From a virus (Duplodnaviria > Caudoviricetes): DNA of 52,020 nucleotides. The stretch's first letter is position 1, and every line of letters begins with the position of its first letter. Shown piece after piece: positions 1-52,020 of this stretch. A model generated the notes under the pieces. The model was given only the letters and a program-made list of their open reading frames with translations. It was not told the DNA's origin and did no database searches. The stretch is from IMG/VR virus record IMGVR_UViG_3300037706_000027, positions 1 through 52,020 of that record; one strand, 5' to 3'. The position numbers and the translations under genes were made by a program.

Positions 1-49
1 GTCGTTTTTATTTACTAGTCTCGTAGGGACGCCAGGAGCCCCAAGAACC

Positions 50-325
50 GTGCCAGAACCAGGCCGGACCCTGACCGAGACCTTGAAGGCCGGCGATCAT
101 CGGTCGTCGCTGGAAGCGCTCAGGGACGCCCTGGCCGAGGGCATGCAGAAGGCGGACCCGAACGTCAAGCCGCAGTACGCGGCGCGGATTCAGGCGGTGC
201 TTTCGGAGCTGGCCGCAATGCCGTCAGCGGAGCGCACGGAGGTCGATGAGCTGGTCGAGCGTAGAAAGAAGCGCCGGGCTGATGCCGACGCTCGCTTGCG
301 CGCCAAACAACAGCGCGGGGCTTGA
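50..325 (+). CDS. terS: Terminase small subunit
   Basis: 91 aa helical protein overlapping terL; C-terminal DELVERRKKRR resembles small terminases of actinophage-type packaging modules. Confidence 0.7.
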   Translation: MPEPGRTLTETLKAGDHRSSLEALRDALAEGMQKADPNVKPQYAARIQAVLSELAAMPSAERTEVDELVERRKKRRADADARLRAKQQRGA

Positions 326-1691
326 TCCATTCGTCGAAGACGAGATCCGACAGGTTCTGGACTGGTCGGGCCTGATCCTGGACGAATGGCAAGAATCGTT
401 TCTGTTCGGAGCGCTCGAGCCGGGATACGACGGAAAATGGGCGGCGTTCGAAGTCTGTGGCGTGGTCCCGCGCCAGAACGGCAAGGGTGCCATCCAAGAG
501 GCGCGGCAACTGGTCGGTTTATTCGTGTTGGCGGAGCGATTACAGATCCACACCGCCCACGAGTTCAAGACGTGTTCCGAGCACTTCCTCCGGGTCAAGG
601 GGCTGATCGAGGGCTCGGATAGGCTGCGCCAGCAGGTGCGGATCATCCGCACCGGGGCCGGCGAGCAGGGCGTCGAGTTGCACACGGGCGAGCGGTTGCG
701 ATTCCTGGCACGTTCGCGGTCCAGCATCCGGGGGTTCTCGGCCGATGCTGTCTACTTCGATGAGGCGTTCGAGTTGCCCGTAGCGACTGTGGGAAGCGTC
801 CTGCCCGCCCTTTCGGCGCGTCCGAACCCGCAGGCGTGGTATCTCTCGTCCGCACCGCACTTCGAATCCGAGTTCCTGCACTCTCTGCTCAAGCGTGCCG
901 AGTCCGACGATCCTGGCTCGCTTTTCCTGCGTGCATGGGAAAACGAAGCCGACGCATGGCCGGATGATCCCGAGACGTGGCGCCGGGTGAATCCCGCGGT
1001 CGGCATCCGCATCGACGAATCCTTCATCCACAGCGAGATGCGGACACTCTGCGGCACGCCAGAAGGCGTCGCCGAGTTCAAGCGAGAGCGGATGGGCATT
1101 CGTGAGGGCGGCGACGGAAGCGCTGGCGTGATCCCGCAAGCCAAGTGGTCCCAGTTGAGCATCCCGGTGCCCGCCCGCATCGATTCGGTTGCGTACGGCC
1201 TGGCCGTCGCGCCCGATGCCTCATGGTCGAGCGTCGGATCCGCCGGCCGCCTTCCCACTGGTGACCTGTATGTCGACAGCGTGAAGTTCGGCGCGGGCAC
1301 GGCATGGGTGCAGGAGTTTGTTGTTGACCTCCATGAGCGGAAGCGTAAGCCGATTCGCATCGACCCCGGCGGCAGCGAAGGCGCGTTCATTCGCCCGCTT
1401 CGGGAAGCGGGTGTCGAGGTCATCGAAGTCGGTGGGCGCGAATACCAGCAGGCTTGCGGCGAGTTGCTTTCCGCCGTGAACGACGGCCGCATCCGCCACA
1501 TCGATCAGACTGCGCTCAACAAGTCGGTTGCCGCTGCCGGCAAGCGTGATGTCGGGAAAGAGGGCGGCTGGGTCTGGGTCCGCCCGGGTGCGGTCGATGT
1601 GTCTCCACTCAAGGCCGCCACGCTGGCCCTGAGCGGCGTGGAACTGAAGCGCAAGCCGAAGATCCATTTCTACCAGGGGCAGGCGCCGTGA
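282..1691 (+). CDS. terL: Terminase large subunit
   Basis: Walker A PRQNGKG, Walker B VYFDEA, motif C SSAP, RRVNPAVG, C-terminal DVSPLKAATLA; ATG at 282 preferred over 246. Confidence 0.95.
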   Translation: MPTLACAPNNSAGLDPFVEDEIRQVLDWSGLILDEWQESFLFGALEPGYDGKWAAFEVCGVVPRQNGKGAIQEARQLVGLFVLAERLQIHTAHEFKTCSEHFLRVKGLIEGSDRLRQQVRIIRTGAGEQGVELHTGERLRFLARSRSSIRGFSADAVYFDEAFELPVATVGSVLPALSARPNPQAWYLSSAPHFESEFLHSLLKRAESDDPGSLFLRAWENEADAWPDDPETWRRVNPAVGIRIDESFIHSEMRTLCGTPEGVAEFKRERMGIREGGDGSAGVIPQAKWSQLSIPVPARIDSVAYGLAVAPDASWSSVGSAGRLPTGDLYVDSVKFGAGTAWVQEFVVDLHERKRKPIRIDPGGSEGAFIRPLREAGVEVIEVGGREYQQACGELLSAVNDGRIRHIDQTALNKSVAAAGKRDVGKEGGWVWVRPGAVDVSPLKAATLALSGVELKRKPKIHFYQGQAP

Positions 1692-2956
1692 GCTTCTGGG
1701 ATACGATCTTCCGGCGCCCGAATCACGCAGGGGTTGAGCCCAACACGAACCCCGCGCCGGCCGACCCGCCTACCGTCGGCGCTCCCGACTACACGCCGGG
1801 TGATCCCGACGGCTTCGAAATCGACTTCAATCCTGTGGAGGCCCGCAAGTTCGCGCTCCCCGCGCCGTCGCCATGGGACGGCTGGCCGTCGGAATGGTCC
1901 ACCGGCTGGAATTGGCAGGGTCGTTTCAACGCGCTCGTGGACATCGCCTGGACGTGCATCGATCGATCGGCCACCGTGCTTTCTGCGATGCCCGTTTACC
2001 GCACGCGGAACGGCAAAGTCATAGAGCCGACGACCTGGATGACCAATCCTGATCCGACGATTTACTCGTCCTGGCACGAGTTCGCGAAACAGTTGTTCCG
2101 CGACTATTTCCTGGGCGAGGCGTTCGTTCTACCGGTCATGCGAGGCGTCAATGACTATCCGCTCACGTTTCGGGTGGTACCGCCGTGGATGATGCACGTC
2201 GACATGAGCGGTGGCATGCGTCGTTATTTCCTCGGCGGCGCCGGTGGATTCGATGTGACCAGCGATGTGCTGCACATCCGTTACGACTCCTCAACCGATA
2301 TGCCGCGTGGGAAGGGCCCGCTCGAGATGGCCGGCGGCCGACAGATCACGGCGGGATTGATCGAGACGTACACGCGTCGCGTCGTCGAGAACGGCGGCAT
2401 CCCGCTATACACCTTGGAAACACCCGAGCCGCTGAACGAAGATGACGCGCAAGACCTTCTCAAGCAGTGGCTCGCGTCACGCCAGGCCAACTTCGGAGCG
2501 CCCGCGGTTCTCGACAGCGGCGCGAGCCTGAAGACCCATCAGGGAATGTCGCCGAAGGATATGGCGATGCTGGAGATCGCACAGTTCACGGAAGCGCGCA
2601 TTTGCGTCCTCCTGGGCACGCCGCCGTTCATCATGGGTCTTCCGGGATCCGATTCGATGACGTACTCGAACGTCTCACAGGTATTCGACCAGCATGACCG
2701 GATGTCGCTGCGGCCGGCGGCCGCACACGTCATGGGCGCGCTCTCGGGGTGGGCTCTGCCATCGACGCAGCGGGCCGAACTAAACCGCGACGAGTACAGC
2801 CGGCCGAGCTTCGGCGAGCGCGTCGATGCATACGTCAAACTCGAGGGCATCGACGCAATCACCATCGATGAAATTCGGGCCGCAGAACGGTTTCAGGCCG
2901 AGGCTGATCGCCCCAATCTTGCCATTAGCGCGCTTACCGGAGGCACAAATGAGTGA
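1688..2956 (+). CDS. Portal protein, HK97 family
   Basis: Follows terL; LGEAFV, DVLHIR, ICVLLGTPPFIMG, TYSNV and ITIDEIRAAE motifs. Confidence 0.92.
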   Translation: MSFWDTIFRRPNHAGVEPNTNPAPADPPTVGAPDYTPGDPDGFEIDFNPVEARKFALPAPSPWDGWPSEWSTGWNWQGRFNALVDIAWTCIDRSATVLSAMPVYRTRNGKVIEPTTWMTNPDPTIYSSWHEFAKQLFRDYFLGEAFVLPVMRGVNDYPLTFRVVPPWMMHVDMSGGMRRYFLGGAGGFDVTSDVLHIRYDSSTDMPRGKGPLEMAGGRQITAGLIETYTRRVVENGGIPLYTLETPEPLNEDDAQDLLKQWLASRQANFGAPAVLDSGASLKTHQGMSPKDMAMLEIAQFTEARICVLLGTPPFIMGLPGSDSMTYSNVSQVFDQHDRMSLRPAAAHVMGALSGWALPSTQRAELNRDEYSRPSFGERVDAYVKLEGIDAITIDEIRAAERFQAEADRPNLAISALTGGTNE

Positions 2957-3551
2957 CGAAATTCTCCGCCGAAATGACGCCACTCTGAAAGACGTGGACT
3001 TCAAACAGCGGCTGATCACCGTAATCGCTGTGCCGTGGGAACAGGAAGCAGAAGTATTATGGCGTGGCGAAAGATGGAGGGAAGTGTTCAGCCGTGGCGC
3101 GTTCAACGGACTGGAGGAATCCGCCGGCCGCGTCCGCGTGAATCGAGAACACGACGAAGCCGACACGATGGGCAAGGTGGTACAATTCGATACCCAAGAT
3201 CCCCAAGGCCTGATTGCGGTGACCAGGATCGCGAAAACACCGCGGGGCGATGAGACATTGCAACTTGCTGATGAGGACATGCTTAGTGGCAGTATCACGT
3301 TTTTCGTGAAGAAGGCATCTGACGTCGAGCTGCATCGTCAACGAATGTTGAGACGTGTGAAAAGGGCGTTCTTGCGTCATCTGAGTTTCGTCGCGGCGCC
3401 CGCATACGAAGGAGCCCAGGTGTTGGCGGTCCGAGCGGGATCGTCAGGGCTGCCGGTGGTGGGAACCCCCTTGCCGGAAACACCGAATCTGGACGAGTTC
3501 GTACATGACGATGTGCTCGAATGGGCACGCCGTCGGCTCTCGTCCGCATAA
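2949..3551 (+). CDS. Prohead protease, HK97 type
   Basis: Between portal and capsid; REHD, LSGSITF and HLSFVAAPAYEGAQV motifs; GGAGG upstream of ATG 2949. Confidence 0.88.
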   Translation: MSDEILRRNDATLKDVDFKQRLITVIAVPWEQEAEVLWRGERWREVFSRGAFNGLEESAGRVRVNREHDEADTMGKVVQFDTQDPQGLIAVTRIAKTPRGDETLQLADEDMLSGSITFFVKKASDVELHRQRMLRRVKRAFLRHLSFVAAPAYEGAQVLAVRAGSSGLPVVGTPLPETPNLDEFVHDDVLEWARRRLSSA

Positions 3552-3656
3552 GCACAGACCCCTGTCCAGTGTGTGGGCGGGCCATGGCGCGTCGCCGGGA
3601 GGGCGATGAAGGCCGGAAAGTGCAACCACTTTTGAATCACGAAAGAGGTTGCATCC

Positions 3657-4889
3657 ATGAGCAAGAACGGACGTGCGAACGATGCGATGATCGTTCGCCT
3701 TCAGCGTGAGCTGGAGGAACGCAGCGCCGCATCTGACGGCATCATCGCCAACGCGCAGGACGCCGAGCGCGACCTGAACTCATCCGAACGGGAGACGCTG
3801 ACCGGCCTTCGTACTCGCATCACGGAACTCCGCACCCAGTTGGATGAGTTGGAAGCAACATCGACGCTGCGCGATGAGGTGGCGCAGCGCATGCAGCAAT
3901 TCGATCAGGCCATCACCGCAGCCCGCCGCAACGGCGCGCGCGACCAGGAGTATCGCAGTGCCGGCGCGTGGATGCTCGACACCTACCGGGCCGCGATCGG
4001 CGATCGCCAGGCGGTGCAGCGTCTCGAACTCTTCCACCGCGTCGCCGATCACCAGAAGACCACGGACAACCTCGGGATCGTGCCGGATCCGATCGTCGGC
4101 ACCGTGATCAACTTCATCGACGCTGCGCGTCCGATCGTTTCGTTCATCGGCCCCCAGCCGATGACGGCCGCGACATGGCACCGCCCGCGCGTGACGCAGC
4201 ACACCAGCGTCGCACTCCAGGGAGAAGCCGGTGCCGCAGCCGACCAGAAGGAAGAGCTTGCCTCGCAGAAGATGATCATCACCCGCCTGACCGGAAATGC
4301 GGTGACGTACGGTGGGTACGTCAACGTCTCGCGGCAGAACATCGATTTCAGCACGCCGCAGATTCTGGACATCATCATCAACGACCTCGCGGCGCAGTAC
4401 GCGATCCAGACGGAAGCCGCCGTGGCCGCGCAGTTGGCCGCCGCGACATCGACCGGGATCGGTTACGGTGCGTCGGCGACGGCTGACACGGTTTCCGCCG
4501 CGATCTGGCAGGCCGCCGCTCTCGCGTACGGCGCGACGAAGGGTCAGGGCCGCCTCGTGATCGCCGTTGCCCCGGACCGCTTGGGCGTGTTCGGCCCGCT
4601 GTTCAACCCGGTAAACCCGCAGAACGCGCAGTCACCCGGAATGAGCGCCGGTTCGTTCGGGCAAGGCATCATGGGCACGATCAGCGGCATCCCGGTGCTG
4701 ATGTCCGCCGGCCTTGGTTCCGGGGAGTCGTTCCTGTTCTCGACGGCCGCGGTCGAAGTGTTCGAGCAGCGTGTCGGCACGCTTCAGGCGACGGAGCCGA
4801 GCGTGATGGGCGTTCAGGTGGCGTACGCCGGTTACTTCGCGCCGATGACCATCGAGGAAGATGGCATCGTGCCTCTGACGGCGGACTGA
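3657..4889 (+). CDS. Major capsid protein, HK97 fold with N-terminal coiled-coil delta domain
   Basis: 410 aa; heptad-rich N-terminus, YGGYVNVSRQNIDFS and GTISGIPV motifs; position after protease. Confidence 0.92.
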   Translation: MSKNGRANDAMIVRLQRELEERSAASDGIIANAQDAERDLNSSERETLTGLRTRITELRTQLDELEATSTLRDEVAQRMQQFDQAITAARRNGARDQEYRSAGAWMLDTYRAAIGDRQAVQRLELFHRVADHQKTTDNLGIVPDPIVGTVINFIDAARPIVSFIGPQPMTAATWHRPRVTQHTSVALQGEAGAAADQKEELASQKMIITRLTGNAVTYGGYVNVSRQNIDFSTPQILDIIINDLAAQYAIQTEAAVAAQLAAATSTGIGYGASATADTVSAAIWQAAALAYGATKGQGRLVIAVAPDRLGVFGPLFNPVNPQNAQSPGMSAGSFGQGIMGTISGIPVLMSAGLGSGESFLFSTAAVEVFEQRVGTLQATEPSVMGVQVAYAGYFAPMTIEEDGIVPLTAD

Positions 4890-4908
4890 TCCGTAATCAC
4901 CGCACTTG

Positions 4909-4938
4909 TCCTGCTCCTCTGTCGATCGGGGAGCAGGA
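4909..4938 (+). terminator. Stem-loop after the capsid gene (attenuator or mRNA-stabilising hairpin)
   Basis: TCCTGCTCC(4909-4917)...GGAGCAGGA(4930-4938); no clear U tract. Confidence 0.4.
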
Positions 4939-4974
4939 TGGGGCGGAACAGTGCCAATGAAAAAGGGAGCAGAC

Positions 4975-5244
4975 ATGAACCGTCGAGTTCTGGTCGCCAT
5001 GCGGCGCAATCTGGAGCAGGCGAAAGCGAGCGGTAACGCGGCATTAGCCGAACGAATCCAGGTACGCCTCGATCGCCATGAAGTCAAGCCTGCGAAGGTC
5101 AATCCGGGGCCGAAAATCCAGCCTGCGAAGCCGGCCCCGCGCCCAAGGTTCGTAATACCCGAACCTGTCGTGGCGCCAAGGCCGGCAATCGATCCGGACG
5201 CGACGGTCTCGGAAACGCCGGACGAACCAAAGTCGGAAGAGTAA
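4975..5244 (+). CDS. Small Pro/Lys-rich hypothetical protein after capsid
   Basis: GGGAG RBS before ATG 4975; stop abuts the next ATG. Confidence 0.6.
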   Translation: MNRRVLVAMRRNLEQAKASGNAALAERIQVRLDRHEVKPAKVNPGPKIQPAKPAPRPRFVIPEPVVAPRPAIDPDATVSETPDEPKSEE

Positions 5245-5853
5245 ATGGCTCTCGGCGATCCATACGCGACCGTTGAACAGCTTGAACAGCGGCTGGGCAA
5301 AACCGACGATGGCACGTTCGATCGTCTGGTGGAGGCCGCGTCGCGTGAAGTCGAGCGATTCGCACGCCGTCAGTTCAACAAGACCGACACGGCATCGGCT
5401 CGGCGTTTCCGCGCGCTGGATTGCGAACGTGTTGCGGTCGATGACTTCCACACATTGACGGATCTCGCGGTCGAGGTCGATGGCGTGGCATGGGACGTGA
5501 GCCTGTACGTCGATCCGCGTCCGTGGGATGGCGTCCAGTTCGGTCAAACAGGATGGCCGTACTCCGACCTGTTCGCGATCAATCGCTCGTGGCCGTGGTC
5601 GCGCCGCGCGCTGGTCACGGTGACTGCGCGCTGGGGTTGGGCCGCCGTTCCAGCGGGCATCGTCGAGGCAACGCTGGATGTCGCGGAATCGATGTATCTC
5701 GGGCGGGCCGTGACGCAAACCGGATTCGTGCGCTCCGAGACGTTCGACAACTACTCAGTTTCGTTCGGTCTACCCAACATGAGTAACAACGGAGTGCCGT
5801 CTGAAATGATGAGGGCCGCACCCTTCCGGCGGAAAGTGTTCGGGGTGGCCTGA
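5245..5853 (+). CDS. Head-to-tail adaptor
   Basis: YATVEQL start, AASREVERFARRQF, VTVTARWGWAAVP and SETFDNYSVSF motifs. Confidence 0.85.
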   Translation: MALGDPYATVEQLEQRLGKTDDGTFDRLVEAASREVERFARRQFNKTDTASARRFRALDCERVAVDDFHTLTDLAVEVDGVAWDVSLYVDPRPWDGVQFGQTGWPYSDLFAINRSWPWSRRALVTVTARWGWAAVPAGIVEATLDVAESMYLGRAVTQTGFVRSETFDNYSVSFGLPNMSNNGVPSEMMRAAPFRRKVFGVA

Positions 5854-6233
5854 TGGCATTCTCGGAATTCCTGATTTCGATTGCCAATATCTGGCGCAAC
5901 GCCAATGCGGACGGCGCAACACAGGATGGGTTCGCGGATACGCCACCCGACTACAGCGTCGTGAGTGTCGAAGACTGCCGAGTCACGATGGCTCCGCCAG
6001 ACCCAAGCCGTGCAGATCGCGGATTCGGGCAAGCGCTGACCGGAGCACCAAGAGTGTCGTTCGAACCAGACGCGAATGTACTCGCGCGGGATATCGTCGA
6101 GATAATGAGCGGGCCGCATGGTGGGCTCTGGGGTCGGGTTCCGGAACTCAAGCTAGCCCAAGGCAGGGACGCTATTCACCACATCGTTGTGGAGCTGGAG
6201 CCCACCGAACTCCGGTTTACGGAGGACTCGTGA
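5853..6233 (+). CDS. Head-to-tail stopper / head closure protein
   Basis: 126 aa, synteny, C-terminal HHIVVEL. Confidence 0.65.
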   Translation: MAFSEFLISIANIWRNANADGATQDGFADTPPDYSVVSVEDCRVTMAPPDPSRADRGFGQALTGAPRVSFEPDANVLARDIVEIMSGPHGGLWGRVPELKLAQGRDAIHHIVVELEPTELRFTEDS

Positions 6234-6628
6234 TCAAAATCGTGATCGAGCGCGGCGGGCCGACATCTCTCGGCATTGTCGATGAAGCGAGCGGCAAGTT
6301 CAACAAGGAGGCGATCATTCGTGTCCGGAACGCCACCAAGATCCTCCTGCAAGCCGTGCGCAAGAAGTACCGGCAGAACCGTGGCGCATCTCGTCCGGGC
6401 GAAACACCGGGTACGGAGACGGGCGAATTGGGCAAGAGCCTCCGTCGTTCAGCGCGCAGGAAGCGTGACATGGTCACGGGCATTGTTGGCTCGATCGCCG
6501 TCTTCGCGAGACGCCTGGAGTTGGGCGGAATGGACAAGCGCGGGATCTACATCGCGCCACGTCCCGCATGGCGACCTGCCATGATGGAGCAGCGCGGAGC
6601 GATCGATCGCGCATTGAGGGGCGAATGA
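6230..6628 (+). CDS. HK97 gp10-like tail completion protein
   Basis: Basic protein with SRPGETP, TGELGKS, LELGG and IAPRPAWRPA motifs. Confidence 0.75.
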   Translation: MIKIVIERGGPTSLGIVDEASGKFNKEAIIRVRNATKILLQAVRKKYRQNRGASRPGETPGTETGELGKSLRRSARRKRDMVTGIVGSIAVFARRLELGGMDKRGIYIAPRPAWRPAMMEQRGAIDRALRGE

Positions 6629-7035
6629 GGTGGCATGACGTGATCGAATCCCTGAACGCCGAATTGCGGCTGTCGAATCCTTTGTTCACCGCGCTCGAGG
6701 ACGCATGGGCGATCTATAAGCATTCGGCGCCGCGCACCCCGCGCATCCCGTCGATCGCGCTGATGTTCATCACCGAGGGTTACCGCGACTCGATAAATGA
6801 CCTGGAACTGCAAGTATCGATCTTTGCCAGGAGTGTCCAGCAGATGATCGCGATCGAGCAGGCCGTCCGTAACTCGATCGACCGGCACGTCTGGACACAG
6901 TTCCCGGGCGTGTACATGCGCTGCCAGTTGATCAGTTCGGTTGATCTGACTGAAGATGAGGGCATTGTGCACCGCGCTCTTGATTTCGGCATCTCACTGC
7001 CACGGCAACGTTACATCGGCGCGGAGGCATCATGA
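6625..7035 (+). CDS. Tail terminator protein
   Basis: Synteny; LQVSIFA and HRALDF pattern. Confidence 0.6.
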   Translation: MRWHDVIESLNAELRLSNPLFTALEDAWAIYKHSAPRTPRIPSIALMFITEGYRDSINDLELQVSIFARSVQQMIAIEQAVRNSIDRHVWTQFPGVYMRCQLISSVDLTEDEGIVHRALDFGISLPRQRYIGAEAS

Positions 7036-7226
7036 CAGAACTATTCGTCGGGATTCTGATCGGCGTTGTGGTCGGCGTGCTCGCGACGATAGTTGGCTAC
7101 GAGACGCGCCAGCAGTCAGAACCATCGGCGGCGTCCGTGCCGGAGCCGGAAGAACCGCCAGCGGTTCACGGATGGGAACGAAGTGTCCGCGCGTTGAGGT
7201 CGCGGCAGCAGTCCAACAATCAATAG
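7032..7226 (+). CDS. Small single-TM membrane protein
   Basis: Hydrophobic LFVGILIGVVVGVLATIVG; GGAGG RBS; ATGA overlap. Confidence 0.6.
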   Translation: MTELFVGILIGVVVGVLATIVGYETRQQSEPSAASVPEPEEPPAVHGWERSVRALRSRQQSNNQ

Positions 7227-7235
7227 GGGGCCAGA

Positions 7236-7928
7236 ATGGACTACACACTGATTACGACCGCGACCTCCGAGCGCCACATCGGAAGGGCGGCACTGTTCTA
7301 TGCGCTGGCATGGGACGGGACGGCGGATCTCACGCTGACCCATCTCGGCGACACGCAGGGCAGTGTTGAATTCAACCGGAATGCAGAGTACGGCCACCTC
7401 CGTGCGGTCGAGGTGACCGGGCAGGCGAAGCTACGTAGCAAGCTCAAGGGTGAAGATCCGGTCCTGACCGTCGAAAACGTCTGGTGGGGACGCGCCGCGC
7501 TGTTGGACATCGTGACCGGCAAGAGCAGCGCATCCGGCGGCTACACTCGCCAGCGCGATCCGATCTATCGCACGTTGATCGTGTTCCCGGAAGAGATTTT
7601 CATCGACCCGACGACGCAGCTTCCCGGAACACTTCGCAACACGATCGGCGGCGGCTGGCAGTTCATCGGTTCCGACGGCGGTAGTCCGGGTGCGCTGACG
7701 GCCGAGCAGACCCGACTTCTGGCGCATACGACATGGATCTGGAAGGGCTACTTCGAAGAGCCGAACATCCCGTTCAACGACGCAAATGCCGGCGAGGCTC
7801 TCGCGCCCGTGACTTTCAACGCCGTCCACAACGACGGCCTAAGCGGGGCGATCCCCAACGGGCACCTGCTCTACACGATCGGTGACCCGACGGCCGAAGG
7901 CGTCGACATCGAGATCGACATCAGCTGA
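7236..7928 (+). CDS. Major tail (tube) protein
   Basis: 230 aa before chaperone and tape measure; HLGDTQGSVEF motif. Confidence 0.75.
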   Translation: MDYTLITTATSERHIGRAALFYALAWDGTADLTLTHLGDTQGSVEFNRNAEYGHLRAVEVTGQAKLRSKLKGEDPVLTVENVWWGRAALLDIVTGKSSASGGYTRQRDPIYRTLIVFPEEIFIDPTTQLPGTLRNTIGGGWQFIGSDGGSPGALTAEQTRLLAHTTWIWKGYFEEPNIPFNDANAGEALAPVTFNAVHNDGLSGAIPNGHLLYTIGDPTAEGVDIEIDIS

Positions 7929-8497
7929 TGAAGATCGCGGGCAAGCGGGATCCGGCATATCTCGCAAGAAAGCGCGCCCGGGAGGAAGCATTCGGCGCGT
8001 TCATGGATGCCAGGTACGCGAATACGAAGACTATCGAGGAGCTGGAGCACTTCGGCGAGTTCGAGTATCCGCGTGGCACCGGCTGGACATGGACGGTCGA
8101 TCCCCTGCCGTTCACGGTCGGCGCGCGCATCACCGAGTGCGAGATCGAATTGACCGCGATCCACCGTGAGCTGATAGCCTATGCGGAGCGCCAGAAGAAG
8201 CAGAAGGCAGACGGCGGCGATCCGGGGCCAGACACGAACCTGATGCAACGCCTCGCGAGTCAGTGGGAATCCGTCGTGTCACGGGCCGCAAGCATCGCGG
8301 ACCCGTTGCTCATCCCGACAACCAGGGGACGCAGGCGCTATCGGGTGCTGAAACCGCTCGGCCTCTGGACAGGGCCGCTCAAGCGCCACGGCGCCACGGC
8401 GAACGAGGTCGCCTGGGTGGTGGGTTTTTTAGCGCAGTGCCAGATGACATACGGCCTCCGGGCCGGTTATCTGGCGCAGCCCGGAAAGCGCAACTGA
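7928..8497 (+). CDS. Tail assembly chaperone (G-like)
   Basis: Between tube and tape measure; contains slippery site. Confidence 0.7.
   Translation: MKIAGKRDPAYLARKRAREEAFGAFMDARYANTKTIEELEHFGEFEYPRGTGWTWTVDPLPFTVGARITECEIELTAIHRELIAYAERQKKQKADGGDPGPDTNLMQRLASQWESVVSRAASIADPLLIPTTRGRRRYRVLKPLGLWTGPLKRHGATANEVAWVVGFLAQCQMTYGLRAGYLAQPGKRN
8422..8431 (+). other. Programmed -1 frameshift site
   Basis: G GGT TTT (8422-8428) and overlapping T TTT TTA in the chaperone frame; the -1 frame is open to 8724. Confidence 0.8.
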
Positions 8498-8724
8498 TCG
8501 ACCTGCTCGACGGTTATTGCGAGTTCGCGAGAGCATATCCCGCGCTGATAGTGGATGGGGTGCCGCGTTCGTGGCGTCACTACGTGTACGGGATGGCGCA
8601 TCTGGCGCGCGCCAAAGCTCGGGAAGACCTGCAACTCGCTGACAGTACCGGGATCGTGCAAGCGGAAGAATCTAAGCGTAAGGAATGGTTCCGTGAACGC
8701 ATCGACTTCCAGCGGCGTGCCTGA
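8428..8724 (+). CDS. Frameshifted extension of the tail chaperone (T-like part of G-T)
   Basis: -1 frame ORF (track 8263-8724) ends at the tape measure start. Confidence 0.7.
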   Translation, partial: FSAVPDDIRPPGRLSGAARKAQLIDLLDGYCEFARAYPALIVDGVPRSWRHYVYGMAHLARAKAREDLQLADSTGIVQAEESKRKEWFRERIDFQRRA

Positions 8725-10733
8725 TGGCTGACAGGTTCTCGATCTTTCGCAAGATCGTCCTTCTGTTCGATCGCTCCGCCGCGCGGAAAGCGGAGAGCGA
8801 GGCTCGGCAGTCGGTCGATAATGTCGATAAGGGGTTCAACAAGCTCGGCACCACGATCAAGAATCTCGCCAAGGCTGCGATTGGGCTGTTCGCGTTCGGC
8901 AAGGTCATTGATTTCTTTCGTGCATCTACCGAGGCGGCCAACCGTCTGGATGACGCCAACCGACGGCTTGCGGCTACCGCGAAGATCGCCGGGATCAATC
9001 TGGGATTTCTACAGAAGACGACACAGGACGCGAGCAACGCGTTCAAGCTGTCGCACGCGACTGCGGCAGAATTCACGATCGAGGTTTCCAAGCTCACCGC
9101 AAAAGCCGGGCAGATCGAAAAAACCGGCGATGCGCTCGGCGCGTTTCTTGATCTGGGCGCGGCTCGTGGTCTCGACGCCACGAGAACGCTGAAGGCCGTC
9201 CAGCAGTCCATCCTTGGGATTGACGAAGGCACGGACAAGCTGTTCGGCAAGAATCCCTCCGTGTTGTACAAAGAGTTTGCCGATTCCATAGGGTTGTTGC
9301 CGGGCGCGCTCACGGATGCGCAAAAGGCGCAGGCCATCCTGACGGCCGCACTCGAAGATGGCGGAAAAGTTCGCGGCGAATACCTGAAGTGGCTGTCCTC
9401 GACGAAGGGGCAGCAATTCCTGGCAGCGCAATCCGTCGATAAACTGCAAGAGACCTTTGGCAAGCTGCTGCAGCCCGCGCTCGCCGCCATCCTTCCGCTC
9501 GCGACCCGGTTCATTAACTGGGTGACACGAATGATCCTGCTGTTCCCGGTTCTGTCCGCGCGCATGGAGTTGTGGAGCGAGCAGGCTGGGACAGCGATCC
9601 AGATGTTCTTTGTCAACGTCGCGCGCAAGATCGGCGAATTCATTCTCGCAATCCGGAACGGCGGCGGCGTCATCGCGTCATGGTTCGGTTTCGACACCAC
9701 GATGGCCGACAGCAATGCGATCACGCGCTGGGCGGACCGTGTCGAAGCCAATGCCATCGCTCGCATCGACAAGCTGAAGGCTCGGCTGGAGAAGGCGCGT
9801 CAGGGGCTAGATGTCTTCGATGCCAATGTCGAGGGCGCTCTTCTGACTGACACAGTCACGCCGGCCGCCGATAACAAGGCCGCCGAGGATGCAGCCAAGA
9901 AACGCCGTCAGTTACTGATCGAGGCTGCGGAACTCCGTAAGCTGTCGAAGGCCGAGGAAGACGAAATTCTTGCGCTCGAGCGGTCGATCATCGACGAACT
10001 GAACCGCGGGAATCTCTCGCTGGAAAGGCGCGTCGAACTCGCGAAGGAATTGCAGAAGGTAACAAGGGCCGCGAACATCGTCCGTGCCGATCGCGCCGAC
10101 ATACCCACGCCGACGCCGACACTGGCCCGCCCCTCGATTACACCCTTCACGCCGGGCGACATTCTAGCCAGACAGGCGGCGAAGTCCGATCAGCTTCGCC
10201 AGCACGAGCTGGACAAGAACGAGGCGTATTGGGACGAGATCGCGAACCAGGCGGAGCGCGCCGCCCAGCGCTGGTCCAATGCGTTTGAGGGCCTCTTCCA
10301 AGCGATGATGGACGGTTCCCGCGGCGTCGGGGCTTACATCATCGGCCAGTTGCTGCAAGGCTTCGCGCAATACCTCGAGGTCAAGGCCGCAGCCGCGTTC
10401 GCAGAGGGTATCTGGCCACCGAATCCCGCGCTGATCGCCAAAGGAATCGCCCTGAGCGCCGCTGCAGGCCTTGCCCGCGCACTGGAGGGTCAGATTGGCC
10501 GTGGCGGCGGTGGCGGATCTCGCGCCTCGATACCGGCATCCACCGGTTCGACAGCGATTCCATCGACCGGAGCAGCAGAGCCACGCAGCGAGATCAACAT
10601 CCATTTCGTCGGCAAGGGATGGCCGGCCCACGATGTGGACTTCCAGCGCGCGGTTGGCTCGGCGGTCGAGATCATCCGCGAAACGCATGGCGAAGGCTTC
10701 CAATACATCATCCATCCGTCACGGTCCCGATGA
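8724..10733 (+). CDS. Tape measure protein
   Basis: 669 aa Ala-rich helical protein with hydrophobic segments, following the chaperones. Confidence 0.9.
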   Translation: MADRFSIFRKIVLLFDRSAARKAESEARQSVDNVDKGFNKLGTTIKNLAKAAIGLFAFGKVIDFFRASTEAANRLDDANRRLAATAKIAGINLGFLQKTTQDASNAFKLSHATAAEFTIEVSKLTAKAGQIEKTGDALGAFLDLGAARGLDATRTLKAVQQSILGIDEGTDKLFGKNPSVLYKEFADSIGLLPGALTDAQKAQAILTAALEDGGKVRGEYLKWLSSTKGQQFLAAQSVDKLQETFGKLLQPALAAILPLATRFINWVTRMILLFPVLSARMELWSEQAGTAIQMFFVNVARKIGEFILAIRNGGGVIASWFGFDTTMADSNAITRWADRVEANAIARIDKLKARLEKARQGLDVFDANVEGALLTDTVTPAADNKAAEDAAKKRRQLLIEAAELRKLSKAEEDEILALERSIIDELNRGNLSLERRVELAKELQKVTRAANIVRADRADIPTPTPTLARPSITPFTPGDILARQAAKSDQLRQHELDKNEAYWDEIANQAERAAQRWSNAFEGLFQAMMDGSRGVGAYIIGQLLQGFAQYLEVKAAAAFAEGIWPPNPALIAKGIALSAAAGLARALEGQIGRGGGGGSRASIPASTGSTAIPSTGAAEPRSEINIHFVGKGWPAHDVDFQRAVGSAVEIIRETHGEGFQYIIHPSRSR

Positions 10734-11170
10734 ACCTGCCCCGCAAGCCGCGCTTCGAATTCGACTCGGGACCAACGGTTTTCGTCCCATCGATCCCGCA
10801 GCGCCACTGGACTCCGATCGAGCAGGAGATCGGCAGCGCAGAAATTAGCGCGACCGGAATCGGCGCGTCGTACATCGTCCGCGAGGACTACCTGCTCGAA
10901 ACCATCGTCCGGTATCTCGATGACGAATGGCCTTCACTCTCCGCCATGATCCGGTACGCCAAGCGCTGGCCCAACACCGTGACGTTATTCCCCGACTCGG
11001 ACGACCTGTCGACGTTTTTCGAGATGCAGCTATGGACCCCGCGCGCTGGCGAAAGCGAAGTCAGGGGCACGCGCGATCGGGAATATGACGAGGCGTGGGA
11101 GATCACGCTCGTGTGGCGACGGATCGATGGGCTGCCATGGGATATCGCCTACCAGCCCACTGGTGGATAG
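10730..11170 (+). CDS. Distal tail (Dit-like) protein
   Basis: 146 aa directly after tape measure; ATGA overlap. Confidence 0.55.
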   Translation: MNLPRKPRFEFDSGPTVFVPSIPQRHWTPIEQEIGSAEISATGIGASYIVREDYLLETIVRYLDDEWPSLSAMIRYAKRWPNTVTLFPDSDDLSTFFEMQLWTPRAGESEVRGTRDREYDEAWEITLVWRRIDGLPWDIAYQPTGG

Positions 11171-11173
11171 GTC

Positions 11174-13696
11174 ATGCCCTACACGACGTTCGACGAACCG
11201 GGCGATCTGATTGCGGGATTTCGCGCGGATACCATTACAGGCCTGAGTGACGGTGATCCGGTCGCGACGTGGCCAGATACTGAGTCCGGATCTTCGCGCG
11301 ATGCCACGCAGGGCACGGGAGCCGCACAGCCGACCTACAAGATTGTCAATGGGATCCCGATGGTCCGGTTGGATGGTGGCGACCACATGCTCGCGCACGC
11401 CGTCGCTACCGCAATGGCAGCGGAGACAAGTTGCACGATCTTCGTGGTCTCCCGGAACACGGGCGGTGGCATTGGCGACGTCCTCGGATTCAACGACTCG
11501 CCGAGCTTCCTGAATCAGGCTCGGCTGGGCTACAGGATCGGCCAGGATACGCCGGGGGGCACATCGCTGCCGCGATCATTCTGGATTGAACCCACCGTCA
11601 ACGTATATGCCCATTACGACGTTACTGAGTTCACGCTGCTGACTGCCCGCCACGACAATAACACCATGATCGGAACACTCCGGGTCAATGGCACGCAGCG
11701 GGATTCTCTTTCGGCCACTCTTCCGTACTCCGCCTTTGACTATTTCATAATTGGTGCTGATGTTGACTCCGGTCCGGCGTTCGATGAGAACCTGACCGGT
11801 GACATTCAGGCCATATTCATTTTCGGGCGAGTCTTCAATGACACGGAATGCAGTGACTACGAAGACCTCATCCGCTCTACGTACGCGGACGCTGCGTTGC
11901 CCGACTCGATTACACTCAGCGGCTTCGCGGCATCGTCCAGTTCTGTAACGGTTGGCGTCCAGACCGACGCGACATTTACATCGCTACTGTTTGAGGCGTC
12001 CACGCTGTCCAACTTCCTATCAGTTGCGGGGTCAGTCACGATTCCAGATCCTGCGACGGACGGCTATAGCGGCACCATTACCGGGCTCTCGGCCAACACG
12101 AAGTACTACATCCGCGTGATTGTCACGACCGCATCGAATGAGATCGAGGGCGGTCCGATCGAGATCACAACGCTCAAAGCCGGTGGCTCGTCCAGTTCCG
12201 GCCAGCAGGCAATGGTGTTCACCGCGCCGTTGCCTCTGGAACTGGTCACGGGCTCCACGTACAGCGTGGCATGGGCGACGTCGCTTCCCGCAGGGACCGT
12301 CTTCGACCTGGACATCTCGGACGATCTTGGAACGACGTTTTCTGACGAATACTCCGGGACCACACCCGGACATACTTTCGATTCGGCGGCTTTGGCCGAT
12401 GGCTACTATGTCTTCCGTTTGCAGGCCGTCGGACAGGAACGGCGCGTCCTGTTCCTGATCAATAATTCGGGCACGTTCGACGATGACATAAACTCCGATC
12501 GGCCGTCTAGTGGCAGCGACTTCGATATAAAGTTTCCTGCTCGCATCTGGCAAACGACGCCCGGTGCCATTCAGGGATTCATTCCGCCGTCATCGTATGC
12601 GTGGCAGTTCGTTCTCGGCTACGGCGGTGGCCTTGGCACTTCGTCGTTCGATAGCAGGCTCTACATACCATCCGGGATGCTCAATGCGGCGGCCAGCGGG
12701 ATCTTCGCCGCTGGCGAGTTCGGGTTCGGCAGCATGGAGGGCGGACAGCAGTGGTCCAGACAATACGATTCCGAAGGTTGGCGATTTGGTGTCGGCGTCT
12801 TCGCACGTGGTACAAATTCGGGGGGCGATTCTCATGGCATCAGCGCAGAAATCAGGACTTCGGTTACTTGGCCTGGCTTAACAGTTGATCCCTGTGAAGA
12901 TCCGAACTACGGATCCACTCTTGCATCCTTCGTCTTGAGCTACTATCCGCCACCAGGCACCGTCGTCGCGCCACAGGCTCTGAACATTTCGGGCGGTCCG
13001 TTGGCGCGTCCGCTGTTCTCGCTGAACCGATGCTACACGAGCACCCCCCCTACCGTTGACGTGTTTTGTGAAGTGGTGAAGGTCAGCGGATCGACAGTTC
13101 ACATTCGCGCCGGTTGCGATGGCGAGATCCTGTACGACGATGACTTCAATACCTCCGTAGAATTTGACTGCGGATTCGCGGGTCCATTCATCGGAAAGAT
13201 CGCTGGGAACTCTACGGGGGGAGGATTCGCATACGTTGGGTCTTTCCATTCGCAGATTCTGGAGGATACGTGCGATTCTCCACCGGAACCACCTGAACCA
13301 CCGGATGAACCGCCGGATGTTCCGCTGGAGCCGCCAGCCCCGAGTCGCCCCTGCGTGGTGCTCGTTGAAGTCTTCGAACATGATCGCCTAACGGTGGCAT
13401 GGCACGTGACGGACGACCCTCTCGACCCTGCCGATGTGCGGCTGCTGATGCCGCTCATGAGCGGCGGCTACGGCGAGCAGACGCTGGATCCCATCAACGG
13501 GCGGGCATCGATCACGCAATTGACCATCGAGGTGAACGATCCGCCGACGATACCGGGAGACCAGGACTCGGGCATCGTGACGGGAAGGCTGGCCGACCTA
13601 CTGCAACTGTCTGCCATCAACGGCAGGCGCGTTCGCGTGCGGCGCTTCATCAACGCCGAAGATGGCTGGATAACGATCTGTGACGGGCCCGCATGA
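11174..13696 (+). CDS. Minor tail protein with LamG/ConA-like and FN3-like domains, Pro linker and hub-like C-terminus
   Basis: DPVATWPDTESG...LRVNGTQ...LTGDIQAIFIFGRVF (LamG-like); ITGLSANTKYYIRV (FN3); PPEPPEPPDEPP linker. Confidence 0.7.
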   Translation: MPYTTFDEPGDLIAGFRADTITGLSDGDPVATWPDTESGSSRDATQGTGAAQPTYKIVNGIPMVRLDGGDHMLAHAVATAMAAETSCTIFVVSRNTGGGIGDVLGFNDSPSFLNQARLGYRIGQDTPGGTSLPRSFWIEPTVNVYAHYDVTEFTLLTARHDNNTMIGTLRVNGTQRDSLSATLPYSAFDYFIIGADVDSGPAFDENLTGDIQAIFIFGRVFNDTECSDYEDLIRSTYADAALPDSITLSGFAASSSSVTVGVQTDATFTSLLFEASTLSNFLSVAGSVTIPDPATDGYSGTITGLSANTKYYIRVIVTTASNEIEGGPIEITTLKAGGSSSSGQQAMVFTAPLPLELVTGSTYSVAWATSLPAGTVFDLDISDDLGTTFSDEYSGTTPGHTFDSAALADGYYVFRLQAVGQERRVLFLINNSGTFDDDINSDRPSSGSDFDIKFPARIWQTTPGAIQGFIPPSSYAWQFVLGYGGGLGTSSFDSRLYIPSGMLNAAASGIFAAGEFGFGSMEGGQQWSRQYDSEGWRFGVGVFARGTNSGGDSHGISAEIRTSVTWPGLTVDPCEDPNYGSTLASFVLSYYPPPGTVVAPQALNISGGPLARPLFSLNRCYTSTPPTVDVFCEVVKVSGSTVHIRAGCDGEILYDDDFNTSVEFDCGFAGPFIGKIAGNSTGGGFAYVGSFHSQILEDTCDSPPEPPEPPDEPPDVPLEPPAPSRPCVVLVEVFEHDRLTVAWHVTDDPLDPADVRLLMPLMSGGYGEQTLDPINGRASITQLTIEVNDPPTIPGDQDSGIVTGRLADLLQLSAINGRRVRVRRFINAEDGWITICDGPA

Positions 13697-15537
13697 CCCC
13701 CGTCCGCATGGGGAGTTTCGCCAAGTACGCAATCGAGATCCGCGACTCTCGCGAGATCGAGCGTAGACTGACCGCGTTTGATACTGCCGACTTTCCGTCA
13801 ACAACTTGTGTATTCCCCTCCGGAACATCGATCACGTACGGCGATGCACGCTTCGCAGACTTCCCTGTGGTGCTGCAATTCGCGCAGGGCGGACGGGATG
13901 GCCCGCTACTGCTAGATACCCGGTCCAATCGAACCGGCCCGATCCGGTACGTAAACCTGATCGAGCACTGGAACAACCTGCCGCCGATCGGCGCCAATGC
14001 TCCGGTCCAGTTCGCGATCACGGCGGACATGGCGAAGGTGTTCACGCCGGTGACGACATGGAGCGCACCATCGTTCTTTGCGCACACTTGGCCGAACATC
14101 CTGATCCAATGGCGCATCACGCCGAGCGATCCGTGGACGTCGATTACCCACCTACAAGTCCATACGGTGACACCGGACTTTGATATTGTGCATCGGTCTG
14201 GGGCCGATGTCGATTATGTGGATGTGAACGGCGAAACGAAGCAGGCCCAGGCCGTACCGTGCATTCGCCGCGTTTATTTCGGGAGCCTTGTAAACAGCGA
14301 ATTGCCGCCGATTACTACGCCCCGGATTTACGTCCGCATCCTGTACCGTGGCCCCGCAACGGAGTACTGGCCCTTCCACTATGAGGGCCCGGCGGGCGTG
14401 TTCAAACAGAACCTGTACGACGGGGTGTATTCACGCCGCGACGTAAACGGGAACCTTCGCCCCACCGGCATCCGCTACAATCCAGATGCGCTCGCAGCCA
14501 TGACGGACCCGTTGCTCGCCCGCATTGTCGAGCCGATCGATGACATTCGCGCGTTCACCGAAACCGACATCGCCAAGCCTCTGGGCTACGTCGATCGCAT
14601 GGACCGGGATCTCCGCATTTCGCCCACGTCGATTCATCTGCCTGACTCGCAGGCGCGCGCATCGCTAACTGTTATAGACGACGCGATCACGGTCCCTGAG
14701 CCCGCGCAGTGGAGCGGTGGCGATCGGTTCGTCAACATCGTCCGCATGAAGTATCAACGCCTCTGGTCGCTCATCTCCGGACCCGACCCATTCAGTCCTG
14801 GCCATTCCGGCGACGCCATCCGGACGTTCGATGTGACACACGAGTTCCGCGCGCAGGAGTCCGTGGACGCGAACGGGGAGGAGGAATGGAGTTCCGAGCC
14901 GTCGACGTTGCATTCCATCGGATTCGGTGTGACGCAGTCGTCGGTTATGTCGGTGGACGATGAGATTGGCTTCCTCGCCGTCGAGAAAGCCGCAAGCGTT
15001 CTGCTGCCCCGTTACGCCTGGGGTGCGCCCGTGATCGGCGTTCCGGTGTTCCGTTGCGAGACTAGGCTATTGCAGGCGGGCGACTTCGTGATAACCCGGC
15101 TGTCCTGGATTCCCGATTACTTCAAGCTGCGTCGCGGACTTGAGAATTACGGGATGGTGATAGCGATCCGCGACCTCGATTGTTCGTTGCGTTTCGCCAT
15201 GATCGAGATCGCCGAGACGCCGACGATTGCGAGCGGTGGGTCCATATCGGGCGGAGGCGCGGTCAGCGGCGGCACCATTACGGTCGTCCCGTCTTCCGGC
15301 GTTGTGCAGGGCGGTGGCGCCATCTCGGGCGGCACGATCATCGACGATCAGATTGCGGGAGGAACAATCGCGGCCGGCGGCGCGATCACGAGCGGCGTGT
15401 TCGTCTCGAATCTCGCGGGCGGCGAAGTGCAGGGCGGTGGCGCGGTGAGCGGTGGCGAGTTCGGGGACTTCATTCCGCCAGAGGTTGGGTTCCTGCCCGG
15501 ATACTTCCCCTATGGCTTCGGCCTCTACGGAGAGTGA
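13693..15537 (+). CDS. Baseplate hub / tail tip protein with Gly-rich C-terminal repeats
   Basis: 614 aa in tail module; LQAGDFVIT pattern; four GGxxxGGGAxSGG-like repeats. Confidence 0.6.
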   Translation: MTPVRMGSFAKYAIEIRDSREIERRLTAFDTADFPSTTCVFPSGTSITYGDARFADFPVVLQFAQGGRDGPLLLDTRSNRTGPIRYVNLIEHWNNLPPIGANAPVQFAITADMAKVFTPVTTWSAPSFFAHTWPNILIQWRITPSDPWTSITHLQVHTVTPDFDIVHRSGADVDYVDVNGETKQAQAVPCIRRVYFGSLVNSELPPITTPRIYVRILYRGPATEYWPFHYEGPAGVFKQNLYDGVYSRRDVNGNLRPTGIRYNPDALAAMTDPLLARIVEPIDDIRAFTETDIAKPLGYVDRMDRDLRISPTSIHLPDSQARASLTVIDDAITVPEPAQWSGGDRFVNIVRMKYQRLWSLISGPDPFSPGHSGDAIRTFDVTHEFRAQESVDANGEEEWSSEPSTLHSIGFGVTQSSVMSVDDEIGFLAVEKAASVLLPRYAWGAPVIGVPVFRCETRLLQAGDFVITRLSWIPDYFKLRRGLENYGMVIAIRDLDCSLRFAMIEIAETPTIASGGSISGGGAVSGGTITVVPSSGVVQGGGAISGGTIIDDQIAGGTIAAGGAITSGVFVSNLAGGEVQGGGAVSGGEFGDFIPPEVGFLPGYFPYGFGLYGE

Positions 15538-15541
15538 GACA

Positions 15542-15760
15542 ATGCCTCAATATCGCTTTAGCTGGACGCTGGCGAGCGGCGAGACGTACACGCGTACGTT
15601 CAACCATCCTGCGCCGGAACCGCCGTACTCGTCTGTCGTCAGCTTCGGGCTGAATGCTGGCGGCCCGGCCACACTGTTCGGGCGCTTGCGGCGCGCCCTT
15701 GATCACTCGGCCCGGACACTCGGTTCGGAGCCTTACGGTTACGCACGCCACGGAGAATAA
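15542..15760 (+). CDS. Hypothetical protein (tail module)
   Basis: 72 aa, fills the gap between tail genes. Confidence 0.45.
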   Translation: MPQYRFSWTLASGETYTRTFNHPAPEPPYSSVVSFGLNAGGPATLFGRLRRALDHSARTLGSEPYGYARHGE

Positions 15761-15762
15761 CA

Positions 15763-16545
15763 ATGGCAAACGAGGCACGGATCCGCGCATTCATGCTCCC
15801 GGTTCTCACACTGGACGCGGATTACGATCCCGGCTCGGACACGTCGATCAGCGCGCCGGAACTGGCGGACTGGCCGGAAGTCACAGCGACGGCGCATCTG
15901 CCGGTCTGGATCAACCGTGATGGTGACGGTGGGAACGATCCGTATCTCCGCTACATCACTGCGCACACGCTGTCGGCCACCACGGCAACGATCGGAGCGG
16001 CGCCGGAAAACATCGTGACGCCGTATGCAGTGAGCGCGGGGGTTGCAGCGAACCACGGGCACACGCCCCGAGACTTTCCGGGCCCGTGGGTGAAGGTCAC
16101 GAACGCGGCGAACCTGGACTATTCGCTGAGTACGTGGGGCGACCTTTCGGCCAGCCTCGACGTTGTGCTCGATCCGGTTTACGAGGGCGACTTCGTCGAA
16201 ATAGCATGGGACTTCAGTTGGAACAACGACGCTGCGAATGCGTTCTTCGACGTGCATTCTCGAAACGGCGCGGCGTCAAGGGTGTGGAGTATCGACGCTG
16301 CGGAGAACGCATCGGGACAGGGACTTCAGGGCGCGTGGGGGCCGCCGGGTACGTATGCCGCGAGTAACGGCAGGTGGGGGCGTGCGGTGCTGGCCACGGA
16401 ACTGAGCAGCGGCACCCTGACGCTCCGGGGGCGGCGACGGAACGCTACCGCCGTCCTCAGCCGAATCAATGGCAGCGCCAATCTGCTGTTCATGTTGAAG
16501 GCGCGGAACACGGGGCCGGTGCCCGAAGAGCCGGCGTTCGTGTAA
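15763..16545 (+). CDS. Putative minor tail / fibre protein
   Basis: GGAGA RBS; beta-rich 260 aa protein. Confidence 0.55.
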   Translation: MANEARIRAFMLPVLTLDADYDPGSDTSISAPELADWPEVTATAHLPVWINRDGDGGNDPYLRYITAHTLSATTATIGAAPENIVTPYAVSAGVAANHGHTPRDFPGPWVKVTNAANLDYSLSTWGDLSASLDVVLDPVYEGDFVEIAWDFSWNNDAANAFFDVHSRNGAASRVWSIDAAENASGQGLQGAWGPPGTYAASNGRWGRAVLATELSSGTLTLRGRRRNATAVLSRINGSANLLFMLKARNTGPVPEEPAFV

Positions 16546-16583
16546 CCGACAACCATCACGCCTTTTCGAGGGAGACAACGACC

Positions 16584-17183
16584 ATGTGGAACGACGGCGC
16601 AATCGGCGTGATGCTGGACGCGATCGCAGCGGACATCACGCATCTCGCGTTACACGACGGATACCCCGGAACCAACTTCGCGAACGAGAAATCGGGCGGA
16701 TCACCAGCGTACGCACGCGAGACCGTGACATGGCCCGCGTATGTCTCGGGGCGAACCCTGCCGGCGCAGACGGTTCCGTCGGTGTTTGACATAACCGGGG
16801 CGGTATCGTGGGTTACAGGCGCCACGGACGAGAGCACATCCACCGGCCAGCGATTCGCGCACCCGCTAGACGGCATACCAAAGGAATTCGATGTTGATCC
16901 GACGACGGATATCTTCCTGATCCCCGCACACGGCTACTCAAACGGGCAACTGATCGTGCCCTACGGGTCCAGCGTTGCGGGCGGGCTCACGGCGGGCGTT
17001 AACATCTACGTCCGCGATGCGACCACAGACACATTCAAGGTCGAGGCTTCGATCGGCGGCGGCGCGATCGACATCACGAGTAGGCCGTCAACACAGGGCG
17101 CGCTCATCTCCAAGATCACGATATATGATGCGAGTCAGCGCCAGTTCACTGTGAATGGACTCGTCCTCGCGCTCCAAATGTAA
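16584..17183 (+). CDS. Putative virion structural protein
   Basis: ITHLALHDG..NEKSGGSPAYAR and HGYSNGQ..TTDTFKV patterns seen in phage tail-region proteins; GGGAG RBS. Confidence 0.65.
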   Translation: MWNDGAIGVMLDAIAADITHLALHDGYPGTNFANEKSGGSPAYARETVTWPAYVSGRTLPAQTVPSVFDITGAVSWVTGATDESTSTGQRFAHPLDGIPKEFDVDPTTDIFLIPAHGYSNGQLIVPYGSSVAGGLTAGVNIYVRDATTDTFKVEASIGGGAIDITSRPSTQGALISKITIYDASQRQFTVNGLVLALQM

Positions 17184-17185
17184 AC

Positions 17186-17515
17186 ATGAACGGCAAAGGG
17201 AAAGGCAAGGGAAAGAAGATGAAGCCAGTAATCAATGGTTACTCACTGGACAAGGGCAGCTATCTGCCGGGCGATTCCATCGTCATCACGGTTGACGCCG
17301 TGAGCCCGGACGAGCTCGCGGTCGTGGGAAACATCAAGGTCGTCAACAAGCGGGGAGAGGAATCGGACATGGTGCCGTTCACGGTGCCGGTCCGCGATCC
17401 GCTGACGGCGAGCGCAGCCGATGAAGATGGCAACCCGCTGCCGTTCACGCCGGATGCGAACAACGGACTGATTCTGCGCGGCACGATTCCGAGCGGCACG
17501 GCGCCGACTCCGTGA
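17186..17515 (+). CDS. Small Ig-like virion protein (alternative start 17219)
   Basis: LDKGSYLPGDSIVITV beta-sandwich-like pattern. Confidence 0.55.
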   Translation: MNGKGKGKGKKMKPVINGYSLDKGSYLPGDSIVITVDAVSPDELAVVGNIKVVNKRGEESDMVPFTVPVRDPLTASAADEDGNPLPFTPDANNGLILRGTIPSGTAPTP

Positions 17516-19722
17516 TCATCCGCGTCATGGTCGCGAATCGCCGCGGCGAGTCATCGACGATCGATGTCGATATACCTGTTACGGCAATTGAAGACGGCCC
17601 GGCGCGCATCTTGGTCGTTGGCCGGAAGGAAACCGACGCGCGCTACAAGGTGTTCAGCCTAGTAATGGATGCGGCTGGCATCGGCCTTGAGGGCGTATCA
17701 GTGGCGGCCAGCGCGGTGGGCGGAACGATCGACCACGCGTCGACCAAGACACTACTGACGGGACCGAACGGCCGAACGCCTGAGCTAACATTGCGGCGCG
17801 AGCCGCGCGACGCAGTGACGGTGACGATGACGGCGGGCGCGATCGAAGATGGTTACCACATCGCTGCACTAGGGGGCTGCGTGATCACGATCAACCAGGA
17901 GTCGACGGGACCCGACACCTACGACATCTGGGCGTCGACTACCGACGCCTGCCCAGGTCAGTTCGTAACGTTGACGATCGCGGGCGGTGTGTTCGACGAC
18001 GGGTCGTTCTCTCAGACGCTGATGATTCAGGCCAACGGAGAGACCGCCCGCCGCAACGTTACGATCGACAAGCCCGAGGAAGGGGCGATCGTAGACGGCA
18101 GCACCGACGGCGGTGACACGAGCCAAGAGATCGATCCCAACCCAATCGTCAGCTTAACGAAGGGAATCACAAAGATCAACGACGGAGAGTATGACGTCTG
18201 GGTTGAGACGAACCCCATTACGCCTAACGCCGTGGTGACGTTCCGAGCGATCGTGGGCTGTGAGTTCACCGGCAGCTCAACGATCGAGCAGCGCACGACG
18301 GGCGGGGACGGCGAGACGGCTCCTATGCGCCTGTTCGTTCTCGACCCAGACTTAGGCGCGACGATGTTTGCTGAAGCGGCGAACGCGCTCGACCTGTACT
18401 TTCAGATCGACCCGATCGCCGCTCCGCCGCCCGTGCCTCCCCCTGATCCGATTCCCCCGCCGCCCAGCGGGTCGAACCTGACGCCCGCATCTCTCTTGCC
18501 GTTCTATAGGGAAATACGTGCGGCAGCCGATGACCCTGCGGACTGGCCTACGCACATCAACAGCAAGGTCGCCGGCTCGCTGGCGTCTATTCTCGCTACG
18601 ATCAACGCCGGCGATGCTCACCCCGTGGTCGATGCTGCCGGCGGCGAGAATTCTCACTATGGTACGCTGCACTGCTTCATCGCGCAGGCCATTCGCCAGG
18701 GATTGGCGCTGGACGACACCAACCCTGATATCGAGACCGTGCTCAAACTGGTACGTAGCTCCATCGCGTGGCAGAAAGACGGCTTGCAGCTGGACCTCGA
18801 CATGAACCCGCTGCCGGGACGTCAGGGCCAGGTGGCGAAGCCCAGCTTAATGCAGCCGTACAAGATCACGAACGCGCTGGACCTGTTTACGGTGTGGTCG
18901 CAGTACACTGGCAGCGCCGACCCCGTGCGTGCGCAGATGGCGGCTGACGCAAGGACGATTCTGCATCGCAACGGTGTTTGGTACTCGGGTGATTCCTGGA
19001 GTAGCAGGGCTCGGTTGGGGTCGGCCGACGGCCCATACACCTCTCCCCGTCCCATCGCGATCTTTATTGAGGTCTGGTCGATGCTGCACAAGATGGGTGT
19101 ACCGTATACCCAGGAACCATCACTGAATCAAAGCGGGGTGTTGAAAGAAGGCAGCTGGTTACGGGAGGTAGAGAAGGGCGTGGAGATCGTAGGGCTGCTC
19201 CTTAACGACGTGCTGACGAAGTTCGGCGGGCAGCAGGACGCGAACGGCATAACCGTAGCCTACGGTGACCTGCGTTGCGCAGCAAGCTCGTGGCGATACA
19301 CAGATCCTGTAGCCAAGACGGGCAAGACGTACATTTCACCGTACGCCATTATCTTTTTCCAGGACGGCATGCTGGCGTACCAACTTGAACATGCGTTTGA
19401 TCAGTATGCGATCGCCGAGGCGGCGACCTATTCCGAGGCGATCGTCGAGGCAGCGATGCGGTACTATCGTAACACAACCAAGTGCTTGCCTTATTTATCT
19501 GCGCACGTAGGACCACCAAATGGGTCGAACAACGACGCCCCCATTCTCAATCACTACTGGCCCGTTGCGGCCCTGAAGGTGGCACGACGAACAGGAGACC
19601 CTGCGATCCGTCAATTCGCGCTGAATCTGATGGCGGGGACCGCGGGGATCAACTGGAACTGGAACATGAAGCAGTCGCAGCAGCTTGTTGATCGAATCTA
19701 CAGCGCGGCGCCCTTGGTATGA
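17512..19722 (+). CDS. Large multidomain virion/receptor-binding protein: tandem Ig-like repeats, Pro linker, helical C-terminal domain
   Basis: 736 aa; repeated Y-D/K-V-W/F...NGET/NGRT units; PPPVPPPDPIPPPP linker. Confidence 0.55.
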   Translation: MIIRVMVANRRGESSTIDVDIPVTAIEDGPARILVVGRKETDARYKVFSLVMDAAGIGLEGVSVAASAVGGTIDHASTKTLLTGPNGRTPELTLRREPRDAVTVTMTAGAIEDGYHIAALGGCVITINQESTGPDTYDIWASTTDACPGQFVTLTIAGGVFDDGSFSQTLMIQANGETARRNVTIDKPEEGAIVDGSTDGGDTSQEIDPNPIVSLTKGITKINDGEYDVWVETNPITPNAVVTFRAIVGCEFTGSSTIEQRTTGGDGETAPMRLFVLDPDLGATMFAEAANALDLYFQIDPIAAPPPVPPPDPIPPPPSGSNLTPASLLPFYREIRAAADDPADWPTHINSKVAGSLASILATINAGDAHPVVDAAGGENSHYGTLHCFIAQAIRQGLALDDTNPDIETVLKLVRSSIAWQKDGLQLDLDMNPLPGRQGQVAKPSLMQPYKITNALDLFTVWSQYTGSADPVRAQMAADARTILHRNGVWYSGDSWSSRARLGSADGPYTSPRPIAIFIEVWSMLHKMGVPYTQEPSLNQSGVLKEGSWLREVEKGVEIVGLLLNDVLTKFGGQQDANGITVAYGDLRCAASSWRYTDPVAKTGKTYISPYAIIFFQDGMLAYQLEHAFDQYAIAEAATYSEAIVEAAMRYYRNTTKCLPYLSAHVGPPNGSNNDAPILNHYWPVAALKVARRTGDPAIRQFALNLMAGTAGINWNWNMKQSQQLVDRIYSAAPLV

Positions 19723-19735
19723 TGGATGGGCGCTG

Positions 19736-20143
19736 ATGCACATGATCGCAGCAGACGGCCCGTACGCGACGTTTGCGGAGCGACCCTACAGGCCACCGAG
19801 GGTAAGAGACTTGGGCGACGCAGTCGAGCGAACCGCTGGACCGGAAAAGCAATCGGGCCCCGTCGTTGAGGTGTCGGATCTCGTCAGTGGCACGCTCAAG
19901 TGGGTGCTGGGGATCTTGGCGGCGGTTATCGTTCTGGGGATCGGCACGCTGGTCAGTCAGACGATCGCGCGAGCGAATCAACTGGAGGCAACGCAGAGAC
20001 AACTTGAGATCGCCAACACGAACCATGCGAGTTTGCAGCAGTTTACGCAGCAACGCTTTTCAGACATGCAGCGGCAGATTGATGCGTTGCAGCGGCAACT
20101 GGAAGCGTCCGAGGAACAGGTGAGGTTGTTATGGCGGAGATAG
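19736..20143 (+). CDS. Membrane protein with one TM helix and a coiled coil (lysis-associated?)
   Basis: WVLGILAAVIVLGIGTLV followed by a Gln-rich heptad region; start uncertain. Confidence 0.6.
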   Translation: MHMIAADGPYATFAERPYRPPRVRDLGDAVERTAGPEKQSGPVVEVSDLVSGTLKWVLGILAAVIVLGIGTLVSQTIARANQLEATQRQLEIANTNHASLQQFTQQRFSDMQRQIDALQRQLEASEEQVRLLWRR

Positions 20144-20388
20144 AACTCACCCGGCATCAGGTCAGGATCATCCTGACCGTCGCGATCATGACGGCAACCG
20201 GCATATGGGCAACCGTGGGGCTACAGATGTGGGGACTCAGGATCGACATGCAGACGAACGCGGATGCCCACTCCGTTTGCGTTGCGATCGCCAGCAGCAA
20301 TAACCTTCAGATACGGCGGAACCGGGCGGACACGATAGCGTCACCGCTAGATTCACTCCCCATGATCGAATGCACTCCTACCAGATGA
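20131..20388 (+). CDS. Small membrane protein
   Basis: N-terminal TM segment, two Cys; GAGG RBS. Confidence 0.55.
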   Translation: MAEIELTRHQVRIILTVAIMTATGIWATVGLQMWGLRIDMQTNADAHSVCVAIASSNNLQIRRNRADTIASPLDSLPMIECTPTR

Positions 20389-20394
20389 GGGTCT

Positions 20395-20703
20395 ATGTCT
20401 GACATGCGGCGAAGCGTGGAAGCGGCAAACCGGCTGGGGATTGATACCCGAGTACACTGGCGGCACAACGCCGAAGCAATCGCGATGCTTGAACGCAAGC
20501 TCGCGCGGCTCAAGTCGGACAAGAATCTCGTGCTGTGCGAACGGTTCGGCATCGTGGACAGGGGCACGCCGAACGAGCGTGTAAGCCTATGGATGTACAC
20601 GGCAACCGCCGAGACGGTGACGGGCAAGGCAGCGTCATCGGAGGATGGATCCGACGGCGAAAATGCAAGCTGGCCGTGCCCAATCTTCTGTCCGGGTGGA
20701 TAG
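20395..20703 (+). CDS. Small protein with C-terminal WPCPIFCPGG motif
   Basis: 102 aa, GAGG RBS. Confidence 0.65.
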   Translation: MSDMRRSVEAANRLGIDTRVHWRHNAEAIAMLERKLARLKSDKNLVLCERFGIVDRGTPNERVSLWMYTATAETVTGKAASSEDGSDGENASWPCPIFCPGG

Positions 20704-20705
20704 AC

Positions 20706-21305
20706 GTGATCGGTTGGATAGTCCTGGCCATCACCGCCCACATCGCGGGCGCTCTCCCTCTCGCGGTGTGTGGCGGCGCGTGGTTCCGGAAGCGGCCCGT
20801 TGCGCCGGCCGCACTGCTCTTATCGGTCGGGTTCGCGCTGTCTGCGGTTGCGGATACGTGGGGGTTATTTCTCGCGCTCAACGGCCGCGACAACCTATGG
20901 ATCACGTACATCCTCATGCCGGTTCAGATGGCGGTGTTTCTGCTGGCGCTCGGCAAGTTGCCGTGGGAACGGGTCATCGTGCTGGTCTATCTTCTCGTGG
21001 TCGCGCTGTCATTCACGGTCGGCGACTTCCGGAATCACGAGGTTGTGGCGTCGGTCCAGTTGGGCGCGCTCGTCTCGCTGATCGCGTTCCAGAATGAGAC
21101 CGTGCGCCGCTGGCGTGAGCCGATCGTGATCTATTGCGCCGCCACCATCCCGTTTCTGCTGGTCATGGGCGCCGCCCCGCCCGCAGAGAATCCCGCGTGG
21201 CGCGGCGCATGGGCCGGATACCAGCTCGTCAGAATCACCGCGCTCGCGTGGATGTCATGGCTGGTTTTCCGCGCCGCCCGGCCGAAGCAATTGGAGGTAG
21301 CATGA
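20706..21305 (+). CDS. Polytopic (about 7 TM) membrane protein
   Basis: GTG 3 nt after the previous stop; multiple hydrophobic helices; GRDNLWITY motif. Confidence 0.7.
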   Translation: MIGWIVLAITAHIAGALPLAVCGGAWFRKRPVAPAALLLSVGFALSAVADTWGLFLALNGRDNLWITYILMPVQMAVFLLALGKLPWERVIVLVYLLVVALSFTVGDFRNHEVVASVQLGALVSLIAFQNETVRRWREPIVIYCAATIPFLLVMGAAPPAENPAWRGAWAGYQLVRITALAWMSWLVFRAARPKQLEVA

Positions 21306-21607
21306 TGGCGTTTGCCTACGTCGCCGGGTTTCTCGCGAGCTTGCTGGCTGGCGCGGGGCTCTTTGTGATCGCGCGGTGGGCGGTCCCGATTCTCCGCGCA
21401 AAGCCGCCCGCGATCACGGATCGGCAACTCAACGAGATCGAGGGTTACGCGGCGGTCAGACGGGAGCTGGTCGCGATTCGCGCCGAGATCGAGGGACTCA
21501 GCCGGGCGGTCAATGGGCTGACCACACACGTCGACGGGCACCACGACGTCACGATGAAAGCGATCGGGCAGATCCACGCCACTTGCAAGTTGCGGAGGCC
21601 GGCATGA
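21302..21607 (+). CDS. Membrane protein with one TM helix and a coiled coil
   Basis: GGAGG RBS; N-terminal TM segment. Confidence 0.6.
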   Translation: MMAFAYVAGFLASLLAGAGLFVIARWAVPILRAKPPAITDRQLNEIEGYAAVRRELVAIRAEIEGLSRAVNGLTTHVDGHHDVTMKAIGQIHATCKLRRPA

Positions 21608-21870
21608 CGGATGCGCTGGACACCGAAGTCCCGACGCCAGACCGCGAGACCATCATCGCCGTGGTCGGAGCAAAACCGTTCTGGCAGTCGAAGACGAACA
21701 TCCACGGAGCGATTACGCTGCTGATCGCGCTCGCGACGTTCCTCTCCGTGCATCCACTACTCGATGCCTGGTCGGAGTGGATTCTGCTGGTCAACGGCGT
21801 CCTCATCATCGTGACGCGCTGGCTCACGAACCAGCCGGTGACGCTCAGGGGATCGCAGCCCGATGCCTGA
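21604..21870 (+). CDS. Holin-like protein (2 TM)
   Basis: KPFWQSKT start motif, two TM helices, RWLTNQPV end; upstream of endolysin. Confidence 0.7.
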   Translation: MTDALDTEVPTPDRETIIAVVGAKPFWQSKTNIHGAITLLIALATFLSVHPLLDAWSEWILLVNGVLIIVTRWLTNQPVTLRGSQPDA

Positions 21871-21888
21871 ACCGAGAAAGGTGGAGTT

Positions 21889-22029
21889 ATGACGAAGTCG
21901 CAGATTGCCTTGTTACTAGCCGTGGTATCACTGCTGTGCGCGGCAGGCGGATTGTTCGGAGCGTTCGCGGTCGGAGTACCTGCGGCGGTGATTTTGCTGG
22001 CGGTCGCCGTGATCGTGTTGGCGGCGTGA
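21889..22029 (+). CDS. 46 aa two-TM microprotein, not in ORF track
   Basis: AGGTGGAG RBS; MTKSQIALLLAVVSLLCAAGGLFGAFAVGVPAAVILLAVAVIVLAA; GTGA overlap with endolysin. Confidence 0.7.
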   Translation: MTKSQIALLLAVVSLLCAAGGLFGAFAVGVPAAVILLAVAVIVLAA

Positions 22030-22526
22030 TCTCCCGCGAGACATGGGGCGCAAAGCACGGGCGCGGCAACGTCATGCCGGACCCCGCGCCCAAGTCACTA
22101 ATCGTGATCCACCACGCGGCCAGTCCACACGTCGATTGCGGCGTTGGCCAGGCTCGCGAAATGGAGATCGTCCGGGGCATCGAACGGCACCACGTCGAGA
22201 CGAACGGTTGGGCCGGGATCGGCTACTCGTTTCTCGCGTTCCAGTCGGGGGACGTCTTCGAAGGCCGCGGCTGGGGCCGGGTAGGTGCCCACACACCGGG
22301 CCGGAACTCGACGAGCTACGGCGTATGCCTCGTCATCAACGGGGACCGCCACACGCCAACAGAGGCGGCGCTCGAGGCTGTGCGGCGGCTGGTTGCGGTC
22401 GGGATCGGGGCGAAGTTCATAGCGCCCGGTTTCCGCGTCGGTGCGCACCGGCAATTCAAGGCGACGGACTGCCCCGGCTCGCTCGTGATGGTCACGCTTT
22501 CGGAGATCGGGCCGCTGTTTCCGTGA
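22026..22526 (+). CDS. Endolysin, N-acetylmuramoyl-L-alanine amidase (Amidase_2/PGRP type)
   Basis: ISRETWGA, IVIHH, GIGYSFL, EGRGW, GAHT and HR...TDCPG zinc-ligand motifs. Confidence 0.93.
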   Translation: MISRETWGAKHGRGNVMPDPAPKSLIVIHHAASPHVDCGVGQAREMEIVRGIERHHVETNGWAGIGYSFLAFQSGDVFEGRGWGRVGAHTPGRNSTSYGVCLVINGDRHTPTEAALEAVRRLVAVGIGAKFIAPGFRVGAHRQFKATDCPGSLVMVTLSEIGPLFP

Positions 22527-23661
22527 GTTCCCCGGCTGGGCGCGTTAGGGGCTCCGGACCTTTCCGTCCCGCGCGGCGCCGCAAGGCGTGGAAGATGGGC
22601 CTCCGGCCGGGGATTTGTTTCCACCGCAGCACAGCGACGGGTACGAGCATCGGCAGATAATTGATTCGGAGGATCGGCGCGAACAGAAGTGACGCCAGCA
22701 GAACAACCCCCATCGAATCCTCGACGGACCACTTGCGCGTCAGAGCCGCGACCAGGATCGGGATGCCGGTTCCGGCCAGCAGCATCCAAGCACGCAGAAC
22801 AGCCGGCAACGAGCCGCCATCGTAGGACCAGAGGCCCAGCGATTCTGTCAGGGACACGAGCGCCATCGAGAGGCTGAGATTGCCGGGCGCGCGGATCGGC
22901 AGCTCTATGCCGGCGAGACTCCAGCGCTGAACGGTTCCGGTCCAGAACTCACCCTGCGATAGCGATGGGAAAACGGCCCCGAGGTACGTCAGCGACTCAC
23001 GGACCGAAGCGGCGGGCCCCAACGAGATGAGGCACACGACACCGGCCACGACAATAGCCGCCGCGGATCCAATCACGGTCCGGCGGTCACGTATCGCGAA
23101 TAACCATACCCAGAGCGTCGTCAGCTTAATCAGAGTCGAGGCGGCCAGTGCTGCCCCGCGCGCGCGACCGGCGTGCGCGAACGCCAGTGCCACGAGCGAC
23201 CATACGATGAGGTCGGCATTGCCCATATTCCAAGCAGGGATCGTGCCGGGCACGAAGAAAAGCAGCGACCCCGCAATCAATGTGGGGCCGAACTCGTAGC
23301 GTCCCACAGCGATTCGGGCCACGACGGCGGCAAAGACCCAGTAGGCCGAACTGAGAAGGACCAGCCAGGCCCGAGCGAATCCGAGGTAGCCAAGTGGACC
23401 GAGTGGCCGAAGGGCGGCGGCGAGGGGCGGCGGGTAGATGTAGGTGGGGTCGGACCGGAAGACGCCGGGCTCGGGCAGCGGATGATAAATGCTGTGGCCA
23501 GCCTGCGGGTTGGTTGCCGCGCGGAAGAATACCGCGGTATCCCGGTCGGCGTCCGTCCGCTGCCACTGCACAGCGAACCCGATGGCGAATACCAGCGGGA
23601 AGATGAGGGAGTAGGTGCGGACGACGAAAGCCAGGCGACCGTTCAGTCTTCGCGTCCGCAA
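22492..23661 (-). CDS. GT87-like (DUF2029) GT-C membrane glycosyltransferase
   Basis: DTAVFFRA, YIYPPP, GNADL and IKL motifs; many TM helices; start uncertain. Confidence 0.8.
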   Translation of the reverse strand: MRTRRLNGRLAFVVRTYSLIFPLVFAIGFAVQWQRTDADRDTAVFFRAATNPQAGHSIYHPLPEPGVFRSDPTYIYPPPLAAALRPLGPLGYLGFARAWLVLLSSAYWVFAAVVARIAVGRYEFGPTLIAGSLLFFVPGTIPAWNMGNADLIVWSLVALAFAHAGRARGAALAASTLIKLTTLWVWLFAIRDRRTVIGSAAAIVVAGVVCLISLGPAASVRESLTYLGAVFPSLSQGEFWTGTVQRWSLAGIELPIRAPGNLSLSMALVSLTESLGLWSYDGGSLPAVLRAWMLLAGTGIPILVAALTRKWSVEDSMGVVLLASLLFAPILRINYLPMLVPVAVLRWKQIPGRRPIFHALRRRAGRKGPEPLTRPAGELTETAARSPKA

Positions 23662-23993
23662 ATCTTTCCTATTGTCACGTCAACGTGCATGTTTTACCTT
23701 CGGATTCCCGGTCCTGACGGGCGATGATGCCCCGCCTGCACCGTCGCGCAATTCGTTGTCATAGTTAGTTTTCCACCACCGCTGCCCACTGCCGTCGGTC
23801 GGGTATCTTAGCTTTTCCTCCGGGCGACCGAGAGAGGTGCCGCCCTCCACGCCGTGACGCCGCGAGGTCCACAGAATGCAACTCTACAGAGTGCCCGCCG
23901 ATCTCCACTCCCGCCCTGAACTTGCACCGCTCGTCAAGCTTGGATGCGAGCCGGGAGAGTTCATCCTTCGCCGCTCCGATCGCGACTGGTTCA

Positions 23994-24488
23994 TCACTTT
24001 GAGCCCTCGGGTCGGCGCTTCCCAGGTGCTCGCCCTGAACTCCCTGACGCCTGTTTGCGAGGTGGAGTCGCTTCCTCTCGGCGCACTAGATCGACCACCT
24101 GCAATCCATCACGAGCCTGGCCGGTCCGGGGATCTACTGCGGGCGTCGTCGGAGTAGGTCGGCCGGATTCGCGCACGCCGTCCACAATATCGGCGACGAG
24201 CAGAAACGCCCGCTGCGCTTCCGTGGCCTCAGGCGGCATCTCTGGGGTGCCCTCGCCAGTCAGCAGCCAATGCGGATTGACACCGTACTCGCGCACGATC
24301 GCTGTGAGCACTTTCCCGCTCGGGACGGCGCTCCCTTTGTACTGATCGAGCGCTCCTTGCGGCGATAAGCCGACGCGCCGGCCGTACTCAGATGCGTTCG
24401 TATGCTCGAACGTGTCCACTATCCATGCGATCCGTGACCGCCACGTTCGCCATGAACGTGTCCCTTGCGTTTTCAAGTTATCTCGCAT
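23994..24488 (-). CDS. CI-like immunity repressor (HTH)
   Basis: ASEYGRRVGLS helix-turn-helix and YGVNPHWLLTGEG signature; divergent from cro-like gene. Confidence 0.8.
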   Translation of the reverse strand: MRDNLKTQGTRSWRTWRSRIAWIVDTFEHTNASEYGRRVGLSPQGALDQYKGSAVPSGKVLTAIVREYGVNPHWLLTGEGTPEMPPEATEAQRAFLLVADIVDGVRESGRPTPTTPAVDPRTGQARDGLQVVDLVRREEATPPRKQASGSSGRAPGKRRPEGSK

Positions 24489-24491
24489 AGG

Positions 24492-24561
24492 TTCAAGTCT
24501 ACTGGAACTCACGTTTTTTCACTCGGTTCCAACATTATGCGATGATTCAAGCAGAATTGAA
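24492..24561. promoter_or_regulatory. Operator palindromes between repressor and cro-like gene
   Basis: TTCAA-gtctac-TGGAA (24492-24507) and TTCAA-gcagaa-TTGAA (24546-24561). Confidence 0.7.
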
Positions 24562-24790
24562 AGCGGCACGTCTCGCCGCGGGCAAGAGCCTGGCTGAAAT
24601 CGGCAAGGTGCTGGGCCTTTCGTACGAGGGCTACCGCAACAAAGAGACGGCCACGACACCTGTGACCGGCACCGAACTCGCACGGCTAGCGGACTACTAC
24701 CAGAGGCCGCTGGACGTGCTGTTCCCGTCGTACCGGCCGACTCTGGGCGAGGTCTCGCTGGCGCGCCATCTGGCCTCCAACCGCGGATAG
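24542..24790 (+). CDS. Cro-like XRE HTH regulator
   Basis: LKAARLAAGKSLAEIGKVLGLSYEGYRNKE. Confidence 0.85.
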   Translation: MIQAELKAARLAAGKSLAEIGKVLGLSYEGYRNKETATTPVTGTELARLADYYQRPLDVLFPSYRPTLGEVSLARHLASNRG

Positions 24791-24793
24791 GGA

Positions 24794-24847
24794 TTCAATA
24801 GTACTTGACAGGTTTCAAGTACGCCGGTAGATTCAAGGCAAGTTGAG
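24794..24847 (+). promoter_or_regulatory. Sigma70-type early promoter overlapped by two operators
   Basis: TTGACA(24805)-17 nt-TAGATT(24828); TTCAA-N6-TTGAC (24794-24809) and TTCAA-N6-TTGAG (24832-24847). Confidence 0.8.
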
Positions 24848-24876
24848 TGTTTCACGTGAAACCTGAAGGCGGGCCA

Positions 24877-25221
24877 GTGACCAGCAACCAATCAACCGGA
24901 ATCGACCCCTGCCGCGAGTGCGACGGCCCCGCTGTCGGCTTCTTCGACCCGAACACCGGCGAAGAGCACGAGCCCGGCGAGGTCCGGTTTCTCCTGCACA
25001 CGGGCGGCCTCAGCCGCTGGTCCGGCTGGATCGAGCAGTCCGGCGAGGCTGCATACCGTGAGACCGCGGCGCGCCACGAGATCGCAATCCTTGGCTCACA
25101 GTGTCGCGACTCAGACGCCATCCCGCTCTGCGCCCGCCACCGCGACGAACTGACGCGAATCCCGACCGCCGAAGACTGGCGCGACGTGCGGACGGATCTC
25201 GCGTTCGACTGGTCACGATGA
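24877..25221 (+). CDS. Hypothetical early protein (Cys-containing)
   Basis: First ORF after the early promoter; ATGA coupling to next gene. Confidence 0.55.
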   Translation: MTSNQSTGIDPCRECDGPAVGFFDPNTGEEHEPGEVRFLLHTGGLSRWSGWIEQSGEAAYRETAARHEIAILGSQCRDSDAIPLCARHRDELTRIPTAEDWRDVRTDLAFDWSR

Positions 25222-25562
25222 ATACGAACCGTCTGTCTCTGACCAATGCGGAATGGCAGTGGGGTGAGCCGATCTATATGGGAGGCTACGAGCCGCCCGA
25301 CGCTGACGGCGCGTTCGCCCGACCCGTGCGCTCGCTTCTTAGCGCTGTTGGCGAGCGAGTCATCGTCTACCACGAAGCATACTGGTTGCCGCCCCAAGAA
25401 GTCGTGGACCTGATCGCCGCCGCTCCCGCGCTCCTGAAAGCGTGCGAGGAGATGTTGTCGGAGATCCGCGCCTATCAGGGCGAAGCGGAACACGAGCCCG
25501 GCCCAGTACAGGACTGGTGCAATATGCTTAGTGCCGCCATCGCCAAAGCACGAGGCGGCTGA
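25218..25562 (+). CDS. Hypothetical early protein
   Basis: LIAAAPALLKAC...AAIAKARG, a common phage small-protein motif. Confidence 0.7.
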   Translation: MNTNRLSLTNAEWQWGEPIYMGGYEPPDADGAFARPVRSLLSAVGERVIVYHEAYWLPPQEVVDLIAAAPALLKACEEMLSEIRAYQGEAEHEPGPVQDWCNMLSAAIAKARGG

Positions 25563-25982
25563 ATGTCCTCCGCAACCTTCGTCGAACGCGGCATAACCTG
25601 CCCAGCGTGCAACAGCACCGGCCGCTTTCTCGCGCTCGAAACGACACGCGCCGCGCTTAACCACATCACGATCGTCCGCGCTCGCTGTCTTTCGTGCGGC
25701 ATGATCGTGCTCCACGATTGCGCGACCAGCACGACGACGATTGCCCCGCAACGGCCGGTATCGCTGCTGGGGCTGGCCACTCGGGCCACGGAGCCGCCAC
25801 CTCCGGAAGGGGACGGGAACAACCTTCGTGGTCCGGGTGCGCCAGTCTGCCCGAAATGCGAGCGGCCGGGGCCGTACTACTCCGGCGGCGATGTGCGTGA
25901 GAATGGCGCGGTCATCGTTCGAACGATTGTGTGCCAGTGCGGCACGCGGCTCTCGTATGACGGCGTTACGGTGGAGGGCTGA
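25563..25982 (+). CDS. Double zinc-ribbon protein
   Basis: CPAC/CLSC and CPKC/CQC pairs separated by a Pro-rich linker. Confidence 0.6.
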   Translation: MSSATFVERGITCPACNSTGRFLALETTRAALNHITIVRARCLSCGMIVLHDCATSTTTIAPQRPVSLLGLATRATEPPPPEGDGNNLRGPGAPVCPKCERPGPYYSGGDVRENGAVIVRTIVCQCGTRLSYDGVTVEG

Positions 25983-26201
25983 ATGCGCCGCTACCACGTC
26001 ATTACGGTTCGGCCTTCCGCGCCCGACGATCGCGAGGTCTCGATAAGGGTGCTGCGGAGGCTTCGTCCGGGTTTGCGCACACCGGAGCAAGTACTTCTGA
26101 ATTCGGGCGCGGACACGGACATCATCACGCGGACCGCGGCGGCGATCCTGCTGCGGAGCCTCCGACGGTTTCGTCGCCGGATAACGAGAGAGGCTTAGGC
26201 A

Positions 26202-26582
26202 ATGAACAAGCACATGCGGTACATCGTCGAAGAATGGTTGCCGACGTTGGATGATGCGGCGCTCCAGAGGATACAGGACGCGCCGGCGGACCAGTGGCTG
26301 CACGGCGCTTTCAATGAGCGGGGCACGTACCTCGCACGAGAGTACCACGGGCCGACGTGCCTGATGGGCCACGCATACGGTCCGTGGATGGCCGCCCAGA
26401 TATACGTGCAGGATGACACGATCGCGCGTCACTTCGACATACTGTGCCGCACCGTTCCCTTGGAAGCATGGTTGAAGGGTATCGCGGATCGCGAAGTTAC
26501 AGACGCGATCCGTGCCGAAGCACGCCGACTGCTGGCCACTCGACGGCTCGCCATTGACGTTCCTGTCGCGTCCGTGGTCTGA
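26202..26582 (+). CDS. Hypothetical protein
   Basis: GAGG RBS; CLMGH motif. Confidence 0.6.
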   Translation: MNKHMRYIVEEWLPTLDDAALQRIQDAPADQWLHGAFNERGTYLAREYHGPTCLMGHAYGPWMAAQIYVQDDTIARHFDILCRTVPLEAWLKGIADREVTDAIRAEARRLLATRRLAIDVPVASVV

Positions 26583-26764
26583 ATGCTCGCCCTCTACCGT
26601 TCGCTCCGACTGCTGTACGCGCCGCGTAAGGCCATGCGTCTGGCACTGATAGCGACGGCACCCGGTTACTTCCCCGTCCCGATGGAGCGCGGGCAGCACT
26701 GTGCGCAGGATCGCGCTCACTCGAACGAGGCCGGTCATGCGATGAAGTATGGCCGGAGAGTCGC

Positions 26765-27268
26765 ATGAAGAGGAAGCAATATTCCATCCCAGTTGCGTTG
26801 CCTATCAACGGGCACACCGACGAGGACAACCGGCTTGTCGCCGATGTGATGCCGAAAGCGGCGAAGCTGTACGAACTGCCGGGACTCGATGCCAGCGGCA
26901 TCAGCCGGATGAAGAACGGCCAATACAACGTGTTCGCACGGCTCCGGCTGGTCGTATACGCGATCAGACTTGCCGGTCACGAGCGTTCGTTTGGTGAGCG
27001 TATCCGGGGCTGGTTCGATGCGCTGATCGAGGAGTGCTGGCCGGTCCGTGAGATCGACGATACGCAAGCCGAGTGCGATGGGGCTGCTGCGGACGCGCAC
27101 GAGGACGCGCTCTTCGCGTTGTGGAAGAACGGTCGGGTTTCGGATGCGGAGTACGAGCACGCCCTGAGCTTGGAAGTCGATGCAAAACGGACGCGCCTGA
27201 TATCGCTGCGTTATCGAATCGCGTCAATGGAGCAACCGGGTGTATGGCGGCGGCGGGCGAATGCCTGA
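26765..27268 (+). CDS. Hypothetical protein, possible transcriptional regulator
   Basis: GGAG RBS; LDASGISRMKNG is HTH-like; stops 6 nt before the pentamer array. Confidence 0.55.
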   Translation: MKRKQYSIPVALPINGHTDEDNRLVADVMPKAAKLYELPGLDASGISRMKNGQYNVFARLRLVVYAIRLAGHERSFGERIRGWFDALIEECWPVREIDDTQAECDGAAADAHEDALFALWKNGRVSDAEYEHALSLEVDAKRTRLISLRYRIASMEQPGVWRRRANA

Positions 27269-27274
27269 CTCTGA

Positions 27275-27696
27275 GGCGAGGCTAGGCGAGGTGCGGCTCG
27301 GCGTGGTGAGGTGCGGCGAGGCCAGCTCTGGCGAGGCGCGGATTGGTGCGGCGAGATGCGACGAGGTGAGGCGTGCCTTGGATAGTCCTGGTCGGGTTGG
27401 GCGGGTTCGGATTGGGTGGGGCAAGGCTTGGCTTTGGCGAGGTCGGGCGAGGCGCGGTCTGGTCGGGTCTGGTGGGGTCTGGTTTGGTGCGGCGAGGTCC
27501 AGTTCTGGCTGGGTCCGTCGAGGCGAGGTGAGTCTTGCTCGGGTGTGGTGAGGCTTGTTAGGCCAAGGTGAGGTTTGGTTTGCTAAGGCTAGGCGTGGTC
27601 GGTCATGGTCTGGCAGGGATAGGCGGGGCAAGGTCCGGTCGGGTTAGGCTTGGCTGGACAGGGCTGGGCGAGGTCGGTCAAGGCATGGTTTGGCTT
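27275..27696 (+). repeat. GGY-NN pentamer array (84 units); candidate guide ncRNA
   Basis: Manual parse: G at position 1 in 84/84 units, pyrimidine at position 3 in 81/84, exact GGY in 64/84, positions 4-5 variable; only two 1-nt insertions (27435, 27501). Confidence 0.92.
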
Positions 27697-27722
27697 CTTC
27701 CAATAACGAGAGGTTAACGGAC

Positions 27723-28361
27723 ATGGTGACGAAGGCGAGCACGAACCGGCTGGGGGCGATCGGTCCCGAATCAACCAACGGCGGCGCGGTTGAGATCGAG
27801 CACTCGATGCCGTACATGGTGGACTTCGAGTTGACGGGAATCGCCGACATGCTCTTCCACCGATGGAACGTTGAGGCGGTCGAGGAAAAGGCGAAGGCCG
27901 CGAAGGGATCGAAGGCCAAGAAGACGGACAACATCGAGAGCTACGTCTACCGGAACGACGCGGGCGAGATTTGCCTACCCGGCGAGTACGTTCGTCAGGC
28001 TGTTATCACCGCTGCGAAGTTTCGTCAGGATCCGCGCAGCCCGCGCAAGTCTGCAATGGATCTGTTCAAGGCCGCCGTCATCAGCCTGACGCCGCTTGCG
28101 ACGCTCGGTATCTCCGAGTGGGATTACGAGCACAAGTGCCGCGTCGTGGTCCAACGCAACGGAATCACGCGCGTCCGGCCCGCGATCAAGGAAGGATGGA
28201 AGGCGGAGTTTCAGTTCCTGATCACTCTGCCTGAGTACATCTCGCCGGCCATCTTGCAGGATGTTCTCGTCAATGCCGGGCGGCTGGTCGGACTTGCCGA
28301 CTCACGTCCGACGTATGGCCGTTTCTCGGTGACCAAGTTTGCCGTCGTCGTGAACGCATGA
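27723..28361 (+). CDS. Stand-alone Cas7/RAMP-like (RRM-fold) protein linked to the pentamer array
   Basis: VDFELTG beta1, ICLPGEYVRQAV, beta-hairpin RVVVQRNGITRVRP, WKAEFQF, C-terminal Gly loop AGRLVGLADSRPTYGRF; GAGAGG RBS at 27708. Confidence 0.75.
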   Translation: MVTKASTNRLGAIGPESTNGGAVEIEHSMPYMVDFELTGIADMLFHRWNVEAVEEKAKAAKGSKAKKTDNIESYVYRNDAGEICLPGEYVRQAVITAAKFRQDPRSPRKSAMDLFKAAVISLTPLATLGISEWDYEHKCRVVVQRNGITRVRPAIKEGWKAEFQFLITLPEYISPAILQDVLVNAGRLVGLADSRPTYGRFSVTKFAVVVNA

Positions 28362-28440
28362 CCGCGCTGGAGGCGCAACTGTCCGGGACGCGGACGCTGC
28401 TGGTGTCGGTCCGGCAACGGATCGCGGCGCGGGTGGAAAG

Positions 28441-28926
28441 ATGAGATGGCGCGTCTCGCACCGAGCGGACCCCGTAGCTGTAGCGATTGCGGACCGTCAC
28501 TACAACCGACAGAAGCCGGGCACGCCGCAGTTTGTGCCGCCCGGCCGGTGTCTCGTTCTGCTCGCCGACGATGCGCTCTGGACAACGTCGTGGCCCTTCG
28601 CGGAGTACGTCAGGCACGAATGGGCGGGCGCGTGGGTCAACTCGCTATTTCGCAACGAGGGTCCGCACCTGTCGAGCCAACTCATCCGCGAAGCCGTGGC
28701 GGCCACACGCTGGAAGTGGGGCGATCCGCCAGAACTCGGAATGGTGACGTTTGTAGATGCGGGCAAGGTGCGACACAAGCGCGATCCGGGCCGGTGCTAC
28801 CTGCGGGCGGGATTCTCGCGAGTCGGCGAAACGAAGGGCGGGCTTGTCGCGTTGCAACTTCTGCCGGTGGACATGCCGTCAGCGGAAGTGCCGGGCGACG
28901 GTCAAGAAAGTGTGTTATGCGCATGA
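28441..28926 (+). CDS. Mom-like GNAT-fold DNA modification protein
   Basis: ADRHY, FRNEG..SSQLI, TFVD and PGRCYLRAGF motifs. Confidence 0.6.
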   Translation: MRWRVSHRADPVAVAIADRHYNRQKPGTPQFVPPGRCLVLLADDALWTTSWPFAEYVRHEWAGAWVNSLFRNEGPHLSSQLIREAVAATRWKWGDPPELGMVTFVDAGKVRHKRDPGRCYLRAGFSRVGETKGGLVALQLLPVDMPSAEVPGDGQESVLCA

Positions 28927-29084
28927 CCGAGCCCACCACGCTATTCGACGTCCTCTTCTGGATCGCCGTGTTCATTGGCTGCTTAGTCGGGCTCATGCTG
29001 TGGATGCTGTTCCGCGGACCGCCAGTCGAGCCGTTCCCGGATGCAACAGAGGAAGCGGCGAAGAAGCGGCTCGGCGGAGAGTGA
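28923..29084 (+). CDS. Small single-TM protein
   Basis: VLFWIAVFIGCLVGLMLWMLF. Confidence 0.5.
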   Translation: MTEPTTLFDVLFWIAVFIGCLVGLMLWMLFRGPPVEPFPDATEEAAKKRLGGE

Positions 29085-29629
29085 GGCGACTATGAAACCC
29101 TACGGTGTGACCGCAGACCTTCGCGTAGTGCGACCGACACGCACCGAGGATGCTATCTGGGAAGCTGTCGAAGCCGCGATCGATGAGGGGCTGACGCCAG
29201 AGCAATTCAAGGCCGAGGCGGCACAGGCTTGGTCCGAGATACTGCACGAGAGGGCAAGGTCTGCCGCCCGCGTGTTGACGGCCTAACGGACAATGAGGCG
29301 ACCCATGCTGACAATCGGACTGATTGCGATACTCGCCATTGCGTACGCGATCGCGTCGGCAACGGACGATCCGAACGAGCGGGCGGAAGAGGATTCCGGC
29401 CTCGCGAAACTCAGGAGTAATGGGCTGATATGATCAACTGGAACTATACGACCGGCGAATGCCAGACGAACGCGGAAGCCGCCGTCGTCGAAGCGCTGCA
29501 AGAGATCGCCGAAAAATTGGACCGGCTGTGCGAGATCGAGGAACGACGCGCTGAGACATCTGACGGCATTCACAAGTTGATGTCAGAGGCGCAGTACGAA
29601 TCACCGATACAGACGCCGGAGACGTTGCG

Positions 29630-30031
29630 ATGAGACTGGTTTCTCTAGTCGCGCTGCTCACACTCGCCGCCTGCGCACCAGACGCGCCATCGCCGTCCGA
29701 GCCCGCGTTCACGACAGCCATTGACTGCGGCACTAACCCGCACTGGCCCGCGAAAGCGAACTCGACGTACCCCGTCGGCACGCTGCGCTACGTCAACATC
29801 GACGGGATACGCTACGTGTACGGCGTGCCCGGCCGTGCACCTACGCTGCTCTGGCGCTGGCTGGAATACGAGATCGACGCGCGGCGGTTCGCGGTTGCAT
29901 GGCGGAACCCGTACAGCGGATTTATTGCAATCGCGTTGACGTGCAGAGTGCCGGGGTTCTGGGTGACGCTGGAGCCGGTCGCTGTGACGGCGAGCGGGCT
30001 GCATTACTGGCGCGGGTCGGTGGTGCTATGA
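29630..30031 (+). CDS. Predicted lipoprotein
   Basis: MRLVSLVALLTLAAC lipobox; GGAG RBS. Confidence 0.65.
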   Translation: MRLVSLVALLTLAACAPDAPSPSEPAFTTAIDCGTNPHWPAKANSTYPVGTLRYVNIDGIRYVYGVPGRAPTLLWRWLEYEIDARRFAVAWRNPYSGFIAIALTCRVPGFWVTLEPVAVTASGLHYWRGSVVL

Positions 30032-30444
30032 GCAAGAAACTGCCGGACAAGCCGAGCGAGCTGCTATTGGTTGCACTCGCGGATCTCGAAGCAGTCGAGC
30101 AGGACAAGCGGTACGTGGTGAACATGCGGGTTTGGCACGAGGCCAACGGCCAGTGTGCCGTGTGCTTAGCGGGTAGCGTTATGGCGAAGACGCTCAACGT
30201 GAGCCCCGTGGATTCTGTCATACCTGATGTGTTTGATGTTGACGCTTACGACAAGCTGCTAACGTTGGACGATTTTCGCTGTGGCTCATTGGACTACGGG
30301 CTTCGCCGATTGGGGTTACCGGAAACTGGTATCGACAACATCGATTCGCTGGACGAGTGGGGCGCCGACTACGACGGCAACCGCGAAGAGTGGTGGAACG
30401 CGATGCTCGGTATTGTCGGCATCCTTCAGGCGGAAGGGCTCTGA
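30028..30444 (+). CDS. Hypothetical protein
   Basis: KPSELL..ALADL, CAVCLAGSVMA; coupled start and stop. Confidence 0.65.
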   Translation: MSKKLPDKPSELLLVALADLEAVEQDKRYVVNMRVWHEANGQCAVCLAGSVMAKTLNVSPVDSVIPDVFDVDAYDKLLTLDDFRCGSLDYGLRRLGLPETGIDNIDSLDEWGADYDGNREEWWNAMLGIVGILQAEGL

Positions 30445-30900
30445 GTCATGAGCAAGGGCGTCACGGCGGCGGTGAACATCCTGCACACGCCGGACGAGAG
30501 TCAGCGGAGCAGCGAAGAATCCGGCTTGTCGCGGTCTCCGTGCCGTGGCGCCCGACAGGAGGAACGATGCGAAAGCTTTTCGTAACAGGCTGCTATTCGC
30601 GCGGCCGATGGATCATTCGGAGGTCGTAATGCACTCACCCGACAACGCGCCGCCCCTGCTTTGCCCGGAGTGCGCGACATTGCTTGACGCGCAGGCTCGC
30701 TGCTCGTGCTGGGGCTACCGCACCGCCGTGGACGTACTCGCTTTTCAACTCGTCCTGCAGTCGGAGTACGGGCCGTTTTGTCCGGCGGCGCTGATCGAGC
30801 GGATGCGGGACATGCAGGGTCCGCATTTCGAGCGCGCTGCTGTGGCGTTGGAGCGGGCGATACGGGAACGGGAAGAGGTCCGGGGAAGGATGGCGGCGGC

Positions 30901-31737
30901 GTGAACCGCATCGTTACGGACATGACCGAACGCGAATACATGTCGCTGGAACGTTGCTCGCATTCCAGGCTGCGGACGCTCGGGACAGAGAGCCCGGCGC
31001 ATCTCAAGGCGGAACTCGATGAGCCGCCCGAACCGACTGACGCGCAGACGCTCGGGACCGCGACACATTACGCGGTGCTCCAGCCGGAAGTATTCGACGA
31101 GCGTGTCATCGAAGGGCCGTGCCATGACCGGCGCGCAAAGGCATGGCTTGCTGCCGCATCCGAGACTCCGGCACGGTCGATTCTCCTGCGGCCGAAGGAC
31201 TATGACGCGGCGCTCCACATGCGCGATGCGGTCTATGCGCACGAGGCCGCGCGGAGTCTGCTGGACCGGGCGACGGCGCGGGAACTGACGGTGCTCTGGG
31301 ATCACGAGGAGGGCGTCGCGTGCAAGGCGCGCATTGACCTGCTCGTGCCGGAGTTGGCGATGACGGTGGAACTGAAGACGGCGCACTCGGCGGCGCGGAG
31401 CGTGTTCGAGCGGGCGTTGTTCAACTTCGGCTATTACAGCCAGGGCGCGTGGTACATAGACGCGATCAACGCCGTGCAGTCGGAAGTCCAGTATGTGAAC
31501 CACGCCATCATCGCCGTCGAGCCGGAAGCGCCCTACGCGGTCAATGCGTTCCTGCCGGGCGAAGACGTGATCCAGCTCGGGCGGCAGGAACTCCGGCCGT
31601 GGGTCCGCATCTACGCGGACTGCATCCGGACGGGTGTGTGGCCGACAGAATCACACGAGTACTCACAGATGTTCCGGGACATTTCACTGCCGCCCTGGGG
31701 CGCGCAGAAGATCGAAGAAAGGACAGTGGCAATATGA
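30901..31737 (+). CDS. RecE/ExoVIII-like PD-(D/E)XK exonuclease
   Basis: LGTATHYAVLQP, CKARIDLL, VELKT, YYSQGAWY. Confidence 0.88.
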   Translation: MNRIVTDMTEREYMSLERCSHSRLRTLGTESPAHLKAELDEPPEPTDAQTLGTATHYAVLQPEVFDERVIEGPCHDRRAKAWLAAASETPARSILLRPKDYDAALHMRDAVYAHEAARSLLDRATARELTVLWDHEEGVACKARIDLLVPELAMTVELKTAHSAARSVFERALFNFGYYSQGAWYIDAINAVQSEVQYVNHAIIAVEPEAPYAVNAFLPGEDVIQLGRQELRPWVRIYADCIRTGVWPTESHEYSQMFRDISLPPWGAQKIEERTVAI

Positions 31738-32720
31738 GCACGCAGTTGACGAGGCAGTCGGAGAATGGCGCCGTGCAGAGTGCGGAAGCATATGTGAGAC
31801 ACACCAGCGCGCTCGGTGGAGATCGGGAAGCATTTGACACAGCGGTCCGCATCGCGCGGGCGCTTTCCGAGTCGTCGATCATGCCGGCCGCGTATCACAA
31901 CAACGTCGCGAACTGCATGGTGGCGCTCGAGTACGCCAACCGGCTTGGCGCGTCGGTGCTGGCGGTGGCCCAGAATTTAGACGTTATCCAAGGCAAACCG
32001 TCGCTGCGCGGTTCGTTCCTGATCGGGACTGTCAACGCATCCGGCCGCTTCACGCCGATCCGGTTTCGCTTTCAGGGCACCGAGGGGCAGGACGATTGGG
32101 GTTGCCGCGCCGTTGCGACCGACCGCGAAAGCGGCGAGGAATGCATTGGGCCGCTGATCACGATTGCGCTCGCGAAGGCGGAAGGCTGGACCACGAAGAC
32201 CGGTTCGAAGTGGAAAAATCTGCCCGAGCTCATGCTGATGTACCGTTCCGGCGCATGGTGGACGCGCGTCTATTGCCCGGAGCTTTCGCTGGGCCTGCAC
32301 ACGTCCGAGGAAGTCGAGGACTTCGGTGTGTTGCATGCGGCCAGCGGATCGCCAGCGGCTTCGCTGAACGAACGTCTCGGGCTCGCGTTGCCGGTGCAGA
32401 CTACGACGATCGAGGACGTGACGGGCACGGCGGAAGCACGCGCACTGTTCGAGTCGCAGGCCGCGCAGGTCGTCGAATTCATTCAGCGCGAAACCCCATC
32501 CACGAACGGCGGCGATCCCGCGACGGCGGAGCAGAAGGACGAAGCGCACCGGCTGGCCGCGATTGTGTTCGAACCGGGCGACGAACGCGCGGCGGTGAAG
32601 GCCTGGATCGACTGCAAGTCGCCAGCGCCGAACGACCGGCAGATGGCGACGCTCGTGCAGAAGCTCCAGATCGCCGAGAAGGCGCGGGCGGAGTTCGAAC
32701 AGCCGGCGCTCATATCCTGA
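31734..32720 (+). CDS. RecT-like single-strand annealing protein
   Basis: NCMVALE, VIQGKPS, AKAEGW, SKWKNLPELMLMYR, CPELSLGL; follows the RecE-like gene. Confidence 0.85.
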   Translation: MSTQLTRQSENGAVQSAEAYVRHTSALGGDREAFDTAVRIARALSESSIMPAAYHNNVANCMVALEYANRLGASVLAVAQNLDVIQGKPSLRGSFLIGTVNASGRFTPIRFRFQGTEGQDDWGCRAVATDRESGEECIGPLITIALAKAEGWTTKTGSKWKNLPELMLMYRSGAWWTRVYCPELSLGLHTSEEVEDFGVLHAASGSPAASLNERLGLALPVQTTTIEDVTGTAEARALFESQAAQVVEFIQRETPSTNGGDPATAEQKDEAHRLAAIVFEPGDERAAVKAWIDCKSPAPNDRQMATLVQKLQIAEKARAEFEQPALIS

Positions 32721-33448
32721 TGGCCGATCTCGTCTTTGATTTGGAAACTATCGGCGTTGCATGGGCCGACCTTGACGCTCCCACGCGCGACTATCTGACC
32801 GCGCGCTGGGAGCGGCGGGAACTCGCGCTCGAGACCGACGAGGAACGCGGCGCGCGCGGGGCGCTGGAACTCGGACTCGCGCAGATCGTCGCGGCAGGGT
32901 TCTGGAATCCGCAGACGCAGCGCGGGCAGGCGTCGATCCTCGTGCCGCACGATGCGGAGAACACGATGACCGCGGACGGGCCGATCATTTCCTACGCGAA
33001 CGAGGCCGATTTGCTCGCGTCCGTCTGGCCGCTGCTGGCACGTCACCGGCTCGTGAGCTTTAACGGCAGGATCTACGATGGACCTGTGTTGACGCTCCGC
33101 AGCGCAGAACTTGGCGTGCCCGTCACGCGCAACCTCGTACCGTACCGTTACGACCTTGCCGAGCATTGCGACCTTTCGGACGTGCTGCTCTTTCAGGGCG
33201 CGCTACGCTACGGGTACACGCTCGACTACTGGTGCCGGCGGTTCGGCATCGAGGGCAAGGACGACGTTCACGGCGGCGACGTGGCGCGACTCTACGCGGC
33301 GGGCGAGTACATGACGATCGGGCGGTACGCGCTGGACGATGCGAAGCGGACGGGCGCGCTGTACGTGGCGCTCAGGGATGCGGGGGTGTTAGCGCAGTTC
33401 AAGAACGGGCCGAAAGCGGTGGAACGGCGAGAGGAGGCGGCGGCATGA
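32720..33448 (+). CDS. DEDD 3'-5' exonuclease (PolB-exo/DnaQ-like)
   Basis: ExoI FDLET, ExoII FNGRIYD, ExoIII YALDD. Confidence 0.85.
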   Translation: MADLVFDLETIGVAWADLDAPTRDYLTARWERRELALETDEERGARGALELGLAQIVAAGFWNPQTQRGQASILVPHDAENTMTADGPIISYANEADLLASVWPLLARHRLVSFNGRIYDGPVLTLRSAELGVPVTRNLVPYRYDLAEHCDLSDVLLFQGALRYGYTLDYWCRRFGIEGKDDVHGGDVARLYAAGEYMTIGRYALDDAKRTGALYVALRDAGVLAQFKNGPKAVERREEAAA

Positions 33449-34759
33449 TCTCCCTCGCCCTCGACACCGCCATAAAGATCATGGCCACCCTCCGGGCAAT
33501 GGGCGCGTATTGCTCCGATCCGGATTGCGGCGGCAGGACGCGCGTGATCTCGGCGAAGCATTCGGTGTGCGTGAGATGCGGGAAGGCTTGCGAGCGGCGG
33601 ACGAAGGACGAGGCGCGGCGGATTGCGAGGGGTGAGACATGACGGAGTTCGGCGAGCAGATCAAGAAAGACATCGCGGAGAACGACAACTTCCGCATGAA
33701 ACTGGTCGCTCAAGACATGCTGCAATTGGCGGCGGGTATGGTGGAACTGAAGCAGCCCACGCTCGCCACGCTCGCCACGCGAATCATCGGTTGGGCGACG
33801 ACGATCATAGAGATCGAAGCACGACGGCCATCGCCATGACCCTCATAACCCAGTACCCGATCAACGCGATCGCGGCGAGGCTGACCGCGACGACAGAAGA
33901 GCCCGGACCGGAGCGGCATCTGTCGCAGGACCAGATCGACGAGTGGTGCAAACAGAATCCGGAGCGGCTGAGGCGGCCGGAGGTCAAGGGCGCGAAGAAG
34001 GAGACGGTGTTGCCGTCGATGGCGGAGATGCACGAGAAGCGGGCGCGGTTTCTCGCGGCGGTCGCGAGGGAGAAGGCGAAGGGACGGAAATGATGCGCGC
34101 ATACATCGGCTATGACCGCAACATGGGACAGCAGGAGGCCGCGTGTTTGGTTTTTGCTAACACCGCGCGGCAAGCCCGGACGCTGGCGTATGACGTTGTA
34201 CGTGGCTGGTTCGACACCGAATGGATCGATGTAAGCGTTCGCTGGCTGCGCGACTCAAAGTACGTGCCAGCGAAGCCCGAGCCCCACGTCATCGAAAGTC
34301 CGGACGTTTGCCGCCACTGTGAATTGTGGCCGTCGGATGAAGTTCTGGATGACGACGGCTTGTGTTCGTTGTGCAGGAGTGAGATGGAGGACGACGAATG
34401 AACGGGCAACTCGCGCTCGCGATGCAAGCGCCGCTGCACGAGTCGGCCGTCTGCCCGATCTGCCGGGCGCCGATCGCAATGCAGCCGCAACACGCGGTCG
34501 GGGCGGAGTCGCCGGAGTACGTAACGGGCTATTACGGGGCGTGTCGGAGGCACCGCAACGTCGAGGTTTACATCGATATGGACACCATCAAGGGGAACGG
34601 GTGAAAAAGGAAACCTGGCGTGTGATCGTGACGAAGGAAATCGACGGCGACAATGCCGACGAGTTGCTCAAGCTGGTCCAGCTTCGCGACAGTCTGAAAG
34701 AGCACGGGACCGTCACGACGGAGAAGGCGCGGCCGAAGCGGGAGAAGGGGGCGGGATAG
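33445..34759 (+). other. Run of six short coupled hypothetical ORFs (33445-33642, 33639-33839, 33836-34093, 34090-34401, 34398-34604, 34601-34759)
   Basis: Consecutive ATGA/GTGA overlaps; several carry CxxC pairs. Confidence 0.55.
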
Positions 34760-34763
34760 TCGC

Positions 34764-35135
34764 ATGGCACGCAACGGAACCGCGCCGCGACTGCTGGTAT
34801 CGACGCCGATCGAGGACCGGCTGCAGGCGCTGGAGGATCAGGCCGCCGTGCAGCAGCAGTGGAGCGGTGAACACTCGCCAACGGCTGCTACAATCCGGAT
34901 GTGCGTGCGTGAGATGCGGGGGGCCATTGCGGAAGCCGAGGAAATCTGGCGCACGACAGCAGAAACTTCTGAGCTTACCCGCTGGAGCACGGACACGCTG
35001 CTGCGTCACGCGAAGAACGTGACCGCCGGTGGAACGCCGGCACACGCCTGGCGGGGCGTCCGCGTTCGCATGAGCGGGACAGGCTACCTCTGGATGGTTT
35101 CCACGGTGCCGGCCAAGCCGGCTAAGACCGGCTGA
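34764..35135 (+). CDS. Putative excisionase / recombination directionality factor
   Basis: TTAETSELTRWSTDTLLRH winged-HTH-like pattern; coupled to integrase. Confidence 0.55.
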   Translation: MARNGTAPRLLVSTPIEDRLQALEDQAAVQQQWSGEHSPTAATIRMCVREMRGAIAEAEEIWRTTAETSELTRWSTDTLLRHAKNVTAGGTPAHAWRGVRVRMSGTGYLWMVSTVPAKPAKTG

Positions 35136-36439
35136 TGGGCCGCCGACCAAAGAACGTCAACGAGTCGGGCCGCTGGTCGGTCCAGGTCGGTGAGCATGGC
35201 AGCATCGTGCGCATCCGCGAGCGCGAACCGAAGGGCCGGCTATTGCTTCTCTGGGGTGATGCCGGTACGGGCAAGCGGATTCAGCGATACGCGCAAGTCG
35301 AGACGGTCCGCAAGTCGAACGGTAAGGTCGATGGCGCGCTCGAGGAAATGGCGCTCAGGGAAGCGCGGGACCTGGCCGCGCGTCTCCGCATCGCGCGCGA
35401 GACGGAGCAGATCGAGCCGGCGCGCATCACGCTCGCGCAGGGTTTCGCCCGCTTCCACGATCCGCGCAAGGGCGCATTGCCGGCGAGCAAGTCAGCGCGG
35501 AAGCACCATGCGGCGGCACGCGCGTTCTGGTGCGACCGGCTGGGCGAGGGCAAGCCGTGGAACGCGATCCTCCCCGCGCAGATCGATTCGGCGCTCAAAG
35601 TGCTCGTCGAGGGCGGCAAGATCCCGACCGCGGAAAAGCATGTCCGGACCCTGCGCACGGTCACCCGCTGGCTACGTGACCGCGCGGGGTTCGATGGGCT
35701 CAAGGATCCGACGCGGCATGTCGATCTACGTAAGCTCCGCGAAGGCCACGAGCCGCGCCGCCCGCGATACACCCGGGTGGAGATCGATGCGCTGCTTGCC
35801 GTCGCAGGCGAGATCGACCAGCGCTTCCGGTTCGCGCTCATCTGGGCGGACGATACCGGCGCCCGATCCGCGGCCCTCTACCGTGCCCGACGGAGCGACG
35901 TCGATTGCGCGCTCGACGTGCCGCCCAAGCCGGAGGACGCGCCGCACGGCTGGTGCCGCCTGCCGCCCCTCAAAGGCCAGAGGCCGGCGCTCGTGTACCT
36001 GACGGAGCTTCAGCGGCAGGTGTTGGACGAAGCGACGGGAGAGCGGTGGAACGGTGCCCGCATGGAGCCGGGCTATCTGTCGGACCTCGAGCAGCGCTGG
36101 CAGGAGAAGGGGATCGACTACCCGCTGATCCCGGGCGGTCCCTGGCCACGCTCAGGCGTTTTTACGGCCGCGCGGGAGATCAGCAAGGGCGCGCTGGACC
36201 GTTGGCTGATCGAGGCGGAGAAGAAAGCGGGCGTGCCTCGCATCGCGCGCCGCGGTTGGCACGGCATTCGGCGCTCCTGGACGGACTACGTGCTCGATGA
36301 GGAGGGCATGGACACCGTCGTCGCGGCCGGCGCATGGAGCGACGAGGACATGCCGCGCCACGTGTACGCCGAGCGCATCCGTCACCAGCATCTCCGGCGC
36401 TCTAGGGAGGCGCAGGAACGGAAGCGGGGACCGCGATGA
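35135..36439 (+). CDS. int: Tyrosine integrase
   Basis: Catalytic R (TGAR), K (LKG), HxxR (WHGIRR), W (GAWS) and Y (HVY). Confidence 0.88.
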   Translation: MGRRPKNVNESGRWSVQVGEHGSIVRIREREPKGRLLLLWGDAGTGKRIQRYAQVETVRKSNGKVDGALEEMALREARDLAARLRIARETEQIEPARITLAQGFARFHDPRKGALPASKSARKHHAAARAFWCDRLGEGKPWNAILPAQIDSALKVLVEGGKIPTAEKHVRTLRTVTRWLRDRAGFDGLKDPTRHVDLRKLREGHEPRRPRYTRVEIDALLAVAGEIDQRFRFALIWADDTGARSAALYRARRSDVDCALDVPPKPEDAPHGWCRLPPLKGQRPALVYLTELQRQVLDEATGERWNGARMEPGYLSDLEQRWQEKGIDYPLIPGGPWPRSGVFTAAREISKGALDRWLIEAEKKAGVPRIARRGWHGIRRSWTDYVLDEEGMDTVVAAGAWSDEDMPRHVYAERIRHQHLRRSREAQERKRGPR

Positions 36440-36442
36440 CGC

Positions 36443-36826
36443 GATTAAACTGCGGATTAAACGGTCAATGTGATACACAAACTGCGGATCGGTCCCGTAA
36501 GTCGTTGATTTATGGAGGTGCTGAGATTCCCGGGGGTGGAAACACATACACGGCCCTCACGCACGCGTGTAGGGAATCGTCCCGCCCGGTTTGTTCCGGC
36601 AGCTTACCGCAAATTCCGCCACATAACCGCCCAAAACTACGACTGAATGTGCGACTGAGTGTGCGTCGATCCGGCGCACCTCCAGTGCGGCAGATTTCCG
36701 GACCGTACCTGTCCCGTTCCGGACATTGGCTATGTGAGGGCCCGAAAACGGGTTCGCTGGCCATCGCTTCCGGACGGTTGCCGGACCGTTCGCGGTGCGG
36801 TGCGCGTGACCCATTTGGTAACCCAT
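36443..36826. other. attP-like intergenic region with paired direct repeats
   Basis: GATTAAAC x2, AAACTGCGGAT x2, CGACTGARTGTG x2, GTRACCCAT x2 and CCGGAC x4 directly downstream of int. Confidence 0.55.
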
Positions 36827-36836
36827 GGGTCGGCCG

Positions 36837-37925
36837 ATGACGCCGTATTACGACGCGGGCGGCCTGACCGTTCACTGCGCCGATGCACTCGATCTGATGC
36901 GCTCGATCCCGTCGAGTAGCGTCGCGCTTGTAGCCACGGACCCGCCGTTCTTCGGCGTCAAGGATGAGGCGTGGGATAACGCATGGCCGTTCGCCGCGCA
37001 CTACCTGACTTGGCTCGACAGCCTGACGATCGAATGGCAGCGCGTGCTCAAGCCGAACGGCTCGCTGTACGTGTTCGCATCGCCCGAGATGTCGGCGCGC
37101 GTTGAATGCCTGATCGGCGAGCGGTTCAACGTGTTGAATAACATCCGGTGGGCGAAGCCGCCATACAGCACGAAGGCCGAGATGTTCGACAAGGAAACGT
37201 GCCGCTCGTACTTCCCCGCATCCGAGTCGATCATCTTCGCCGAGCACTTCGGCGCTGACAACATGGCCAAGGGTGAGGCGGGTTACGCGGCCAAGTGCGA
37301 CGAATTGCGGGGCTTCGTGTTCGAGCCGTTGCGGGCGTATCTGTCATCGGAACGTGACCGGGCAGGGATGACGACCGCCGACGTAGCTGAGTCATGGCGC
37401 GTGAAGACGGGTAATTCAAACCGCACCGGCATGGCGGGCCACTGGTTCGAGCGTGTGCAGTGGTCGCTACCGACGCAGGAAAACTACGAATGGTTGCGGG
37501 CGGTCCTGAACGCGCACGCTAACGGTTCAGGCCCAGTCCTGGCGCGGCCGTACGAATACCTTCAGCGCGAATACGAAGACCTGCGTGCTGAGTTCGAAGA
37601 CCTTCGGCGCGAATACGAAGACCTGCGACGTCCCTTCAACGTGACCGCCGACGTTCCCTTTACCGATGTCTGGACGTTCCCGACCGTGAACACCTACCCC
37701 GGCAAGCATCCATGCGAAAAGCCGCTCGCGATGATGGAGCACGTCGTCCGCACGAGCAGCCGGGAAGGCGACATCGTGCTTGATACGTTCTCGGGTTCGG
37801 GAACGACGGCAAGGGCGGCGCTCAACCTTCGACGGCGCGCCATCGTCGGCGATAGCGACATGCACTGGTGCCGGTGGACGGCGGATCGGTGTGCTCAGGA
37901 AGTCCTGAACTTGGAGCCCGCATGA
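36837..37925 (+). CDS. N6-adenine/N4-cytosine DNA methyltransferase, beta class
   Basis: DPPF precedes HPCEKP and DTFSGSG; internal HTH-like insert and YEDLR heptads. Confidence 0.92.
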   Translation: MTPYYDAGGLTVHCADALDLMRSIPSSSVALVATDPPFFGVKDEAWDNAWPFAAHYLTWLDSLTIEWQRVLKPNGSLYVFASPEMSARVECLIGERFNVLNNIRWAKPPYSTKAEMFDKETCRSYFPASESIIFAEHFGADNMAKGEAGYAAKCDELRGFVFEPLRAYLSSERDRAGMTTADVAESWRVKTGNSNRTGMAGHWFERVQWSLPTQENYEWLRAVLNAHANGSGPVLARPYEYLQREYEDLRAEFEDLRREYEDLRRPFNVTADVPFTDVWTFPTVNTYPGKHPCEKPLAMMEHVVRTSSREGDIVLDTFSGSGTTARAALNLRRRAIVGDSDMHWCRWTADRCAQEVLNLEPA

Positions 37926-38155
37926 GCGAGCGACCGGAAACGCTCGATGGGATTCTGCCGAACCCGAAAGAATTCGTCGGCATGTGGCTGCACGATGGCA
38001 GGGTGAAGCTGTTGAGCACGCCAAGGTGGAATCCCGACAAGAAGCGGCACGAGGCGCTCGCGATCGTGGACGAAATGCTCGCGTGGATCTCGCTGCGGAT
38101 CACGGTCACAGAAGTTGAAAAGGCAAACGAGGACGGACGCCTCGCATGACGCCCA

Positions 38156-38347
38156 TCACATCGGCGCCCGCAACCCCAGCACGTACGGCATCCAGCCGGG
38201 GACCGGCTTCCGCTCGGTCTCGAGCAGCCACACGTATTGCGCCGTGTAGGGCTCGGGCTTCGATACCGCCTCGGCCAGGGCGCGGCCGAACTCGCGTTGT
38301 GACAGGCCGCGGGATTCGCGGAGAGCGCGGAGTTCAGGGCCGGTCAC
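38156..38347 (-). CDS. XRE-family HTH protein (last gene of the leftward cassette)
   Basis: ELRALRESRGLSQREFGRAL...YVWLLETERKP. Confidence 0.8.
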   Translation of the reverse strand: MTGPELRALRESRGLSQREFGRALAEAVSKPEPYTAQYVWLLETERKPVPGWMPYVLGLRAPM

Positions 38348-38538
38348 TTGGGTGCCGTCATGTGCGAGAAGATCGCATCGACGCCACAGTCGCAGGGAAA
38401 GGCGGTCTGTGCGTCGTGCGCGCCCTGCGGGGCGTCTTGGCTCGCCGAGAACTTGGCGCAGAACGGCGTGTGGCTCAGGCCGCCGTACGCATGGACGCGC
38501 GATATGAGGCGCACCAATTCGCTATAGCGTTCGCTCAT
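38344..38538 (-). CDS. Small Cys/His hypothetical protein
   Basis: GGAGAG RBS; HxxxC...CxC; overlaps the HTH start. Confidence 0.5.
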   Translation of the reverse strand: MSERYSELVRLISRVHAYGGLSHTPFCAKFSASQDAPQGAHDAQTAFPCDCGVDAIFSHMTAPK

Positions 38539-38562
38539 TGTTCTCTCTCCCATGTGTTCAAG

Positions 38563-38748
38563 TCAGCCATCGACCCGCGTGGACCAGCGGCTTTCCGGTG
38601 TCTCCGGAAACATGCTGACGAAGCCTTCCCACTTGCCGCGCTCGAACGACTGGCACGTCGCGATCAGGTACGGTCGGCCGTCGTGCGTGGTCCGCGTGTA
38701 GGCGGTGCGGCGGAAGTCGGCGGTTTCGAATTGCCATGTTTCGGGCAT
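38563..38748 (-). CDS. Small hypothetical protein
   Basis: AAGGAG RBS. Confidence 0.55.
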   Translation of the reverse strand: MPETWQFETADFRRTAYTRTTHDGRPYLIATCQSFERGKWEGFVSMFPETPESRWSTRVDG

Positions 38749-38760
38749 GGTCGGGGCTCC

Positions 38761-39096
38761 TTAGATCGCGGCCAGCGGATAGATGTTGTACGCGCCGCGC
38801 GTCACCGGCTCGGTCGGGTTCGGGTGCTCCGCAGGGTTGCCATGGTTGCCCGGAACGTGCTCCACGCAGCAGTGGACTTCCTTCTCGTTCCAGCGCTGCA
38901 CGACACGGAACGCGACGGGCTTTTTGCACCGGACGAACAGGCACTTCGGCTGCTTGGCGTTCGTGATTGCGGCCTCCAGCGCATCGGACGCGGTGCCGCC
39001 GGTCGTGTGCCATGTGCGCGCGCCGAACTCGACTTCGCCCGCGTCGACAGCTTCCTTCGTCCGGCGCTGGATCTCGCGCAGTTGCTCGGTCGTCAT
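38761..39096 (-). CDS. Hypothetical protein
   Basis: AGGAG RBS; Cys/His cluster. Confidence 0.6.
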   Translation of the reverse strand: MTTEQLREIQRRTKEAVDAGEVEFGARTWHTTGGTASDALEAAITNAKQPKCLFVRCKKPVAFRVVQRWNEKEVHCCVEHVPGNHGNPAEHPNPTEPVTRGAYNIYPLAAI

Positions 39097-39129
39097 CGTC
39101 TCATCTCCTGTTGGTCGTTTCGGTTGCGT

Positions 39130-39273
39130 TCAGGACTCGGGAAACAGGCGGTTGAACACGCGCACCGCTTCGTTGTAGTCGGCGCGGTTCCACTTCGACC
39201 GACCGGCCTTCCGCATACGGGCATTCGCCGCATCCTTCGAAGCCGCCATCGCCAACTCGTAGGTCATCGTCAT
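39130..39273 (-). CDS. 47 aa protein, not in ORF track
   Basis: AGGAGA RBS; MTMTYELAMAASKDAANARMRKAGRSKWNRADYNEAVRVFNRLFPES. Confidence 0.7.
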   Translation of the reverse strand: MTMTYELAMAASKDAANARMRKAGRSKWNRADYNEAVRVFNRLFPES

Positions 39274-39319
39274 CTGTCGGTCTCCTGTAGTGGCGGGCTT
39301 TCTGTGTCCCGCTACAATG

Positions 39320-39348
39320 ATAATAGCATGGGGCTGGAATTAAGTCAA
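39320..39348 (-). promoter_or_regulatory. Strong sigma70-type leftward promoter
   Basis: TTGACT-17 nt-TATTAT with extended -10 TGn, in an AT-rich patch. Confidence 0.8.
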
Positions 39349-39371
39349 CCGGACTTTAGTAGGGGGTGGCG

Positions 39372-39725
39372 GTGACTCGCCGCACAAAAATACCGGCGCA
39401 TACACGGAAGATTGTTTCCGAACGGGACGGCCACGCATGTAGGTACTGCGGCTCCACGTCTGAGATTGAGTTGGACCATGTCCAGCCCGTCTCCCGCGGT
39501 GGTTCCAGTAAGCCGGAAAACCTTCAACTCCTGTGCAGGCTGTGCAACAACCGAAAGCTGGACCACTTGGAAGCCGATGCGCCCGAACTGGTTGTGATGC
39601 GCTGGTGCGAAAAGGTCTTTGGTCACTCTGCATGCAACGGGAAAGTCAACACCGCCAATATCCGCCGCCTGCTCGCGCACCTAGAACTCAATCAATGGCT
39701 GCGGACCAAAATGGGAGACGACTAA
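39372..39725 (+). CDS. HNH endonuclease
   Basis: RDGHACRYCG, LDHVQPVSRGG, NLQLLCRLCN. Confidence 0.9.
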   Translation: MTRRTKIPAHTRKIVSERDGHACRYCGSTSEIELDHVQPVSRGGSSKPENLQLLCRLCNNRKLDHLEADAPELVVMRWCEKVFGHSACNGKVNTANIRRLLAHLELNQWLRTKMGDD

Positions 39726-39730
39726 GTGAT

Positions 39731-40630
39731 ATGGCCAAGAAATCGGAAAGGACCGCGCTCCTGATGGATACCCGCCTTTCCGATACCGCTGTGCGCATAG
39801 GTCTCTACATCGAAAGCTTGGGTCCGGGCCTGCACCGGATCAGCTCTGACGACCTGGCGCGGGTGTGCTTCGGCACGCCGTCCCGAGAAACGGTCACCCG
39901 GTCCCTCCGGGCTCTTCGTATGCACGAGTACATCGAACAGCTTCCGGGTGGGCGTGGTCACCCCGATCGGTTCGCTTTTAGGTCGTCACCCGAGACTACC
40001 CTAAACACGGATAGCACCCGCTGGGAAGACGACCTAAACGCCGATAGGTCGTCACCACAGCATACCCTAAACACGGATAGGTCGTCACCAGGACCATACC
40101 TAAGTGTTTCTCACGCGGGGCGCGCGCGCGGAGACGCGGCTTTTTTGTCTTTAACTAACGATGAAGTAGAAGAAGGGGAACCCCCTATTATCCCCCTTTC
40201 GACCGATGCCGAGAGGGCGCTCAGGCAGCACTCCGACCTGCTCACTGGCTGCCGTGGTGCGCTTCGGGATTACCTCCGCCAGTGCGTCGCCCCAGAGAAG
40301 CAGTACGCCTATGTCCAGACGGTTGCCGGCTGGCTGAACGACCTCGAGCCGGTGTTCCGGCTCCCTGACGGATCCAGTCTCCACGATCGGGGCGAGCGGA
40401 CGAAGGCGCTAGGAAACGCACTCAACCTGCTCGCGGCCTCAGAAGAACGGATGATGACCAGGCCTATCGGAGATCCGGACAATCTCCGCACAAAACTGAA
40501 CGTCCAACTGAGGAAGAGATCCAATGGCGAAAGAAATGGCAGTTACGACCGAGCAGCTACAGGAGCGTCTTCTTCAGAGGCGGCAGGACCTGGGCGTGGC
40601 AAGTACGCCGGCCTCGATGACCACAGTTGA
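39731..40630 (+). CDS. Replication initiator (lambda O-like architecture)
   Basis: N-terminal wHTH (SRETVTRSLRALRMHEYI), internal DNA repeats, upstream of a DnaC-like gene. Confidence 0.75.
   Translation: MAKKSERTALLMDTRLSDTAVRIGLYIESLGPGLHRISSDDLARVCFGTPSRETVTRSLRALRMHEYIEQLPGGRGHPDRFAFRSSPETTLNTDSTRWEDDLNADRSSPQHTLNTDRSSPGPYLSVSHAGRARGDAAFLSLTNDEVEEGEPPIIPLSTDAERALRQHSDLLTGCRGALRDYLRQCVAPEKQYAYVQTVAGWLNDLEPVFRLPDGSSLHDRGERTKALGNALNLLAASEERMMTRPIGDPDNLRTKLNVQLRKRSNGERNGSYDRAATGASSSEAAGPGRGKYAGLDDHS
39979..40103. repeat. 33-bp iteron-like repeats (probable replication origin)
   Basis: TAGGTCGTCACC at 39979, 40045 and 40078, CCTAAAC/CCTAAG half-sites, AT-rich tract near 40141. Confidence 0.75.
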
Positions 40631-41456
40631 CGCGACGGAGCCGGCGTTCGCTCAGGCGGGCGGTGCCCCCAACTGTCCGCGCTGTGGCGCATTCCGGGCC
40701 GGCCGGGTTGTTGAGATTGCGGGTCGGCAGCACACCATGGTGTGCGCAGAGTGCGAAACGAAGCTGCGGCAGCGGGACGAGGCTGAGCGTGTGGCGGAAC
40801 TCGATGCTGAGCGTGGCAAACGCGAAAAGTTTCTCCGATCGAATCTCGAAATGATCGGGGTAAACGTGCGACGATACGTCGATCAGCGGCAAGCGTCATT
40901 CCAGGCGTTTGACCCCTCACCCGACGATGGTGCGCTCCGGCGTGCGCAGGAATTCGTTGATGTGTTCCGCACCGGGCAGCGGCCAAGCCTCTACCTCTAC
41001 GGAAGTCGCCGCGGAGAGAAGATCGCGGCCGGCAACGGCAAGACCCACTTGGCGATTGCGATCCTGCGGGAGTTGGCGCTCGATCCCGCCGTCCCCGTCG
41101 CCAGCCTCCGGTTCGTCTTCGTGCCGGAGCTCCTGCTCGAGATCCAGGACACCATGGACAGCCCCGGGCTGTCGATGCTCGACGTCGTCCGGAGCTACAC
41201 GAAGCCGGAACTTCTCGTCTGGGATGACTTCGGCGCAGAGAAGCTTTCCGAATTTGCGGTCCGGACGCTCTTCACGATCCTCTACAAGCGCGAGGGCCGC
41301 TCGAACGTGTTTACGTCGAACCTCTCTCTCGACCAGGTCGCGCAGCGGGACTCCTATGCCGAGCGCATCACGAGCCGGATTGCGGGCGATGCTGTTATCC
41401 GGCCGATGACGGGCCCGGACCGCCGTCCGTTGCTCAGGAGTGGAGCCGCCGCATGA
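40524..41456 (+). CDS. DnaC/IstB-like AAA+ helicase loader
   Basis: CPRC..CAEC, GNGKTH, LLVWDDFGAE, FTSN, RITSRI. Confidence 0.88.
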   Translation: MAKEMAVTTEQLQERLLQRRQDLGVASTPASMTTVDATEPAFAQAGGAPNCPRCGAFRAGRVVEIAGRQHTMVCAECETKLRQRDEAERVAELDAERGKREKFLRSNLEMIGVNVRRYVDQRQASFQAFDPSPDDGALRRAQEFVDVFRTGQRPSLYLYGSRRGEKIAAGNGKTHLAIAILRELALDPAVPVASLRFVFVPELLLEIQDTMDSPGLSMLDVVRSYTKPELLVWDDFGAEKLSEFAVRTLFTILYKREGRSNVFTSNLSLDQVAQRDSYAERITSRIAGDAVIRPMTGPDRRPLLRSGAAA

Positions 41457-41675
41457 CCGCCCCCCACCCACCGCCCCGCCCGGCAAACCAGCCGATGCGC
41501 CCGACGCTCGAGCAGGCGGTCCGCCGGAAACTGGCCGGCGAATGGCGCCGCCATGCTGACACAGCGGATGCCGCCGCGCAAATCTGGGTCACCGTCGGCG
41601 ACGCGCACAAAGCCGAGGAAAAGAGAATCGCCGCCCGGCTGCTGCGTGAACACGCAAAACTCGTGGAGGATGGAA

Positions 41676-41876
41676 ATGGCTGATGATCCGCTGGACGAGA
41701 TCGTGAATCGGGGCAAATACACCGGCGCGACGTGGGCACAAGTGATCGAGCGTGACCCGTCCTATGCGATGTGGGCCGCGGACGAGTGGACGCTGCCCAT
41801 GGATCTGCGAGACGCGATCCGTTTGAGCGCAGAGGAATCACAGATCGAGCACGACATGGAGGGCGAGAATGGCTGA
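41676..41876 (+). CDS. Small protein with GKY-G...DPSY..W motif
   Basis: RGKYTGATWAQVIERDPSYAMW. Confidence 0.55.
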   Translation: MADDPLDEIVNRGKYTGATWAQVIERDPSYAMWAADEWTLPMDLRDAIRLSAEESQIEHDMEGENG

Positions 41877-42483
41877 AGCACGCAATTGCCGGCGCTGTGG
41901 CAGGCCGTCTCCACACTTCACGTTATGTGATCGATGCGATGCATCCAGCTCGCTCTACGGAGGCACTGCCCAGCCGTGGCCGGACGCCCCGCGTTGCGCT
42001 TCGTGTGGTGCGCCATGGCCGCTGCATGACGAGGACTGCAAGGAGGGTCGAAATGGCTGAGACCGGACCGACAGCAGAGCAGCACCTGTTCGTGGTCAGA
42101 ACGTTTCTGGCAAAAGCGGACCGGGACCGAGACTTCCAGTCACGTGCAATCGACGCATTCGAGGTTTTTGTGCGTGCGCTCCAGCAAGAAAACGAGACGC
42201 TGCGCAAGCGTATTCGAGGCCGAGTACCTGCGCGGCTGGAACGATGGGCTGGCGTTCGCACGAGAGCAACGCGGTGATCCGGAATGCACGTGCGGCCCGT
42301 CGCCAGAATGCAGCGAGCACGGAGCGGCGGCGAGCGTGGAAGAGCGCGACCGACTACGCGACGGTCTCGCCAAGTTCGGGCAACACGCGAGCACCTGCGG
42401 GCTCGTAACGTGGACCGCCGACAAAGACGGCCACTTGGATTGCACATGCGGATTGGCGGCGCTGCTAGGGAAGGATGGGACGC

Positions 42484-45126
42484 ATGGCTGACACGGCGAA
42501 GGCCCTGCGCATCTGGGTGGCGCACTGTCCGTTTCGGCGCGATGGATCGCCGGTACTGGGCACGATGGGTTCGAGCATCGAGACCGTGGTAGTCCTGCAC
42601 TCGGACACATGGAAGAAGTTGTGCGAAGAAATCCCGGCGCTGGCCGCCACGCAATTCGAGGTTGGAACCTTCGATGCAGGTGCGCCATGAGCGACACAGC
42701 GAAGGCCCTGCCGGATGAGCCGGTCACGGAGTGGACGCATCCGTGTGGGTGCAATGATAGGGTGGTCAAGATCCTGAACCACTGTGTGGTGAAGCGCAAT
42801 CCGTGCTACGCGCACAGCCGTCCGCTCTTCGCAGACGAGCCCGCGCCGTCGATTCCACCGCCACAACCGAAGATCATGAGCATACCGGAAGAAGTGCGGC
42901 GCACCGCAGAGTCGGAGATCGCGGCGCAATTGGACGCTTGCGAGAAGGCCACTCGGGCGTTCACCCGCGAACTCGAAGTGGAGATTATGCGGAGGATCGC
43001 GAAGCGGCTCGAAACATTGGACTCGCCAGACATGGACATTGACCACGGGTACAAGAGTGCTGCTTATATGGTTGGTGACTGGGCCGACGAACTGGAGGCC
43101 AGCATGAAAGGTGGCGACGATGCCTCGTAAGGTTACAATCGGCGGCTGCGAGTGGTCGCAAGCAGAAGCGGGGCGGTGGGAGGCGGAACGCGGGGTGGTG
43201 TGCAAGATGGAGTTCACGATTGCGAAGCCCCTCAAACACTCGACGCTCGTGCGCGCAGTAGATGCGTGGGTGTTCTGGCCAGCAGATACTAACGCGCAGG
43301 GCGTCGGGCCGTTCTCCACCATGAGGGAAGCAATGCGAGCGGCCAACGATCAAACGCTAACGCAATAGGAGGGACAAGTAATGCAAGCGCACGATGACAA
43401 AGTGAGACAGGCGATCGAGGCAACCCGGTTGGCGGTATCGGAGATTGCCGACCTGGTCCTGTTTCATGACAAGAACGCCGAAAACCAATGGCCCGTACAA
43501 CAGGCCGTGCGAGACATGGACCATTGCGTGGGCGCGCTCCGCTCCGCTCCCGTAGAGCCCCAGAGCGAGCCGCTGCACACTCGTTACCGTCGTTATGGTA
43601 CCGTGGATGAGGCGCGAGCGGCCGAGCGTCCCGAAGATGGAGACGACGATCGAGCGATAGCAGCAAACAAGGCCATCCTCGATGCAACGATTTGGCTTCG
43701 ACCCGACGAGCGGAGTATCGTGGTTGACTCGCTGCGCTCCCTCTCTGAGCAACTGAAAGAAGCGCGCGCTCGCATCGACACGGTAGAGGAGTCGGCCGCA
43801 GAGGATACTCGCTGCATCAACGAGTGGGCGAGGAAATGGCAAGATGTGACGGCCGAGCGTCACGAGTTGGCGAAGAAGCTGGAAGAGGCAGAGCGAGAAC
43901 GCGACAAACTAGCCTACCTGTACAAAGAAGCCCGTGCAGCGTTGGCTGGTGTTGCGATGTCGGTATGTTTCAGGACGCCATTTGGCCCCGACTGTGGAAA
44001 CTGCGTCGCATGCTACGCAAGACAGAAGCTGGCCCGTCTGGGGGAGCCCGAGAGGGAGACAACCGAATGACTGGGCGCTGTCGTCATCGAGCTTCGTGGT
44101 TCATCGCGAACGGTCATTACGAGTGGTGCTATCGGTGTGGGGCGTTGCGTTCGCTGGACCAAGTGACCGAGTCTGCCTTCGTGCCAACGACGCAATGGCA
44201 ACGTCCTGTGGGGCCGACTCGGCCGAACCCGTTTCCGATGAAACCGCTTCGCCGCGAGCCAACGAGCGGGTATACGCGGATGACACCCGAAAGGAGCACG
44301 TAATGCACTGGATTGTCGCCACACCCGAGGGAAACAGGACCGTTCCCGTCGACGCCGCGAATATCGAGGCGTTAACGGGCGGCGGGCTGACGGCGGAGCA
44401 GGTCGCGGGGCTATTGGCGAAACTGCCGTCTTATGCGGTTCCGGCGTACTATGCTGCGGCAATGTCTCAGCTTCCGGCCGGGACGATGATCGCCCTTTAC
44501 CGAGCAATGAACTACGACACACCGGATGACAAGTGGCCATTCTGGCCCGCCGTGCTCGATCCGCGCCCGAACCAGGAAGAGACGCCCGACGGCTCGGGCG
44601 GCATCAGGCTCGTCGAGATCCCGGAAGAGAGGCGCGGGCCGGCGCCGGAGCCGGTGGAGTGGTGGGCTGATGCTGGTGACTCCGAAGCTGACAACCCGGC
44701 CGCGACGGAGACCGCAAGCGGGGCGCAGGCCGAAGCCGGGTCGGCCAGCGTCAGTCTCACGGATGGCAGCCGTCGAGTTGTGGCCGGCTGGCAACGATCG
44801 GACGAGCGGGCCGTGTTCGCGCTTTGTGAGGATGGTTCTTTCTGGCGAATGTGGTTCACCGGCGGAGTGCCTGGTGCGTGGCAGATGATCGGGCCCTCGA
44901 TTCCGACGGAGGGCGAATCATGAGCAGACCGCCGCTCCTCTGCCCGAACGGGCACAACTGGTCCGAAGGCAACCGCCATACGGAGGGCTTCACGTTCCGC
45001 ACGTTTACCGTACCAAACCATTACGTTTGCGACTCGTGCGATGAGCGGTGGACGTCGGAGGGTCCGTTGCGCACCATGCCGACAGGCCCGATGCCGGAGT
45101 GGAAACCGAGGCGGGCGACACCATGA
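42484..45126 (+). other. Run of accessory hypothetical ORFs (42484-42690, 42687-43130, 43120-43368, 43381-44070, 44067-44303, 44303-44923, 44920-45126)
   Basis: Coupled starts and stops, RBS motifs; no recognised families. Confidence 0.55.
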
Positions 45127-45617
45127 CCGACCTTCCCCACCGCCTGGCCTCGCTCTCGCCCGCCGTGCTCGAGTTGCTCCGGCACCGTGGCGACATCGTG
45201 GGTGAAGCGGTGAGGTCAGCGATTGGCGAGGCGCTGGAACTGACGGGTCAGAAAATTTCTCACGAGCCCGCAACGGATTCGAGTGCACGAAACGGATCGG
45301 TGCGAATTTCCGTGGACGAGCGCGGCATGAACAAAACGGAGGCCGCGTATGCTCGGTATCTGGATCTGCGCATCGAGGCCGGCGAGGTCAGGGACTACTG
45401 GTTCGAAGTGCTCAAGGTGCGCCTTGCCGATCGAACGTGGTTCATGGCTGACTTTGCGGTGCGCATGAGCAACGGTGAACTCGAAATGCACGAGGTCAAG
45501 GGGCCGTACATTCGAGAGGACGCGATCGTTAAATTCAAGGTTGCGCGGAAGCTGCATCCGTGGGCGACGTGGCGCATGATGCAGCGGGACAACCATCAAT
45601 GGCGGCAGATACGATGA
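45123..45617 (+). CDS. DUF1064-like PD-(D/E)XK nuclease (possible resolvase)
   Basis: MNKTEAAY, FMADF, HEVKG. Confidence 0.75.
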   Translation: MTDLPHRLASLSPAVLELLRHRGDIVGEAVRSAIGEALELTGQKISHEPATDSSARNGSVRISVDERGMNKTEAAYARYLDLRIEAGEVRDYWFEVLKVRLADRTWFMADFAVRMSNGELEMHEVKGPYIREDAIVKFKVARKLHPWATWRMMQRDNHQWRQIR

Positions 45618-45668
45618 GCGGTGGGGTGTATGTGCTGGCGAGAGGGATCGGGGATATGGAGGCGAGGC

Positions 45669-46550
45669 TTGGCTGATTGCTACCTCGTCCGCGGCCATGT
45701 CGGACTCGGCGATAACATTTATCAGCGCCCGTTCGTCCGCCGGATCGCGGAACACGGAGAGTGCTGGCTGCAAACACCGTGGCCTGAACTCTACGAGGAC
45801 ATTCCGGGCGTTCGGTTCGTCCGCATGACCGTCGGCCTCCGCACGCAGGCCAAAAATATCGATCGGCAACCGCATTCGCGGTGGTCGCGCCCACCGGCCG
45901 ATTGCAAGAACGTTCGTCTGCACTACTCTGCCAGGGCCGGGCTTCCTGGACACTTCGCGCAGTTCCGGCAGCGGTTCCCGTTCCCGACGGGTGATCTGCG
46001 GTTCGATCTGCCGGTCACGATTCCCTCATGGGGGCTCTTGACGGACAGGCCCATAGCGTTCGTCCGGCCAGTCACGGAGCGCATCGAGTGGCCCGCGCCG
46101 GCACGTTCGCCGGATCCTGCTTACATCGAGCAGGCTTGCGGGATACTTCGCGATCAGGGCTACCACGTCGTGCTCGTGGCGCACCTCGAGCCGGGCGCGG
46201 AAACTTTGGTTGGAGATCTGCCGCTCCACGATACAGCATTCCTCCACGGAGAACTGGACATCGTGCGCCTGCTCGGCCTGCTCAAGGGCTCCGCGATCGC
46301 CGTGGGTGGTTCCGGCTGGATTGTTCCGGCTGCTCTGGCTGCTGGCGTTCCGCTCGTGCTCATCGGTGGTGGGTGTGGGGCGGTCAACTCGCCAGAATGG
46401 CTGACCGACCCGGCGATGGACACGTCGCGCTTCCTGCCGATCCTGCCGGACAATTATTGCCGGTGCGCGGACCGGTGGCACGATTGCGACAAAAGGATCA
46501 CGGGGTTCGCGGAGAGGTTCGAGGCCGTCATGGGAATGGTGGCGGCATGA
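45669..46550 (+). CDS. GT-B glycosyltransferase, GT9 (heptosyltransferase)-like
   Basis: GLGDNIYQRP, IAVGGSGWIVPAALAAGVP; GGAGG RBS before TTG. Confidence 0.72.
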   Translation: MADCYLVRGHVGLGDNIYQRPFVRRIAEHGECWLQTPWPELYEDIPGVRFVRMTVGLRTQAKNIDRQPHSRWSRPPADCKNVRLHYSARAGLPGHFAQFRQRFPFPTGDLRFDLPVTIPSWGLLTDRPIAFVRPVTERIEWPAPARSPDPAYIEQACGILRDQGYHVVLVAHLEPGAETLVGDLPLHDTAFLHGELDIVRLLGLLKGSAIAVGGSGWIVPAALAAGVPLVLIGGGCGAVNSPEWLTDPAMDTSRFLPILPDNYCRCADRWHDCDKRITGFAERFEAVMGMVAA

Positions 46551-47146
46551 CCGACTTTCCGGTTCACGTCGCCGCATGGGAACACCAGTGTGAGCATTCC
46601 GGCCCCATCGTCGAGGCTGCTGAACTGCCCACCATTCGACCGCGCGGTCGCTCGCCCGTCTGGATCGACGCCCTGGTCGGCTGTTACCCGTATCTGGACT
46701 CCGCCTGGCAGAGCTGGCAGGACAAGGTCGATGTTATCGATATGGGCGGTGATGTATCACGAGGCCGAATCGTTCCTGCCGCCATTCAGTGGACCAAGGA
46801 GCGCGGCAAGGACATGCGCGATGTTTCGTCGATACCGCGCGAGTCGATGGACTTGGTGTTCGCGTCACACAGCATCGAGCACATCGAGTCCCTTGAAGTT
46901 CCGGCGATGCTGACTGCGTGGATCAGTCTGCTCCGTTCCAGTGGCGAGATGTACATTGCTGGTCCGCACCGCTGCTCCGAACGCTGGTCGCCGATCCTGA
47001 ATCCCGCCGTGCGCGATGTTCATCTCTGGGCGCCTACCGCAGCGTGCATCGGTAATTATCTTATTGCGCAAGGCATGCGGCTGTTGGCGGTCGATACGTG
47101 CATCACAGAGCGGCACATGTGGTATGTCTGGCTGAGGAAACTATGA
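46547..47146 (+). CDS. Class I SAM-dependent methyltransferase
   Basis: VIDMGG, DLVFASHSIEH, LRSSGEMYI. Confidence 0.78.
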   Translation: MTDFPVHVAAWEHQCEHSGPIVEAAELPTIRPRGRSPVWIDALVGCYPYLDSAWQSWQDKVDVIDMGGDVSRGRIVPAAIQWTKERGKDMRDVSSIPRESMDLVFASHSIEHIESLEVPAMLTAWISLLRSSGEMYIAGPHRCSERWSPILNPAVRDVHLWAPTAACIGNYLIAQGMRLLAVDTCITERHMWYVWLRKL

Positions 47147-47574
47147 CACGACCCCAATACGATGCGCTGAGCCCACGAGAGAAAGACGCACTGGTTGCGG
47201 AACACGTCATGGGCTGGCGCGTTCGGAAAAGCAAGTACGGTCACTGGGTCGTCAGCGTACCGGGCGAGGATAGCAGCCGTGAGGATGGCTACGGCCTTGA
47301 CCAGTTCGATGGCATGACGGGACGGAACATCGAACGTCAGTGGTGGGACGAGATCGACGATGTCCCGGCTTACACGTCAGACATCAGCGCAGCATGGAAA
47401 GTAGTGGATAAGATGCTGATCGCTGGGGCCGACGCAAGAATGATGAGCATGCTGGATGGTGGCTGGCGCACGGCGTTCATGACCACGCAAGAACTACATG
47501 AGGCCGCTGCCGACTCTGCACCTGAAAGCATTTGCGCGGCCGCTCTGATAGCGAGAGGAGTACTGACACCGTGA
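47143..47574 (+). CDS. Phage ABA-sandwich (BC1872-like) protein
   Basis: DALVAEHVMGW, PAYTSDISAAWKVV, APESICAAAL. Confidence 0.72.
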   Translation: MTRPQYDALSPREKDALVAEHVMGWRVRKSKYGHWVVSVPGEDSSREDGYGLDQFDGMTGRNIERQWWDEIDDVPAYTSDISAAWKVVDKMLIAGADARMMSMLDGGWRTAFMTTQELHEAAADSAPESICAAALIARGVLTP

Positions 47575-47587
47575 GGCCGGACGCCAA

Positions 47588-48139
47588 ATGAAACGCGCCT
47601 TCGTCGTCGTCGGCCCCGAGTCCAGCGGCAATCGCCTCCTCGCCGCGCTCCTGGTCCGCGCCGGTTGCTTCGGCCACGGTTGGGAAGCCGAAAGCGATCT
47701 GCCGCTGCACCACACGCCGGCCGTTGTGACACGGAGTTACCCGCACGGCAACGAGTGGCCGGATCTCCGGGACATCTACCGGACGCTTCGGGACCGTGGC
47801 TACATGGTGCAGGCGCTCGTGACATGCCGCGATCTGTTCTGCACGATCGAATCACAGCATGCGTCCCAGCATCATCCGCGCGAGCTTGCGGCGGGCAACG
47901 TGACGCGGGCTATCGGGTCGATCTTCGCGCAACTGGCGGATCTCAACTGCGCGTGGACGCTGGTTCCGTACGAGTCGCTGATCCTGCACCCGATCGACGC
48001 CGTGCACCGGCTGCTCGAACGGCTGGACTTGCCCGTCGGCAATCTCGGGTCAGCGTTCGTAGTCGATGGCACGGAACACGAAACGATCAGCGACGGGAAC
48101 TGGAAACATTTCGACGTCAAATATTTGCCGGAGGAATAA
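47588..48139 (+). CDS. Sulfotransferase-like P-loop protein
   Basis: VVGPESSGNRLL (5'-PSB-like), LVTCRD..S (3'-PB-like), VPYESLILHP. Confidence 0.65.
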   Translation: MKRAFVVVGPESSGNRLLAALLVRAGCFGHGWEAESDLPLHHTPAVVTRSYPHGNEWPDLRDIYRTLRDRGYMVQALVTCRDLFCTIESQHASQHHPRELAAGNVTRAIGSIFAQLADLNCAWTLVPYESLILHPIDAVHRLLERLDLPVGNLGSAFVVDGTEHETISDGNWKHFDVKYLPEE

Positions 48140-48142
48140 AAA

Positions 48143-48580
48143 ATGGGGAAAGACCTTGGGAGCACAGGTGTGCCGGAATGGATCGTGAACAATTTGGGCG
48201 AACTGGGTGTGCGTGTTGGCGGCCGGTTCTTCTTCCTGTACAAAGGAAGGAGCTTGGAGTACCGCAACGACGGTGACCCAGATGAACGCCTCATGCGGTA
48301 CCGGCCAGTGGGCAAAAGAGAGTTCGGGGAGACATGCCAACCGCTTGGCTTGGACCGCCTGACGGATCGATATGACGAGGAAACTGGCGGAGAGTGGAAA
48401 ATCTTGCCGCTCGTCCCGCATGGCCCCGCCTTCACTTGGGACATGGTGGAAATGCTGCGCCTCAAGGCAGAAGATCCCGAAGATGACTGGCAAAACCTTC
48501 TGATCGAGACGGCAAACGTGATCGAATCGCTACTACAAACGCAACGACGCGTGGGCAACGAAACACGCTCGGAGGGATGA
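48143..48580 (+). CDS. Hypothetical protein
   Basis: GGAGG RBS; WIVNNLGELGV, FFLYKGRS, RPVGKREFGE. Confidence 0.65.
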   Translation: MGKDLGSTGVPEWIVNNLGELGVRVGGRFFFLYKGRSLEYRNDGDPDERLMRYRPVGKREFGETCQPLGLDRLTDRYDEETGGEWKILPLVPHGPAFTWDMVEMLRLKAEDPEDDWQNLLIETANVIESLLQTQRRVGNETRSEG

Positions 48581-50166
48581 TGCTGATTGCTCGCTGTGTA
48601 TGCGGTGGCGACGGGTTTCGAGATCCCGAGATCCTGAACGGGCTTCCGATACGAACATGTTCGTCCTGCGGCGTCATGCATCAGGCGGTGCCGATGACGC
48701 CAGACGAATACGTCCGCTACTACGAGACCGAATATCACAGCGAGGTGCAGCATGCCCTCGGCCGGCAGAGCTACGAGGAACGCTATGACCACGATCGCAT
48801 GGTTGCCCGGCTCCGGCTCGATGATTACGGCCCCCTTGTGGGTCGGCTGCTGGACATAGGTAGCGGTAACAATGCCTTCGTGGACGAGTGCATCGCGGAC
48901 GCGGTCGACGCGGTTGGCTTGGACTTGGGCGGCCCGCTTGATCCGGCCAGGACATACATCGGCGCGCTGAAGGATCAGAACTTCCCGACCGGCCATTTCA
49001 GCACGATCACGATGCACGATGTGCTGGAGCACGTTCCCGACCCAGTTGCGCTGCTCACCGAATGCCGCCGCATCATGGCAGACGATGGACGGCTGATCGT
49101 GGACTTCCCCGCGTTCTGGGCGTCCGAGGGTGTCCACCACTGGCGGCCGACGCAACATCTCTGGATGCTCACATTGGAACAGCTTGAGCGCCTCCTGTAC
49201 GACACGGGCTTTAACACGTTCGAGACACACATCCCGATTCCGTCCAAGATCGTGATCCACGCGAAGCCGAAGCCCGTCGTCCGAAAACGCGCGCTGGTGC
49301 TCTCCGGCATAGGCGACATCTACTGGACCGCCGTCGGGATGCCGGGATTCTTCCGCGCCGAACGAGTCGAGGCCCCACCGGATGTATTCGTGTGGAACTT
49401 CGACGAGCGTCCGCGCAGTCTCGAATACGTCGAGCGGCTTCCGTTCTGCCGGGCCGCCGGTTACGTCGAGCACGACAAGCACACGCCGGAGTTCCACGAA
49501 GCGTATATAAAAAACGGTCGCAGCGTGTTTCCGGGTTACTTGGGATACGACTGGTTCCTGAGCGCTAACGGGAAGCTGCGCAACGGCACGACGCTGGCAG
49601 ACACGTTCCCGCACGGCACCGACTGGTATCCGCCGCTGTTCAGATCGCTCCGGGAACGCGCATTCCAAGCCGAGTACGCCAATCTCGCGCCCTACGTCCT
49701 CGCCTACGTTTCGAATCACGGCATGTTCACCCGATGGGTCCGTGCATGGAACGAGCACCGTCTGGCCGGAATGCTGACAAAGATCCAGCGCGAAGCCAAC
49801 GTGCGGATCGTGTTCACCGGCTCCGGGTGGGACAAGCCTTTCGCCGATCGCGTCGCCCGTCTCGTGCCGAATGCGCTGAGCCTGGTCGGCGAAACGGACA
49901 TGGATCAGCTCTTCGGCCTCATGCGCTCCGCTGCGGGCTTCGTCGGCCTCTGCGGGGGCAATACCATCGTGGCAACGTCGCTTCGCGTCCCGACCGTGAT
50001 GCTATGGTCGAGCTTCTTCCAGAATCAGACGTTCTTCCCAAACTGCGTCCCGCCCGACTCGGTCGGGAACTGGTATGAGCCGTTCGTCGTCGAGCGGTCG
50101 CACCCGGATCAGGCGGCAAACGCGATGATCAAGATGCTCAGAGCGAGACAAGAGGAGGCGGCATGA
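48577..50166 (+). CDS. Fusion of zinc-ribbon/SAM methyltransferase and GT9-like glycosyltransferase
   Basis: LLDIGSG and HDVLEHVPDP; then SGIGDIYW, SLVGETDMDQL, LRVPTVML. Confidence 0.8.
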   Translation: MMLIARCVCGGDGFRDPEILNGLPIRTCSSCGVMHQAVPMTPDEYVRYYETEYHSEVQHALGRQSYEERYDHDRMVARLRLDDYGPLVGRLLDIGSGNNAFVDECIADAVDAVGLDLGGPLDPARTYIGALKDQNFPTGHFSTITMHDVLEHVPDPVALLTECRRIMADDGRLIVDFPAFWASEGVHHWRPTQHLWMLTLEQLERLLYDTGFNTFETHIPIPSKIVIHAKPKPVVRKRALVLSGIGDIYWTAVGMPGFFRAERVEAPPDVFVWNFDERPRSLEYVERLPFCRAAGYVEHDKHTPEFHEAYIKNGRSVFPGYLGYDWFLSANGKLRNGTTLADTFPHGTDWYPPLFRSLRERAFQAEYANLAPYVLAYVSNHGMFTRWVRAWNEHRLAGMLTKIQREANVRIVFTGSGWDKPFADRVARLVPNALSLVGETDMDQLFGLMRSAAGFVGLCGGNTIVATSLRVPTVMLWSSFFQNQTFFPNCVPPDSVGNWYEPFVVERSHPDQAANAMIKMLRARQEEAA

Positions 50167-50495
50167 TGTTCACGGCTGACGAGGTCCAACACATTCACGA
50201 TGCATACAAGCTGACCGTAGATCGCCAGCAGAATGAGATCGGTCGTCTACGGTCCAGGGTATCCGAGGTCGAAGCGGAGCGAGATAAGATGTTCGATTCC
50301 GCCGTTGCCTGCGGGGTGCAGCTGGCCTCGCAGGAGAACTTCGGCACCGCGTCAGTTACAGTCAGCGTTACGATCGCGTCAACGTTGCTACTGTCGGTTC
50401 CGTCTCCGGACCAACTGTATGCGCATATCGTGAATGGCTTGTACGAACAATTGAAGCGTAGGTCGATCAAATTTGATCATTTGGAATCACCATGA
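50163..50495 (+). CDS. Hypothetical coiled-coil protein
   Basis: Coupled ORF with RBS. Confidence 0.55.
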   Translation: MMFTADEVQHIHDAYKLTVDRQQNEIGRLRSRVSEVEAERDKMFDSAVACGVQLASQENFGTASVTVSVTIASTLLLSVPSPDQLYAHIVNGLYEQLKRRSIKFDHLESP

Positions 50496-51079
50496 CCCAC
50501 GCCCTAATCCTCGGCGGCGCTGATTGCCTCTGGTCCGATCTCGACCAGCTCCGCGAACTCGCTGGCGAATGGACTGGCCTCGTGATCGCAACCAATATGG
50601 CGGGCGTCCACTACCCCGGCCGTGTGGACCACTGGGTGACGCGGCATCCGAACTTCATGTACGAGGGCCGGTTTCCGTTTGAATCCTCGCCGTCGTGGAT
50701 GGAACAGCGTGCGGAACGAGGCGGCAATACCGACATGGTGACGTGGAGTCACAAGACGGGATGGCCTACTCGCATGGTCGAGGACTGGGATGGCAGTACT
50801 GGGCTAACGGCGGTGACCGTGGCGGTCGAACTCGATGTCCTCGGAACACTCTGTGGGCTTCCGATGGACGTGCGCGGTCATTTCGACAACGGGAAGTCTC
50901 GCCGCGGCCGAGTCTGGCCGAAGGCGTTGGGCTACCAGAAGCATTGGCTCGCTGTCATGGACAGGATCAAGCCACGGCTGCGGTCGTTCAGCGGGTGGAC
51001 GGCAGAGCAATTCGGCAAGCCGGATGTGGAGTGGTTTCAGATGGCGGGCATTCCTGAACCGGATTGGGACAAGGGGTGA
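50492..51079 (+). CDS. Rossmann-like protein resembling DUF115/Maf or sialyltransferase-like domains
   Basis: ALILGGA, VIATN, DHWVTRHP, GSTGL, LCGLPMD pattern. Confidence 0.5.
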   Translation: MTHALILGGADCLWSDLDQLRELAGEWTGLVIATNMAGVHYPGRVDHWVTRHPNFMYEGRFPFESSPSWMEQRAERGGNTDMVTWSHKTGWPTRMVEDWDGSTGLTAVTVAVELDVLGTLCGLPMDVRGHFDNGKSRRGRVWPKALGYQKHWLAVMDRIKPRLRSFSGWTAEQFGKPDVEWFQMAGIPEPDWDKG

Positions 51080-51270
51080 TGCCTGGCCGTAAACTGCGCC
51101 TCGCCGTGGCGTGCCCCCATTGCCATCTGCGGCCCCGGCTCCGAACATGCGAGGCGCAGCGACTGTCAGTGCAGCGCGATGACCCCGAAGAGTATGTAGT
51201 CGAGTACCAGTGCCAAGGTTGCAACCGCGAATACTGGATCACGAAGAAAGCGTTTCAGGAGGCGGCATGA
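51076..51270 (+). CDS. Small zinc-finger protein
   Basis: CPHC...CQGC. Confidence 0.6.
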   Translation: MMPGRKLRLAVACPHCHLRPRLRTCEAQRLSVQRDDPEEYVVEYQCQGCNREYWITKKAFQEAA

Positions 51271-51488
51271 GGCTCACTTTCAATCTGCCATCCAACGTGC
51301 TCGATGCGGGTTACATGCGGATCAAGGACCCCGAAACTCACAAAATTACCATCGTTCCAGTGGTTGCCCGAGATGGCGACCTCTGCACGATCGAGGTCCC
51401 GGATGATCACCCGTTTTGCAAAGCGGCCGCATCCGGATCGATGGACAATGTGTCATTGGGGTTCGAGGTGCGAGGGCCGATCCGGTAG
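51267..51488 (+). CDS. Hypothetical protein
   Basis: AGGAGG RBS. Confidence 0.5.
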   Translation: MRLTFNLPSNVLDAGYMRIKDPETHKITIVPVVARDGDLCTIEVPDDHPFCKAAASGSMDNVSLGFEVRGPIR

Positions 51489-51502
51489 TGGCTCCATCCA
51501 CC

Positions 51503-51531
51503 TTGACCCGCAACCCATTGCGGTGTAACAT
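51503..51531 (+). promoter_or_regulatory. Candidate late promoter
   Basis: TTGACC-17 nt-TAACAT. Confidence 0.6.
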
Positions 51532-51563
51532 GTAATCACAATTCAGCGTGAGGCGCTACCACG

Positions 51564-51603
51564 AGGCCCCTGCCCGGCGTGTGTCCGGGGTAGGGGCCTT
51601 TGT
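51564..51603 (+). terminator. GC-rich hairpin, intrinsic terminator-like, in the late leader
   Basis: AGGCCCCTGCCC...GGGTAGGGGCCT followed by TTGT. Confidence 0.65.
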
Positions 51604-51623
51604 CATCTGGAGGCACAGATAAG

Positions 51624-51908
51624 GTGCCGAAGCCGCTCTATCGAGGCTCGTACCCACGCCGCTCCAAGGCCATACGGGAAGCCGCCCAGCAGAACCCGGC
51701 AACCCGGTGCTGGCGCTGTGGACGCACCTACATCGAGGCGCTCAGGCTGTGGGGGCCCAAGGGTGCAGCATGGCAGAGCGGGCATGTGGTCGATGGGCAC
51801 CCCGGCAGCCCCCTGGCTGCGGAGCATGCCCGGTGCAACAAACGGGCTGGTGCCAAGAAGGGGGGCGAGGCACTGAGGCGGCCCGAAGTGCTGTCGCCCA
51901 ATGCGTAG
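51624..51908 (+). CDS. Terminase-associated HNH endonuclease
   Basis: CWRCG, WQSGHV, LAAEHARCN; precedes terS if the genome is circularised. Confidence 0.8.
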   Translation: MPKPLYRGSYPRRSKAIREAAQQNPATRCWRCGRTYIEALRLWGPKGAAWQSGHVVDGHPGSPLAAEHARCNKRAGAKKGGEALRRPEVLSPNA

Positions 51909-52020
51909 TGGGGTGTAAATGCACCTAGATTGCATCTATAATGCACTCTCATGGCATCGAAGTGCGTTCAAATGGTGTGAAAAACCCATGTCCGTTTTTT
52001 TGGACATGTCGTCGTCGGAC

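Follow-up and report, generated by a model that had tools for sequence, protein, structure and literature searches.

A likely VIPR system with a long GGY/NN array in an apparently temperate tailed phage

Introduction

What does a tailed phage gain from a run of five-base units that lies directly in front of a gene for a lone Cas7-like protein? The question arises from a stretch of 52,020 nt, hereafter the window, which is an entire IMG/VR record. An initial annotation made from the letters alone had proposed that array and gene form an RNA-guided system with a non-contiguous code and had pointed to a viral system called VIPR. That system does exist in publications and was described in 2026 (bioRxiv 10.64898/2026.04.26.720920, 10.64898/2026.04.26.720927). 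In its code, the two bases NN of each unit pair with two bases of the target, and the target base that comes third is passed over each time (10.64898/2026.04.26.720920). A further report counts 99 clusters of VIPR-like arrays (10.64898/2026.10.21.760802). Here we describe evidence that the locus in the window is very probably a phage VIPR system, with a gene for Vipr, an ancestral RAMP, behind a GGY/NN guide array that would silence rival phage DNA while leaving it uncut.

Results

A GGY/NN array of 84 units

The array occupies positions 27275-27696 on the plus strand. Direct counting yields 84 pentamers with a GGY scaffold in 422 nt, and both the count and shuffling bear out the description given in the initial annotation. 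The first G is kept in 83/84 units, the second in 68/84 and C or T at the third position in 81/84, so that 64 units show a perfect GGY and 20 are imperfect. At the NN positions (4-5 of each unit), 15 of the 16 possible dinucleotides are present. The best stretch of 20 units contains 16 in-phase GGY, whereas shuffling never gave more than 11 (array, 2000 shuffles) or 8 (window, 50 shuffles). When both strands of the window were scanned for further GGY arrays, the score elsewhere did not exceed 7. The register had been called almost perfect. This is true within three in-phase blocks of 32 units (27275-27434, +), 14 units (27436-27505, +) and 38 units (27507-27696, +), but single extra T residues at 27435 and 27506 separate the blocks and shift the register by +1 each time, and the 20 imperfect units also limit the claim. 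Judged by the matched spans of about 10-14 units in the arrays of relatives, the first block likely comprises two to three guides, the second one and the third about three. A few words of 10 nt are repeated within the array. It had also been argued that a period of five is incompatible with coding, which did not hold: overlapping open frames are present, 103 aa long on the plus strand and 135 aa on the minus strand. In a comparison with 105 related loci, each of these frames had a single match, which fell on the array of the matching locus.

The array starts 6 nt past the stop codon of an upstream ORF (26765-27268, +) and ends, as initially stated, 26 nt ahead of the ATG at 27723 of a 212-aa gene on the same strand, which we refer to as vipr. 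The spacer between array and vipr (27697-27722, +) carries a GAGG ribosome-binding-like site. As it is only 26 nt long, there is no room outside vipr for a pseudoknot tail of the SUSP1 type (~40 nt). Rfam models gave zero matches at gathering score in the whole window and only three chance-level matches, none of them a ribozyme, over 27100-28500. Hammerhead ribozymes between the guides, a feature of VIPR types I and V, are absent, and linkers within the array are never longer than one base. A contig of 272 nt from another study (run X2) matches 27489-27747 except for one difference; because this independent contig covers it, the segment is not an assembly artefact. Between 27794 and 28444, a contig from a third study also matches the window, but shows 30 differences. 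Another contig (run X4) fuses 26825 to array-like sequence (window 26702-26825 joined to 27470). With 28 letters on its short side, it weakly suggests a relative in which the array follows right after the start of the upstream ORF.

The adjacent gene encodes a homolog of SUSP1 Vipr

The 212-aa product of vipr (27723-28361, +) was identified as a single-RRM RAMP from sequence and profile matches and from a structure model. By profile, it matches the solved Vipr of SUSP1 (PDB 36pp) with an E value of 7e-10. The direct match to SUSP1 Vipr is weak and spans the C-terminal two thirds only, with about 20-30% identity in the aligned stretch. The predicted model matches Cas7/Csm3 RAMPs with 6-15% identity among the best matches. 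Hence, the Cas7/RAMP fold that had been assigned from sequence motifs is supported by the model and by the homology to SUSP1 Vipr, and the three motifs quoted at that time are present in the product. In the predicted fold, strands 135-155 form the thumb and the G-loop extends from about 186 to 200. Residues R152, D193 and R195 align with R138, D177 and R179 of SUSP1 Vipr, where residue numbers were counted off the alignment and residue roles were taken from the publication. According to that publication, GGY is read in SUSP1 Vipr by H17, R138, D177, W178 and R179, the aromatic W178 stacks on G2, and mutating R138 or D177 abolishes silencing (10.64898/2026.04.26.720927). At the position of W178 our protein carries S194; among 114 related proteins, 89 have phenylalanine and 25 serine there. 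H46 is invariant in the related proteins but lies outside the stretch aligned with SUSP1, and we infer that it is the counterpart of H17. The related clade is large, with 6737 database proteins.

Phage context of the locus

Judged by its gene content, the window reads as a temperate tailed phage of the siphophage kind. By Pfam and PHROGs, it encodes terminase, portal, protease, capsid, tape measure, amidase, exonuclease VIII, a RecT-like protein, an integrase, a methylase and a DnaC-like loader. The phage is found best in a sediment metagenome, which may be its source; it and a 51-kb sister contig (P0122) occur in sediment and soil runs. A divergent repressor pair is located at 23994-24790, and array and vipr sit in the rightward early region. 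A sigma-70-like consensus match at 24805-24833 (+) is a candidate start of the early operon. It is the sole such match in 24300-29500, where 1.2 are expected by chance. Between the array and its upstream gene neither a promoter nor a terminator match was detected. The upstream ORF (167 aa) belongs to no family in Pfam or PHROGs. Since the homolog search returned only the ORF itself and one 75% relative, it is not a conserved accessory gene. The downstream neighbour (28441-28926, +, 161 aa) falls into phrog_24928, whose function is listed as unknown in PHROGs. Neither neighbour of vipr occurs in 185 related loci. In agreement with the initial annotation, no cas family was found in the window by Pfam on 54 ORFs or by PHROGs on 30 ORFs, and no CRISPR repeat-spacer array either; the sole 14-mers with three copies are not CRISPR-like.

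Some further features of the window deserve mention. A GT87 glycosyltransferase gene (22492-23661, -), next to the repressor and running against the late genes, is possibly a lysogenic-conversion gene. A cluster of methyltransferase and glycosyltransferase-like genes at 45621-51079 may serve to modify DNA or the capsid. The integrase gene (35135-36439) is found inside the rightward early region, away from the repressor, and no relative of it was detected in IMG/VR or plasmids. Tandem repeats are present at 37551-37624 (period 21, methylase gene) and 40032-40103 (period 33, putative replication gene).

Arrays accompany the gene in related loci

We collected 105 related loci from genomes and IMG/VR and 80 from metagenomes. 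Among the former, 94/105 carry a same-strand GGY tract no farther than 1.5 kb from the gene, compared to none on the opposite strand and 0/105 in shuffles. The metagenome loci have same-strand GGY runs in 76/80 and again none on the opposite strand. Flanking arrays in homologs had been named beforehand as a test of the proposal, and the counts agree with it, although they overstate independence because near-duplicates are included. Arrays follow vipr in 72 of the 105 loci and precede it in 46. The 325 contiguous arrays have a median of 19 units; 22 of them reach at least 50 and 4 at least 84, so the array in the window is long, but not unique. Junctions between close runs are shifted by +1 modulo 5 in 30/34 cases, and the locus L237, whose protein is 74% identical to ours, combines 142 units with four +1 slips. 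The slips are thus a regular feature rather than random indels. The commonest neighbour of vipr in the relatives is a RusA gene, which is absent beside vipr in the window. The RusA cluster spans 52/105 loci, a number that is possibly inflated by chained matches, and RusA as a neighbour was confirmed by Pfam.

The relatives differ in several other respects. Arrays of 132-142 contiguous units occur in L237 (598-1326), L049 (4651-5350) and L072 (4922-5591). In L046 (4698-4970), L047 (2480-2820), L048 and L052 (4863-4947), a conserved linker about 85 nt long, whose stems look covarying, lies between the GGY runs. The linker has no Rfam match and possibly represents a divergent ribozyme similar to those of the published ribozyme arrays. 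L053 (4858-5600) uses a repeated element of 30-40 nt as linker, and L064 and L090 contain short GNRA-like hairpins. This variety implies several array architectures within one protein clade. Phage DSL-LC04 (L218, OR003939.1, 2965-3582) encodes a 63% identical homolog with a GGY array upstream; the protein is annotated as 'helix-turn-helix transcriptional regulator', so that an isolated phage carries a VIPR under a wrong name. In Phycisphaerales elements (L002-L017, L025 and related ones), vipr is flanked by an ATPase/ssDNA-binding pair on one side and by RusA/helicase genes on the other, and the guides match those flanking genes in sister elements, never in their own locus.

Relatives follow the skip-one code

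For a scan of the code, 190 of 227 distinct in-register runs (11-60 units) were compared in windows of 11 units with all loci and the window, with arrays masked. With a skip of one nucleotide, 17 runs matched at 20/22 or better, versus 0, 0 and 1 with skips of 0, 2 and 3, respectively. Shuffling the order of the units left 0-2 runs at this threshold in 20 rounds. A larger set (311 of 357 runs) gave 21 hits with skip 1 versus 0, 2 and 5 with skips 0, 2 and 3, and 4 of these 5 are guides that match their own unmasked array. The 21 hits represent 15 distinct guide-site pairs, six near-identical guides sharing one site and two another. In 14/15 pairs, with frames read by eye, the skipped base is the third one of a codon in a plausible gene; as to codon phase, L038 is off and one pair of L073 is ambiguous. 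Five of the targeted genes are vipr and two RusA-like; the remaining ones, labelled from their peptides, we take to be helicase Walker A, AAA ATPase and DUF669-like. On their own locus the same guides reach 14-18/22 only. The published 1-nt-skip rule is thereby reproduced computationally for this clade, and the non-contiguous code postulated in the initial annotation is recovered in the same way.

Targets of the array and sites for rival guides

The guides of the array itself found no target above chance in their own window. Against the 185 related loci and one phage record, the best scores were 18/22 (shuffles 18-19) and 22/26 (shuffles 20-22). In IMG/VR, three scans for exact 8-unit motifs with extensions, covering 24/84 units, likewise revealed no target above chance. 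Such a blank would also be seen if the locus were VIPR by descent only, its array decaying or its guides outdated and silencing lost, and the imperfect units and the serine at the W178 position could be read as signs of such decay. We consider this scenario improbable. The vipr gene is intact and its residues tested as essential in SUSP1 are kept. The maintenance of G1 and Y3 in nearly all units while NN varies needs selection. The loss of G2 (21%) is within the range of the relatives, with a mean of 15% in carriers of phenylalanine. Moreover, no close relative of the window phage is among the sequences searched, so a blank target search is expected for an active VIPR system as well.

In the opposite direction, the window was searched with 313 foreign runs. 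Of the 6 best hits, 4 are inside the 639-nt vipr, and all 4 are wobble-aligned. The G-loop codons (28289-28324, -) are the predicted target of guides of L100 (20/22) and L226 (19/22); both place the skipped base on the wobble position and both mismatch the codon of S194. Further predicted sites in vipr are located at 27845-27877 (-, L280, 19/22) and 27903-27935 (+, L096, 19/22). Scores of 19 on the window also arise under other skips, one to two each. As vipr is nearly the sole gene common to the window and the related loci, these hits mean that vipr bears sites at which rival guides aim, not that the phages meet. Guides aimed at vipr genes were reported previously in another study (10.64898/2026.10.15.759431). 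It is a guess that the changed codon of Ser194 constitutes an escape from rival guides.

Discussion

The arrangement of the locus leaves some room for a function in cis. Vipr could coat the repeats in its own mRNA near the ribosome-binding site and regulate itself or the early operon instead of DNA in trans, and this would agree with an array 26 nt from the start codon, with the lack of promoter and terminator matches between the array and the upstream gene, and with the fact that neither a tail nor a target was seen. A mere binding platform has no need of variable NN, however, arrays of relatives lie on either side of vipr, and their NN strings match genes of other elements under one skip rule. 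Both roles can coexist, but a purely cis-acting element appears even less probable to us than a decayed locus. A degenerate microsatellite or low-complexity coding stretch that merely happens to sit next to a stray Cas7-like gene, as the overlapping open frames and recurring 10-nt words might be taken to indicate, is contradicted by the strand-specific linkage in 94/105 and 76/80 loci, by the skip-1 signal and by the overlapping frames matching only other arrays, and its probability is negligible.

The interpretation as a phage VIPR system is based on what this analysis showed: an array of GGY/NN units is present, the protein is homologous to SUSP1 Vipr, gene and array are linked throughout the family, and the arrays of relatives follow a 1-nt-skip code. 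The array is likely transcribed as guide RNA, presumably as part of the early operon of a temperate siphophage. If the mechanism can be carried over from SUSP1, one Vipr protomer would bind each pentamer, with thumb and G-loop gripping and hiding GGY. Each NN would then pair with two bases of double-stranded DNA while every third target base is skipped, and the bound complex would block transcription without cutting the DNA. The array may hold about 6-7 guides of 10-14 units each that are joined without tails, and the +1 slips could mark some of the guide boundaries. The guides probably aim at conserved codons of genes that belong to related phages or prophages sharing the host, outside the scanned sequences. 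A more elaborate version of this idea, which we regard as rather doubtful, sees in the locus a tail-less, accessory-free variant: its 6-7 guides would reside on one early mRNA, the one-base slip would serve as filament punctuation with Vipr defining the guide ends, and the exchange of Phe for Ser would be an escape from rival guides.

VIPR is a very compact programmable DNA-binding system, and the locus presented here is a clear distant example from a large clade. Both the published skip-one code and the conflict in which guides are directed against vipr extend, by computation, to this distant environmental clade. In addition, the locus offers a test case for the excision of guides from long tail-less arrays and for the action of Vipr without an accessory protein.

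In comparison with known systems, the locus shares the predicted fold of RRM, thumb and G-loop with Cas7/Csm3 of class 1 CRISPR systems. The backbone of the latter polymerises on guide RNA, which we take, by analogy, as a further likeness to Vipr. Unlike class 1 CRISPR, the locus has a period of 5 nt instead of 6 nt, a predicted non-contiguous pairing and neither a cas operon nor a repeat-spacer array. The features that define the VIPR family at the sequence level were found: a RAMP homolog with RRM, thumb and G-loop that is related to the described Vipr proteins, an adjacent GGY/NN tandem repeat (at least 4 units are demanded) and a minimal phage locus without other cas genes or a CRISPR array. 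At the level of the clade, NN match other elements under a 1-nt skip and not the own genome. The locus therefore belongs to a kind of system that is already known and does not establish a new one. It resembles VIPR type II of SUSP1 in its single, phage-borne and homologous RAMP gene of about 200 aa, its same-strand GGY/NN array, the conserved equivalents of R138, D177 and R179 and, in the clade of its protein, the wobble-aligned 1-nt-skip code. On the other hand, its 84 contiguous units, 5-9 times the published length, contrast with the four separate RNAs of 9-16 units in SUSP1, and it has no evident pseudoknot tail, whereas the type II RNAs of SUSP1 possess a conserved structured 3' tail. W178 of SUSP1 Vipr is replaced by serine, and the carrier is an apparently temperate siphophage in our case and an Escherichia phage in the case of SUSP1. 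A conserved accessory (vap) gene next to vipr is a feature of VIPR types II-VII, and natural infection by SUSP1 requires vap1 (10.64898/2026.10.15.759431), whereas a vap1-like partner is not evident beside vipr in the window. Without separate tailed RNAs, the locus is not VIPR type II as described. A closer counterpart is offered by the 'staggered' vrRNA arrays, in which, by the legend to fig. S18 (10.64898/2026.04.26.720920), each guide begins where the preceding one ends, with '1 nt overlapping positions'. One long array with two +1 slips and the shift of +1 modulo 5 at 30/34 junctions of the clade resemble this arrangement as the legend describes it. Going by that legend alone, the long slipped arrays of the window and its relatives may represent the published 'staggered' type.
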